From NCBI GenBank assembly GCA_043228905.1, contig JBHGNT010000017.1, positions 2,046,001-2,110,000 on the forward strand: a stretch of DNA of 64,000 nucleotides. Direction: 5' to 3'. Positions 1 through 64,000 of this stretch are shown piece by piece (the stretch's first letter is position 1; each line of letters begins with the position of its first letter). The position numbers were made by a program, and so were the translations under genes. Source of the DNA: Azolla caroliniana (lineage: Eukaryota; Plantae; Polypodiophyta). The notes under the pieces are model-generated. The model ran no database searches. It was not told the DNA's origin and was given only the letters and a program-made list of their open reading frames with translations.

Positions 1-330
1 GTGTGGGGGAACGAAGCAAATCATGAGGGAATGAGGAACAATTTCTCATTTTTGTTGATTCATTGCACAGGACATTGGTGCTATTCGGCGAGATGGTGGA
101 TGTGGACTAAAGGAAGCAATGTGTCTGTTTTAGGAGTGATGATGGTGGGGGGGATCGAAGCAGCTCATGAGGGGATGAGGAATTTTTTATTTATTTTGTT
201 GTTAATTCCACAGGACATTGGTGGCATTCGGCGAGATGGTGGAGGTGGATTGAATGAAGCAATTTGGTTGTTTTTAGGAGTGATGTTGGTGAGGGGGCCT
301 AAGCACATCATGAAGGGAGAGTGAATAAGT
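1..330. repeat. Degenerate tandem repeat, unit about 143 bp (2+ copies, truncated by window start)
   Basis: The blocks tcatgagg(g)atgagg, caggacattggtg..attcggcgagatggtgga and tttaggagtgatg recur about 143 bp apart. Confidence 0.7.
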
Positions 331-689
331 TGTGGGGATCGAAGCAAATGGGGTGAGAGGTGGAATTAGTATAGTACATTTCATTTTCATGGTCTGTTTT
401 TTTCTCCCCAACAGTTTTTACAAATGTTGGAATCACTTCAGATCTGTTTGCAACTGTTTCTGTTGGGATGGTGAATCTTCTTACAGAGACGGAAATCTTC
501 TTACACCTGACACATATGATTGGAAAGACGGAGGACATGGAATCTGCAGCAGATCACTGGAATCAATGTTGTGTTTTATGGCTGTTTTTTTTCCCAACAG
601 TTTTTACAAATACTAGAATCATTTCAGATATACTGGTGGAGATGAAACAATATTATGTACTATTTGTATACTGCCTCCGGGCTTTTTAT

Positions 690-1118
690 TAATACCAATG
701 GAGCATATGTTTTATGGTAAAATCTTCGTCTCTCAAATGTCCTGCTTGATATATGGAAGAACTTGCGGGCAGTAGTTCGTGGCCAATATGACAATATGCA
801 TGGTTCCCCAGAGACTATGAACAAGAGAAGGAAGAAGCTTCTTCACTAATGGAAAAAGTTGCCCCTGTTTACTGAGTCAACTCAAGGGCCTCAATGGCAC
901 TATCAACTTCCATGGAGCCCTTATTGAATATCAGTAAATCATGGTAATGTACATCAACAAATTCCAACACCTTCTACAAAGTCCTATCTTTGGTCTTAGG
1001 ATTATTGTACATCATTGTACATAAAAAGTTGTAAGCTTCTGGGTAGACAAGTTCAATTTGTAGCCTTCAGGCGTTTTTTTCTTAATACTATTGAAGAAAA
1101 TCTTTGAAGAAAAAAAAA
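690..1118 (+). mobile_element. L1-type LINE 3' fragment with poly(A) tail
   Basis: Translates to LLDIWKNLRAVVRGQYD...W..LP...GPQWHYQLP, which matches the C-terminus of the LINE at 8757-9470 (MDIWFALISCLRGQLD...GPMLNYQPP). It ends in an A-run at about 1109-1118. Confidence 0.6.
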
Positions 1119-1619
1119 ATGCTCATGATGTACACTTGTATATCACGGGTATCACCTCACCATTTTCAATGCATATATACATATACATATACACATACAT
1201 GAATTCTCGATTTTTTCCTACACGGTATCAAAGCCCTAAACCCTCTTCTCTCTATAAGAGGGTATCCATCTAAATGTCGTTTTCTCTTCATTACCTCATC
1301 TCTTCGACATTGTGCCAATGTTGTGAAGTTACATGCATGTGTGTGAAATGTGAGTGAAACCTTGGGGGAACCAAACCATGGAAGATGGATTGATCCTAGT
1401 GGAGAATTGTAAATAAATAGCGTTCCACTTTATACGTCCTAGAACACTATTATTTTCTTCCCATGTCGAGAATGCTAGTTGTATGGGGTGAGAATCTAAT
1501 AGATTGTTACTAGAGCCTTCACCAGCTCCTCACTTGAGTGCCTTTGTTTAGATATTTGTTTATCGGTGTAACATGAAGAGTGTAAATAGAGATGGGTGTA
1601 TCTAGGTTTGATTTTGAGT

Positions 1620-2187
1620 AATATGATATGTATTTGCATATTTGTGATGTTCGTGTTTGTGTGAGTGTATGTATGGTACATATATATCGTGATTGTATAT
1701 GTATATGCATGTGTGTGTATGGAAAGGATCGTATGCACAAGCATATGAGCATGTGAGTCTATATGTACATAAGTGTGTACATCTCTATATTGTGTACAAG
1801 TGGTGTGTGTGTGTGTGTGTTGGTTTAAGAGTGTAAGTGTTTGTGTAGGTATGTAAATGTATTTGAATGTGAATGAGTATGCGTATGTATGATTATGTAT
1901 ATGTTCATGTTTATATACATAATCATACACACACATATGTATGTATGTATGTCTTCATATGTACTAAGTCTATATTTATGACTGTGTATGTATTCTTGTT
2001 GTACGTAAGAATTATGGGTATGTATGTTAATATATGTATTTATGTGTGCACCTTGTGTATGTTATGCATTTTTGTGTATTTGTTTACATGAACATATGTA
2101 TGTGTGTAATTTTTTAAACATGTGCAAAGGAAATGCTATATGCATGTATTTTATTTATTTGTGTGAAGGTTAATAGTGTAAGTGTAT
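1620..2187. repeat. Low-complexity (TG/TA)n microsatellite-like tract
   Basis: Dense gtgt/tatg repeats. Confidence 0.85.
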
Positions 2188-3274
2188 TGTGAAATGCACA
2201 TAAGATATCAAAACCAGCCTAGTTAGCTTCTTACTTCTTACTCAATTTATAGTTGATACAAAGGTACCCATTTGGGTTGGCTTAGCTAAAAAGGGTGTGC
2301 TAAAGGGTGGCACAAAGGAACACATGCACATCACATTTCCCCCTTGAGAGAAACAAGAGATTGAGGAGCAGGAACATGAGCAGTGGCTTGTCAAAGCAGG
2401 GGAGGATATGTTGGAGATAGAGCTCCCATGTGGCATTATCCATGGTGGTAGGTTTCGAATGGACATCAATGGACGATTCTGGTAGGAGGTGAGGGTTACG
2501 CCAATAGAGTGCTCAAAAAGGGTTGATCCATGTTGTACGGATGTATTGTAGGTGTGGGTGACAAAAGGCAAGATTTGATCCCAGGTTTTGTGGCATGGAT
2601 TGATGTAAGCGGCAATCCCCTTCTTGAGGGTCTTGTTGAGGTGTTCGGTGAGGCCATTTGTCTAAGGATGGTATGGGAACGTAAACATCTGTTCGACACC
2701 GAGTTCAACTACAACGACGTTGAGGAAATCCATGCGGAACTGTCAGCCCTAATAATTGGACGGGGCTAGTGATGGAAAACGAGCTAGCAATCAGCGCATA
2801 AAGATCAATCGCTCCTGTGGATTGAGGGCCACCTAGACTTGGCGGAGGTGGGGGACAGGAGGGCTATCGTGTACGAGCTAGCAATCGGCGGATAAAGATC
2901 AATTGCTCCTGTGGGTTTAGGGCCACCTGTACTTGGCTGAGGTGGGGGACATGCGGGCTATCATGTAGGAGGGGGATCAGATAAACTCGTGGGACAAGAA
3001 GTTAATGGCAAGCTAAGGTGAGGAGCAAGAGGTGGATGCTTGGATGTGGGGTGCTGGTACCCTACATCTCCACCAATATGTGAAATGCACATAAGAGATC
3101 AAAACCAACCTAGTTAACTTCTTACTTCTTACTCAATTTATAGTTGATACAAAGGTACCCATTTGGGTTGGCTTAGCTAAAAAGGGAGTGCTAAAAGGGT
3201 GGGTCGACATAGGTACATGCATCCTAAAAAGGGTGTGCTAAAAGGGTGGCACAAAGGAACACATGCACACCACA
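2188..3274 (-). mobile_element. Non-autonomous mini LTR retroelement (TRIM-like, Gypsy-derived)
   Basis: LTRs at 2188-2335 and 3079-3274 (TGT...ACA). PBS TGGTGGAGATGTAGG at 3075-3061 and PPT CTCAAGGGGGAAA next to 2336. An internal integrase remnant reads YHPQTNGLTEHLNKTL...WDQILPFVTHTYNTS. The flanks are GTAT and ATAT. Confidence 0.85.
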
Positions 3275-3859
3275 ATATATTAGTTCTCTTATATAATTTC
3301 GTGAAACAAAAAAGACACTCGAGTGACGGCAATAAGGTCGACGCATTCAATCACTGTCACTTCGTCTGCCTAACCATGGGTCTTCTCCTTCGTACGATCA
3401 ACACCTGAAATCTTGTGTGTTGCATTGTGTCGCCAATCGGGTGGTCGTTGTGTAGTCCCATGCCTTCGGACGCCCATTGGCCATAAGAAAGTCGGATACT
3501 GAGCAACAACTATTGTCCCCCTTCATTCCTCCCAAAAACTCCAATTTATGATCTGAAAATTTTATCACAATTCCCACAAATTTTCCTAGCCAATTGCATG
3601 ATGAACACTTATATGCATGGAGTCGAGTGGCGCCTTCTAAAAATTTACAAAATTTACACATAGATCAATGTATAGAGATGCAAATCTTGATGTGGAATAC
3701 CCATGACAATTCTCATTTCACCACAAAGCACATAAGATTGAATATAAATCTTATCCACGTTTACATAACTTGTTATAAGAAGATTACAATGATTCGTGAT
3801 AGTCCTATGAAGCTTGCAACAAGAAACAATTCAGGATAAAATCCTCAATCCCATTACAT

Positions 3860-5350
3860 GGGGCAGCTAGAATAGGATATGGATGACTAAGATGACGAGT
3901 AGCATCTCATGACTGTCTTTATTTCCATGTTTTGCATTCTGGATGGCCTCATTCTATCATTATGGAAGACGAAGTTGTATCTCAAGGGTGTATGTTGCAT
4001 GTTCGTATATTGTGGAAAAACGATAAAAAATGGATGTTTGAATACACACCCAAATGATATAAACAATTTATCTGAATTGTGGGTCTACGAGAATAAGCCC
4101 ATTGATCAACTTTTGTGGGATCCCAACGAATGGAAATGGCAAAGCATATCAGCACAAGGGATGCTAGGTAAGCAAATCCCATTTTTTCAGTACTCGATAA
4201 AAATGGGTAGAGAGTTGCTAAGGAGACGTGTGGGTGTTACGCCAACAACATGTAAATTTTGGAGCTTGGGTAATGTACGACACTCTTGGTTGAATGCTTA
4301 TTGGAAATGGCTATGGGCCATGCAAATTCCTAGAAAAGTTGTCTTGTTTAGATGGTTGTTGGTTGGTACATTATGGCATTCCTATGAAGTCATGGATGAA
4401 GGGGCATTGCCATGATTTAAAATGTGATAGTTGTGGTTTTCCCAATGAAATGGTTCACCATGTTTTATGGGTATGTCCTATAGCTAGAGCAATATGGAAA
4501 AGAATGTTGAGAATTTTGTATCCTATTTATGGTAAATAGGTGTACACATGGGGTTTTGTGAGATGGGGAAGGTTGGCTGAAGAAATACAGAATTATGAAA
4601 GGGACTATGTTGATTTTCTTCTCTTCTCCGATGGAAGACACGTATTGGAGGCCTCTTATACTACACAAATCCATTGTATGGAAGAAGACAGGGTTTGGTC
4701 TACGATATCGTCTTTAGTAGTTTGGATATTGTGGAAGGCAAAATGTAAGTGTGTATTTCAGAAAGTCAAACCGAATGCGATTGAGTAGTCAAGGAGATAT
4801 GGTTGATGTTCATGCATGCTCTAATAGGTCAATATTAGGCAATACATGGTGAGCTTGATGTTGTGTTTCGCAAGCAACAACAATTTCGAGAAATTTGATA
4901 AAAGGCAGAGGTCTTCACCTTTTTTGGGGACAGAATAAAATGGAGATATGCTCCACTAAGATGCCTTTTCCGCCCCATGTCTTGAAAGGACCATGAACGA
5001 GGGTTTCTGCTACTAGACATGTTGATTCATGTGGGTAGGAGGGTTCTAATTTATTGTGTGGATTCTTTTGTAGCCTTTCGACATCTTTCATTAATACCAC
5101 AGTGAATCTTGACTTAAAAAGAAAGAAAGAAAGAAGATGACGAGTAGCACTTGACCTCCATACTCTACTGTAACAAAAGGTACCTCTTTTGTTTTTATCG
5201 CATACGTCATATATATATATCATACATTGTAGATCACCTTTTTCCCGACGTAACCCATAACAAAATTTAAACATTATGCCTTACCTTTGTAATAATTATC
5301 CCTTGCTAATTGAGCTGTATTTTTTTGTTGATTTAATGTTATCTCTTTCA
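3860..5350 (+). mobile_element. Decayed L1-type LINE 3' part (zf-RVT domain and C-terminus)
   Basis: WKWLWAMQIPRKVVLFRWLL and CDSCGFPNEMVHHVLWVCPIARAIW (zf-RVT), with frameshifts and stops. Confidence 0.8.
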
Positions 5351-5609
5351 ACGAACCCCTTGGATCATAACCTTAACCTATTATAAACCCGAATTTAAGT
5401 GCTTTTCTACGTTGCACATGCCAAGTCATGATAGCATATGAAAGTGTATCTCAAGCATCAAAGTTGCAACTTGCAACTTGTCTTATCAACAACAACAAAG
5501 GTGCTTGGTAATATTTCAAAGTTGACATATATTGTTAATGTTGTGCATTGGTTGCATTTAAGAATTTCTATTCAAGTACAAAGTCATGTTGCTTATTAAG
5601 ACAAAGAAG

Positions 5610-7035
5610 TTATGACATATAATACAGTAGCGGATATGTTATCAAGGGCCCGGTTCGAAGATGACATAATCGAATCGGATAATGAAGAAGTTTCCGAAAA
5701 CTACTTTGCTTCGGAGCACATATGTCGGGTGAACGTGATTCGGGAGTTTTGAGAAGACGAATACAAGGGAGAAAGCTTACTGATTGGGAAAGTGCTACAA
5801 GAAATCGAGGAATCATTGAACAATAAAGAAAAGAGAATCGATATCCGAAGGAAGAAACGGCAAGTCCAGAAGTTCTTCTTGAACAATGGATTAATTTAGA
5901 GGGAGCCGAAAAGACCAAATGGTATACCACTCCGGGTAGTTGGCACAAAGGAACAACAGAAACAAGTAATATCCAAATTTCACGAATCCGATTAGGCTAG
6001 ACATCGGGGAACATGGGCAACATGGGCAAAGATCAAGCAAAAATATTGGTGGAAGAATAGGTACAAGGATGTAGCAGAGTTCACCGAAAGTTGCGAAAAA
6101 TGTCAAATCTACTCTGGAGTTTGACATCAGGACAAATTACATCCAACATTCTCACCGACAATCAACTTTAAATGGATGGTCGACATCGTGGTCATGCCAA
6201 CCGCGATTGGGCAAAAGAAGTACTTGGTGTTAGCTCGGGAGGATCTGACGAACCAAGTAGAAGGCCAGGCGCTACGGAGAAAAACATGTTCTGTAGTATG
6301 CCAATTTCTCCTGGAAGAAGTGTTCTGCAGGTACGGGTGCGTAGGACAAGTGATTGCGGATTGGGGAGAACTTGACTCTAATAAAGCTAGGGAATTCTTT
6401 GCTAAACATGGAGTACGAATGACACTAACCACGATATACAACCTAGAAGCAAATGGGAAGATCGAACGAGGACATAGTCCAACCGTGAATGCACTTGCAA
6501 AAGTGTGCGACGGGACGGTGAAGAATTGGCCACAGATGCTTCTGTATGCACTATGGGCAGATCGCACAACGCATAGTTCCGTGACCGGATGTATGCCAAC
6601 GGAACTTATGACCGGACAAGCTCTGGTTATGCCTACGAAAACCGCAATTGCAACATGGACAGTGCCCATGGAAGGAAGAGATGAGACTTTAGGAAGAACT
6701 ACTGGCGGTCCAAATACGACAACTAGAAGGAAGACAGGAAGACGTAACGAAAGCGGTGCACCGACAACAAGAAGCGTGATTTCGAAACAAACATCGATTT
6801 GATAAAAAGCACCAACTTCGACTGCGGAAGTTTGAAGAAGGGGATTGGGTGATAGTCTACAACAGTAGTCTAGATCATCAATACAACTCAACAAGGAAAT
6901 TTGCTAAAAGGTGGTTCGGGCCATACGAAGTTCGAAGAGCATTTGACAACAGAACTTACCGGTTAACTGAGCTAGATGAATCAATTCTTCGAGTGCCTAT
7001 AGCAAGGAAGCAAGTGAAGATTTTCAAGACGCACA
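5610..7035 (+). mobile_element. Ty3/Gypsy integrase fragment (zinc finger, catalytic core and GPY-containing C-terminus)
   Basis: DIVVMP..GQKKYLVLAREDLT.QVEG...EEVFCRYG....IAD.GE...YNLEANGKIERGH...LWADRTT, followed by KFAKRWFGPYEV. Frameshifted. Confidence 0.85.
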
Positions 7036-7777
7036 TTAATGCAAAGGATTGACATATAAAGGATGCTCAAGCTATGGGAATGACTTCAAACATGCTTTCG
7101 TCTTTTTTTATTTCACATGTAAAAACTTGTAAATTTTGGCCAAGGAAATGTGAGATAGATACTATAGGAAAGACTTTTTCAAATGTATTTTCATCTCGAA
7201 AGCTACAACTTAAAGAACCATTATAAAATGTAAAGATGGATAGAAACATGACAATCATGGACTAGGTTGGAAAAATAAGATTATTTGTTGATGATTTGGC
7301 ATTGATAATTGTATTGTAAATGGTGATGTTGTGTGTGTGTGTGTTTAAGGAGGCCATCCAGCTTTAAAATATTTAAACAATCTATTTATGCTATTGGAAT
7401 ACTATCACTTGACCACTTGGTACCTAAGTTGTTTCAAGAGGAACAAAATAAAAGTGCATCCAAGAGTGGTATGGATTAGAATAAAGAAGCATCTATTAAT
7501 GCTCATAGACACAAATTTCAAAGAGGAAGATGGCAACACTGACATAGATATCAAGATTATGGAAAATGACAAATCAACAAATTTACAATGAAAACAACAA
7601 GAATATGAGAATTACAATAATAACGGAGGAAGAGGGAGCGTGCAAAGCAGGGCCAAATGTCAAAACAATTGAGGAAATTATCGTTGTCATTCACCATTGT
7701 TAAGAATGCAAATGAATGTGATGAAAATGCACTTCATTGACCATTGTTAAGCTTAGTGCAAACGATGTTGGTATCTT

Positions 7778-9669
7778 GATTCCGACCACGGGCCAAAGGG
7801 GGGCTTGGCCTCATAGACCCCTTAATGCAATGTCGAGCATTGCTAGCCAAAATGATGGTTCGATGCCTCCTCCAGGTAAGGGGTGCTGGAAGGTTCTACT
7901 TCGCAATAGGTTGCAGGCAGGGACTCCCAAGTATGGTAGGCCTTGGCCTGACTCCTTGAATTGGTGTTGCACGAGCGGAGTCCCACCCAAGATGGCTTGT
8001 CATTTGGAGGAGAGGGTCACGAACTCCATCTTGCGGGCATGGTGTCACGTACGACATCATTTGGTCAAGCACACACCGGAGACACTAATCGAGTGGTCTG
8101 GACAACCATTATTTTGGAACCCTCAGGTGCGAACAAGTGACGACATGATGTTAGGGCAGCTTAAGGGCCTAGCATGGGGAAAGTTGGCGCAAACAGGGCT
8201 CCACTCTATAGATGATTGGAGACGCACAGTGGCTTTAGGAGGAGCCCACGAGGTCCCATTCCCTCCCCTCAAGGGAGCCATGAAAATGCGGAGATTGATA
8301 GTTGAGGTAGTTGATAGGGTTCCGATGGGGGAGGTGAGAGTGGATGCTTGGTTCGGTCTCTTTGATGAGGCTGGAAGGGTTAAGTTGTTGAAGGGCGTGA
8401 GCGGATCGGGAAGAGATACAATTTTTGGGGAGAGTCAGAGTAGGGGCTCTTGGCACCCAATCTGCGTGGTGGCACAAGTTGATAACATCTGGAAGACAGA
8501 CCCGGATGTTGCTAAGGTGGAACCCCATTGGAAGTTATGGGTATATGGTTGTCGTCCCCTCATTGAACTAGAATGGAACCCAGGGGATTTCAGGTGGAAA
8601 CATGATGGCAGATTTCGCCATTTCTTCGAGTACAACACTAAACTGGATCGGACTTTTCAACTACAGCTAGACGGCCCCTTACGCAATGGTTGGCGTACAT
8701 TGGGCATCCCTGATGAGGTGTTCATTACCTTTTGGAAGAGTCTCTAGCGTCTCCACATGCCGGGAAAGATAAAGTTTTTTTGGTGGCAAATCGGTCATAA
8801 TGTGGTTCCCGTTGGCAAATGGCTAGGTGAACGTGGCGGCCCGTTAGGCTGCCCACTTTGCCATTCACCTATTGAGACTCTGAAGCATTGTATGTGGGAT
8901 TGCCCTCAAGCTCAAAAGGTATGGGATAGAGTGACTCACCTCCTTGCGGCATGTGAAGTGGAAGGAACAACATCGTGGAGTGTTGCAGCATGGATTGATC
9001 ACTTCGTTGATAGGTGGACAGACGCCTTCAATGCGGATAGTTGGTGCAACATATGCATGAGAGGCAAAATCGCCAAGATTCGATTTGAGAGAGGCTTGCA
9101 GTCCGCATCCCCTAAGTTCCCGGAAATTTGGATGCTGATTGTAGGCTTCACCCTGTGGTATGTATGGATAGCGCGTTGCCTAAAGGTCTTTCAAGATCTA
9201 GTGTGGCCCCCGGAGGAAGTGATCATGGACATATGGTTTGCGCTTATCAGCTGCCTACGAGGGCAATTGGACGAGGTTTGTAGCCATTCCAATGATGTGG
9301 TCACTGCCCGTTTGCGGTTTTGGCAGAAATGGCAGAACACGCCTATGGTGACACAAGGAGGAAGTGGCCCGATGTTGAACTACCAGCCCCCACGCTGGCT
9401 GTTTCCGACTCACTTACCACCCTCCCTTCGTTGTCAGCCCCAAGAGTTGTCTCGTACTAGCCAACACTGAAGGGCGTCGCTTTTAGCTATAGGTACTTAC
9501 ATTAAGTAGTCAGTCTGAAAGGTGATGTAACTAGTCTTATTTTCTTGAACTTGATCGGAGGGAGATTCCCCGATCTATGTATAAGCCTCCTTGTACATTC
9601 TCTTTGTAATAACCCTTCCTAACTAATGGGAAAGTAGCTTCATTTTGGAAAAAAAGAAAAAGAAAAAAG
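7778..9669 (+). mobile_element. 5'-truncated L1-type LINE inserted in the Copia protease region
   Basis: Begins RPRAKGGLGLIDP. Contains ORFs 7737-8747 and 8757-9470 with zf-RVT (PGKIKFFWWQ...CPLCHSPIETLKHCMWDCPQAQKVW). A-rich tail at 9649-9669. Confidence 0.88.
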
Positions 9670-11399
9670 ATGTGTGGTATGTACTCAATGTAACAAAGAA
9701 ATGTCTTTTGGTCAATTAGTAGGGAAGGGTATCGATGTGTTATTTAATAAATTTGGATGCAGAATAACAAGTTCAAATATAGGAGAGACGATTATATCTA
9801 GAAGAAAAGTAATACACGCGTTTATGTTGAGTGATACAAAAAACAAATGTTTGGTTGCAAATGAGGAAATGAATTCGAGATGTGGCATAAGAGACTAGGG
9901 CATGTGAGTGCAGAAGGACTTCTAGATATGAACAATAATAATCGTTTTACCTTTGTGTGAGCAACGTTGTAAACCATTAGAGTTAGTTAATACATATGTT
10001 TTTGGTCCTTCACAAGTTCCAGTCATTGGAGTGTCAAGGTATTTTTCAACAGTTATTGATGATTACTCAATAATGGTTTGGATATGCTTTACACAAAATA
10101 AAAGTGATGTTTTTTCAAAGCTCGTTGAATACAAGAAAATGGTAGAAATTAAATGTGATAGGAAAATCAGCGTACTTTGAAGTGATGGAGGGAGTGAGTA
10201 TATGTACATTGAGTTTGATAAATATTTGAAAACAAATGGTATCATAAGACAAGTCACCCCTCAAATGATTGAGTGGCAAAAATATAAAATAGAAACATTT
10301 TAGAGACACTGAGAGCGATGTTGTCGACTCTAGTTCATCAAAATAAGTTGGTTTTGGGTTTATGCATGACATTATGCAATGACTTTAATAAACAAAATCC
10401 TAACAATCATAATCGATACTAATACTCCCGAGTCCCATTGAGTTGTCCCAAGTTTATACGTTAAATATTTTTAGATGTGTTTGCTATATTCATTTACCTA
10501 GTCAAGTACTGCAAAATCTTGATGAGAAAGCAATAAAATGCATTTTTCTAGGAATGATGCCATAAAAAATGGATGTAAATGCTTTGATGCAGTTAATGAT
10601 AACTTTACCTTTTTTTAAATGTGAAATTTAGATGAAATACATTACAGAAAATCATTGGAGTGTGAGGTGCAAATGCCTTTGTCAAGTGAGGCAAGGGACA
10701 TGAATGAAGATAGTGATGGTGAACATGGGAAAAAGGATGAGATTGCAGATGAATTTGACATAAATAATATGACATCAACTTTATAATTGAGAAGATCTAC
10801 TAAAGTAAGAAAACTTGTTCAAAGGTTAGCATATGATAGTTGTATTGCACAATATTATCTACTCGTGGGCCGTGGCTAAATTTACTAATTACCGCGAGCC
10901 TAATTGTTTTGAAGATGCATGTGAGAAATCAAAGTGAATGTATGCTATGCACGAAGAATTGATGCATTGCATAAAAATGTTATACCTAGGAGGCTAATGC
11001 CTAGACCCATAGGGATAAAGGATGTAATTAGTTGTGGATGAGTGTATTGGTCTTAGCTCAAATGGTTCTTTAAATAGTCGTAACACACAAGTAGTGGCCA
11101 AAGGTTATTCTCAAAAGTATGGTGGAGATCATGAAGAAACTTTTGCACCAATGGCTAAAATGATGTCGATTATATTTTTTATTTCTGTGGCAACAACTCT
11201 AAATTGGACTTTAAATAAAATCGATGTTAAAATTGTTTTTCTAAATGATATTTTGACGGAATAAGTGTTCGTGGAACAATTAGAAGGTTCCAAAAAACAA
11301 TCTCAATCTTAACTTTGCATGCAACTTGAAAAAGTGATTTTTATGGATTGAAACAAACAGCAAGCTAATTATGGATTAAAATGTTGAGAAACTACTTGT

Positions 11400-11990
11400 A
11401 TCAACTACAAACAAAGTCTTGTAATACATCTAACAATCGGCAACAATTCAGCTCGTGTTCAGTTTGGGAGTCTAAAACTCAAACCATTTTAAAAAAATAA
11501 AAATAAAACCAAACCAAACCGATTTGTGAAAAGATATTAAATGGAAATTGTCTAAACTGAAACCATTTAAAGCAAACCATTAAAGGGTTTTCTAAGTTCA
11601 AACCAAACTATTCAAGAGATTCACAAACAAGTGAGGTGTTTTAAGCCACAGTTTGCAATTTAGTAACTAGTTTGTGTGCAAACCAAGTTATTATCGACCA
11701 TGCACTCAATTTTTCGAAGATATAAATTTTTTTTAAGAAATGCTTAAGTCATATTCTTAACAATCCATGAGCATTTAATTGAGAAATCAATTAAAATACT
11801 TCATTTCTCAAATGATTAAAATTTAAACCACTAACACAACAGAGCATAAAAAATATTCCAAAATAATAACTTTGAATGCACGTGCCCAAACTATGTTACA
11901 TAAACACGTGTTAAAGCATTGATGAACCATTATGGTTGAACGCAAGCTTTGGTGTTGTTATTGTGAATCTCCTTTTATTTTCTCTATTCT
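11400..11990. mobile_element. AT-rich non-coding insertion (MITE-like) interrupting the Copia RT
   Basis: RT homology stops at about 11370 and resumes at about 12050. The insert is rich in aaaccaaaccg motifs. Terminal inverted repeats were not resolved. Confidence 0.4.
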
Positions 11991-14900
11991 CATTTCCATG
12001 AATTTGAATGCAATATTGTTCTTGGTTATGACCTTTACACCATCACAAATGTTAAGATGTATCAACAAATGGTTATAAAATTAATGTATTTGACTATTAC
12101 AGGACCAAGTATCGCATTAGTTGTTGGCATAGTTAGTAAAAACATGCAGGAAACTAAGAAAGCATACTTGAGGGGAGCAAAGAAAAGAATTCTACGATAC
12201 ATTGAAGACACATTGGAATATGGTATTTCGTTTCCAATGATGACTTTTCTCATCATTTCTTTTATGATGCAAATTAGGTTTGAGATAAAGAAACAAGAGT
12301 AAGTACAAGTTGATATTAGTGTTCACTTGGAAGCGGGGTTGTTTCATGGTTATCAAAGATGTAGCTAACAGACACGTTAAGTACTACTAAAGTAGAGTAC
12401 ATAATTGCAACCCGTATTGTACATGGAGCTATATGGTTAGAGATGTTATAAAAATGTTATTGTTGATTATCTATTGTGATTATCATAAGCTCAATCTTGT
12501 TAACGACAAAATTTCATGCTTGCAGTCAAATTACTTAAGTGCAATATCATTTTGTTTGTGAGAAGATTGTTGAATCTGTAGTTGATTTGGACCATGTGAA
12601 GACAAATGATCAAGTTGTTGATATCTTCAGTAAACCATTCCCAAAGAAAATTTCTTTTAAGTTTTGAAACAAGCACATTCTTTATAATATGAAGATGTGC
12701 ATAATAGGAGTTTTAAAGTATATATCAATGTTGGAACCTCAAACCTCCACTAGGGTACGATGATATTTGTTATATTATACGTACAAAGTATCAATATGAT
12801 TGATAAATAGGATGCCGTGTAGCAACCATGGTGATGACCTTCACTTACATATAAAGAGGGCTTACCTAGCCATTTTTAATACATATACATAGATTTTTGG
12901 TTTTTTCCTACATAAACCAGTTACAAATTACAGAATATGTACTTTGTGCATATTTGCAATGGACACATTCTTATCACATATATATGTATATTACTAACAT
13001 TTTACTACTAGAATACTAGTAATAGTTGTATTAAATCATAGATTTGCTGCTTGCTTTGGGTATTGTTTTTTGGAAGGGACATCCCCTTTCTATCAAGCAT
13101 GTACTCTTGAGTCCTATCCTTACACCGGTCAAGACCCATCCTTCAATTATGCTACTTTGAAAAAACAATTAGTAACACTGAATCAAGTATAACCAACTAT
13201 AGACAAATTTGATTGGGGGGAGGGGGGTGATTTATGAGGATATATAGGTAAGTACATATATAAGTTAGGATGGATCTAGCAATGAATGCGAAAGTGAGCC
13301 AAGATATCTAAAATATCCATTTCATTAATGCCAAGGCATCTCCTATTCAAATATTCCAAATTAAAAAGGGTGTTCTGTAGAACACAAGTGCCTCAAAAAG
13401 TCTATGAAAATAACTACTTCATTATGTAAAATTCAACCTCAGTCAAAGTTATCACGTATCAATAATTGTAAGTCAAGAATACATCTTGCGTTATCGTCCA
13501 CTAAATTAATCTCTTTTATATATGACAATGGATTGTGTATATGAGTGATTTATTGGGTATATATGCATGTAACATCACAAATGGTTGTGACAATTGTGTG
13601 TCTATTTGGTTACTTTGAGGTTTGCAACAAATCACACATAGTCTATACATAATTGTACTTCCTTACGCATTGATAATCTTACTTCAAGCTTTTGTGGATG
13701 GTAAATAAATACTCTATGACTAAATCGAACTTTTGTTAATCTATTTCTTATCCATATTTACTAAGGTTTTATCTATGACAAACCCTTCTTGTTTGTTACG
13801 GTTCTCATGAAATGGACAATCACATTCATACTCCATTCGTTTAAATGTTCTAATATGACACGTCACAAACTTTCTTTATGGTTTTTAATTGCATGACATT
13901 GAGATTTCCAATCCGTAATCTTATACATTCCTAAAATATGTGGTTGATAGTTGTGCAATAATGGCAATTTTACGCAAGCACTGTGCATGACCTCAAACGA
14001 AAATATTGAAGAGTTATCATATTGAACACAACCACAAGAATCACTATATTTATGTGTTTATTTCCTTAAAACTTTAGAACTTCCTCATGATAACCTTGTG
14101 AATATATAAGAAATAATTAGCGGTCATTTGTCTAAAGTAAGGTTTTTCTCGTGATAGAAAGTCCAATATTTCACATTGTGCTTTAGAATGCAATGGCTTC
14201 TTTTTCTCATTTCTAGTTGTTGTGGTCATGATGTACATTTTTTGAACAAGGTAACAAACCTTTCTTATTGTTTCTCTTTACATACCTTTGTCACTTAGTA
14301 GTAGTTGTTTGATTCTCTCTATGTCCGATTGCATGCCACCGCAATCTCTTGGATAATTGTGTTAAAGCTACACCCCAACATCCAAATGCTCATTAGAACA
14401 TATCCTACTTGTACAAGTTTTATTTATGCTAATTAAGTTGTAAACTCAACAAAACTTGGAAGCTTGTTTCATCATCTAGCCTAGCCATAAACTCCACAAA
14501 CTATTGCATCTCATATACACTATAAAGGTAGTATTGATAAATTCCAATTTTGTTAACATTTGTTTTTTATATCAAGCTTATCGGTGTCAATCAATAAGGA
14601 AACAATTGACCTATCGAGTAGAAGATGTGAAATGTTGACAGTTTTGAGTAGAGAGAGACAGAGAGAAGAGAATGTCATCAAGTTTTAAGTTGGATCAAAT
14701 CTTTATGTTGGTACAAAGCTTGTCATGATTATTCAAATTTCACCTTGTCAAATCACATGGTAAGAGTGCATGAATGGAAAAACCTTGAATAGAGTGTGTC
14801 AATTGATCAATACTTTGTTTACACACATATTTAATCACAAAAAATTGGAGCTATTGTCTCTTACTTCCACCATCAGAGCCCTTAAGTGATTATAGTATGG

Positions 14901-16334
14901 AGCTTGACTGAGAGGTCAAATTGTCACGAATGTTCTCAAGGAACATCCTTCATTGTAATTTCAATTAGTTTCATTCCATAATAAATTATGCCAATTGATC
15001 TAACATGTATACTAATCTAGAGTAGATTAATCTATTAGTGTATGTATATCCTTAGGACCTTAGGGCGTTTTGCTTAATACTAATGTAGTATAATTTTTTG
15101 GAAAAAATCAAAAAAATTATTGATGGCAAAAAAGTCATTTGATCTCATGGTTGTCTAGAATTTATCGGTTGGGCCTCACTCTCACAACTAAAGTTGCACA
15201 CATCGTGCTTCCCAGATGACAATGTCTTGTTTCCATTGGATTTTTAATCAAGGAAAGTCTTAAAAAGTGTAATTGAGATCATATGTATGAAGTATGGTAT
15301 TATGATTGAGCAATCATAAGGCACTCAATGGTTTCTTACTTTTGCTCCAAAAAGTGATGCAAATTTTCCTCGGAGTGTGTGGTTACAAGAACAAAATTTA
15401 CTACTAAGGTATTGTGAAAAGTGAAGCGAAAAAAACAAGGGAAGGAGCCTACCAATATATGTGGGTTTCATTCATTCATCATGTCTTGTGTTCCTCCTTG
15501 TGCTCCAACAATAATAAGCAATACTTAGGATAGGTAGCTCTTCTCTTTGTTTTTTGTTTTTTTATCTCTCTTGTGGAATGGAATGAAAGGAGGTAATTAC
15601 GTGCCTACGGCCTCCTCTCTCTCTCTCTCTCTCTCTTCTTCACTCTACTCCCACCTTTACTTTTAACACACAAAAAGCAAGGAACTCAAAACTAAATACA
15701 TTCTTCTTGAGCCACCCCCATAAGTTTTATTACAAAAAAGGGATAAAAAGCCATTTGACTTGCCACCTCCAAGTCTCCCTACCACACTCCAGAGAGATTC
15801 ATTCCCATCAATTTGATCGGTTAAGTGTCACGATCGATCGAAGCACTCCGAAAGATGGGAGGGGGTGTCGTACGAGTAAAACACAACATCGGCAGTGTTT
15901 ATGCACCGACTTGGGAGACAAGGACTGTTCGGCGGTAACTACTACGACTATTACAACTAGTATTACTAATACTATCTAGGGCAATGAAAAAACTAATACA
16001 AACATATAATTCTCTGGTGGGACGGGATTCGTGGTGGGTTCCGGGCCCACTATTGTAGGTTGGTTGGTTCAAGGAGAGACAAAGAGCGCATATGGGTGTG
16101 TGTGTGTGTGTGTATGGATGGACGGCCGGACATTATGGGAAAGAAAATTTAACGTCTCTGCCCTGCCTGGGATGATGGTCTTTTATGTATTTAAACAACA
16201 GTAAACAAGATCACGTCTCCCACTCCACCTCCGCCTCCTCCCTCGTTTCACCACTACAGCTCCTGCCGTTCTGCTTCTCCTTATTTTCACCTAGCTGCTG
16301 AGCTCCTCCCCCATCCCACCACCCCATCATCATC

Positions 16335-17879
16335 ATGCCTCCAAATTACGCCGATCCGGTCGACGTCCCCTACTTCTTCTCACAGCTGCCGCACCCACGC
16401 CATGACCATCATGACCAGGACCATGAGCACCATGACCATGACCATGACCATGACCATGACTATGACCGCGTCCTACTGGAGGGCGCCTTGTTTCGCCGCT
16501 CCGACCCTTTCCCTTACCTTTTCCTTGTGGCCATGGAGGCCGGCAGCATGCCACGTGCATTGCTCCTCCTCCTCCTCCTCCCCATTTCCTGGCTCCTCGC
16601 TCAATCTGGCCACCGCGCTTCCGCCTTCAACCTCCTCCTCTTCGTCGCCGTCTCCGGCCTCCGCCTCAAGGACGTGGAGGCCGTGGCCAGGGCCGTCCTC
16701 CCCCGCTTCCTGTCCGAGGACGTCTCCGCCACCGCTTGGAAGAAGCTCTGCACCTCGCAATCCCACGGATGGGCGGCGCTCGGGCCGCGTCGGAGTCGGC
16801 GTCGGCGGCTCTGCGTGGTCACGGAATGGCCGCGTGCCTTCGTGGAGCCATTCGCTCGCTACCAGCTGGGCGCGGAGCAGGTCGTGGGAAGCGAGCTCAT
16901 GGTGGCTCCCCGCACTGGCCGCTGCATTGGTTTCGTCAGCTCCCCCCCAACTCCTCCTCCTGGCCACAAGCTGGCGCATGTTTCTCCTGACCCGAAGCTG
17001 GCCCATGTCCCAGAGGAAGAAGGGTTGGCGGACCTGGCGAACCCAGTGGTGTTCCACGACGGCCGGCTTGCGCAACGGCCTACGCCGCTGCTCGCGCTGC
17101 TCATCTTCCTCTGGATGCCCGTGGGGATACTGCTGGCGCTCTTCCGCCTCCTCATATGTGGCCACTTCGTGCCATTCCGTTGGTGGCTACCGGCGGTGAG
17201 GCTGTCGGGGATCAACATCATCGTGAAAGGGAAGATGCCAGAGGAGGAGGAGGAGCAGGGCGGCGGGCGGCTTATTGTGTGCAACCACCGGACGCTGGCG
17301 GATCCCATCATGATATCGGTGGCACTGGGGCGTCCCGTCACGGCCGTGACGTACAGCCTGAGCCGAGTGTCGGAGATGGTGGCGCCCATCACGACGGTTC
17401 GGTTGGACCGGAACGCCGCGGCGGATCTGAAGAAGCTGAGACATTTAGTGGAGGAGGAGGGGAGGACGGTGGTGGTTTGCCCCGAGGGGACTACGGGCCG
17501 CGAGCCCCTCCTCCTCCGGTTCAGCGCGCTCTTCGCCGAGGTGACCGACCGAATCCTCCCGGTCGCCATCAACACCAAGGTCTCCCTCTTCCACGGCACC
17601 ACAGTCCGCGGATTCAAGGCCCTCGATTCCTTCTTCTTCCTCATGAACCCCTCCCCGACGTACGAGATCCATTTCCTGGAGCCGCTCCCCCGCCACGCTA
17701 CGTGCGGTTCTGGGGGCGTGTCCCGGGTCGATGTGGCCAACCACGTGCAGCGGCTCATCGCATCCTCTCTTGGCTTCCGGTGCTCCTCGTTCACGCGCCG
17801 GGACAAGTACCGCTTCCTCGTCGGGAGTGACGGCTCCGTCACCCCGTCCTTGCAACCCTTCTCTTCCGTCCGCAGTTAA
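16335..17879 (+). CDS. GPAT: sn-2 glycerol-3-phosphate acyltransferase (land-plant GPAT1-8 family, cutin/suberin type), intronless, 514 aa
   Basis: Acyltransferase motifs CNHRTLADP (HxxxxD), AVTYSLSRVSE, CPEGTT.REP.LLRFSALFAE, FFFLMNP and VANHVQR. The N-terminal FPY.FLVA.EAG and PVVFHDGRL.QRPTP blocks are typical of this family. Confidence 0.95.
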   Translation: MPPNYADPVDVPYFFSQLPHPRHDHHDQDHEHHDHDHDHDHDYDRVLLEGALFRRSDPFPYLFLVAMEAGSMPRALLLLLLLPISWLLAQSGHRASAFNLLLFVAVSGLRLKDVEAVARAVLPRFLSEDVSATAWKKLCTSQSHGWAALGPRRSRRRRLCVVTEWPRAFVEPFARYQLGAEQVVGSELMVAPRTGRCIGFVSSPPTPPPGHKLAHVSPDPKLAHVPEEEGLADLANPVVFHDGRLAQRPTPLLALLIFLWMPVGILLALFRLLICGHFVPFRWWLPAVRLSGINIIVKGKMPEEEEEQGGGRLIVCNHRTLADPIMISVALGRPVTAVTYSLSRVSEMVAPITTVRLDRNAAADLKKLRHLVEEEGRTVVVCPEGTTGREPLLLRFSALFAEVTDRILPVAINTKVSLFHGTTVRGFKALDSFFFLMNPSPTYEIHFLEPLPRHATCGSGGVSRVDVANHVQRLIASSLGFRCSSFTRRDKYRFLVGSDGSVTPSLQPFSSVRS

Positions 17880-19135
17880 GAGGATCACCACAACCCACAG
17901 GATATATAAATGCCGGATCAACACTCTGATCTTATTCCCCTTGCCTATAAATGTCTACATTGCATCCCTTTGTTTTTTTTCCTGGTAAAATCATATGATA
18001 TAAGTACCAGCTATAATAGTAGAACATACACATAAATGTATGCATTCTCTTGATGAATTTGGAGAAAGGCTAGACTAAGTAGTAAAAGTAGGTAATTTAG
18101 CCTTCTTAAGGGACATTGGTTAATTACTGATGACGTCCACTAGGAACATTTAACTATGCCCAATTATGGTATGCATTCTTAAATTCTTTCTAAGTACAAC
18201 ATAAATGCTGCTTACTCTTCTTCCAGCTTTGAGTATGAATAAGAGGAATGCATATCATGCAATCAGCTGGAAACACTAGTATATACTATATACTGCATTT
18301 GTATTTTACTTTTATTTTTGGGTGTTGCTTATTCGAGATTGGTGCTCCGCTTTTAATGAAGGTATTGAATCCATGCTTTTGATCTTCCCTGGTCTGAAAT
18401 GTTCATTAAACAATCTGATTGCACCTATTGCAAACTGTGATCTATAATTAATACCAAAAACCATAAGGTTTAGACACTACTCATGCATGCACTAGTCACT
18501 CTATATATTTTATCTATGACTATTATTATTATTATTATTATTATTATAGAGACGCCTATGAACTCTTCACATTCCCTTCAAGAGTCCAGTGACGAGTCCC
18601 CAATGTGACAAGACAACGTATTTTAAGTGAAACAAACATGGCTGGTCCGTTTCTTGCGGTGTTAAATGGGCAGTCCCTAAAACAAACTAGTTCTCATGTC
18701 CTTTGATTACTTCTTTTGGAATAAACTTTAAACAGAAAAAAAGTTTTCTTTCTTTCTTTCTTTAAACATCATCCTCCATTCTGGTGGATCATTCTATGAT
18801 AGACTTGTAATGCTCTCAAGGGTTTGTTTCCTCTTCGCTTTTAGGGATGGTATTCAAAGGATCATCTCCTGCGATTTTTTTATGTTTGAAGTTGATATGA
18901 AGAGTAAAAATAAATGTTTCATGAAACCATTTTAAGACTATATTTAGTTAATGTTTTATGTCTTTCTTGACAAGGCCATATGGAAAATTACTTGCTCCAT
19001 ATTGTTCTATTGGCATCCCCCAACATCTCTGCTTGCCTCTTGAGTCACTTGTCTATTTGTGCATGCTTATACTTATATAGCTTTGATTCCAAGCTTTGTC
19101 AATGTTTTACGACAACGATCAATATACTAAGCCAT

Positions 19136-19319
19136 ATTACAACAACTCGAGAGATGCAAGTAAGAGGTCAATATATTCCCTTTGAGCATAAACTTTAAAC
19201 ACTTATAAATATTCAAAATGTGTATGTATTACGACAACTCAAGAGATGCAAGTAAGAGGTCAATATATTCCCTTTGAGCATAAACTTTAAACACTTATAA
19301 ATATTCAAAATGTGTATGT
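19136..19319. repeat. Two-copy direct repeat, about 92 bp
   Basis: attac.acaactc.agagatgcaagtaagagg...aatgtgtatgt occurs twice in tandem. Confidence 0.9.
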
Positions 19320-19878
19320 AATTCTTTCTTTCTTTAATTTTAGCTCAAATTCTTGTTGGTGCGAATAAGAATCAACTACCCTTGAAGAGCGTAATGCCAA
19401 CAATGTAGCTATGAGGTACTTGTTAGGTAAAGCAACCTAATGCATTATAGGAAATCGCTCCTCATGTCTACATTACCCGAACTCCCTTCCTCTCCTTTGT
19501 GCCCTTGAACAATACAGAAAAAGTGATTGGCAATACTGATTGCCATTATAAGAGCTGACCTGGATACTTATCTGGGCTCTCCATAACTCCTAAATCCATT
19601 TTGAGATTGATGTGATGATGGAGGGATATGAATAAATTTTATTCTTTGCTTTTGATTTGAAATAGAGAGAAAAAGATTTGATATCGCTATTCTTTTTCAC
19701 AATTACACTTTCCATCTTGGCAAATGTGGATGTTTTTTACCTGAATCATCCATTTTTTCCTGAATATATGACATCAAAGACATGGCTAAAGAATAGTAAC
19801 ACAGAAAGGCATACCTTCACCAGTAATAAAAGCACACCTGACAACCACCTCAGCATATATTATACTCTTTTCCCCCGT

Positions 19879-20279
19879 GAAAAACACGTGCACTTTTCAG
19901 TTGCAATGTAAACTCCTTGATTTTAGGTTTTCCAATGACCACCAATATTCATCCTCAAAGCATTGATTTTATCAACTTCTCCTTGCATCCCAGCATCTGC
20001 ATATATATCGTGGAAAACCAATGCACTTTTCACTTTTATCAGTTAACTCCTTGATTTAGGGCATTCCAATGTTGACCAGTATTCATCCTCAAAGCATTGA
20101 TTTTATCAAACTCTCTTTGCATCCCAGCATCTGCATATATGTTGTGAAAGACATGCACTTTTTCACTTCCAACAATCAACTCCTCGATTTAGGGTGTTCC
20201 AATGACCATCAGTATTTATCCTCAAAGCATTGATTTTATCAACTTCTCCTTGCATCCCAGCATCTGCATATATATCTCG
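19879..20279 (-). repeat. Three tandem copies (about 133 bp) of the PPR gene's final coding segment
   Basis: catcctcaaagcattgattttatcaa...gcatcccagcatctgcatatat occurs three times. The copy nearest 20279 is the PPR C-terminus. Confidence 0.9.
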
Positions 20280-22205
20280 CATGCAGATATATGCTGCAGC
20301 ATTGTCTACTTCCAAATGAATTGACTGCTCAAAAACCCATTGTCCAAGCTCCACCTTCCTCCATTTCCGGCATGCACCTAACAGAACCGACCATAATCGA
20401 AAACGGTATTCAGGTTGCACCTTTTCAACCACACTTATTGCCTTCTCAAAGTGACCTGCTCGGCTGAAAAGATCAACCATGCAGCTGTAGTGCTCTAAGT
20501 CTGGGGTGAGGCTATAAATAGTGCTCATTGCGTCAAAATACATCTGCCCATCCTCAACTAAACCTGCATGATTGCATGCTGACAACATAACAACAAATAT
20601 AATCCGATCTGGCACAATACCATCTGCAACCATTTGGCCAAATAAGGCATACACTTTTTCTACTTCACCAAGCTGAGCATACCCTGCGATCAGTACTGTC
20701 CATATGTTCACATCCCTTTCAGGAAGCTCGTTAAAAACTTCATCTGCCCTCCCCAGCATCCCACACTTGGAATACATGTCAATTAATGCATGTCCAAGCA
20801 TGATATCTTTTCCTAATAGGCCCAGTTTTCTTACTTCGGCAAATATATCTTCACCTTTCTCAGCTGACCCCATGTTTGCACAAGCTTTCAAAGCACAAGC
20901 GAAGGTAGCTGCATCTGCAGGAACATCTTTCTCCAGCATCCTTCCAAAGCAGTTCAGTGCTTCCTCATTAAGTCCCTGCTGGACATACCCTGCAATCATA
21001 GATGTCCAAGTCACAACATCTGGAGCTGGAATCTTATCAAATACTTCTTGTGCTTTTCCAAGCATACAATTTCTCACATACATGTGGACCAATGCATTAC
21101 CAAGAGCAGTATCTTTCGGAAACAAACCCAGCCTCACAACTTCGGCATGAATTTCTTCACCCTTCACTCCACTACCACAAGCTTTCAAAACACACGAAAA
21201 GGTAAATGCATCTGGAATATGACCCTCATCTCTCATTTCTTCAAGTAAATCTACTGCTTTATTGCCTTCTGCATGCTCTGCATACCCTGAAATTAATGCA
21301 GTCCATGAGACAGCATCCTTTACAATAAGGGAATCAAAGACTTCTTGTGCTCGAAAAAGAAACCCACATTTGGCATACATGTCCACCAATGCGGTGGCAA
21401 GTTTGATATTTTTCCTCACTAAGCCTTGTTTCAGGACCTCAGCATGTATCTCTTCTCCCATATTAGCCGATTTTGTAATGCTACAAGCTTTCAGTAAGCA
21501 AGTAAAAGTAACTGCATTGGGTGAAATTCCCTCATCCCTCATCTGCATTAAACAATCCAAAGCTTTGTCAGCAAGCCCATGCTGGACATAGCCAGAGATC
21601 AATGCAGTCCAAGAGACAACATCTCGTATTGAAATGTCATCAAACACCTCTTGTGCTTTTCCAAGATCCCCACATTTTGCATACATATCCACAAGCGAGG
21701 TTGCAAGCATAACATTTTTTGCTAGAAACACTCCTTTGCTGACTTCAGCATGTATCTCTACCCCTTTTCTTGTTGATCTCATGCTCCCACAAGCTTTCAC
21801 GATGGAAGCAAATGTGACAACATCTGGAGAGATACCCTCATCTTGCATCCTTTCAAAGCAATTCAATGCTTCATTACCAAGTCCGTGTTGGACATATCCA
21901 CCAATCAATGCATTCCAGGAAACAACAGTCCTCAAAGGAATCTCATCAAGCACTCGCCGTGCTTTTGCAAATGCGCCACATTTGGCGTACATACTCACAA
22001 CAGCAGTATTCAAATACAAATCCTCCCGAAACAATCCTCTTTGGATGATATTTTCATGTATTCTGCTGCCTTCTTGAATGTTCTTATGTTTTCCACATAG
22101 CTTCAGAAACTCCAGAAGAGAAGCCTGACCTCGATTTGATCCGAAAACAAGATTTGGACAATTCCCATTCCTTCCATCCTGCATGTATGTTATTTGGGAA
22201 TCCAT
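20163..22205 (-). CDS. PLS-class pentatricopeptide repeat protein with E-type extension and no DYW domain
   Basis: Repeated P-L-S triplets (VVSWNALI.GY / LKAC...G..IH / ALVDMYAKCG). The C-terminus reads HYSCMVDLFSRAG...WSVLLGAC...AAAYICM.DIYA. The first in-frame ATG is at 22205 (the ORF track starts at a TTG), so the 5' structure is uncertain. Confidence 0.92.
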   Translation of the reverse strand: MDSQITYMQDGRNGNCPNLVFGSNRGQASLLEFLKLCGKHKNIQEGSRIHENIIQRGLFREDLYLNTAVVSMYAKCGAFAKARRVLDEIPLRTVVSWNALIGGYVQHGLGNEALNCFERMQDEGISPDVVTFASIVKACGSMRSTRKGVEIHAEVSKGVFLAKNVMLATSLVDMYAKCGDLGKAQEVFDDISIRDVVSWTALISGYVQHGLADKALDCLMQMRDEGISPNAVTFTCLLKACSITKSANMGEEIHAEVLKQGLVRKNIKLATALVDMYAKCGFLFRAQEVFDSLIVKDAVSWTALISGYAEHAEGNKAVDLLEEMRDEGHIPDAFTFSCVLKACGSGVKGEEIHAEVVRLGLFPKDTALGNALVHMYVRNCMLGKAQEVFDKIPAPDVVTWTSMIAGYVQQGLNEEALNCFGRMLEKDVPADAATFACALKACANMGSAEKGEDIFAEVRKLGLLGKDIMLGHALIDMYSKCGMLGRADEVFNELPERDVNIWTVLIAGYAQLGEVEKVYALFGQMVADGIVPDRIIFVVMLSACNHAGLVEDGQMYFDAMSTIYSLTPDLEHYSCMVDLFSRAGHFEKAISVVEKVQPEYRFRLWSVLLGACRKWRKVELGQWVFEQSIHLEVDNAAAYICMRDIYADAGMQGEVDKINALRINTDGHWNTLNRGVDCWK

Positions 22206-23920
22206 ACACAATTTGTGTCTGTGATGGATAAAAATGCGGTGCTCTGCCTTTCATCTAGCTGTGGTAGCTGTATGAAAGTGAAAACTCATAACATATGCTC
22301 ACCTTGCTGTTCTGAGGATAATTATTGTGGAGCAGGAGATGGGAAGTCTGCTTCGATGATAAGCAATCCATGTCTCTGGGCTTGGAACAAGGGTAATTCA
22401 GCTAACCCTATTAGGACCAGCGAAAAAGTACAGGAACTCGATCATTACTGGCAGAGGTTGGGAGATCGAATCCTGCCCTCTTACAACATAAAAGGATAAC
22501 CTGTTGATGGAAAAAATACTCTAAAAACATGACATTATGTGCACGCCACGATGTTATGCATTCGGGGGAAGTGTATAGGTTGCAAATTACATATTTTGCT
22601 GGTTGGGCGTATAAGTTTCTCCTATCAAAGGATTTTAAGTTCTATAGTTCCAGCCTATTTTTGTGACATTATCCATACATTCAAATTTGTTTCACATGCT
22701 TAGTGTGTGAATGCCAATAATATATCAAATGCAAGATAAATGTTGTTGACAAAAAAAGAGAACACTCACATAAATCGCGTTACTTTCAACTCCTGCATAA
22801 TATGAGACATATTGTTGGTATGTATCAGAGTGGTTCTTCATAATAGTAGTTGTAAAATAAAGTCCAAAATTCAAACATGTAATTGGCATGTGCTTGAGTA
22901 GAATAGATCTGCATAAGATGAAACAATTTTTTTACTAGGAGTGAAACTGTTAGTATGAAAATAGCATTACAATCATTATGATTACATGGACCAATTGCGG
23001 TATAGAAATAAAAAGATAATTTTCTGTAAGTTTGACATATACCATGGATATTCATCCAACCATAACCCACAATTGAGAATTTGTGCTTCAAAGTATGAAT
23101 TTCCCATCTTCATAAGGGGACACACATCACAAGAACCTGTGTACATAAGTCCCATGGGTCATTATTGGCCTTTTTATGGATGCCAAAAAATATTTAATCT
23201 AATCACTAAGGTCATGCTTACTATCCCAATGCCTCAATATATGGACATAAACATCGTGATCATTTATTTGTATTGTTGTGATCGAGACTCAATATCAAAT
23301 GATGCAATCTTGCATTGCTTTACAAACCAATTGATTAAAACCATACCCCATAAAATACTTGTGCCACTAATCATCTTGTTTAATGTGTGTAAACATGTGC
23401 TAAATAAGATATCCTCACATATAACTCATGCAACCAAATGATCAATTATCAAATTTCCTGTTCATAATATGTTATCACAAACATCCAATATTTGTAAAGA
23501 AATGTGTCAATACAATTACAAAACATTCATTAGGCTAGTATGTGGAACAACTTTCCTCCATGGCAAAACCTTCAACACTTTTATATAATTGAAATTATTG
23601 TCAAAAATTGTCAACAATATCTAATTCTATATCTGTGTTAAATTCGGCACCTGTAAAATTTCTAGGAAAGTCAATATTTCTAACAGCCAATGGAAATTGG
23701 AAAAGTGCTAAAAGTATGGGGACTTATTGGTGTATTGATACTCATGCACAATAGTTTTATAGCAACTATACTTTTTGCCATTGTTTTTATAATTGTTTCT
23801 AGTTGCTTAAAAATTGTAGCCCATAAGACTTTTGTTTTATTAAATACATGAACCAAAATCAATATGCCACCACAATGCACCTTATGAGATACATAAACAA
23901 GAATCAATAGGCTTCCATAT

Positions 23921-24126
23921 TGTGGTGTGCATGTGTTCCTTTGTGCCACCCCTTTTAGCACACCCTTTTTAGGATGCATTTACCTTAGCCACCTAAGCCG
24001 GCCCACCCTTTTAGCACACCCTTTTTAGCTAAGCCAACCCAAATGGGTACCTTTGTATCAACTATAAATTGAGTAAGAAGTAAGAAGCTAAGTATGTTGG
24101 TTTTGATCTTTTATGTGCATTTCACA
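23921..24126 (+). mobile_element. Solo LTR of the 2188-3274 family
   Basis: Near-identical reverse complement of LTR 3079-3274, with TG...CA ends and ATAT on both sides. Confidence 0.92.
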
Positions 24127-25115
24127 ATATTGTGCCCTATTATCTTAAAAGAACATCGAATTTCATATTGAATATTATGAATATATGTATATGCACATCC
24201 TTGGGAAATACATCAATCAATCACAATACAACTAAACATGATGCGACTTAAACCAAATTTCAATCTCAATCTAGAGGAACTTACAACCTACAAAACCATC
24301 TAAGACTTTGGGATCCACAAGAAGACCATCAAGGAACTTTATGGAGATTATAGTGATGTTTCTCCTCATCATTACATGAAGCAAAGTAATCATTGTCCTC
24401 TTCCTCCTCCTCAGCAACCTCCTCCTCCCCCATACCTCGTGACAAAAAAGACGCCCTATGCTCCTCTACAACGACCTTGTTGATACATAGCCCCTACACA
24501 AAACTGCAAACAGTAAATTAGCCACCAAATGTTTTTCATACATAAAAAAAAATATAGAAAGTCATAGTACCCACTTATATGTGCTTCATCACAATGCATG
24601 GGAATACCCACTGACTGTAGCTTCCAATGCACATGTTCAATACCATGTCTAAGGGCATCTTTGGATTCAGCTTCAGTGAGAAGTTTTCTCAACATGAGGA
24701 GCTAACATCAACAAGCTGGTTAAGAAGTTACATTGGCAAATTCTCCATCATTCCAACCTATTTCTTTCAAAGCAGCTCTCCCAAACCACTCAATGTATGT
24801 GATGTCCCTTCTTCTCTAATTGAATAGCCTGACTCTGTTATCAAGTTTTGTATCAACCCAGATTTTAAATATATAAATTCAATCTTTTTTTTAAACATTT
24901 TGGAGGACATCAATCCACCTGCCTCTTTCCTTTAGCAATATACATACAAAGGTGAGACCGCTGGTGACGAAGGTGCTCCATGTAAACATGAGGAAAGCCC
25001 TTCCTGAATTTGAAGACATGTTGCAGCTTCATATGGATACATTTTTGTTAGAGATGACTAGCCGTTATATATGTCAGGGAAAATGATTGTCCTGAATACA
25101 TCTGTAGGCATTTTG

Positions 25116-27356
25116 CTATTTTCCACACCCACTTTTGATCCTGAAAGCCTCTGCTTCTACGCCTGCAGCTGCATAAATATTACTCATGCAAACAATTGCA
25201 GCTGTGTTGTTCTTATCAAAATCTATGGAATGGTCAAAGGCCCATCTTCCTAGCTTCACATTAGAAAATTTCTGGCAAGCACGCAATAGAGCTAGCCAAA
25301 GTGGAAGAGTATCTGAATATTGTACCCTTTCAATTACAACTATTGCCTTCTCAAAGTTCCCTGCACTGCTGAAAAGATCGACCAAGCAAGCATTATGTTC
25401 TAAAGTTGGGATCAAATGGTAAATAGTTCTCATAACATTAAAGTACATTTCTCCCTCATCTACAAGACCCGCATGAATGCATACAGTCAACAGGACTGTG
25501 AACGTGACTAGATCTGGCACTTTATCTTCTGCTATCATTTTGTGACACGAGAAGATAACACTTTTAACCTTACCAAGTTGTGCATATCCTGTGATGAGTG
25601 CATTCCAGGAGACTACATCTTGTATTGGAAGAGCATCAAAGATTTCTTGTGCTTTTAGAAGCATCCCACATTTTGCATACATGTCCACCAATGCATTGCC
25701 AAGTGCAACATCTTCTTTCAATAGATCCTGCCTGATAATATCAGCATGAATCTTCTCTCCCTTCCCAACTGCTCCTATTTCGCCACAAGCATTCAAAATA
25801 GAAGAAAGAGTGATTGCATCTGGCAAAAGGCCTTCATCTTGCATCCTATCAAAGCAATTAATGGCTTCATCACCAAGCCCTTGCTGCACATATCCAGTTA
25901 TCAAAGCCGTCCAACATACCGCATCTCGCACTGGAAGCTTATCAAAGACTTCTTGAGCCTTTGAAAGAACACCACATTTGGCATACATGTCCACCAGAGC
26001 TGTGCCAAGTACGATATCATTTTCTAATAGCCCCTGCTTGATTATATCATAATGTATCTCTTGTCCCTTCTCAGCTGATCCTATGCTGCTGCATGCTTTT
26101 AAAGCACATACAAATGTTATTGCATTTGGGGAGAGTCCCTCACCTTGCATCTCTTTAAAGCAGTCAAGAGCTTGACTGCCGAAACCATGTTGAACATATC
26201 CAGAAATTAAAGCAGTCCAAGTGATGACATTTCGAACTGGAAGCTCGTCAAAGGCTTTGTGTGCTTTTGCAAGGGCGCCACGCTTGGCATACATATCCAC
26301 CAATGCACAGCAAAGAATGGTATTTCCTTCTAGCAATCCCTGTTTTTTAATCTCCCTGTGTATCTCGTCTACATTCACAGATGACCGTATATTGCTACAC
26401 GCTTTCAAAAGGCAACCAAAGGTAACAGCATCTGGGGAGAAGCCTTCATTGCACATTCTGTCATAACAGCTCATAGCTTCATTCCCAAGTCCATGTTGTG
26501 CATATCCAGCAATTAATATAGTCCAAGACACGGTATTCCTATGTAGAAGCATATCAAATACTCCTTTGGCTTTTGAAAATCTACCACATTTAAGATACAT
26601 ATCCACTAACGCATTCCCAATGAGTATATCTTTCCCTAGTAAACCTCTCTTGATGATCTCTGCATGAACTTTTTCTCCCTTCGGAACTGATCCTATGCGG
26701 CCACAAGCTTTTAGAATGCAAGTAAATGTGATTGCATTCGGGGACACACCCTCATCTTGCATCTGCTCAAAACATGTAAATGCGGCATCTACTAGTCCAT
26801 GCTGGACATATCCAGATATCAAAGCATTCCATGCTACAACATTTCGAATCAAAATCTGATCAAACACTTCCTTTGCTGTTATGAGCTTGCCACACCTAGC
26901 ATACATACTAATCAAGGCAGTGCTGGCATAGACATCCTTTTGGAGCAACCCTTTTTTATGGAGGTTAGCATGTACATTGATACCTCTATGAAGGTTCTTC
27001 TGTTTCCCACAAGATTTGATCAAGCTTAAAAGCTTCGAATGATCCTCAAAATTCTTCTCCTTTTCTGTAACGAGTGAATCGGAGAATTCTAATCCACGTC
27101 TCGCCAGCTCCATTTGCACCCAGGGAGGCTTATCATGAACGCCGTTGATCCATGATTTGCTCTGTGATCGTATAAGACAGTTATTTGGCAACGATGAAGA
27201 AACTACGCATATACACACAATCATACATACATATGGGATGCTAACTGTCAATGAGAAAAATGCGTGGCTTTTTACCTTATTGCTTGGATTGTCGCAGCCG
27301 TAGTCGTGAGGATCCATGAAGAACTCTTTCCAGACCAAATCCATCACGCTTTCCAT
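25116..27356 (-). CDS. PLS-class PPR protein with E-type extension and no DYW domain (tandem paralog)
   Basis: Same triplet architecture as the 20163-22205 gene, ending ...AAIVCMSNIYAAAG. A probable in-frame intron lies near 27275-27163 (AAG|GTAAAA ... TCACAG). Confidence 0.92.
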   Translation of the reverse strand: MESVMDLVWKEFFMDPHDYGCDNPSNKVKSHAFFSLTVSIPYVCMIVCICVVSSSLPNNCLIRSQSKSWINGVHDKPPWVQMELARRGLEFSDSLVTEKEKNFEDHSKLLSLIKSCGKQKNLHRGINVHANLHKKGLLQKDVYASTALISMYARCGKLITAKEVFDQILIRNVVAWNALISGYVQHGLVDAAFTCFEQMQDEGVSPNAITFTCILKACGRIGSVPKGEKVHAEIIKRGLLGKDILIGNALVDMYLKCGRFSKAKGVFDMLLHRNTVSWTILIAGYAQHGLGNEAMSCYDRMCNEGFSPDAVTFGCLLKACSNIRSSVNVDEIHREIKKQGLLEGNTILCCALVDMYAKRGALAKAHKAFDELPVRNVITWTALISGYVQHGFGSQALDCFKEMQGEGLSPNAITFVCALKACSSIGSAEKGQEIHYDIIKQGLLENDIVLGTALVDMYAKCGVLSKAQEVFDKLPVRDAVCWTALITGYVQQGLGDEAINCFDRMQDEGLLPDAITLSSILNACGEIGAVGKGEKIHADIIRQDLLKEDVALGNALVDMYAKCGMLLKAQEIFDALPIQDVVSWNALITGYAQLGKVKSVIFSCHKMIAEDKVPDLVTFTVLLTVCIHAGLVDEGEMYFNVMRTIYHLIPTLEHNACLVDLFSSAGNFEKAIVVIERVQYSDTLPLWLALLRACQKFSNVKLGRWAFDHSIDFDKNNTAAIVCMSNIYAAAGVEAEAFRIKSGCGK

Positions 27357-29059
27357 CTCTGTCTCTAGCTCTGCTCAATACGAAGAACAGCATAGTGAAC
27401 AGAACCAAAATATGGACTAGTAGTTGTTATTGTAGTTGTAGGTATTGCAAGGTCTATCTGGTTAATTTTATGAACACAAAAATTGTATGTATTTTATGAT
27501 GCTATTAATACTATGAAGCACATATTATTGTTGTTCATAGTCGTTATAATTATTATGTGTTGTTAGATTCACTTGTGTAGCACATGCCGGCGCTTTGCCC
27601 CCCCCCCCCCCCCCCCCCCTTCCCGATATTGCTCATGCAGCCAATCTTGTTTCGAGTTTGCGAAATGCACCCCAGAGGACGTGAACAAAACAAGCATGCA
27701 CGCACACTCACAACATATGCTCGTGTGCTCCTCCCCGACTTCTAATGTACCATCAACTTTTCCATGTCGGTTTCCACATGTTGGATCGTTAACTTCACAC
27801 CTGTATAATATCCTAGATACAATGCGAACATCACTCCCTTTTTCATCAATTCCCCCGCTTCGATCAATGTTTCCATTCTCGATAATAGATCCACATGCCA
27901 TGTTTGCCAACATGTGTTTTCTTCCTAAGTTGTTGATGACTCATTGGCATCCTTCCATTTCACACAGAACTTATGTTTACAACATTGTATTATGTGTCTT
28001 TTTCTTCATGTACATCTAGTAGACGTTTTGTAACAAATGAATTTGAACAATGTGGGCTGAATATGGATTCCTATAGAAAGGTATAAGTAAAGTTTATGTA
28101 TTTTGTAAATTAATGTTGATCATGTATAGGATAATTCATTATTGATCTTGTGACTCGCTAATCACCTAGCAAGAACATTCTACCACCTCCTTTGACATTC
28201 CGAACCTTGTATCTTATTTTGCTTTACAACATTCCATAATGTTCTTCAAAAATTCACAAAAGCATGTGATTTATGGCACCTATCCTCCTAAAGCATTGTC
28301 AGTGAGAGATTAACCTTGCATGATGCAAAGTTACTAGATTTTCCCTCGGTCTCTCATGGATTCAAAGACCACATTGACTTAGATTTCTTTATTTCCTTCG
28401 ATCTCAAAAAGCAACGATAGTGTTGGACCGGTGGTTGATGTCCTTTTATGGACGGTGCATTCATTGTGAGTTTCTAGTATGGATACGTAGTGTGCAACAC
28501 ATAGTTGGTAGTGTACAAGTATATCGACTTTATGACTATGTTTCGCAATATTGTGTAACCTATATGTTTCTAAGAAAGTGCCACTTGTTCTCATCTAATT
28601 CAAATAATATTCCTAACAACATCAAATAGCATGCACCTTGTAGTATTTCACAGGTTTTTGGAGTTTGTGGCAAATATTCTCTTGAGCATTCATTCAAAGG
28701 GGAGTAAATATTTGCTTGGGATATTAACCCATGGATAAACACTATAGTTTGTAATGGGCAGTTTTTAAAGATTAATATTGGTTGCTAAACTCATTGGCAT
28801 ACAAATTGTACATAAACACAACAAAGCTTGTGAAAGAGAGTGGTATTAAAGTAGATGCATAAAAAATTATACTTAAAATGTTCAACATTCATGGATGGGA
28901 TAGACAAGCAAAGTAAGACTATAATCCACATACACAATGGTTGGACGGTGAAGCCTACTCCAAAAGAATATTCTAATCGTGTTATGATGAAGAATGCAGA
29001 AATGACAACATATGTTCATCGGTCAAATAATTATTAAGAATATTGCATGGAACTATAAG

Positions 29060-29410
29060 TTACGAAGGATCATCACGAGCTAGCAAAAGTGTTGACAATC
29101 GAAACAATTAGCATATGTCATCATTGTTCGCTCCAATAATTTGAATTATGAGATGTGTTAATAATAGAACTATCATCAGGATTAGCAAGGTAGTTAACAT
29201 GCATTTAGTGCTAGTGATTACAAAAAACTAATGTACAAAGGATCATCACGAGCTGACAAAAGCGTCTGCAATTGAAACAATTAGCACATGTCATCAATGT
29301 TAAATCCAATAATTAGTATTACGAGTCCACGAGTTGTGTTAATCATACAATAATCAGCAGTACTAGAAAGGTAGTTAACACACATTTAGTGCTAGTGATG
29401 ACAAAAACCT
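29060..29410. repeat. Two-copy diverged direct repeat, about 172 bp
   Basis: aaggatcatcacgagct...gaaacaattagca...aaggtagttaaca..catttagtgctagtgat occurs twice. Confidence 0.8.
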
Positions 29411-29660
29411 AGCGTAATTAGCATCAAGATTAGTGCTAATTACACCGGGATTGTGTTGCTTCAGTTGAGATATTTCATACCCGAAGAAACACATATGTAT
29501 GTATGTACATACGTATACTTTCAAGCTCTGCACGCATATTATATGAAAACAGATCGCACTTAGGGTTCGACGGATCTCTCTGTACAGAGATTGACGAACA
29601 AGGCAAGGAAGGATTCTCTGACAGAGAGGAGTAGCGTGTTGCATTCGAGAGAGAGAGAGG

Positions 29661-29698
<38 letters not shown>

Positions 29699-29710
29699 GA
29701 TAGAGAAGTA

Positions 29711-32700
29711 ATGGATTGGGGGAGCGTTACGCTAGAGGAGCTCGTATATGGGTTGCAGGAGGTTGATTGGACCTCTCCGCCTCGCCCCGTCTCTGAATGC
29801 TTCGCCAAGTTCTCTCTTCCCCAGTCCATCTCCACCTGGGAAAGCAGAAGCAAATGTAACCTCTACTAGTAAGTGCCATATCTCTCAATCCAATCGTCTC
29901 GTCCTTATTTATTAGCGTTTAGCAAAAGATCCCCATTTCGTTTTCTCACATTCTGCCTCTGTTCGCTGTTTCAGTTACAGGACGAACTACTTTATTCTGC
30001 TTGCTGCAATTCTCGGTATTTTTATGACTAGATCTGCTCCGCTACACATACTCGTGTTAAGTTTCTTATTATTTTTGTATTTGTTATTTTATGTTTGAAA
30101 TGCAGAGATCGCCTTTCTGCGTAACCCTTTGGCTCTAGTTTCTGTGATCATGACTGCACTGTGCTTAGCCCTTCTCAATGACAGGTAACATTCTGGGTTT
30201 GTGCAGTTTTTTTACTCTCTGGTCTGTGGCCTGTGATCAAGCACAAACAAATTTATTTTACAGATTACTCTTTCTTTTCGCGTAGAACATAGGGATACTA
30301 TTAATCTAAGATCCTGAAAGGCAAAATTAATGGGTCGGTTCCACTATATGCAGGATTTTAGGGCATTTGTGATTATAGCATTGTTAGATATTTGAATACG
30401 TTCTCTGTAGGTTTGCATTTCTTACCTGTTGTAACCTTTGATTCCATAAATTATAGGGACCATACTAGAACTAGGCAGAAAATTATATCTACTGGAAAAA
30501 ACCTTGCTGGATTCTATTATCTGCTTCATTAGATGTTCTGCTATGAGATAAATTGACTCTAAATCCACTGAAAGGTCTCAAAACATCATGACCATAGTGA
30601 AAAAGTTCCTTGACGTGTATCAGAATAATGCTATGAGATTAAATGTTTTGAATTTTGTGTTCCATTGTGGTTATTTTTTAAAGTTATGGAAATATGAGGT
30701 GAAAAGTCACAAAAAATGGTAACATTTACAAAATACCATATGAGCAATGTAGTGCATGAAAGTATTCATAGGATATCTGAAAGTTAGGCAATATGGTTCT
30801 TGAAAGCATTCACATAATATCTGAGTTGTACAGTCCTAAGAAATCCATAATTCTGGTGATATGAGAAAATGATTGATCTTTTCCATGCAAAAATAATTAG
30901 CTGTGGTGAAATTCCCATGGCACATGTTAGTCATTCAAGGAACATTGAAAATCTAAATGTTTGTATCCATTGGGGACATTCTCTTGGTGTTGAAACTAGG
31001 ATCCTCTTAGGGATATCCTTGTGAGGGAAGCCTTGGGGACACAACAAACTGCACGAAGTCTGTAAATATTACAAAGACAATAGAGATTACTTTCTTTGAG
31101 ACTTATGCATTTATAACATATTATTTTATGAGTTAGTTTTTTTTCCAAAACAATCATGAGCTAGTGTTACTTCCCTCTGATTGAAGACTAGCATTGGTAA
31201 TATGAGAAGTAAGAAAATTTGGATGATGGTTGATTGAATTCGTAGATCCCATCCCTTTCCTCTGTTTGATGTCATATGAACAAAAATTGTCTCTTTTCAT
31301 GCATGCTGTTCTTCAACTTTACTGAGTTACGCATCATGAAAGAATTAGTGAATGAAAAGCTAAGATAATCTTAGAAAATAGAATGAATAAAGAAGGCAAA
31401 ATATAGACAGGCTGGCAACAGAAGAAGTGATTAAGGGTGCAAGATTGATATGACGAGAGAGATAAGTCTCAACTAAGATGTTTTGCCATGTGCTTCCTTT
31501 ATGTTACATTTATCCAATGCCTTTGCAACTTTAGGAGCAGAATGTAGCAACCTTCTTGCAACTAACTTCCTTTTCACATGAGTTTTGTGTTAGAAAAAAG
31601 GAGTTTCCCATACACATACAAGACATTTCTTCACTTTTACATCAATAAAGATATATATATATATATATAAGATTCATTTTGGGAAAATGATAGGGAGGAG
31701 AGATGAGAGGGAGATTGAAAAATCTAAAGGTAAGCATTACTATACAATTTAACGATATTTCCTCTGCATGGCAATCTTGGATTTACCACTTAATGATTCT
31801 CCATGCTGAACTGGCATTAATTATGCTGTTCCCACGTATTCCAACTTCCCCTAGGATTGTCATCCTCATGGGTTTGGGAAACATCAGCTTCTGCTTTCAC
31901 AAGGTTCGTCATCACGCACAGCTAACCCTCTAGCTTACTGATATACACAATGTCTTTTGGAGGAGCCCTCTTGATCTTCTACCCGACGTTAGTAGATTCT
32001 GTTGGGTATTTCTCTAAGTGGAAATATGAAGCTTTTGAAAATATCTGCTTATTGATAGCATTGATTGCAGCTGAAAAAAACTCTGTAATGATAGAATGGG
32101 CTATTTCAACACTCATTAATTTGATTACTTTTTAATTTCTGAAGGCATCCGATGATAGCTTACCTGCCATATATTTCAACCTCAAAATGATGGAACAAAA
32201 TGAAAGAATGACATGTTTCTTTAAATGGTTCATGCGATGCTTTCACAGGCCTTGTTTCACTGGTGTATTTGGAATAATGTTTATTGAGAGTTTTGTGCAT
32301 TCAATATCATGCTCCAGCTGCAGCCCACAAAATTCAACACGTTAAAAGCTGAAGACTGCGAGAAAACCTTTAGTTTTCCGTTTTCATGAATTGAGGTGTC
32401 TCCATATCTCTACAGTCCAAAGAAGCATTGGGAGAAGCTAGATCCAAACTCTCAAAAGTTAATCTTTATCTACCATTAGACAAAATAAGAATCTGCCCAT
32501 TCAAAATTTCGATTCTTGACTCCATTGTGGTAACTTGAGATGTGTTTTTTGAACCTTCTCTAATACTGTTAATGTGCCTGGCTTCTCAACTTGGAAGTAA
32601 TATGGGCATCCTCTGTGTCTAGTGCTGAGGCAGACTGATTGAGATTTTATACACAAGGAGAAATTTGACAGATTATAGGTTGCACCCTCAATATAAATGA

Positions 32701-35700
32701 AGCATGAGAATGCATCCAACCTGGGCTCTACTAGAACCCAACGAGAGTCACAAGTGTGATGCTAGCAGGCCCAGCTGCCTTCATCTTTGGCAAGAGAGGA
32801 AAATCAATCTCGAATTGATATCATATACATAGTGCCCTCTATCTACAATCCAACCACCACCTTGTGTGAGTATAGAATTTGGAGTATAGAGCATGATTTG
32901 GTAGCAACCATTAGAATTTGGAGTATAGAGCATGATTTGGTAGCAGTGTCTCATTGGAAGTGATGGGGGCATTTTTGCACGAAACAGTGTTTTATAATGA
33001 AATGAAACTACAAAACAGAAATCACTATTTCTTGTAATGCAAATGTGCAGTTATTATTGATTTATTACCAATGTTTTTATTAACACTTTTCTACTTTTCA
33101 ACTTCTACCTCGTTTTACCTTTCTCTTTTTCGTTATGTCTCTCCCTCAGTTTTTATTGCTTGAGACTCATTGTTCCACTCTTACAGCGTCAGTTTATAAT
33201 ATACATAGTATTCTCTCTCCTCCACTGTCTTCTCCACACTCATTCCTCCTATCTCATCTCTCCTTATTTGCATTCTGAAACTTGATTTAGGGCAATTGTT
33301 AACTATATTTATTTATTGTAATATGTAATTGGCTAGTTTAAATTTGGCGAGACAATAATAAATTGTTTAATGTAAATGTTATATTATATAAAAAATATTA
33401 AAATTTTAATTCTAAAATTCTAGGTTCTGTGTCATTGTTTCTAAATGAACGCAAACCGGTCTATTTTTCTGTTTTAAAAATGGTGGGCAAGCATAGATTT
33501 AGGTGATGGCTAAAGTGGCAGAGGTTGATAGGGTCTATGGAATAACCGTCATCAACAGTCTTTTTCTTCAAGCCTTCAGACTTATAGTGCCAGTAGTTGG
33601 TGTTAGGTTTCTGTGTGAAAAGGGGATGAGCTTCAAGTTTCATTAAACAAAATAGTATTCTTCCAAGAAGGGGGCACAGGTTAATATGTAGTGATTAGCT
33701 GTGCTCTATTCTGGAATTTTAAACATTATAATAGCCATTCCCAGGAGTCAAATTTCCACTGATCATGATTATGTTCAATAGTTCTTGCATTTTTTGAACT
33801 TCGCCAATGATGGAGTTGTATTGCGAGTACTGAATGGTTGGTTCAGAGTTCTTAATCCAACGTGATGACTTAGAAATAGGATCTCTCTTTGTACAGGTCA
33901 CTGCCTTGATTACATAAGCCATTAGCTTGTCATTGGAGGAGGTGTCAGGAATGTTGAAGAGGAAACCAAGACATACTGAAACTGGTAGTGGATGGAACTG
34001 GCCAAAAGAACTTCTAGTGGGTGATAAAGCCCTGATCTAACCACTAATAATTTTCCTTGATTTCACCATTGGATTAGTTTATAAATGAAGAAAGATCTAC
34101 TTAAGGTTTTGGATTACCATGACCTAATTTCGGATCCAGGAAGGTAGGTTTTCCTGAACAAAGAGTTTGACACCTTGGTTCCTCTTTTAGTATTTCTTTT
34201 GTTTGATAATTAATAGAAGATAAAAAGGTAGAGCCTAAATCTTAGAAATATAGCCAACATTTTTAGTCTATTTCAGTGCTAAATCACAGATATGATGCTT
34301 CAAATTTTGCTACTCCTGATAAAATAAAATAAAAATAAAAATAGTTATTTAATAACTTCATAAAAGAGAACAAAAATAACACCTCCTAGTGAACGGTCGA
34401 GGGTCAAAAAACTTGCACTCTAATATTATAAAAGAATCAGTTGATGAAAAGGTAAAATAATCAAGTAGCACAAATATAGACAAGCCAAAAAATTTCTGCA
34501 GCAGAAAAAGCGAGTTTGTTCATAGTTCAGTCTATTCGAATAAATTGATTATGGAAGTAGTTTGGTTCATTTCAATTAGAAACCAATTTTGCTTTCCACT
34601 ATATTCTGTTCCCTGTTTATTTGTAACTTTCTTGAATTGATGTTTTGTTAAATGAGCTCTGTAGTCTGATGGACATTGTGTTACAGTTCGTCCTTGTCAC
34701 CGTTTTCAGCCATCCTACTATCTTCACTCTGGTTTCTGGTATCGTAGTATCCTTGTGATATTTAAGATAAATGCTATTTAATAAAGATCTTCAATCCTTG
34801 TCATTGCTAGAGACCATAGTTACTATAGACTGTATGACAAGTGGATATCCTTTAACAATAACTGAGACATTACAGCCCTACCTCTGTTGGACCCATATTT
34901 GGAGCTTTTGTTCATATAAGAGGTACATCAAAGTTCCCTCATGGCTAAGTCAGCTAAGTACCCAATTTTTTATTGGAGAAGTAATATGATCAGTTTTAGA
35001 TAAAGGAGACCTTTGTGAGTTCTGAAAACTTATAAGGTTTACCCAAGCATGCTGCTTCTCATAAGTTGCTACATAGGCAATGGAAAGGATGAGGTTTATC
35101 TGAAATTATCTGGATTCTGGAAAACATTTGTAAAAATAAAAATTTCTGGGAGCAAAGATCGGAGTGGGTTTACCGCATATCGTATACACAAAGCTAGAGA
35201 GCATTGCCCAGAGACGGAACAAAAGATCACACCAAACAAGATAACAGAAGTTGAGATGACCCATGTAAGTTACAACACGAACAAGGTTTAACCAGCACTC
35301 TGACCACTGAAAACACAATTCAGAAAATGAGAAAAATGTCTGGAGAGATGGAAGACTTCATTGAAACCATAGTTGCTAACTGCTGGAATTGTTAGGTCCC
35401 AGCAATGGGAAGAGGTAGAAAAATGGAAAAGGTTGCCCATTTTTAAGGATATACTAATATATACACAAAAGGCATACATGCAAATTGCACATTACCTTAT
35501 AACAACTTTTAACATAGGTTACAAAATGTCAACAAAATAGAAGGCAGAATTGAAACAGGAAATGAAATTAGAGGGAAGGAGTAGAAAATCAGGCTGTTTC
35601 TCAGAAGAAGAAAATTAGAAAACCAGGAACTCAGCCACCTGTGGATTCATGGGCAAGGGTTTTGAAGGTTAGGAAGGGAGGGAAGAGAAAGGAAAGGAAA

Positions 35701-36650
35701 GGAAGAAACAGAGTGAACCATTCCACGAGCTAAGTTGCTGAAAAGGATGAAATTTTTTCTCTGTAATTTGTACATAGTTTATCGAAGTTATTTTGTACGT
35801 GTTTCTTATTTTCTTTCTGTGGTCTTAGATATCTTTAGTAAAATAAGACCTGATGGTCGAATTCTGTACATTGTAGGACACATATTTTATGATTACAAAG
35901 TGACCATTCCCACATACTCAAAAGATTCGTGAAAGGTTTTGTACTTTTAGGATGTTTCTGTTAAATGATTTGAGATAATGATTGCACAAAGATTTGAGAT
36001 ACTGCACTTCTACAGTTTTGCGGTTACTATTAACCAGAAGCTAATGCGAGCTGTAAGACGCTTATCACCCCATCTTGCTGCGAAGATGCGACCACCCACA
36101 ATGTAAGGTTAATCTAATTTCTTATAATGAGACACTATAAAATGGATTGCATTTCTTATGACTTCGAGTGTTAATCAGGCCAGTGATTCGAGGGAGACCT
36201 GCTTCTAAAAGGGTTATGTACATCTGTGGACAGCATCGGAATCTGGTGGTGGCCATCCTGGCCATAGGTTTGTTAATTGTGGTGATTTATTGAAGCCATC
36301 TGGGTCTTGATTACTGAATGACTTTTAAAGTATATTTTTGCTGCAGTTACATGCTGGATGTGGTATCTTACATCTGCTATTCTGACTGTCTTTGGAGCTC
36401 TTGCAATTGCGTTGGCATGTAAGTTGAAACTATTCCATGTGAGCCTTGATAAATTACAGAGGAACAAATAGTAGATAATATATTGTTCAAAAATATTTTG
36501 TACCCTTTTGTCTCAATACTTCTTTCATCTCTTTACATGCAAACAGGCATTATTCTACATGCAAGCCTGAGGACTCCTAACTTGAAAGCAAGATTAAACA
36601 CATTCAGAGAAGAATTCCGGGCAGTTTGGAAACGCTATGGAGAATTTTAA
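29711..36650 (+). CDS. PRA1.A: PRA1 family (prenylated Rab acceptor) protein, clade A, 209 aa. Exons 29711-29868, 29975-30015, 30106-30184, 36016-36102, 36179-36267, 36347-36418, 36547-36650
   Basis: The spliced product reads MDWGSVT...EVDWTSPPRP...KCNLYYYRTNYF...LLNDSFA...SPHLAAKMRPP...RGRP...LHASLRTPNLKARLNTFREEFRAVW. All introns are GT-AG and the exons sum to 630 nt. Confidence 0.93.
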
Positions 36651-37914
36651 TTTATCATTTGGATCCACAGGTTTTCTGATTCTTTTTGTGACAATTCATT
36701 TTCTAGTCTGGTTGCAGCAGCTTCCTTTGTAAATTGATCTTGATAGCCATAGGCTCTCTGAGCATAAATAACTTTATTTTGTTACCATGTATCATATTTG
36801 CAACAAAATCCTAAATCGAAACAATGGGGAAGACATTCTTGTGTGCTTTCTGTGGGATAAATGGGAAGGCAATATAAATGGCAAACAAATGTATGAAATT
36901 TAGATTGAAAGTTAGCTTGTTAATGTTTCTTATATATACAAAGGGAGCTTATAATTAACATTTGAATAGAGAAGCGTTTGTTTTTGTTTCTGTTGAATTA
37001 AAATTTCAATCATTTAGAGCTTTTACCTCCATTCTTATAAATGATCTACTTCAGCAAGAGACAGTTTACTGATCTATGCCTGGACATAGATGATATGCTT
37101 AAATCAAGATAATATTGGTTTCAATTGAGGATGTGTCAGAGATTGGTGTTGAATTAGATGGTCCTTCCAAGAGAATGCCTTCTCTATGTATAGTTACCAC
37201 TCAGTGGTCATGGATGCCACTTCGCTGTCATTGATAGTAATCAGTGTCACAATAACTATAGGGAAGATATTATACTACATGAATATGTAAAATACACTAA
37301 ATATGATACATGAAGATGTCAAATACTACCAGCACTGCCCATTGCTTGTTTGAGTTGTGCATTATTTACATTTTCTGGGTATGACCATTACAAGCGGCAT
37401 TAGTGGCCCAAGCAGAGAATAAGGTTTGACTGTGAAATCTAGTTCACTTTACCGTGTGAATCGCAACAGGTGGTCTTAGAACAATGTATGGGCCCTTCCC
37501 AACCAAACACAATATTTTCCATGTGCACATCCATCATATATCCCATCCCCTTGTGATATGCATAATCTGTTCCTACAACCATCCATTGGATCCCACCCTC
37601 AGTAATTTACTTTCCCATTCGTGGCTAATTCATCCATAGTCATCTAATCCCCCAGTAATTAGGTAATAGTTCTATTTAGAATGCGTACTCTGCCTGGTTA
37701 GCTCAGCTGCATCCTATCTCATGCATGACTATAATTCTGATCCGACAAAATGTAAGGTTTCTACTTGATTCATCCGCATCCTAGAAATTGCAACTGTAAG
37801 CTTACCATTTCTTCATGCAAGAAATCACATTTTCCCTTCCATACACTTGAATTAGTTACCATCCTTAGATAGAAGATCACATTTTCTCTTCCAGGAGGAA
37901 GATTTTGGGTGGTT

Positions 37915-38078
37915 GGGGGGGCTCTCCTATAGACCTCGACATTAGCGCAATATCAAGGCGACTAGCTACCCCCATCAAAGAAATTAGGTTAATATCATGT
38001 GGTATTATAGGCCATGTATGAGATATTAAACTGACAAGAACAAATACTACACTTGATCTTAGCCAAAAGGCTGAGAAA
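37915..38078 (-). pseudogene. U2: U2 snRNA pseudogene
   Basis: Contains TTTCTCAGCCTTTTGGCTAAGATCAAGTGTAGTATTTGTTC... The 5' ATACC is lost, stem-loop III is deleted and the SL IV loop is mutated (ATTGCGCT). Confidence 0.88.
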
Positions 38079-38100
38079 ACTCTCATCCCTTTTATTGCCA

Positions 38101-38141
38101 TACTTATAGGTTGGAGGCAAGCAAGCTTCCGTATGTGGGAT
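38101..38141 (-). promoter_or_regulatory. snRNA promoter: USE (ATCCCACATAC) plus TATA box
   Basis: USE at 38141-38131, a 22-nt spacer, then TATAAGTA from 38108. Confidence 0.8.
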
Positions 38142-38589
38142 AAATAGATATAATTGTCTCTGTCTCTACTACTTTAATCTTATAACCTTCCCGTCCTCTC
38201 AGGCACGAAACCTCGAGACTTGATCCTTATGCTAGTATGCAGGATCCAACTTCAATCGCACACATAATTGGTTTGTCTTCCATAACTTATCATATCTAGT
38301 GATGAATCACCATTCATTTAGCAGGCGTGTTGATGACAATGGTTACTGATAATACCAAGATATAACGTACAGGAGCCATACATTACAAAATCATGGAAAT
38401 ATTTCCTCATGTTCGATTTGTCCAAGGACATTGAGATGGCTCGTTTCACCACACTAACATAACATTTCATGCCTTGTTTTCATAAAAGGCATCATCAAAC
38501 AATGCAATAATGTGTCCCTTACCGAAACCTAATAAAATTTACTAACCTTTCCATGCTAGAACGCTTCGTTAAATGACTTGTTGACAAAC

Positions 38590-38870
38590 ATCACATGTTT
38601 CTTGTTTATACACATTCATTAAATCATACTCATACTCACTAATACACATATATTCATTTGTATACGTATACACATACATAACTTCATTTGATCATACACA
38701 TGCATACATTCGTTCATACACACACATATATTCATACAACCACACACACATATTTGTTCATACACACGCTCACACACACATACATGCATACATACATACA
38801 TGTAACCATTTATTCATACGCATTCATACAACCATTCAATCATATGCAACACATACAAACTTATTGACAC
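38590..38870. repeat. (CA/TA)n low-complexity tract
   Basis: catacaca repeats. Confidence 0.8.
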
Positions 38871-39552
38871 TGTTAGGTAAACGTGGAGCCATTTGGCTAA
38901 GGAGAATAGTGCATTAGGAGTTCTTAACCATGCCGACCATGTCGAGCAAAGGACAAGGGAAACATAAAATACCATTAGCGTCACCTATCACTAAATATTA
39001 CCACGTGTTATACCTTGGTTGTTGAAATAATGGATCCAATGAAGAGAGCTTAACCTCACCGATAAAGTCTTGATCGTGTCTCTAGAAATTGTTTGGTACA
39101 TGGATTCCTACTTCTGTCATTTGTAGCCTAGGCAAATAGTTCAACATTAGATGCATCATTTGAACCACCTAGAATATTACCAATCTCAAATTCCTCGAGG
39201 ATTAACATCTAACACTTATTCCTTTGTCAGCATGTACAATAATAGGATATGGTCAATGTGGAACAATAACATTGTTTCCTAATAAATGGGACTACAACTT
39301 CTTGATAATTTGTAGAGGATTGGCATCCACCACACTAATTGGTTGGTTACCATGGATTACACAACCATGTATACTACTGGGATGTAGTTGAAGGGGGATT
39401 AGTGACATTATTTCCTAATACGTGGTACTAGAACTTGTTCATATTGTAGATAATAATATGTGAGCCCCAATGGGTTGTTGATTAATTCCCCTGTGCTTTG
39501 GATAGCATCTATCTATCCCATGTACTTGGCGTTCTCAATGCCAATTTTGGTC

Positions 39553-41523
39553 GCCTAAGGATCCGGTGAGATATTTGTTCCTCTGCACATCAAAGATAAC
39601 CAGTGCCTTGCTCTCTGTTAGGCTAGCAGGTAGGCCCCCTTCTAAAGCATTTCCATGGACACTAAAACTCTAGAGATTGGGCATCTTGGACAGATCCAAG
39701 CTCTCTATCTTCCCAGTCAAATTGTTTTTAGAGAGTCGTAAAGTCTGAAGAGCCCTCAGGTTATGCAAAACGTCGACAGGGACGATCCCTTGCAGGTTGT
39801 TCGTGGAAAAATCTAATATCTGCAGCTTTGTCAACGCCCCAATTTCAAGAGGAATGTGCCCAGAAAGCTCATTGTTATTTAATGTTAAGCTCTCTATGTT
39901 TATTAGGCGGCCGACAGATGGAGGAATGCTTCATATGAGGTCGTTGTGTCCAAGATCTAAGTATGTGAGACCTTCCAGGTTTCCCAACAACGCTGGTATG
40001 TTGCCCTGCAAGTTGTTGGAAACCAGATCTAGCATTTGCAGGTTTGCCAATCTACTGAAACATTCAGGTATGCTCCCTGTAAGACCCAGGGACAGGGGGT
40101 ATCCTGGTGGAAGGAAGCTGAAGTAGTCAGATCGGGACATCCGCTCCATATCGAACCACTGCATTTGGGTACAGTTGCAAAGCTCAACGGGAACTGGACC
40201 CTCGAGATTGGCTGTAAATAGAGAGAGTACTTGGAGGTTTATGAGCATTCCCAGTTTACTCGGGATGGAACCCATGAGAGGGTTGAACCCTAATCGGAGC
40301 TCGATGAGTTGTGAGCAGCTAGAGAGTGCGGCTGGTATCTTCCCTGTCAGTTTGTTGTTCTGGAGAAGCAAGTTCTGTAGCTGGGTGAGGTTCCCGAGAC
40401 TAAATGGAATGGAGCCCTCAAGACTTGTGTGAGAGAGATCCAGTTTCTTCAGAGAGGCACATGTGCCTATAGAAGTAGGAATGTTACCCGTGAGATTTAT
40501 TCCTTCTATGCATATGTGTTCGATGGTAGATCCAGCAGCGCTACAGAAGCCAAAAGTGGATGGCAGTGACCCATGGAGCTTGTAGGGGCGTGGATCGTAG
40601 GGATGATTATCCACAGTGTCTACCACATTAAGATCTTGGATTACCAGCATTTGGAGGTGAGAAAGCTGCCAAATTGATGGGGGGATGGAGCCTTGTAGAC
40701 CCGTTACAGTTAAGATCAAGATCTGCAACTGCTGGCAATCTCCCAAGGAAGAGGGAAACGATGCCCCGGATGCATCAAGGCCAGCCAGTAAAAACACCTC
40801 AATGGTAGCACAGAAAGAGAAATTAGCAGTGGCTGGAAAAGAGGTGGGCGAGATGCTGAGAAGTGGAGGTGAGGAGTCGGACCAGGTGTCAGTGATGTAG
40901 AGTTGCTGAAGAGCCGGGAGATGGGTTCACAGCTCTGGAGGAATAACGCCGCTGAGGCCAGTGTGTCTGAGGCGCAGGGTTTGGAGGTTGGGGGAGTTGA
41001 GGATGAGGGAACGGGGAATGTGACCAGAGAGATGGGCGTTGTAGCTGAGGTCGAGGTATGTGAGGGAGGAGTTGGGTTGTTGGGTGAAGAAGAGGAGGGG
41101 GCCTGAGAAGTTGTTGTGGGGGAGATCGAGAAGAGAAAGGGAAGGGAGGAGAGACAGAGAAGGGGAGATGGAACCAGAGAGGTTGCAGGAGGAGAGGTTG
41201 AGGGAGGTGATGTGCAAGCTGTCGTCACAGAGCAGGCCGTACCAGCCAGCAGTGCCATTGGAGTAGCAGTAGGAGGGCGGTGCCGCCACATCACTAGTGG
41301 AGTTGGAGGAAATGGAGGTGGTGGTGTTCCAGGAGGATAGGCAAGAAGAGGGGTCGTGGGTGATTGCATCCTTGATTGTCATGAGAGCTTGTGCTATGGC
41401 CGTGTCGGAGGAGGAAGAAGAGGTCGGAGAGGGAGCGGGCGCCACAACTTCCGCAGCCATTGCTGAATTTACGATCACAATAAGGATTGAGAGGAGATGG
41501 CTAGTGCATCGGAGGTTCAACAT
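39553..41523 (-). pseudogene. LRR receptor-like protein pseudogene (paralog of 43622-47506)
   Basis: Same signal peptide start (MLNLRC). It has a TGG>TGA stop at 40927, a frameshift at about 39931 and no 3' LRRs or TM segment. Confidence 0.9.
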
Positions 41524-43621
41524 CGCATCAAGGGAACACGAAGGAGTGTTGGGCTGGTGGGCGAGTGTTTTACATGATGTAGGGGAGTGAAGAGGTGGAA
41601 TTTTTGGAGAGTAGGAAACCACCACCAACCGCAGCATAAAGAAAAATATGTTGCGGTTGAGGTGATGTGCGCCTTCCAATCATCTACTCATTGACAAAAA
41701 CCTGTTGTGGTTGTATAAATCAAAGAATAAGAATAAGAAGTCATGGACAAAACATTGAGAAAGGTATGAAAATCTTGACCGTCATAACTAGAGAATTCAT
41801 GATTTTTTCTTTACCAATCCCATGACTTGGAAAATGACTGTCTCCCTCCACTGGACTCCATCACCACCAATCAACCCCCTTTTGATAAGCCTAACCCACC
41901 ATAGTTTAGCCAAAATGCTCAAGTTTTTAAAGCATAGAGAATTGGTTATTATGGTAGTATGCAGGATGTAACAACGATAAGACATCATTGGTTTGTTTCC
42001 AAGTAATCACCATAGACAGAACAAAGGGATGTTATTGATACTAAAGATCGCCAATACCAAGATATAAAGTAGATGATCCATACCATTACAAGACCCTTGC
42101 AACCCTTGATAGTCTCACAATTAGATCCTCACAACCATTACAAGGGCACATTGTACTTTGATAATTGTGTGCTTAACAACACATAACTAGTTTTGCAGAA
42201 TGGATTGAAGGTTTTTTAATGATTTATTGTTAGATGATTCATTGATTGTTTGGGTGGGGGCTGATGGTGGTTACTTTGAATGTCCGAAATTTGGGTGTAC
42301 CAGGACTATGTAATGTATAAATAACACATGGGGTAGTGTAGATGTATGTGATGTCAATAACAGCAGATCGGGTAGAGTCATGGTTGTATACAGAAGATAT
42401 AAACAAACGATAGGGGAACATGGAGTAATGATGGGTGCAAATATTTGTAATAGACACAGACAGACAGACAGACAGACAGAATCATGGATTGGATAAGGAG
42501 GCATATATATACATATATATAGATCAGTCGGGTAGGAAGCATCACATGGCATGTCTATACACCCATGATCACTCCTGGACATGCTAGATGCCGCCAAATT
42601 CTTACCATGATACGGGTAAAGATAATCACGGGTACACATACATACCCCAACCAATAGGGAGGAGTGTAAAGAGAATTGTAGGCAAACGGGCAGTTATCTA
42701 CCAGCCCTACACTACGCATTGCTTGTTTAGGTTCAGGTCTTGCATTATTTACATTTTGGTCATTGGGTCCGCATTATCGGCCCAACCAGAGAATGGAGAG
42801 CGTGTGGTTGTGAAGTCTTTGTCGTGTGAATGCGACTTGGTCAGATCCATGTATCTATTATGGGGGCCCTTCCCAGCTAAACACGGTATTTTCCATGTAT
42901 ACGTCCATCATTAAATTGTTGCTGCTCGGATCCTGCGCCTCACTAATTTTACTTCCCTATGTGTGGCTTCCACACAGACATTCGTCCACTTTCATCATAT
43001 GATACCCCCAGTGACTAACAATATTTCGTTTGGGCCCACTACTTTGACAAATTTTACAAATCGACGTAAGAAAGCTATATATCGTATATACACATGAATA
43101 ATTAGATTTGGATTTTTTTGAAGAGTCAAAATTTTTTTGTATTATGTTTTGAATGCTTGATATAAAGTGGAGTACGAGATTAGGAAGATTGATTTAATGG
43201 GAACTTTGTTTCCTTATAAAATTGGGATAATTAGTCTTGGATCACTTATGTTGGGTACTTTGGATTTCATGATTTTAAAGGGTTGGCAAGATGGGGGTAG
43301 GGTAGTGAAAGTGAGGGTAGACTAGATGGACTTTGCCATGCTAAGTCCTCAAAGAATTGCTTCACGAGGCAAAGCCTCCACCAATTGTAGGGACATGGTA
43401 ATGTTTAATGTCGTCATTTTCATTAAATAAAGTTTTTAAACTATCAAATATGGGAGGTAATATGTATCCAGATGTAGTTGGTCCGTAATCTATCTACCCT
43501 ATATCGTCGGTCTTCTCAATTGGAAGACGTGGGAGTAAAAATGAATACATACATATGTATACAGTATACATATCATGTAGTAGAAACTCTATGTCGGGGA
43601 TTATTTTAGTCGTGCGAGTAT

Positions 43622-46600
43622 TCACTTCAATTTTGAGGAGAGGAGACGGCAGATGAGTATGCCAAGTGCAAGCCCAGCGGGATAGCCCACTATAAATGCC
43701 CACGCGGATACAAACTCATTGAACCAAATCACGATCAATTGCTGCGTTTGCCTGGCTCCGCTGCCCACATCACTAGTAGTCACATTGTTGTTGCTTGTTG
43801 TGTTGCAAGGGAGAAGAGGGTAGCCACACAGCCCCCGGTTGTTCTCGTAGCTCACATTAGTGAACCTGGTGTCGAAGTTGTTCTGCGTGGGAATGGCTCC
43901 TTCCAGTTGGTTATGGGCGAGGTTGAGGCTAGAGAGGCTGCCCAGAGACGTGAGATCTTGCGGGATGCCACCGCTGAGCTGGTTGTACGACAGGTCCAAC
44001 TCCTCCAAATGCATCAGCTTGCCGAATGTAGCCGTAGGTATAGTGCCGCTGATTCGGTTGTGGGACAGGTTGGCCCCTGTCAAACCCTGCAGCTCCCCGA
44101 AGCTCTCCGGAATTTCGCCTTCCAGATCGTTCATGGACACATCAAAGTAGATCCGTGCACTCAGCACATACTCAAGAATGTAGACAGTGTTCTTCAGCGT
44201 GACAGGCACCTCTTCGTAGAGGGTCTTCTGGTTACTGTCTGCGGTTTGATTGAGCTTGAAGTAGAAGAGGTACGTGAGAGTCGCAGGGAAGTGACCGCCG
44301 AAGCGATTGTTGGAGAGGTCCAGTGCCTGCAGACTGGGAAGCTTCCAAACCCAACCCGGGATGTCTCCGCTAAGCCGGTTGTAGCTCACTGACAGTACCC
44401 TGAGGTTGGATAAACCAGTGATGTCAGGCGTAGTAGTATTGCCTAAGGATCCGGTGAGATATTTGTTCCTCTGCACATCAAAGATGATCAGTGCCTTACT
44501 CTCTGTTAGGCCAGCAGGTAACCCCCCTTCCAAAGCATTTTCATAGACACTAAAACTCTCGAGGCTGGGCATCTTGGACAGATCCAAGCTCTCTATCTTC
44601 CCAGTCAAATTGTTTTGAAACAGACGTAAGACCTGAAGAGCCGTAAGGTTACGTAAATGGTCAACAGGGAGGATCCCTTGCAGGTTATTTTTGGAGAGGT
44701 CTAATCTCCGCAGCTTTGTCAATGCGCCGATTTCAGGAGGAATGTTTCCAGAAAGCTTGTTGTTGTTTAATGTTAAGGACTCCGTGTTTATTAGGCGGCT
44801 GACAGATGAAGGAATGCTTCCGGTGAGGTTGTTGTGTCCAAGATCTAGGTTCGTGAGACCTTCCAAGCTCCCCAAGCACGCTGGTATAGTGCCCTGCAAG
44901 TTGTTGGAAACCAAAACTAGCGTCTGCAGGCTTGTGATGCCACAAATGGAGGAAGATATGGATCCTTCTAGAGCATTGCCTCCGAGATTTAGAGTAGTGA
45001 CGGTGTTGTGTTGTGCCAGGCCTTGGAGTAGTTGTTCTGGGATTGTTCCAGTCAGATTATTAGAACCGACGCTGAGTAGTTCCACGTTGGGAAGCTGGCC
45101 AAGCTGTGGTGGGATAGATCCTGTTAAGCGGTTATACGAGAGGTTCAGATATGTCAGCTGTGGAAAATTCCAGTTCAACTCAGAGGGGAAGGTATCGACC
45201 ATGCTGCAATAAGACAGATCCAAGTATTGAAGCTGCGTTAAATTTTGCAATACCTTCCTAGGGAAGCCCCCCTCAATATGGCTGAGCTGCCATGCCAGCG
45301 TTTGCAGGTTTGCCATTCTACCGAAACACTCAGGTATGCTCCCTGTAAGACCCTGGGATACGGGGTATCCTGGTGGAAGGTAGTTGAAGAAACCAGATTC
45401 CTGCATCCATCCCACATCGAACCACACCATTTGGGTACAGTTGCAAAGCTCAACGGGAACTGGACCCTCAAGATTGGCCGTAAAGAGAGAGAGTACCTGG
45501 AGGTTTATGAGCATTCCCAGCTCACTGGGGATGGAACCCCTTAGAGGGTTGAACCCTAACCGGAGTTGGGTGAGTTGTGAGCAGCTAGAGAGTGTGGCCG
45601 GTATCTTGCCTGTCAGGTTGTTGCTCTGGAGGGCCAAGGTCAGTAGCTGGGTGAGGTTCCCGAGGCTATCAGGGATGGGGCCTTCCAGGCTTGTGTGAGA
45701 GAGATCCAGATGCTGCAGAGAGGTACAGGTGCCTACAGAAGCAGGAATGTGGCCAGTGAGATTTATGCCATCTATGTACATGTCTTCGATGGTAGATCCA
45801 GCAGCACTACAGAAGCCAAAACTGGATGGCAGTGACCCGTGGAGCTTGTAGGGGCGTGGATCGTAGGGATCACTATCCACGGTCTCTACCACATTAAGAT
45901 CTTCGATAACAAGTGTTTGAAGGTGAGGAAGCTGCCAAATGGATGGGGGGATGGAGCCTTGTAGACCCGTGGTAGACAAAATCAAGGCCTGTAGCTGGGT
46001 GAGGTTGCCGAGGCTAGAAGGGATGGAACCCTCGAGGTTTGTGATAGAGAGATCCAGATTCTGCAGAGAGGCACAGGTGCCAATAGAAGCAGGAATGTGG
46101 CCAGTGAGATTTATGCCATCTATGTACATGTCTTCGATGGTAGATCCAGCAGCGCTACAGAAACCAAAAGTGGATGGCAGTGACCCGTGGAGCTTGTAGG
46201 GGCGTGGATCATAGGGATTATTATCCACGGTCTCTACCACATTAACATCTTGGATAACAAGTGTTTGGAGGTGAGGAAGCTGCCAAATGGATGGGGGGAT
46301 GGAGCCTTGTAGACCCGTGGTAGACAAAATCAAGGCCTGTAGCTGGGTGAGGTTGCCGAGGCTAGAAGGGATGGAACCCTCGAGGTTTGTGATAGAGAGA
46401 TCCAGATTCTGCAGAGAGGCACAGGTGCCAATAGAAGTAGGAATGTGGCCAGTGAGATTTATGCCATCTATGTACATGTCTTCGATGGTAGATCCAGCAG
46501 CGCTACAGAAACCAAAAGTGGATGGCAGTGACCCGTGGAGCTTGTAGGGGCGTGGATCGTAGGGATTATTATCCACGGTCTCTATCACATTAAGATCTTG

Positions 46601-47506
46601 GATTACCAGCGTTTGGAGGTGAGGAAGCTGCCAAATGGATGGGGGGATGGAACCTTGTAGACCCGCGACAGTCAAGGACAAGATCTGCAACTGTTGGCAA
46701 TCTCCCAAGGAAGAGGGAAAGGATGCCCCGGATGCATCAAGGCCAAACAGTACAAACGCCTCAATGGTAGCACAGAAAGAGAAATTAGCAGTCGCTGGAA
46801 AAGAGGTGGGCGAGATGCTGAGAAGTGGAGGTGAGGAGTCGGACCAGGTGTCAGTGATGTAGAGTTGCTGAAGAGCCGGGAGATGGGTCCACAGCTCTGG
46901 AGGAACAAGGCCGCTGAGGCCAGTGTGTCTGAGGCGCAGGGTTTGGAGGTTGGGGGAGTTGAGGATAAGGGAAGGGGGTATGTCACCAGAGAGCAGGGCG
47001 TTGTAGCTGAGGTCGAGGTATGTGAGGCTGGAGGAGTTGGGTTGTTGGGTGAAGAAGAGGGAGGAAGAGAGAGGGCCTGAGAAGTTGTTGTAGGAGAGAT
47101 CGAGAAGAGAAAGGGAAGGGAGGAGAGCCAGAGAAGGGGAGATGGAACCAGAGAGGTTGCAGGAGGAGAGGTTGAGGGAGGTGACGTGGAAGCTGTCATC
47201 ACAGAGCAGGCCGTACCAGCCGACAGTGCCGTTGGAGGGGCAGTAGGAGGGCGGTGCTGAGGTGTGGACAACATCACTATCACTAGAAGAGGTGGAGGTA
47301 GAATTGGTGGTCCAGGAGGAGAGGCAAGAAGACGGGTCGTGGGTGATGGCATCCTTGATTGTCATGAGAGCTTGTGCTTGTGCTACTGCCATTTCGGAGG
47401 AGGTGGTCGGAGAGGGAGCGGGCGCCACAACCTCCGCAGCCATTGCTGAATTGATGATGATAATAAAGATTGAGAGGAGATGGAGAGTGCACCGGAGGTT
47501 CAGCAT
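43622..47506 (-). CDS. LRR receptor-like protein (signal peptide, LRRNT, many plant LRRs, island, TM, no kinase), about 1294 aa, intronless
   Basis: Signal peptide MLNLRC...SAMA, LRRNT W.GLLCD, LxxLxLxxNxLxGxIP repeats, an island before the last four LRRs, LCG.PL..C cap, TM with GYPAGLALG (GxxxGxxxG) and a short basic tail. The ORF-track start at 47572 is GTG, so the ATG at 47506 is preferred. Confidence 0.93.
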   Translation of the reverse strand: MLNLRCTLHLLSIFIIIINSAMAAEVVAPAPSPTTSSEMAVAQAQALMTIKDAITHDPSSCLSSWTTNSTSTSSSDSDVVHTSAPPSYCPSNGTVGWYGLLCDDSFHVTSLNLSSCNLSGSISPSLALLPSLSLLDLSYNNFSGPLSSSLFFTQQPNSSSLTYLDLSYNALLSGDIPPSLILNSPNLQTLRLRHTGLSGLVPPELWTHLPALQQLYITDTWSDSSPPLLSISPTSFPATANFSFCATIEAFVLFGLDASGASFPSSLGDCQQLQILSLTVAGLQGSIPPSIWQLPHLQTLVIQDLNVIETVDNNPYDPRPYKLHGSLPSTFGFCSAAGSTIEDMYIDGINLTGHIPTSIGTCASLQNLDLSITNLEGSIPSSLGNLTQLQALILSTTGLQGSIPPSIWQLPHLQTLVIQDVNVVETVDNNPYDPRPYKLHGSLPSTFGFCSAAGSTIEDMYIDGINLTGHIPASIGTCASLQNLDLSITNLEGSIPSSLGNLTQLQALILSTTGLQGSIPPSIWQLPHLQTLVIEDLNVVETVDSDPYDPRPYKLHGSLPSSFGFCSAAGSTIEDMYIDGINLTGHIPASVGTCTSLQHLDLSHTSLEGPIPDSLGNLTQLLTLALQSNNLTGKIPATLSSCSQLTQLRLGFNPLRGSIPSELGMLINLQVLSLFTANLEGPVPVELCNCTQMVWFDVGWMQESGFFNYLPPGYPVSQGLTGSIPECFGRMANLQTLAWQLSHIEGGFPRKVLQNLTQLQYLDLSYCSMVDTFPSELNWNFPQLTYLNLSYNRLTGSIPPQLGQLPNVELLSVGSNNLTGTIPEQLLQGLAQHNTVTTLNLGGNALEGSISSSICGITSLQTLVLVSNNLQGTIPACLGSLEGLTNLDLGHNNLTGSIPSSVSRLINTESLTLNNNKLSGNIPPEIGALTKLRRLDLSKNNLQGILPVDHLRNLTALQVLRLFQNNLTGKIESLDLSKMPSLESFSVYENALEGGLPAGLTESKALIIFDVQRNKYLTGSLGNTTTPDITGLSNLRVLSVSYNRLSGDIPGWVWKLPSLQALDLSNNRFGGHFPATLTYLFYFKLNQTADSNQKTLYEEVPVTLKNTVYILEYVLSARIYFDVSMNDLEGEIPESFGELQGLTGANLSHNRISGTIPTATFGKLMHLEELDLSYNQLSGGIPQDLTSLGSLSSLNLAHNQLEGAIPTQNNFDTRFTNVSYENNRGLCGYPLLPCNTTSNNNVTTSDVGSGARQTQQLIVIWFNEFVSAWAFIVGYPAGLALGILICRLLSSKLK
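45647..46690 (-). repeat. Intragenic 348-bp (116-aa) unit, three copies
   Basis: Identical landmarks at 45939, 46287 and 46635, each 348 bp apart. Confidence 0.95.
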
Positions 47507-47627
47507 TGCATCACAGGAATAGGAAGGATTGTCGAAACGGTGTTGCGCTGGTTGATGAGTGTTGTGTTCCACACGATGGAGGGGAGTTAAGAGATGGAAA
47601 TTGTGGCAGAGGAGGAAACCACCAGCA

Positions 47628-47775
47628 GCAGATATAAAAATGGTGTGAGCCTTCCAATAATCTCCTCATTTGACAAGAATCTGTTGTGGTTGATAGGTCA
47701 AAGATATAAAAATGGTGTGCGTCTTCCAATAATCTCCTCATTTGACAAGAATCTGCTGTGGTTGATAGGTCAAAG
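47628..47775. repeat. Two-copy direct repeat, about 73 bp, upstream of the RLP
   Basis: agatataaaaatggtgtg...ttgataggtcaa occurs twice. The pseudogene upstream region has only one related copy. Confidence 0.85.
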
Positions 47776-49352
47776 AAGAAGAAAATGAAGAGTCATCGAC
47801 AAAACATTGACAAGGGTGTCAAAACCTTGACCATCGTTACTAGTGAATTAATGATGTTCTTTCCTTTACTGACCCCATTATTTGGAAATTGAGCGTGCCA
47901 TCATCCACCTGAATTCCATCACCACCAACCAGTCCCCTTTTGATAAGCCTGACCCTGACCCACCATAGTGTAGCCAAATTAAACTTCTAAAGCATAGAGA
48001 ATTGATTCCTATCCTAGTATGCAAGATGCGGCGACAATCATACATTATTGGTTTGTTTCCGAGGAATCACCATGGACCAAGTACAGGAATTTTATGGACA
48101 TTAAAGACCGCAATTACAAAGTAGATGGACCATATCATTACAAGATCATGGAGATAATTGCTCACCATGTCCAATCTGCATAAGGACATTGAGATGCATG
48201 TCGTTAAACTTTTTTTTAGGCTCGTTTCCTTGCAACAACGTACCTCAAATACATAGTTCAGTCACTACTCATAGCTCAATTATGCATTTCGTTCTTATAA
48301 ACCATCTCCAAAATCATACGTGTAGTAAGATAATTATAATGGAGTTGTAACAACCAAACTCTCAACTTAAGCTCTAACTTGAAATGTTATAGTACATGGT
48401 GATCTAGCTTCTAAGGTGAGTACCATTCACCTAGATTCTTGCATAAATTAGTTGAAGTAAAACAGAAAATAATATCCCACAACACACCTCAAGTTTTGCA
48501 CAATTTAGTCGAAGTAAAACAGAAAATAATATCCAACGTATTTTTAGCTAGCGTTTAAGGTATATTGAATTGTTTAGTGTGGTTGCAGAAATCAAATGGC
48601 CTTGAAATGACAATTTAATAAAAGTTTTGCTTGAGCTCCACAACTAGTTGGTTGAAGTTTGAGCATGTGACTTTTCATAAAGCTCCATAACTAGTTGCTC
48701 CATTTTCATATTTGATAATCTAGAATACAATGACTGAAAATATCATCCAATATGTGTTAACATTTAGTGTCGTTTCCATGTTGGAAAGCATCATGCCATC
48801 AAGCACACATTCTTCATCTAAGCTCTCCTTCTCCCCAATGCAATGGACCACAACCTACACATAGATAGTAGGATTTAGGGTTAGGGTTAGGCATAGGTAT
48901 AGGTTTAATTATATGCACACAATCATACACACAAGCAAACAATATTTTCTTTTTTTATAAAAAAGATCTTTGTAAATAATGTTTTCTTAGATTCATTTAA
49001 ACAATTTGTTCAAGGTTGGTCATTAAATTGAGGTTATAATAATAATTTTATGATTGCATAAATGGATCGAGGGGTTTTAGCTTATTTGGCAAAGATTGCA
49101 TAAGGTATGCAAGTAGAGTGTCTTATTATCATACATACAATCATACACACGTATATATACAATCATATATATATACATATTAACATAAACATTTACACAG
49201 ATTCTTTAAATGATACACATATGTGTGTATTCATAAAATCAATTATACATATACACACAAACCATACATCATGTGTTCCTTGTTTACAATGTCATGGCGA
49301 ATGAATAGATACAAAAAGAGCAGAAATGGAAAAGTGTGGAGTGTGTTTGTTT

Positions 49353-49391
49353 GTCCCACATAGAGAGGACGGGGAGGAAGGGAGCTATAAA
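49353..49391 (+). promoter_or_regulatory. U1 promoter: USE GTCCCACATAG plus TATAAA
   Basis: USE at 49353-49363, a 22-nt spacer, then TATAAA at 49386-49391 (position -32). Confidence 0.9.
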
Positions 49392-49417
49392 TTGAGTGCT
49401 TTGAGCGGCAGCTAAAC

Positions 49418-49580
49418 ATACTTACCTGGGCGGGGTCTATCGGTGATCAGCAAGGCCGATGGCTTAGGGCCGGCGCCTCCATTGCACTACAGGAGGGGCT
49501 GTTTGCCCTAGCATCTCCCCAATGTGGGAGAGTGCACGTCATAATTTGTGGCAGCGGGGGCTCGCGTTCGCGCGGCCCCT
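49418..49580 (+). ncRNA. U1: U1 spliceosomal snRNA
   Basis: 5' ATACTTACCTGG, SL II loop ATTGCACT, Sm site AATTTGTGG and SL IV GGGGCTCGCGTTCGCGCGGCCCC. Confidence 0.96.
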
Positions 49581-50465
49581 TTCTCAATCAATCGAATCAA
49601 ACTCTGAATGTCTGCCCGAAAATTGGGTGTAAATGAACTACTTAATGTGTAAATGACATGGGTATACTTTAGATGTATGTGATGTAAATAACAGAAGACA
49701 GGACGGTGTAGAGGGGGGAGTACATGTATGTGATGTAAATTAGCATAGATGGGGTGGCGTCGTCATGGATGTATACAAAAGGGATAAACAAACGATAGGG
49801 TAAAGATGGAGGCAAATATATATATATATATAATAGACAGACAGAATCATGGATTGGATATGGAGGCATAAATATATGATATATCTATAGATCAGTCGGG
49901 TAGGAAGCATCACAACGCATGTCTATACACTCATGGACATGCTAGATGCCGCCAAATTCTTACCATGATACGGGCGCGGAAAATCACGGGTATACATACC
50001 CCAACCAATAGGAGGTGTAAAGAGAATGGTAAGCAAACGGGCAGTTATCTACCAGCTAGGCCTACACTACCCATTCCTTGTTTAGGTTCAGGCGCATTAG
50101 TGGCCCAATCCGAGAGTAGAGAGCGTGCGGTTGTCAAGTCTTTGCCGTGTGAATGCGACGGACTTGGTCAGATGTATATATCTATTATGACCCCTTCCCA
50201 GCTAAACACCATATTTTCCATGTCTATGTCCCATCAGTAACCTGTTGCTGTTCGGATCCCGCGCCTCAGCAATTTTACTTACACATGTTTGGCTTCCACA
50301 CAGATACATATTCCGTGCACATTCATCATCTGGTACCCCAAACGACTAGGAAGGTTCAATTAACTTATCCTACAGAAGATAAGGAATTCGGAGACACTCT
50401 CGCGTTATTTACTTATTCATCATTTATCCTTACGGGAAGAACATTTTGGTCATGATTGTAGATGG

Positions 50466-50672
50466 GGGGGCGCGCCTGTATGACCTCGGCGTCAGTGCAA
50501 TACCAAGGCGACGCACGCAGCTCCCAGAGACAGCAAGCTGCCTCGAACGGGTGCTGCCCCCCATGAAAGAAATTAGGTTAATATCATGTGGCCTTATAGA
50601 CCACGTATCAGATATTAAACTGATAAGAACAGATACTACACTTGATCTTAGCCAAAAGGCCGAGAAAGGTAT
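50466..50672 (-). ncRNA. U2: U2 spliceosomal snRNA
   Basis: Reverse strand reads ATACCTTTCTCGGCCTTTTGGCTAAGATCAAGTGTAGTATCTGTTCTTATCAGTTTAATATCTGATA, including the branch-point recognition sequence GTAGTA. SL III and an SL IV with an ATTGCACT loop are present. The 3' end is approximate. Confidence 0.95.
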
Positions 50673-50697
50673 GATTTGGGTTTTCCTTCTACTTCCA

Positions 50698-50738
50698 TAC
50701 TTATAGGCTGGACACTAGCAGGCTTCAGTATGTGGGAT
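50698..50738 (-). promoter_or_regulatory. U2 promoter: USE ATCCCACATAC plus TATAAGTA
   Basis: USE at 50738-50728, a 22-nt spacer, then TATAA from 50705 (position -33). Confidence 0.88.
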
Positions 50739-51274
50739 CTCTCTCTCTCTCTCTCTCTCCGTTTTTAATTGCCCTTCTTTCCCACTAACTACCACACCTT
50801 CTCTTGGCGATCAATGTATGTATCTATTGATCCTTACAAGGCACATGACGTGTATTCATGACAACACAACCATACGTGTAAACTTTATTACGCTCCATTC
50901 AACATTCTTCTCCGCACATGACTTTATATATCATGGGTCTACCGACAATCTTTTATCACTCCATGAGATCGGGTATCTATTCAATTTGTTTGGATTTCTC
51001 TTATGTTTATGGATCGGAAGTTGTTTTCATGAAAACATTGTTCTTCCACTCGAGTAATAACTTATGATTATTAAATGTGTTTGGCAAAAAATGTCTAATC
51101 ACTGTGAGTGGAGGGGTGTTCTTGCTAATAATGTGATGCAGATCAGCAAAGCTTCCATGAACCCCAAATGACCAAACTACCATAAGTGTATCCTCGATTG
51201 ATGCTTGAATTGGGTTCGTAGAATAGGTCATTTCTTGCACTTTAGACCATGTGTCTTGAGAATGGTTTAACGAT

Positions 51275-51500
51275 TCAAAGGTTCGGTTCAATTCAGTTTA
51301 GGCCAACTTCTTTAACAGGTTTGAGCTCGGTTTGGGATGGCTCAACTTGAACCAAACTGATTTGGGCCAAAGGGAGTAAGGCTTAATTGGCTTCGCTTAA
51401 CCAATTTAGGAACAAGTTGAATTCAAGTTTGGAATTTGCCAAACCGGTTAACCGGTTTCTAAAGTCGGTTAAGCCAAAACTAAACCGTTGACAATTCTAC
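51275..51500. mobile_element. MITE-like fragment rich in aaccg/cggtt motifs
   Basis: ggttcggttc, aaaccggttaaccggttt and aaaactaaaccgttgacaattcta. Confidence 0.35.
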
Positions 51501-51619
51501 CCACAAGTCCTTGAGCACTTCTCAAGGCAAATCACATATTCATCTCCATGGAGTAGAATCCTATGTAAATGGTCTCTACTACAAGTCCACTTGGAAGAGC
51601 ACTTAACCTTGCTAAGTGC

Positions 51620-52170
51620 TTTATTGGATAAGAGTGGAGTATCAATTGTCTTTGAACTCATTTTTTATGCACAGATGTGTTTGTCTAACAAGGCTGAAGT
51701 TAAATTGATATCAGGTGCGGCACCCCAAAGAACAACAAGGATGTATGGGGTATACAAGTCATTCTCAATGTTTCATTAAAATGTTCGCCGAGAAGGTGCA
51801 ATGTTGCTTTATGGACTCCTTAAAGAGTTTAAATAGACTTGAGGAATGCACCAAACCCTTTGAATTACTAAAGGAGTGACTTGCTAGGGCAACATCCTCT
51901 GATCACCAAATTTGGAAAATGTTTCATGTGCACACAAACATGTCGAATTTCACAATAGGTACAATCTTGGTTCAATCTAGGAACAAAAAGATGGAAGTCT
52001 CTACTAGGTTTGCACGCCATCAACTAAACCTGATGGAACAAATTTATTCTACCATAGAAAAGAGTGGCACTGCAATGATCTACATTTGTCCAAAAAATAA
52101 AATTAGCTTTCCATTTCTTTTTCTATGTGGATCATCAAGCTCTATTGTGCGTAGTAAACAATAAATGTTC
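51620..52170 (+). mobile_element. Decayed Gypsy RT/RNase H fragment
   Basis: FHVHTNMSNFTIGTILVQ...FARHQLN..EQIYSTIEK, compared with the typical FxVxTDASxxAIGAVLxQ...ExNYSTxEKE. Confidence 0.65.
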
Positions 52171-52851
52171 TTCTCAGGTACAAAGTCAGCCATTAATTCA
52201 GTCTAACGTTCAAGAGAAAGACCTGCCAAAAAATATATACTAAGAAATTTAATATGGTTCAAGAAAAAACGAGCTTTCTTCAAATTTCTATGATATGGCA
52301 GAAGCTTTTAAACGAAGAAAAGGAACAAGGTAAGCAGAAATGAGCGATTTTAGCGCATCTATCTGAATAATTCAGCCAAGATAAATGCCTCCTAAGCTGG
52401 TTTATTTAGATATATGAATGCGAAATAGCCCACAAAACCAGAAGAAAAGGATAAACAAAACATCTAGTGTGATTAAGCTCAAGTACCAACACATGACACA
52501 TATTAGAAAAACCCCATATGATGATGATGCAAGACCTCTAGTATTGTACTATCTCCATTGAATAATCATGCATACCATAAGTGTCAATTAATTAAAAACC
52601 TGATGATGGTGTTATCATAAACACAGCATTTTCCGAAATTGTTACCGATTATCTTCCGGCTACCATTCAGGTTTTATACAAACTAGAATAGAGTTGTAAA
52701 TTTCACCCATATTCCATCACAGATCATAATGTGGGTATCATCAATAGCCTTTTGTGTACTCAACTCCATTTTCAGAGCTTAGAAAAGCTTCCTAGCACAG
52801 GTTAACTCCACTCCCAGAGGCAAAGTGGTAGGTAAGGCAAACGTACTCAGC

Positions 52852-53958
52852 TCACCTGCGCATCAAAGATCCACTGTCACGCTGCATATCATATGAACCC
52901 CAAGCAGATCCAGAACCATCTCCAGACATTCTCATCTGTAGTGACAAAGCAAATTTAAAATATTATTATGAGAACATGAAAGCTCTAAATGTGACTAGTA
53001 TGAAAGCCTTATGAGAAGAAAGTTAAATATATCATAATCCCAGGATGAAAAGGGAAAATTATAGCGTACATCAACCTGGGAAACACCGTAGGAATCTCCA
53101 TAGGATGCAGTTCGAGGATGACCAGAGTCAGACATACCATACAATCCAGAAGCATAAGACCCTGTTATATTCAGTAAACCAATCACACCAAAACCCATAA
53201 GAGTCATTGATAATCTTTTTCATATTTCACAAAAAATATTACTCTGTGCGTTCAAGTCTGAATGGGCCAACTCTGCATGAAGCTTTTCAATCTCTCTAGA
53301 CATCGAGAATAGATTCTTCTCCATTACTCCCCTCTGGTCTAGTAAGTCAGCATTTGCTTTCTTTTCATATTCGAATGCAGCTCTAGCCCCATCAACACAT
53401 ATCATTTTTAGCTTTCTGATGAGAAAAACAAAATATGTTGAGGATATCTTTGAAGTTTTGAGTTGTCTACCTGGCTCGGTTTATCTCATCCTGAAGACCT
53501 TCCATCTCAGCTTTGAGGGCAGGAACTTGTTGAGAATCAGATCTGACCTTCTGAATTTCTCGTGTCAGTTCATTGAGCTGGCTCATAAGGTCCTGCTTGA
53601 CAGCAAGAAGCTTGTGTGCATTGGCTTTAGCATTCTCAAGCTCGGATTTCAATGGCTGTGCTGCTCGAACATGTGCTTCAAAATTGGCTGTCTTATCGGC
53701 CACTGCTCTAATCTGCTGTTCTGTTTCAATCTGTAAAATAGGAAGTGTTTGCTGTCCTCGCTGGACATCACGTTGTGTAAGTGCAAGTTCCTGCCTGAGA
53801 GCCATATGCATTGCAGCCAACCTCTGGTTTTCAGATAAAATCCTCTGTATCTCATTATGTTGTGTCAATACTTTTTGCTCCAGCAATCCCATTGAAATAT
53901 CCCCTGCACCAAACAGATGGCTACGAGCTCCAAGAGGATGATGTGATCTTCCAGACAT
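52852..53958 (-). CDS. FLX-like coiled-coil protein, about 265 aa. Coding exons 53958-53471, 53382-53243, 53161-53076, 52935-52852; probable 5' UTR exon ending near 56765
   Basis: LLEQK...QH.EIQR.L.ENQRLAA.H.ALRQELA...VPALKAE...L..E...[12 protein letters not shown]...MEKNL.SM.RE.EKL.AELA, ending [12 protein letters not shown] introns are in consistent phase and the exons sum to 798 nt. Confidence 0.9.
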
Positions 53959-54537
53959 CTGAACTAGGGTGTGTCTGTGTGAATTATAATCAGTTGTTAA
54001 TGATAAGGCCTTATTGAAATGCATATGAAAAAGAATCAGCGTGATTTATCTTATCATTACATATTTCTATCAGGTATACAATTGCTAACATTTAGCTAGC
54101 CAGTTGCCCTTATAAGGCTGGAGATTTATAATATTGCACATCAGGTGTTACATGTGCTCATACATTACGTTACCATTAGGAATTATATGACATATTAAGA
54201 ATTCTAACAGCACAATCAGCAGTACTGTAGCACTTGTTTTAAGATGTGTATTAAACATCATGTGCAATGTTACTAATATGACAGAAAACAGAATAAATGA
54301 GTTTTCATGAATCATTGGAGTGATAAAAGCTTTTTCAATTGTTCAGGGTATATAAAGAGAAGGAAATATTCCCAATTTGATTATGTCAATGACATCAGAC
54401 CAAAAATCAATACTCAAACCGGTTTGAGCACAAATTGAGATGATAAAGAATAGTGGCTGTAAAGAAGAAATGCCAAACTTGCAATGTCAACAATAAAACT
54501 ATATCAACATTCCAATCCGAAATGGTCTATGAGACCA

Positions 54538-54664
54538 GATAAGAGATTACATCGTAAATTGTTGACTCATCTTTGAGAAGAAACCAAATAAATGTTACTA
54601 AATAAGAGACTACATCTTAAATTGTTGCCTCATCTTTGAGAAGAAACCAAATAAATATTACTAA
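54538..54664. repeat. Two-copy direct repeat, about 63 bp
   Basis: ataagaga.tacatc.taaattgttg.ctcatctttgagaagaaaccaaataaat.ttactaa occurs twice. Confidence 0.85.
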
Positions 54665-56228
54665 AACTACTTAAGCTACCGGTCCATTTGCCAAGCACTT
54701 AACAATCTGAGCTTTGATTTGTTGATAACAAGGGTGACAGAGCCACCTATGTGTGGCTTACTTTTTGCCTATTATTTTTTGCTGCTAAAGGAGATCAATC
54801 AGAACCTAAAGGCTCGTGGTAGACCAGCAAGCATCACAACCACCAGGCCAATCAGAATCACACCATCCAAGCAGGTTCTTTCCATGGAAATAGTTAATGC
54901 TAGGATCCAACTTCGATGTTTCACTCCAGGTTCTTCTTGTCTTTGATTCTGGACAGAAATCCCAGTCTCAACTTTTTAGATCATTCCTTGTCAAGAATTT
55001 GAGTTGTTTGAGATTCAAAAGGGGAAAAGGCATCCTTTCTGTTAATTGTATATATAGAGGAATCCTAAGAGGCAAGGAGTTTAGCAAGCAACACAAGGAC
55101 AATTCCCTCTCTGAGAAGACATAGCCAATGGCTACCATCTTATCACTTGAGGTCACCAACTCAAAAATATTTTCAGTAATAGATCTTTCATGATCTTTAA
55201 ATCCTCAAACTGCATAGACAAGTGAATTTGTCTTTGTTCATAAAACAGTTTAAAATAGGCATGTAAAGCATCCCACAACTCTTTTGATATATCCTTAGAT
55301 CCAAATAGAGTTGCTGCCTTCAGAGTAAAGGAATTCATTTGCATAGTATGAGTGTGTTGACCTCTTGCTCAAAACTCATATTCAGCTTCATATCCAAAAT
55401 AACTGCAGGCTCCCTCCAAGATTTTGTATGATGGTCTCCTTCCAATGATGTAAGGCCAAGAACCCCATGCCTTCAAAATAGTCTAAACCATGTTATATAA
55501 GCCACAAAATTTTCTTCTCCAGCAATGTTGGTTTGCTTGTCAACTGTCTACATACTACTTTGGAGAGTAGTGAAGGAATATACAGTTGCTAAGGGAGGAT
55601 AGCTAGGATCCTTCTTTTGATAGCAATGCTAGAAATACAAGAGTAACATGCTGATTGTGGACCACAAACAGACTAAAACAGTTTACAGGAGACAAACATT
55701 TGTATTCAAGGAAAATTGCGACTTGTATAATAATGGTGCATACAACAAAATTATTTTAATAGCAACTAATCAATATATCAAGCAATGGTAGTAAAAAATG
55801 ATAGAAGCACAAAAAGAAAGTTTGACACCCTTTTCTTGCATTTTCTTTGTGTGAAATTCTACAATCATAACATGATGACAAGATGTATGATATATATGTA
55901 TGCAACAGAGGTTTTGATGCATGTAATATGAAAGAATCACAAAACTACAGACAGAACACCAATGATTATTACGTCAAGAGAAAACAGTGTGTGGAGATGA
56001 TGTCAAAAAGCATGGCAAGTTCACGGTTTCCATCAAAGGAAGAGTCTGCTACAAGCCATGTTCGGGAAAAGATGACCAGACACATTTACTAAAATACCAG
56101 TCAAATTTCTGAGCTTACTAATTGGGAATATTTAAAAAGGCACAGTTGCCATAAATAAATATAAAGATTTTCTACTAAATTCCTAGCATTTGTAGTGTTT
56201 ACTCATACTTTTTTTTCCAAGCTTTAAA

Positions 56229-56485
56229 AGGAGACTAAGTCCAAAAACAAAGAGGGTTTTTTTCTAGACCGCTGTTCATACAGAATGAATAGAAATGTTG
56301 CTCTATTTGTTCAGAAGAATTATGAGGTTGTATAACGACTCGCAGTAATCTGCACAAGGAGACTAAGTCCAAAAACAAAGAGGTTTTTTTCTAGACCAAT
56401 GTTCATACAGCATGAATAGAAATGTTGCTCTATTTATTCAGAAGAATTATGAGGTTGGATAACGACTCGCAGTAATCTGCACAAG
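56229..56485. repeat. Two-copy direct repeat, about 128 bp
   Basis: aggagactaagtccaaaaacaaagagg...gactcgcagtaatctgcaca occurs twice. Confidence 0.9.
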
Positions 56486-56984
56486 GAACTGCGAGTTCTT
56501 TGCACTTTTAAAAAATATTGTTTGATGTTTCTGATACAATTTTAACAAGTTTCAGATTTCATCCAAATTTGTCTCAGATTCAGCTCGCAAGATTGTTGAT
56601 TCAAGCATTTTTGGTGGATTGTTGCATATATAGTAACTATTTCATAGGGCAGATTCAAAGCATCGTCATTTATTCGAATGTTTGCCGGTCTCCTGAAACT
56701 TCACTAAGATGATAGAAAGGTTCAGATGGTTTAACCGTGAGTCAGGGACAGAGAGAGCTCTCACCTTCGTCACACGCTCACAAGCAGAGTTGCAGAATCC
56801 GAGTCCACGCAGAAGTGGAACGTCGAAATGAGGAGCTTCCGAGGTTATAGGTCTCTGACATACATGGTGAGAATTTATCATTCAAGTTCCTCTTCACATG
56901 AGGCATGTCCTAAATTTGCATCCATCTTCTTCCGGCTGAAAGGACCGGCGAGACGTCTTCTCATTAACCGGACCGAGTCACATA

Positions 56985-57385
56985 GACACACATATCATTT
57001 TAACATCCACAATTGCGATCAATAAGATGGGTCCTAGCCCATGGCGAGGATCAAGCTTGGATTCTCTTGATTTCTATGACTTGCACACTAATACAGTGTG
57101 AACCACCAAGCTTGGGTTCGGATGTGTGTGGAAATTGAGATGACGTCACTTGTTAAAGCACAATGCCTTCTGCTAACCAGCAAGTAACACACACACACAC
57201 ATCATTTTAACATCCATGGGAGACCGATTGTGATCTATGAGACTCAACAGGGCCTAGCCCATGACGAGGATCAATCTTGGGTTGTGTTGATTTCTATGAC
57301 TTTGATGTTACTACAATGCAAACCACCAAGCTTGGCTTTGCACACACTTGGAATTTGAGAGGATGTTATTGTTAAAGTACAATGC
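56985..57385. repeat. Two-copy diverged direct repeat, about 210 bp
   Basis: atcattttaacatcca...cctagcccatg.cgaggatcaa...ttgatttctatgact...aaccaccaagcttgg...tgttaaag.acaatgc occurs twice. Confidence 0.75.
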
Positions 57386-60351
57386 AAAGGCATTGTCGTA
57401 CTTCATCATCACAACTCAATTGAGCAAATTGTAATTAGCTTACCCTAATGGTAACTTCGTGCACTACTAACACTACCTCTTGTGTTCAAAACCCAATTTC
57501 ATTGCCTCTTTATTACTCCATTTGTATCCTCTTAATTTGCTAGATGCCATTCTCTCTCTCTCTCTATGTCTCAACAATTTTACTCATTGTCAATGTGGAT
57601 ACACGTTTTACTCAACATTTATATACGTATATGGATACACGTTTTATTCATCGGCAAATGTGCAACCATTGGATAAATACCTACCTCTTCACATCATCTC
57701 CAATCTCAAACTAGTGGGTGGGAGAAAGTGATGTCTAAGAGAAACTATTTGAGTTATGTGATAGTGGAATAAAGTCAAGGGAACATTCATTTGTAGATGT
57801 GTGTGTACTACAATATGTGAGGCATTACTATCACGGGTGCCACATGGTAAATTTGTAATGTTTTGTGTGGACATGAAGGTTAATTAATAGGTACCATTAC
57901 ATATTTCAAGTAGGTTTTGAACCATTGTGCCGTGACATGTTATTTATGTCTTAAAATTGTTAGGGACTTTACCGTGTAACCTCATTTGCACAAACCAAAC
58001 ATAGTGATTGATAGGGCAACCTCCATGTAGCATTGGAACATCCATGCCATCGACTTTAACTCGACTACTCCACACACCACATTGTGCCCACTAACCTATT
58101 TAGGCCGAAGTGAGTATCTCGGAGGTCAAATGAGTTCATGAAAATCGATTGCTTTGGACAAAGTTGAAGAACTCACCATTATGAGAGAACTAAGATCACA
58201 TGGTGAAGAATGAAACACACACACCTCAAACATACAAGAGCCATAATTGGGAAGTGACATAGGCATGAGTCATGACATCTCAAGCAAAATAGAATAATGA
58301 AGAGGAGGCATCTCACGGGAGCAATATGATCAATATTGCATTTCCTTTGGCTTTTTATAGGGTTTATTCATTTCAAGTAATTGAACAATCAAACAACCTA
58401 TAAGACGCATATTGTTTTGGTCTCGTTGGCATCTTTAGAGATGTTAATACATTGCATGTTCTTATAATCGATGAAAGAGTTTACTAATTTACAAATCTTA
58501 CGTTTAAGGCAACTTTTCGCTTTAAGATTGTAAACTTTGACTTTTGACTAGTGGTTTCTATGCTAGTTGCATTATAAAAATACTTCATATTTTTAGTTTG
58601 AGAATGACACATACTAACTGCTTTTTAATCCAAATTTCTAGCTTTTAATTATCAAATTGCATTGCCTAATGATTTATCGAAAATAATAATACTGCATTGA
58701 GATAATAAACAATTGAAGTCATCCACAACAATGGATCCATCATTAGGTTTGCTCGAGAGAACACGCACACATCATCGCCTAATGACATCCCAAATTTTGC
58801 TCTCACATGATGAAGAAGATATCTCATCGACTTGCCCATCAAGATCAAGAAGAGAAAGAAACTAAATGCATCAATGGATCAATGAAACCTAAATTTTCAT
58901 CCCAATATTGTTAACACTCTAGTTCATCGATAAGAGCCTTATCAATTTTTAAATGGCACGTGTAGTTGTTGGTGGTTTAAACAACATTTTTTGAAGTATT
59001 GGACCAATAAAAGGGTAAAATGAAACTTGATTTCTAAACTCATGATCCCAAATCCCATTATATAATGTATTTTAATATTAGCTGCAAACTTAAACCCGAA
59101 CAACAAGAAGATGCTCCTTGTGTTTAAGGCATTGCTTTTTGTTGCATGCTACAATGACAAAAAATCGTATGTACTACAATTGAGAAGCCACATACAATAA
59201 AAACAAGTATTATTTATATTCATAAAGGGGAAACCATTTTCATTAGATGCCTCTATTTAGGGTGCTTGGAGTTCAAGGCACAATCTCGTGGTCCTTATCA
59301 AATGACCTTTGGCATTTATACTCTCTTGTTAGCCCCTATTAATTCACTAATTTAGACATGAGAGATTGGATGGGCAAATAGGTGAAACACATACAAGTTA
59401 CAGTTACTAATCATTTCATGGAATCATTTAGGAGACACTAATTATAATGATAGGAACAACTTGACCAACTTCCCAGGAACAACTTGACCAACTTCCCAAT
59501 GAAAGTGTTGCATATGCGTCAATACATAGCAAGGTTTATACAAAGTACATTGTATCTATGTGGGTGTTTCCACATCAAGAAAGGGGTGGATTGATAGATA
59601 TCGTCGTGATGTCCGATTGTAATCTATGGGATGGGGCCATGCATGTTGTGAGAATTGAAACTTGGATTCTATCAAATTACCATGAAGCCAATAAGCCCAA
59701 AAACAATAGAGAATCAAAATCCGAAGAAAATTGTCCTTGCTACCCATTTCAAGGGAGAATATTCATCGATAGACGATATTCATAATGTCCAAAATAATCG
59801 AGAGGTCACGTTGGAGGACATTCTCGAGTCTCATTTGCTTTCAAGATTAGAGCCACATGAAAGAGGGATGCATAGACGAGTGCACCCGAAACCGTGTTAT
59901 GTAGAGAGGAGGCCCAAAAGTGGGACATTCCAATTTCCACTAGAGGAGAATGTACGAAGTGTGTGTGAGTGTTGAACAAAACCAAGGGCCAAGGCGGTGG
60001 TGGGTTGGTGACATTGGAGATAGATCAGAGATGAAAGAGTTGTACATATATATCTACGCGAAATGGCGGCGCCAATCAAGCAGCGGCAGATGCACTCCTG
60101 CTCCTCTTCCTGCTCAGGTAATCTCATCAGTCCGTGATTGAAGAAGAAGAAGAAGAAGCTCCACAACCCCTCTATATAAATAAGCGGGCAACAACACTAC
60201 GCTCCTCAGTACTACATTCCACACACGCACAGCTCTTCTTAGAGAGACATAGAGACTTATTTGGGAGGGCGCCATTAGCTCACCATCGGAGAGGTCTCCT
60301 GCTCTGCTGCTGCTTCAAATATATATATATATACATACATCGAGCATAACG

Positions 60352-61782
60352 ATGGCCGTCCGCAGCAGAGTAGGCTCCTCAGCTTCCGGTGGTGGTTGCG
60401 CATTGTCCTGCCCCGTCATGGCCATGCCTCGGCCTCCTCGGATAGTCTCCGTGTTGGCTCTTCTCGCGATGTTCATGTTGGCCTCGCTGCCGCCTCATTC
60501 CAAGCAACTGCCGCCCATGGCTGATGCTGCCACTCTCGTGGAGGATATGCAGAATGGCGCCAGCAGTGTAATCAGCCGAGGCCTCAGCCTCCAGAAGGCC
60601 CTGGTGACGGATCTCGCCACTCGTGGCTTCTTGGGTGGCGCCACGCTCCTCAGCTGGCTGCTCAGCAGTAATGGCACCGCCACCCATGTGGTGGGCACTT
60701 GGCTCCAGCAGCTGATGCTGGGCGGGGGCGGAGGAGGAGGAGGCCCCGTGGGCGTGACGTTGCTGGTGCCCACAGACGCCACCCTGGGCAGCGCCGCCTC
60801 CATCCCGCCCAAAGATTACATGGGCGTCCTCAAACTCCACGTGCTGCCTGGGGCCATGACCTTCGACCAGCTCCGGCGCCTTCCGACAGGCACGTGGCTC
60901 CCGACTGCACTGACCGGCTCCGGCCTGGTAGTAAGCGACGATGGTGACGCTGCCAATGGTACAGCCGCCTCTAGCCCTGGAGCCGGATCAAGCCGCGGCT
61001 TGTCGTTAGGTGGTGTGCCTGTGGAACGCCCCAATCTGTGTCCCACTGTGCTGGCCAGTTTCGGAGTGGCTTGCCAAGGGATAGGCGGCCTGCTGGACCT
61101 CAAGCAAGCTCAGCCACAGCCGCAGAACTCTTTCAATTCCAATTTAGCAGGTGGTGTGTTCGTTTCCCCAGCCAGCCCCCCTTCCGCCTCCTCAGAATCT
61201 CCGGCAGAAGGCCCTTCTGGTGATGGGCCTGCACTATCGCCTGATTGGGCTCCAACAATGAGCCCCGATACATTCTCGCCCCTCCCAAGCCCTGATGCAT
61301 CCCCGATCGGTAGCCCCACAGAATCGCCGGTCCCAAGCCCTGGCCTATCGCCGATCGGTAGCCCCATAGAATCACCTGTCCAAAGCCCTGACATGTCCCC
61401 TGCTGCTAGCAGCCCTGATGCTGTCCCTAATGTGCCGGTACCAGCTACGTCTCCGCCTGCTCAGTCACCTGCCATTTCAGGTTCTGATGTACCGCCGCCA
61501 GCCTACACTCCAGCGGAAGCCACGCTTACTGCACCAACACCTGATCAGGGAAATATCTCTGCTCCTGGAGGCGGCGATGGCATCTCTCCTCCAGCTCCGC
61601 CAATGGCCGCGTCGACGCCACCTCTGTCTGGCGGGAGTACAGCACCAGCGGATCAGGGGTCCACCGGAACCCAACAACAACAAATCCCGGATGCGTCTGG
61701 GTCGCCTCCTGTGATTGTGAGGGAGGGAATGGTCATGGCAGCAGCCGCCATAGCTAGCTTTGTCTCGATGCTTTTGCTGTAG
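60352..61782 (+). CDS. FLA: Fasciclin-like arabinogalactan protein (single FAS1 domain, SP/AP/TP-rich region, GPI signal), intronless
   Basis: Signal peptide, FAS1 H1 VTLLVPTDATL, VLKLHVLP, a C-terminal QGIGGLL H2-like block, a long Ser/Pro/Ala tract and a hydrophobic C-terminus. TATA box ctatataaa at about 60171. The start may be a downstream ATG. Confidence 0.85.
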   Translation: MAVRSRVGSSASGGGCALSCPVMAMPRPPRIVSVLALLAMFMLASLPPHSKQLPPMADAATLVEDMQNGASSVISRGLSLQKALVTDLATRGFLGGATLLSWLLSSNGTATHVVGTWLQQLMLGGGGGGGGPVGVTLLVPTDATLGSAASIPPKDYMGVLKLHVLPGAMTFDQLRRLPTGTWLPTALTGSGLVVSDDGDAANGTAASSPGAGSSRGLSLGGVPVERPNLCPTVLASFGVACQGIGGLLDLKQAQPQPQNSFNSNLAGGVFVSPASPPSASSESPAEGPSGDGPALSPDWAPTMSPDTFSPLPSPDASPIGSPTESPVPSPGLSPIGSPIESPVQSPDMSPAASSPDAVPNVPVPATSPPAQSPAISGSDVPPPAYTPAEATLTAPTPDQGNISAPGGGDGISPPAPPMAASTPPLSGGSTAPADQGSTGTQQQQIPDASGSPPVIVREGMVMAAAAIASFVSMLLL

Positions 61783-62849
61783 AAACGCCCCCCGCTTTGG
61801 GTCGTTATACAGGCTTCCTTCTTATTTTGTAATACAAATGCCATAGCGCGCACACACACATATATATACCCTTTACTTCCCATTAAGGGAAACATTATAT
61901 ATTGTTTTTAACACACATACACACACGTCCTTTTACGGGACTCTTTTTTAAACACCCAATTTGGAAATCCTCTCTTCTGTTGCCAAAAAGGGAAACAAAT
62001 GTATTGGGCAATGCTTTAGTTTTCAAATTTAATAGTGAATCTTGTTATGCATTTCTCTCTTCTTAAAATTGGGAAACAAATGTAATAGTGACTCATTGTT
62101 ATGCATTTCCACAAGTTTCTAGGTTGCTTTTGGATGACCATGCATTTTATTGCCATTTAAAATTTAAACAATTTGTGTTGATGTTTTTCTGGATCTATTA
62201 AACATCCTTTAGTTTTGTCTAATTTTGTCTTGTCGGTCATAATATAGGCGTGCCATGGCAAAGAAGGATGGGTGGAGAAGATTACTTGTGTTCGAAATGG
62301 AAATACATAGTCATACATGGAGTTTGTTTTGCCTACTTTCATTACTTGCATTGTTCTATTTTGACTTTAGTTTTTTATGTGTCCATCTTGCTTATTCTAA
62401 TTATTCTAGTGTTTTATAACATAAAGTTGTTCACTTTGAAGTATGGACTGGCTTGATTAGGATTTGCTCTTCCCAAATCTTTTGTGTTACTTGAGGTGCA
62501 CAAGAAGTATTTGACACCGGTATGGTTATCCAAATTTAGACTGTGGAGCCTATTTACTCTTGGTAATTTCGAGAGGTTTAAACTTTAGAGTGCCTCTTCC
62601 TCAAAGGAGAGGGGGAGTATAGAGTATAGAGTGACTCTACAACTACATTGTGGGCATGCCTTTTTCATAACATATAACACACGTCTTTACGTAATTTGCT
62701 TTCTTATGTTGGTCGTTCATTGAACTATTCTCTACTTCTTCATATTTAACGCATAAAGAATGTGGGATATGCTTGGAAATTTTTGTAGGATTAATAGGAG
62801 ATGTAGAACAAAACCAAAATCTAGAGCTTGGAGCCTTATTTGGTCATTG

Positions 62850-63600
62850 AATTGATTGTAAGAAGTGTGAAATCGAAGGTGTTTACGACATGGATAAACG
62901 TATCCACGAGACCATATGGCAACTATCAAGTGATGACGTCTCGTGTGGAGCCCATATGAGGATGTATTTGTGCAATGCTTTCAAAGCATGATGGTGCGGT
63001 CACAACATTGGGCACTTAGGTAAGAAATGGCCAACTTTACTTTGAGAAGTTATTTTTGTAGCCTCAAGAGGAACACTCAAATCGAGACATGCTACGATTG
63101 AATATAGATTCCACATGCTCTACTACATGGGATAGACGAATGTGTAAAAAAGAATTGCTCGTAGAACTTGAGGTATGTTGAAGGTGTATTCGACATGATG
63201 GGGAACATCTAGAGACGCCTGATCCAAGGAAGTAGATGAACATAAGCAAAGATTGAAGGGGGTGGAAAGCAATGTCTGGAAGATATCGCGCTTTGAGTTC
63301 CCTAAATCCATTAGAATTTTATCGGCGGTATTGAAATTGGACGACATTGATTAGAAGGTGAATAAATCCACCATGATGATGGGCATGTAACTCTGTGGGT
63401 CTACAAAGGAGAGAGGTCTGCACAAGGGAGAGAGAGCGTGTTAGATAACGATGCATCGGGCACATAGTGAGGACATAATCGCAAGATTGGTGGCTTCAAC
63501 GACTACTCTTTCTCGGAAATGATAACAAGATTAGTTGAGTATTCCTTCAATTGGTTTTGAGAACTTAGCACCAAGAATGTGTCCACAAAGTTGAGAGGAT
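62850..63600 (-). mobile_element. Highly decayed non-LTR retrotransposon fragment (possibly CRE/RLE type)
   Basis: Frameshifted remnants resembling a CxxC...C..H zinc knuckle followed by RDVI, and MPI..GG. Confidence 0.3.
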
Positions 63601-63755
63601 GATGAAAATACACGCACTACATTCATTCATTCATTCACTTTAGTTAAGAAGAATAAGAAGAATAAGAAGAAGAGAGGCAAACTACTGCCGTTATACACGT
63701 TAACTGGCGGCCACGGCTGGTGCTGCTCTGCCTGGAAATCTCTCTACAACCGCTA

Positions 63756-64000
63756 ATGTTCGTTCCTGACAACCATGACATCTCATCGTCAGGTACTTCT
63801 CAGATCGTTCATGCCGGAACTGTTGGCTTCCTGATCCCCCTGTTTCATCCTTACCTTTCCTATTTCTTATTTTTTGTTTCCCTGCAGGAGCTCATGACGA
63901 TGAGCCGCCTCCCTTGGAAGACATGTCAGAATATATAACGACCAAGTTTCGTTCCGACCACAATCCTCCTCCTTCTCCTCCTCTTCTGAAGCCACCACCG
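63756..64000 (+). CDS. 5' end of an unidentified gene (exons 63756-63792 and 63888 to beyond 64000)
   Basis: ATG, CAG|GTACTT donor and a polypyrimidine tract ending CTGCAG. The spliced frame is open to the window edge: MFVPDNHDISSSGAHDDEPPPLEDMSEY... Confidence 0.55.

What the first reader, a model, noticed from the sequence alone, without database searches (positions are those of the whole stretch)
49353..50738. U1 and U2 snRNA genes with a USE-TATA spacing one helical turn shorter than the angiosperm Pol II rule
Seen: U1 (USE 49353-49363, TATA 49386), U2 (USE 50738-50728, TATA 50705) and the U2 pseudogene (USE 38141-38131, TATA 38108) all have exactly 22 nt between the 11-nt USE and TATAA. 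The U1 and U2 spacers are unrelated in sequence, so the length looks constrained. Established: in angiosperms this spacing selects the polymerase, about 32-36 bp for Pol II genes (U1, U2, U4, U5) and about 23-26 bp for Pol III genes (U6, U3). Seen: neither gene has a downstream oligo-T terminator, and both are followed by CAATCA(N)n 3'-box-like sequence. Inference: either this lineage uses a different promoter geometry for Pol II snRNAs, so the spacing code is not universal in land plants, or these U1/U2 genes have switched polymerase. The 3' ends favour the first reading.
Basis: partly seen in the sequence, partly recalled or inferred. Interest (0 to 1): 0.82.

Follow-up and report, generated by a model that had tools for sequence, protein, structure and literature searches.

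The report
Fern snRNA promoters break spacing rule
In this fern and its relatives, the U1 and U2 splicing-RNA genes have promoters one DNA turn shorter than in seed plants and almost the same length as the U6 promoter, so the textbook spacing rule for choosing RNA polymerase II or III in plants cannot apply as written here.

Summary
Confirmed and extended. The window is fern DNA with intact U1 (49418-49582) and U2 (50672-50465) genes and a U2 pseudogene; all three have a 22-nt USE-TATA gap. Fifteen distinct U1/U2 promoters from the window and related assemblies have gaps of 21-23 nt (12 at 22), none long, including a 3.39-kb tandem array. U6 promoters from the same assembly series have 24 nt (6 of 8); seed-plant controls give 32-33 (U2) and mostly 24 (U6). 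No U1/U2 copy has a T-run terminator; complete U6 copies do. [quoted passage not shown] A Pol III switch is not excluded (about 10%). Not found in the literature searched. The scan noted the same short spacing for U1/U2 and U5 elsewhere in this genome (s1-527350, s1-529291, s1-504188).

The parts
49353..49363 (+). U1 upstream sequence element (USE, GTCCCACATAG)
49364..49385 (+). U1 22-nt USE-TATA spacer, purine-rich, 68% G+C
49386..49393 (+). U1 TATA box (TATAAATT), starting at -32
49418..49582 (+). U1 snRNA gene, full length
   Evidence: Rfam RF00003 134.7 bits, model 1-166
49585..49596 (+). CAATCA and a degenerate 3'-box-like stretch after U1 (1 mismatch); no T-run
50453..50458 (-). CAATCA after U2; 3'-box fit has 2 mismatches; no T-run
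50465..50672 (-). U2 snRNA gene, 208 nt, convergent with U1 (882 nt between 3' ends)
   Evidence: Rfam RF00004 143 bits
50654..50657 (-). Internal GC-flanked T4 at U2 +16 to +19, a minimal Pol III stop signal
   Evidence: four T as minimal signal per 10.1101/2022.07.06.498962
50698..50705 (-). U2 TATA box (TATAAGTA), starting at -33
50706..50727 (-). U2 22-nt USE-TATA spacer, 59% G+C
50728..50738 (-). U2 USE (ATCCCACATAC)
37920..38083 (-). U2 pseudogene: stem III largely deleted, many broken pairs, TATA-to-start distance 25 instead of 33
   Evidence: Rfam 84.9 bits with alignment
38101..38141 (-). Pseudogene promoter: USE 38141-38131, 22-nt spacer, TATA 38108-38101

Best explanation
These are ordinary working U1 and U2 genes transcribed by Pol II from a type 3 (USE plus TATA) snRNA promoter whose geometry differs from seed plants. 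SNAPc binds USE and positions TBP with TFIIA/TFIIB at a TATA box 22 nt away, one helical turn (10-11 nt) closer than the 32-33 nt of seed-plant U2, so USE and TATA keep the same rotational phase. U6 keeps the usual 24 nt. The one-turn difference that picks the polymerase in angiosperms is therefore absent, and the choice must rest on finer features that do separate the classes here: a 2-nt (about 70 degree) offset, the TATA sequence (TATAA.. versus alternating TATAT..) and a GC-rich versus AT-rich spacer. Shown: the geometry, its conservation, the U6 contrast, the lack of terminators. Inferred: Pol II use, and which fine feature decides. My split within this reading: offset and TATA type together about 0.5, TATA type or spacer composition alone about 0.2, an element not seen here about 0.15.
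For: Gap 22 in 12, 23 in 2 and 21 in 1 of 15 distinct U1/U2 promoters, none long. Length holds while sequence drifts: U1 versus U2 spacers average 34% identity, U2 versus U2 down to 32%. The set includes a 3.39-kb U1-U2 tandem array on high-coverage contigs. U6 of the same assembly series: 24 in 6 of 8; assembly ERZ1034409 gives both a U1-U2 pair at 22 (L127, U2 98% identical to the window's) and two U6 at 24 (L060, L084). Ceratopteris U6 gap 25 (PMC11638000 Suppl. Fig. S1). Controls: Cryptomeria U2 33; U2 32 on contigs that also carry U6 (L033, L120); 46 of 75 other U6 at 24; 38 seed-plant-type U2 with the USE core at -72 to -76 versus -63 to -65 in the fern group. Fifth TATA base is A in 14/15 U1/U2 and 0/8 U6; spacer G+C 61% versus 33%. 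First T4 lies 50 to 1830 nt downstream in 14 U1/U2 genes, whereas the complete U6 genes end in T6-T8. U2 has an internal T4. Human SNAPc engages Pol II and Pol III complexes in two rotated arrangements with only a 3-nt spacing difference (PMC11696126).
Against: No transcript, cap or ChIP evidence. By the Arabidopsis rule (32-34 Pol II, 23-24 Pol III; PMC8287931) these promoters read as Pol III, and the USE core at -63/-64 equals the seed-plant U6 position (-62 to -64). The 2-nt offset may be too small: human U6 tolerates -2/+3 nt (PMC11696126), two U1 copies sit at 23, and the TATA register in alternating TA boxes is ambiguous by 2 nt. The promoters are related by descent, so the small P values overstate the support. 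The U6 promoters come from related assemblies, not from this window's assembly.
Confidence: 0.82

Rival explanations
1. U1 and U2 (and perhaps U5) switched to Pol III in this fern lineage by losing one turn of spacer, as plant U3 did; 3' ends would be made by processing of long read-through transcripts.
For: USE position equals that of seed-plant U6. The angiosperm rule predicts Pol III. The U2 Sm-site T-run is interrupted in all fern-group copies, removing the T6 seen in a seed-plant copy. Precedents from my own knowledge: plant U3, trypanosome U2.
Against: No terminator near any of 14 3' ends. Internal T4 in U2 is kept. TATA class, spacer composition and gap all differ from fern U6. The interrupted Sm-site run also occurs in Cryptomeria U2 with a 33-nt gap, so it is not a sign of Pol III. 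All Sm-class genes would have had to switch together and rewire capping and export (own knowledge).
Confidence: 0.1
2. The promoters are ambiguous and recruit both polymerases; only Pol II products are matured through the 3' signal, while Pol III products stop at the internal T4 or run on and decay.
For: Human 7SK, U6 and RPPH1 promoters are also read by Pol II (PMC11696126). The classes differ by only 2 nt here and overlap at 23.
Against: The class-specific TATA sequence and spacer composition suggest selection for discrimination. No direct evidence of mixed products.
Confidence: 0.05
3. The short-gap copies are silent or transposon-spread derivatives and the working U1/U2 genes have the long gap.
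For: The window has a decayed copy with the same gap; another reader noted a transposon carrying a U1+U2 pair in this genome (s1-518926, unchecked). My sample was pulled by similarity to the window's U2.
Against: All fern-type U2 hits with a readable USE had the short position, and the query did not include the spacer. Genes score 130-155 bits with full model coverage. The geometry is kept across samples whose U2 differ by up to 14%.
Confidence: 0.03

Closest known systems
Angiosperm Pol II snRNA promoter (Arabidopsis U1/U2/U4/U5; USE + TATA, 32-34 bp)
   Same: Same USE core, a TATAAA-type box starting at -32/-33, Sm-class genes, no T-run terminator.
   Different: Gap is 21-23 nt, one helical turn shorter; the 3' box is degenerate.
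Plant Pol III type 3 promoter (U6, U3, telomerase RNA; 23-24 bp)
   Same: USE at -63/-64 from the start; three-turn USE-TATA arrangement.
   Different: Gap 22 rather than 24; TATAA rather than TATAT box; GC-rich spacer; no T-run terminator.
Human SNAPc-dependent U1/U5 versus U6 promoters (PMC9758055, PMC11696126)
   Same: [quoted passage not shown]
   Different: [quoted passage not shown]
Insect PSEA/PSEB versus PSEA/TATA promoters (PMC1761439)
   Same: Small class differences near one shared SNAPc site decide the polymerase.
   Different: In insects the SNAPc site itself differs between classes; here the 11-nt USE is not distinguishable between U1/U2 and U6.
Green-algal snRNA promoters (PMC8287931)
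   Same: Another green lineage that does not use the one-turn spacing code.
   Different: Algal Pol II promoters are TATA-less; these are not.

Membership tests
U1 snRNA (RF00003) | Full-length covariance-model match above the gathering score | tested here: met
   134.7 bits versus 69.5, model 1-166
U2 snRNA (RF00004) | Full-length covariance-model match above the gathering score | tested here: met
   143 bits versus 46, model 1-192
Plant type 3 snRNA promoter | USE (RTCCCACATCG-like) upstream of a TATA box near -30 | tested here: met
Angiosperm Pol II snRNA promoter | USE-TATA gap of 32-34 bp | tested here: not met
   21-23 nt in 15 of 15 promoters; rule from PMC8287931
Angiosperm Pol II snRNA promoter | 3' box CA-N3-10-AGTNNAA downstream | tested here: inconclusive
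   0 of 14 exact, 6 of 14 with one mismatch against 12% background; copies are related
Angiosperm Pol II snRNA promoter | Amanitin-sensitive transcription, TMG cap, Pol II occupancy | not testable with these tools
   needs experiments; no RNA run held the stretch
Plant Pol III type 3 gene (U6-like) | USE-TATA gap of 23-24 bp | tested here: inconclusive
   22 in 12 of 15, 23 in 2; near but not at the 24 of U6 in the same series
Plant Pol III type 3 gene (U6-like) | T-run terminator at the 3' end | tested here: not met
   first T4 at 632 and 482 nt in the window, 50-1830 nt across 14 genes
Plant Pol III type 3 gene (U6-like) | No internal T-run of four or more | tested here: not met
   U2 has T4 at +16 to +19; U1 has none
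Insect-type code (polymerase set by SNAPc-site sequence) | Fixed base differences in the SNAPc site between Pol II and Pol III genes | tested here: not met
   the same USE variants (GTCCCACATAG, ATCCCACATAC, GTCCCACATAC) occur before U1/U2 and U6
Human/green-algal-type code (TATA presence) | Pol II promoters lack a TATA box | tested here: not met
   all 15 U1/U2 promoters carry a TATA or TACA box at a fixed place

The most novel reading that the evidence does not exclude
The major Sm-class spliceosomal RNAs U1 and U2 of this fern lineage have moved to RNA polymerase III, a switch known for these RNAs only in trypanosomatids (own knowledge), and make their 3' ends without T-run terminators.
Probability: 0.1. 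Interest if true: 0.9.

Novelty: new variant of a known kind. Interest (0 to 1): 0.68.

Why it matters
The USE-TATA spacing rule is stated for vascular or land plants as a whole (PMC8287931, PMC9841428) but rests on angiosperm experiments; the one broad promoter survey left out tracheophytes. A fern lineage where both promoter classes have a TATA box and differ by about 2 nt is a natural test of a live dispute in SNAPc structural biology: whether a 2-3 nt offset flips SNAPc between TFIIB and Brf-type complexes, or whether only the TATA box matters (PMC11696126). It also means that calling a fern non-coding RNA 'Pol III' from its USE-TATA distance (telomerase RNA, orphan small RNAs, guide-RNA promoters) is unsafe, and it raises the possibility that seed plants added the extra turn rather than ferns losing it.

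Tried and rejected
Hidden standard geometry: no second USE or later TATA gives a 32-36 gap. Interrupted U2 Sm-site T-run as a Pol III sign: rejected, Cryptomeria U2 has it with a 33-nt gap. USE-sequence code: rejected, same USE variants in both classes. Viral collection scans for U2 and U6 found nothing. The U1-frame protein search gave only 2 hits. Organisms of L123, L124, L130, L131 and L132 could not be named. The original Waibel and Filipowicz and Edoh papers are not held; the rule is cited through later papers. The Fajkus 2021 promoter figure and supplements are not held, so moss and liverwort gaps could not be read. Paper searches found nothing on fern U1/U2 promoter spacing; the library lacks most subscription journals. 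The large protein search and structure tools were not needed.

Full report
Observation. Rfam finds three snRNA loci in the window: U1 at 49418-49582 (+, 134.7 bits), U2 at 50672-50465 (-, 143 bits) and a decayed U2 at 38083-37920 (-, 84.9 bits). Each has an 11-nt USE followed after exactly 22 nt by TATAA. This pattern occurs three times in the window, at no other gap between 15 and 44, and never in 200 resampled windows. U1 and U2 spacers agree at 8 of 22 positions; the pseudogene spacer agrees with U2 at 16 of 22 and is not independent. The first run of four T lies 632 nt after U1 and 482 nt after U2. CAATCA follows both genes, but the match to the angiosperm 3' box is imperfect (1 and 2 mismatches).

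Source. The best full-length matches of the acyltransferase at 16335-17879 are from Adiantum and Ceratopteris (48-52% identity, 482-490 bits) ahead of seed plants (about 420 bits), so the window is from a fern distant from Pteridaceae. The pattern of sequencing runs (several related organisms in one 2018 study, leaf metagenomes) suggests Azolla, which is my inference and was not verified. A 185-aa ORF of the window is encoded exactly in ENA assembly ERZ1034433, 97% identical in DNA, which ties the ERZ10343xx-10344xx series of assemblies to close relatives of the window.

Related U1 and U2 promoters. I used spurious reading frames that overlap U2 and U1 as handles and fetched their contigs. The convergent U1-U2 pair recurs in L126, L127, L128/L129 and L130, with 790-1342 nt between the 3' ends, and in L128 as a 3390-nt tandem repeat on a contig of coverage 45. 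Among 15 distinct U1/U2 promoters of this group the gap is 22 in twelve, 23 in two (both U1 of L130) and 21 in one (L123). Spacer sequences drift (U1 versus U2 mean 34% identity; U2 versus U2 as low as 32%) while length holds. The seven short-gap U2 genes are all 206-208 nt and group together in a tree, with moderate support (87/89). L130 and L123 come from other studies and are 89% and 86% identical to the window's U2, so the geometry is older than one species, but I could not name them.

Controls. Cryptomeria japonica U2 has a 33-nt gap. Contigs L033 and L120 carry U2 at 32 together with a U6 gene. Read from the antisense frames, 38 seed-plant-type U2 genes have the USE core at -72 to -76, six fern-type genes at -63 to -65 and nine others at -68. 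So the method reproduces the known rule (32-34 for Pol II, 23-24 for Pol III in Arabidopsis; PMC8287931) and extends the long gap to a conifer.

U6. A metagenome scan gave 120 plant U6 loci. Ten come from the same ERZ series and have the same USE variants as the window. Of 8 distinct promoters, six have a 24-nt gap, one 23 (a truncated copy) and one 27. Assembly ERZ1034409 holds both L127 (U1 and U2 at 22; U2 98% identical to the window's) and U6 loci L060 and L084 (24). Ceratopteris U6 has 25 nt to TACATA (PMC11638000 Suppl. Fig. S1), and 46 of 75 other plant U6 promoters have 24. U6 has therefore not moved; only the U1/U2 class has.

What separates the classes. The USE does not: the same 11-mers precede U1, U2 and U6. 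Three things do: gap 22 versus 24, fifth TATA base A in 14 of 15 versus 0 of 8, and spacer G+C 61% versus 33%. These counts are on related sequences, so their nominal P values (about 1e-5) overstate the case. Both classes start the TATA box at -31 to -33.

Which polymerase. For Pol II: none of 14 U1/U2 genes has four T within 49 nt of the 3' end, while the four distinct U6 genes with a complete 3' end finish in T6-T8; U2 keeps an internal T4 at +16, and four T is the minimal Pol III stop signal (10.1101/2022.07.06.498962); the TATA boxes are of the TATAAA type seen in seed-plant U2. For Pol III: the USE sits where it sits in seed-plant U6, and the angiosperm rule would call these promoters Pol III. 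The interrupted T-run of the U2 Sm site looked like an adaptation to Pol III but is also present in Cryptomeria. I put Pol II at about 0.82, a switch at 0.10, dual use at 0.05 and silent copies at 0.03.

Mechanism (inferred). Plant SNAPc has the three core subunits (PMC10533338). In human structures SNAPc binds upstream of TBP and positions TFIIA and TFIIB (PMC9758055), and it engages Pol II and Pol III complexes in two rotated arrangements; one model attributes this to a 3-nt spacing difference, another to the TATA box alone, noting that U6 tolerates -2/+3 nt (PMC11696126). The fern gap of 22 equals the seed-plant gap of 32-33 minus one turn, so the rotational phase between USE and TATA is the same in fern and seed-plant Pol II promoters and about 2 nt off the U6 phase in both. 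The simplest model is that phase together with TATA type, not absolute distance, is the underlying signal, and that the extra turn in seed plants is an added safeguard. Two unidentified plant U2 genes with a 27-nt gap (L124, L131) and a TATA-less one (L132) do not fit a pure phase model and show that the geometry is labile outside seed plants; the direction of change is open.

Comparison and novelty. The genes are ordinary U1 and U2 and the promoter is a type 3 snRNA promoter. It fails the defining spacing of the angiosperm Pol II class and the terminator test of the Pol III class, and it fits neither the insect (SNAPc-site sequence; PMC1761439) nor the human or algal (TATA presence) code. The rule is written for vascular or land plants, the broad survey excluded tracheophytes, and the fern papers found describe only U6. 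I found no report of short-gap U1/U2 in ferns, within a library that lacks most subscription journals. Other readers in this scan noted the same short gap for U1/U2 and U5 elsewhere in this genome; those notes are unchecked and are not counted as support.

Verdict. Real, conserved, and apparently undescribed: a new variant of a known promoter type that removes the spacing code in a fern lineage and offers a direct test of how SNAPc chooses a polymerase. Interest 0.68; limited by the lack of expression and polymerase data and by uncertain taxonomic breadth.

Noticed in passing
window 42273-43017: A 76-78% identical copy of the stretch between U1 and U2 (49601-50348) lies beside the tandem LRR genes with both snRNA genes gone; with the U2 pseudogene at 38 kb it points to repeated local duplication of an LRR + U1/U2 block.
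   Followed up: partly
L128 1179-4732; L129; L126: U1-U2 convergent pair as a 3390-nt tandem repeat on contigs with coverage 13-46, against 2-4 for most U6 contigs of the series; the U1-U2 linkage is kept in L127 and L130.
   Followed up: partly
window 50564-50574 (-): U2 Sm site has an interrupted U-run in all fern-group copies and in Cryptomeria, unlike the U6 run of the seed-plant copy L120; fern-group U2 is 206-208 nt, about 12 nt longer than the others.
   Followed up: partly
L124 553-746; L131 near 7900-8300: U2 genes of an unidentified plant group with a variant USE (CCCATA core) and a 27-nt gap, half a turn from both known classes.
   Followed up: partly
L132 near 10000-10216: U2 on a 955-kb contig with USE core at -68 and no TATA box, as described for green algae.
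   Followed up: no
L060, L084, L110 U6 promoters: A second TATATAAG lies 14 nt after the USE, exactly 10 nt before the main TATA box.
   Followed up: no
L004, L033, L057, L120: Contigs of one unidentified plant carry U6 within 1-2.5 kb of U2 or U1 fragments, a mixed snRNA cluster.
   Followed up: partly
L002 805-1611 versus L113: Identical U6 and downstream 807 nt but different promoters (gaps 27 and 24); may be an assembly chimera or a recent promoter exchange.
   Followed up: no
window 43622-47572 and 39931-41679 (-): Tandem receptor-like LRR genes, the longer with a 348-nt unit repeated three times; already noted as s1-514590.
   Followed up: no
window 16335-17879 (+): Intronless glycerol-3-phosphate acyltransferase of a fern-specific branch.
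   Followed up: partly
public protein databases: Hundreds of annotated 'hypothetical proteins' are antisense translations of U2 snRNA genes, some named as kinases or ATPase-related; these are annotation artefacts.
   Followed up: partly
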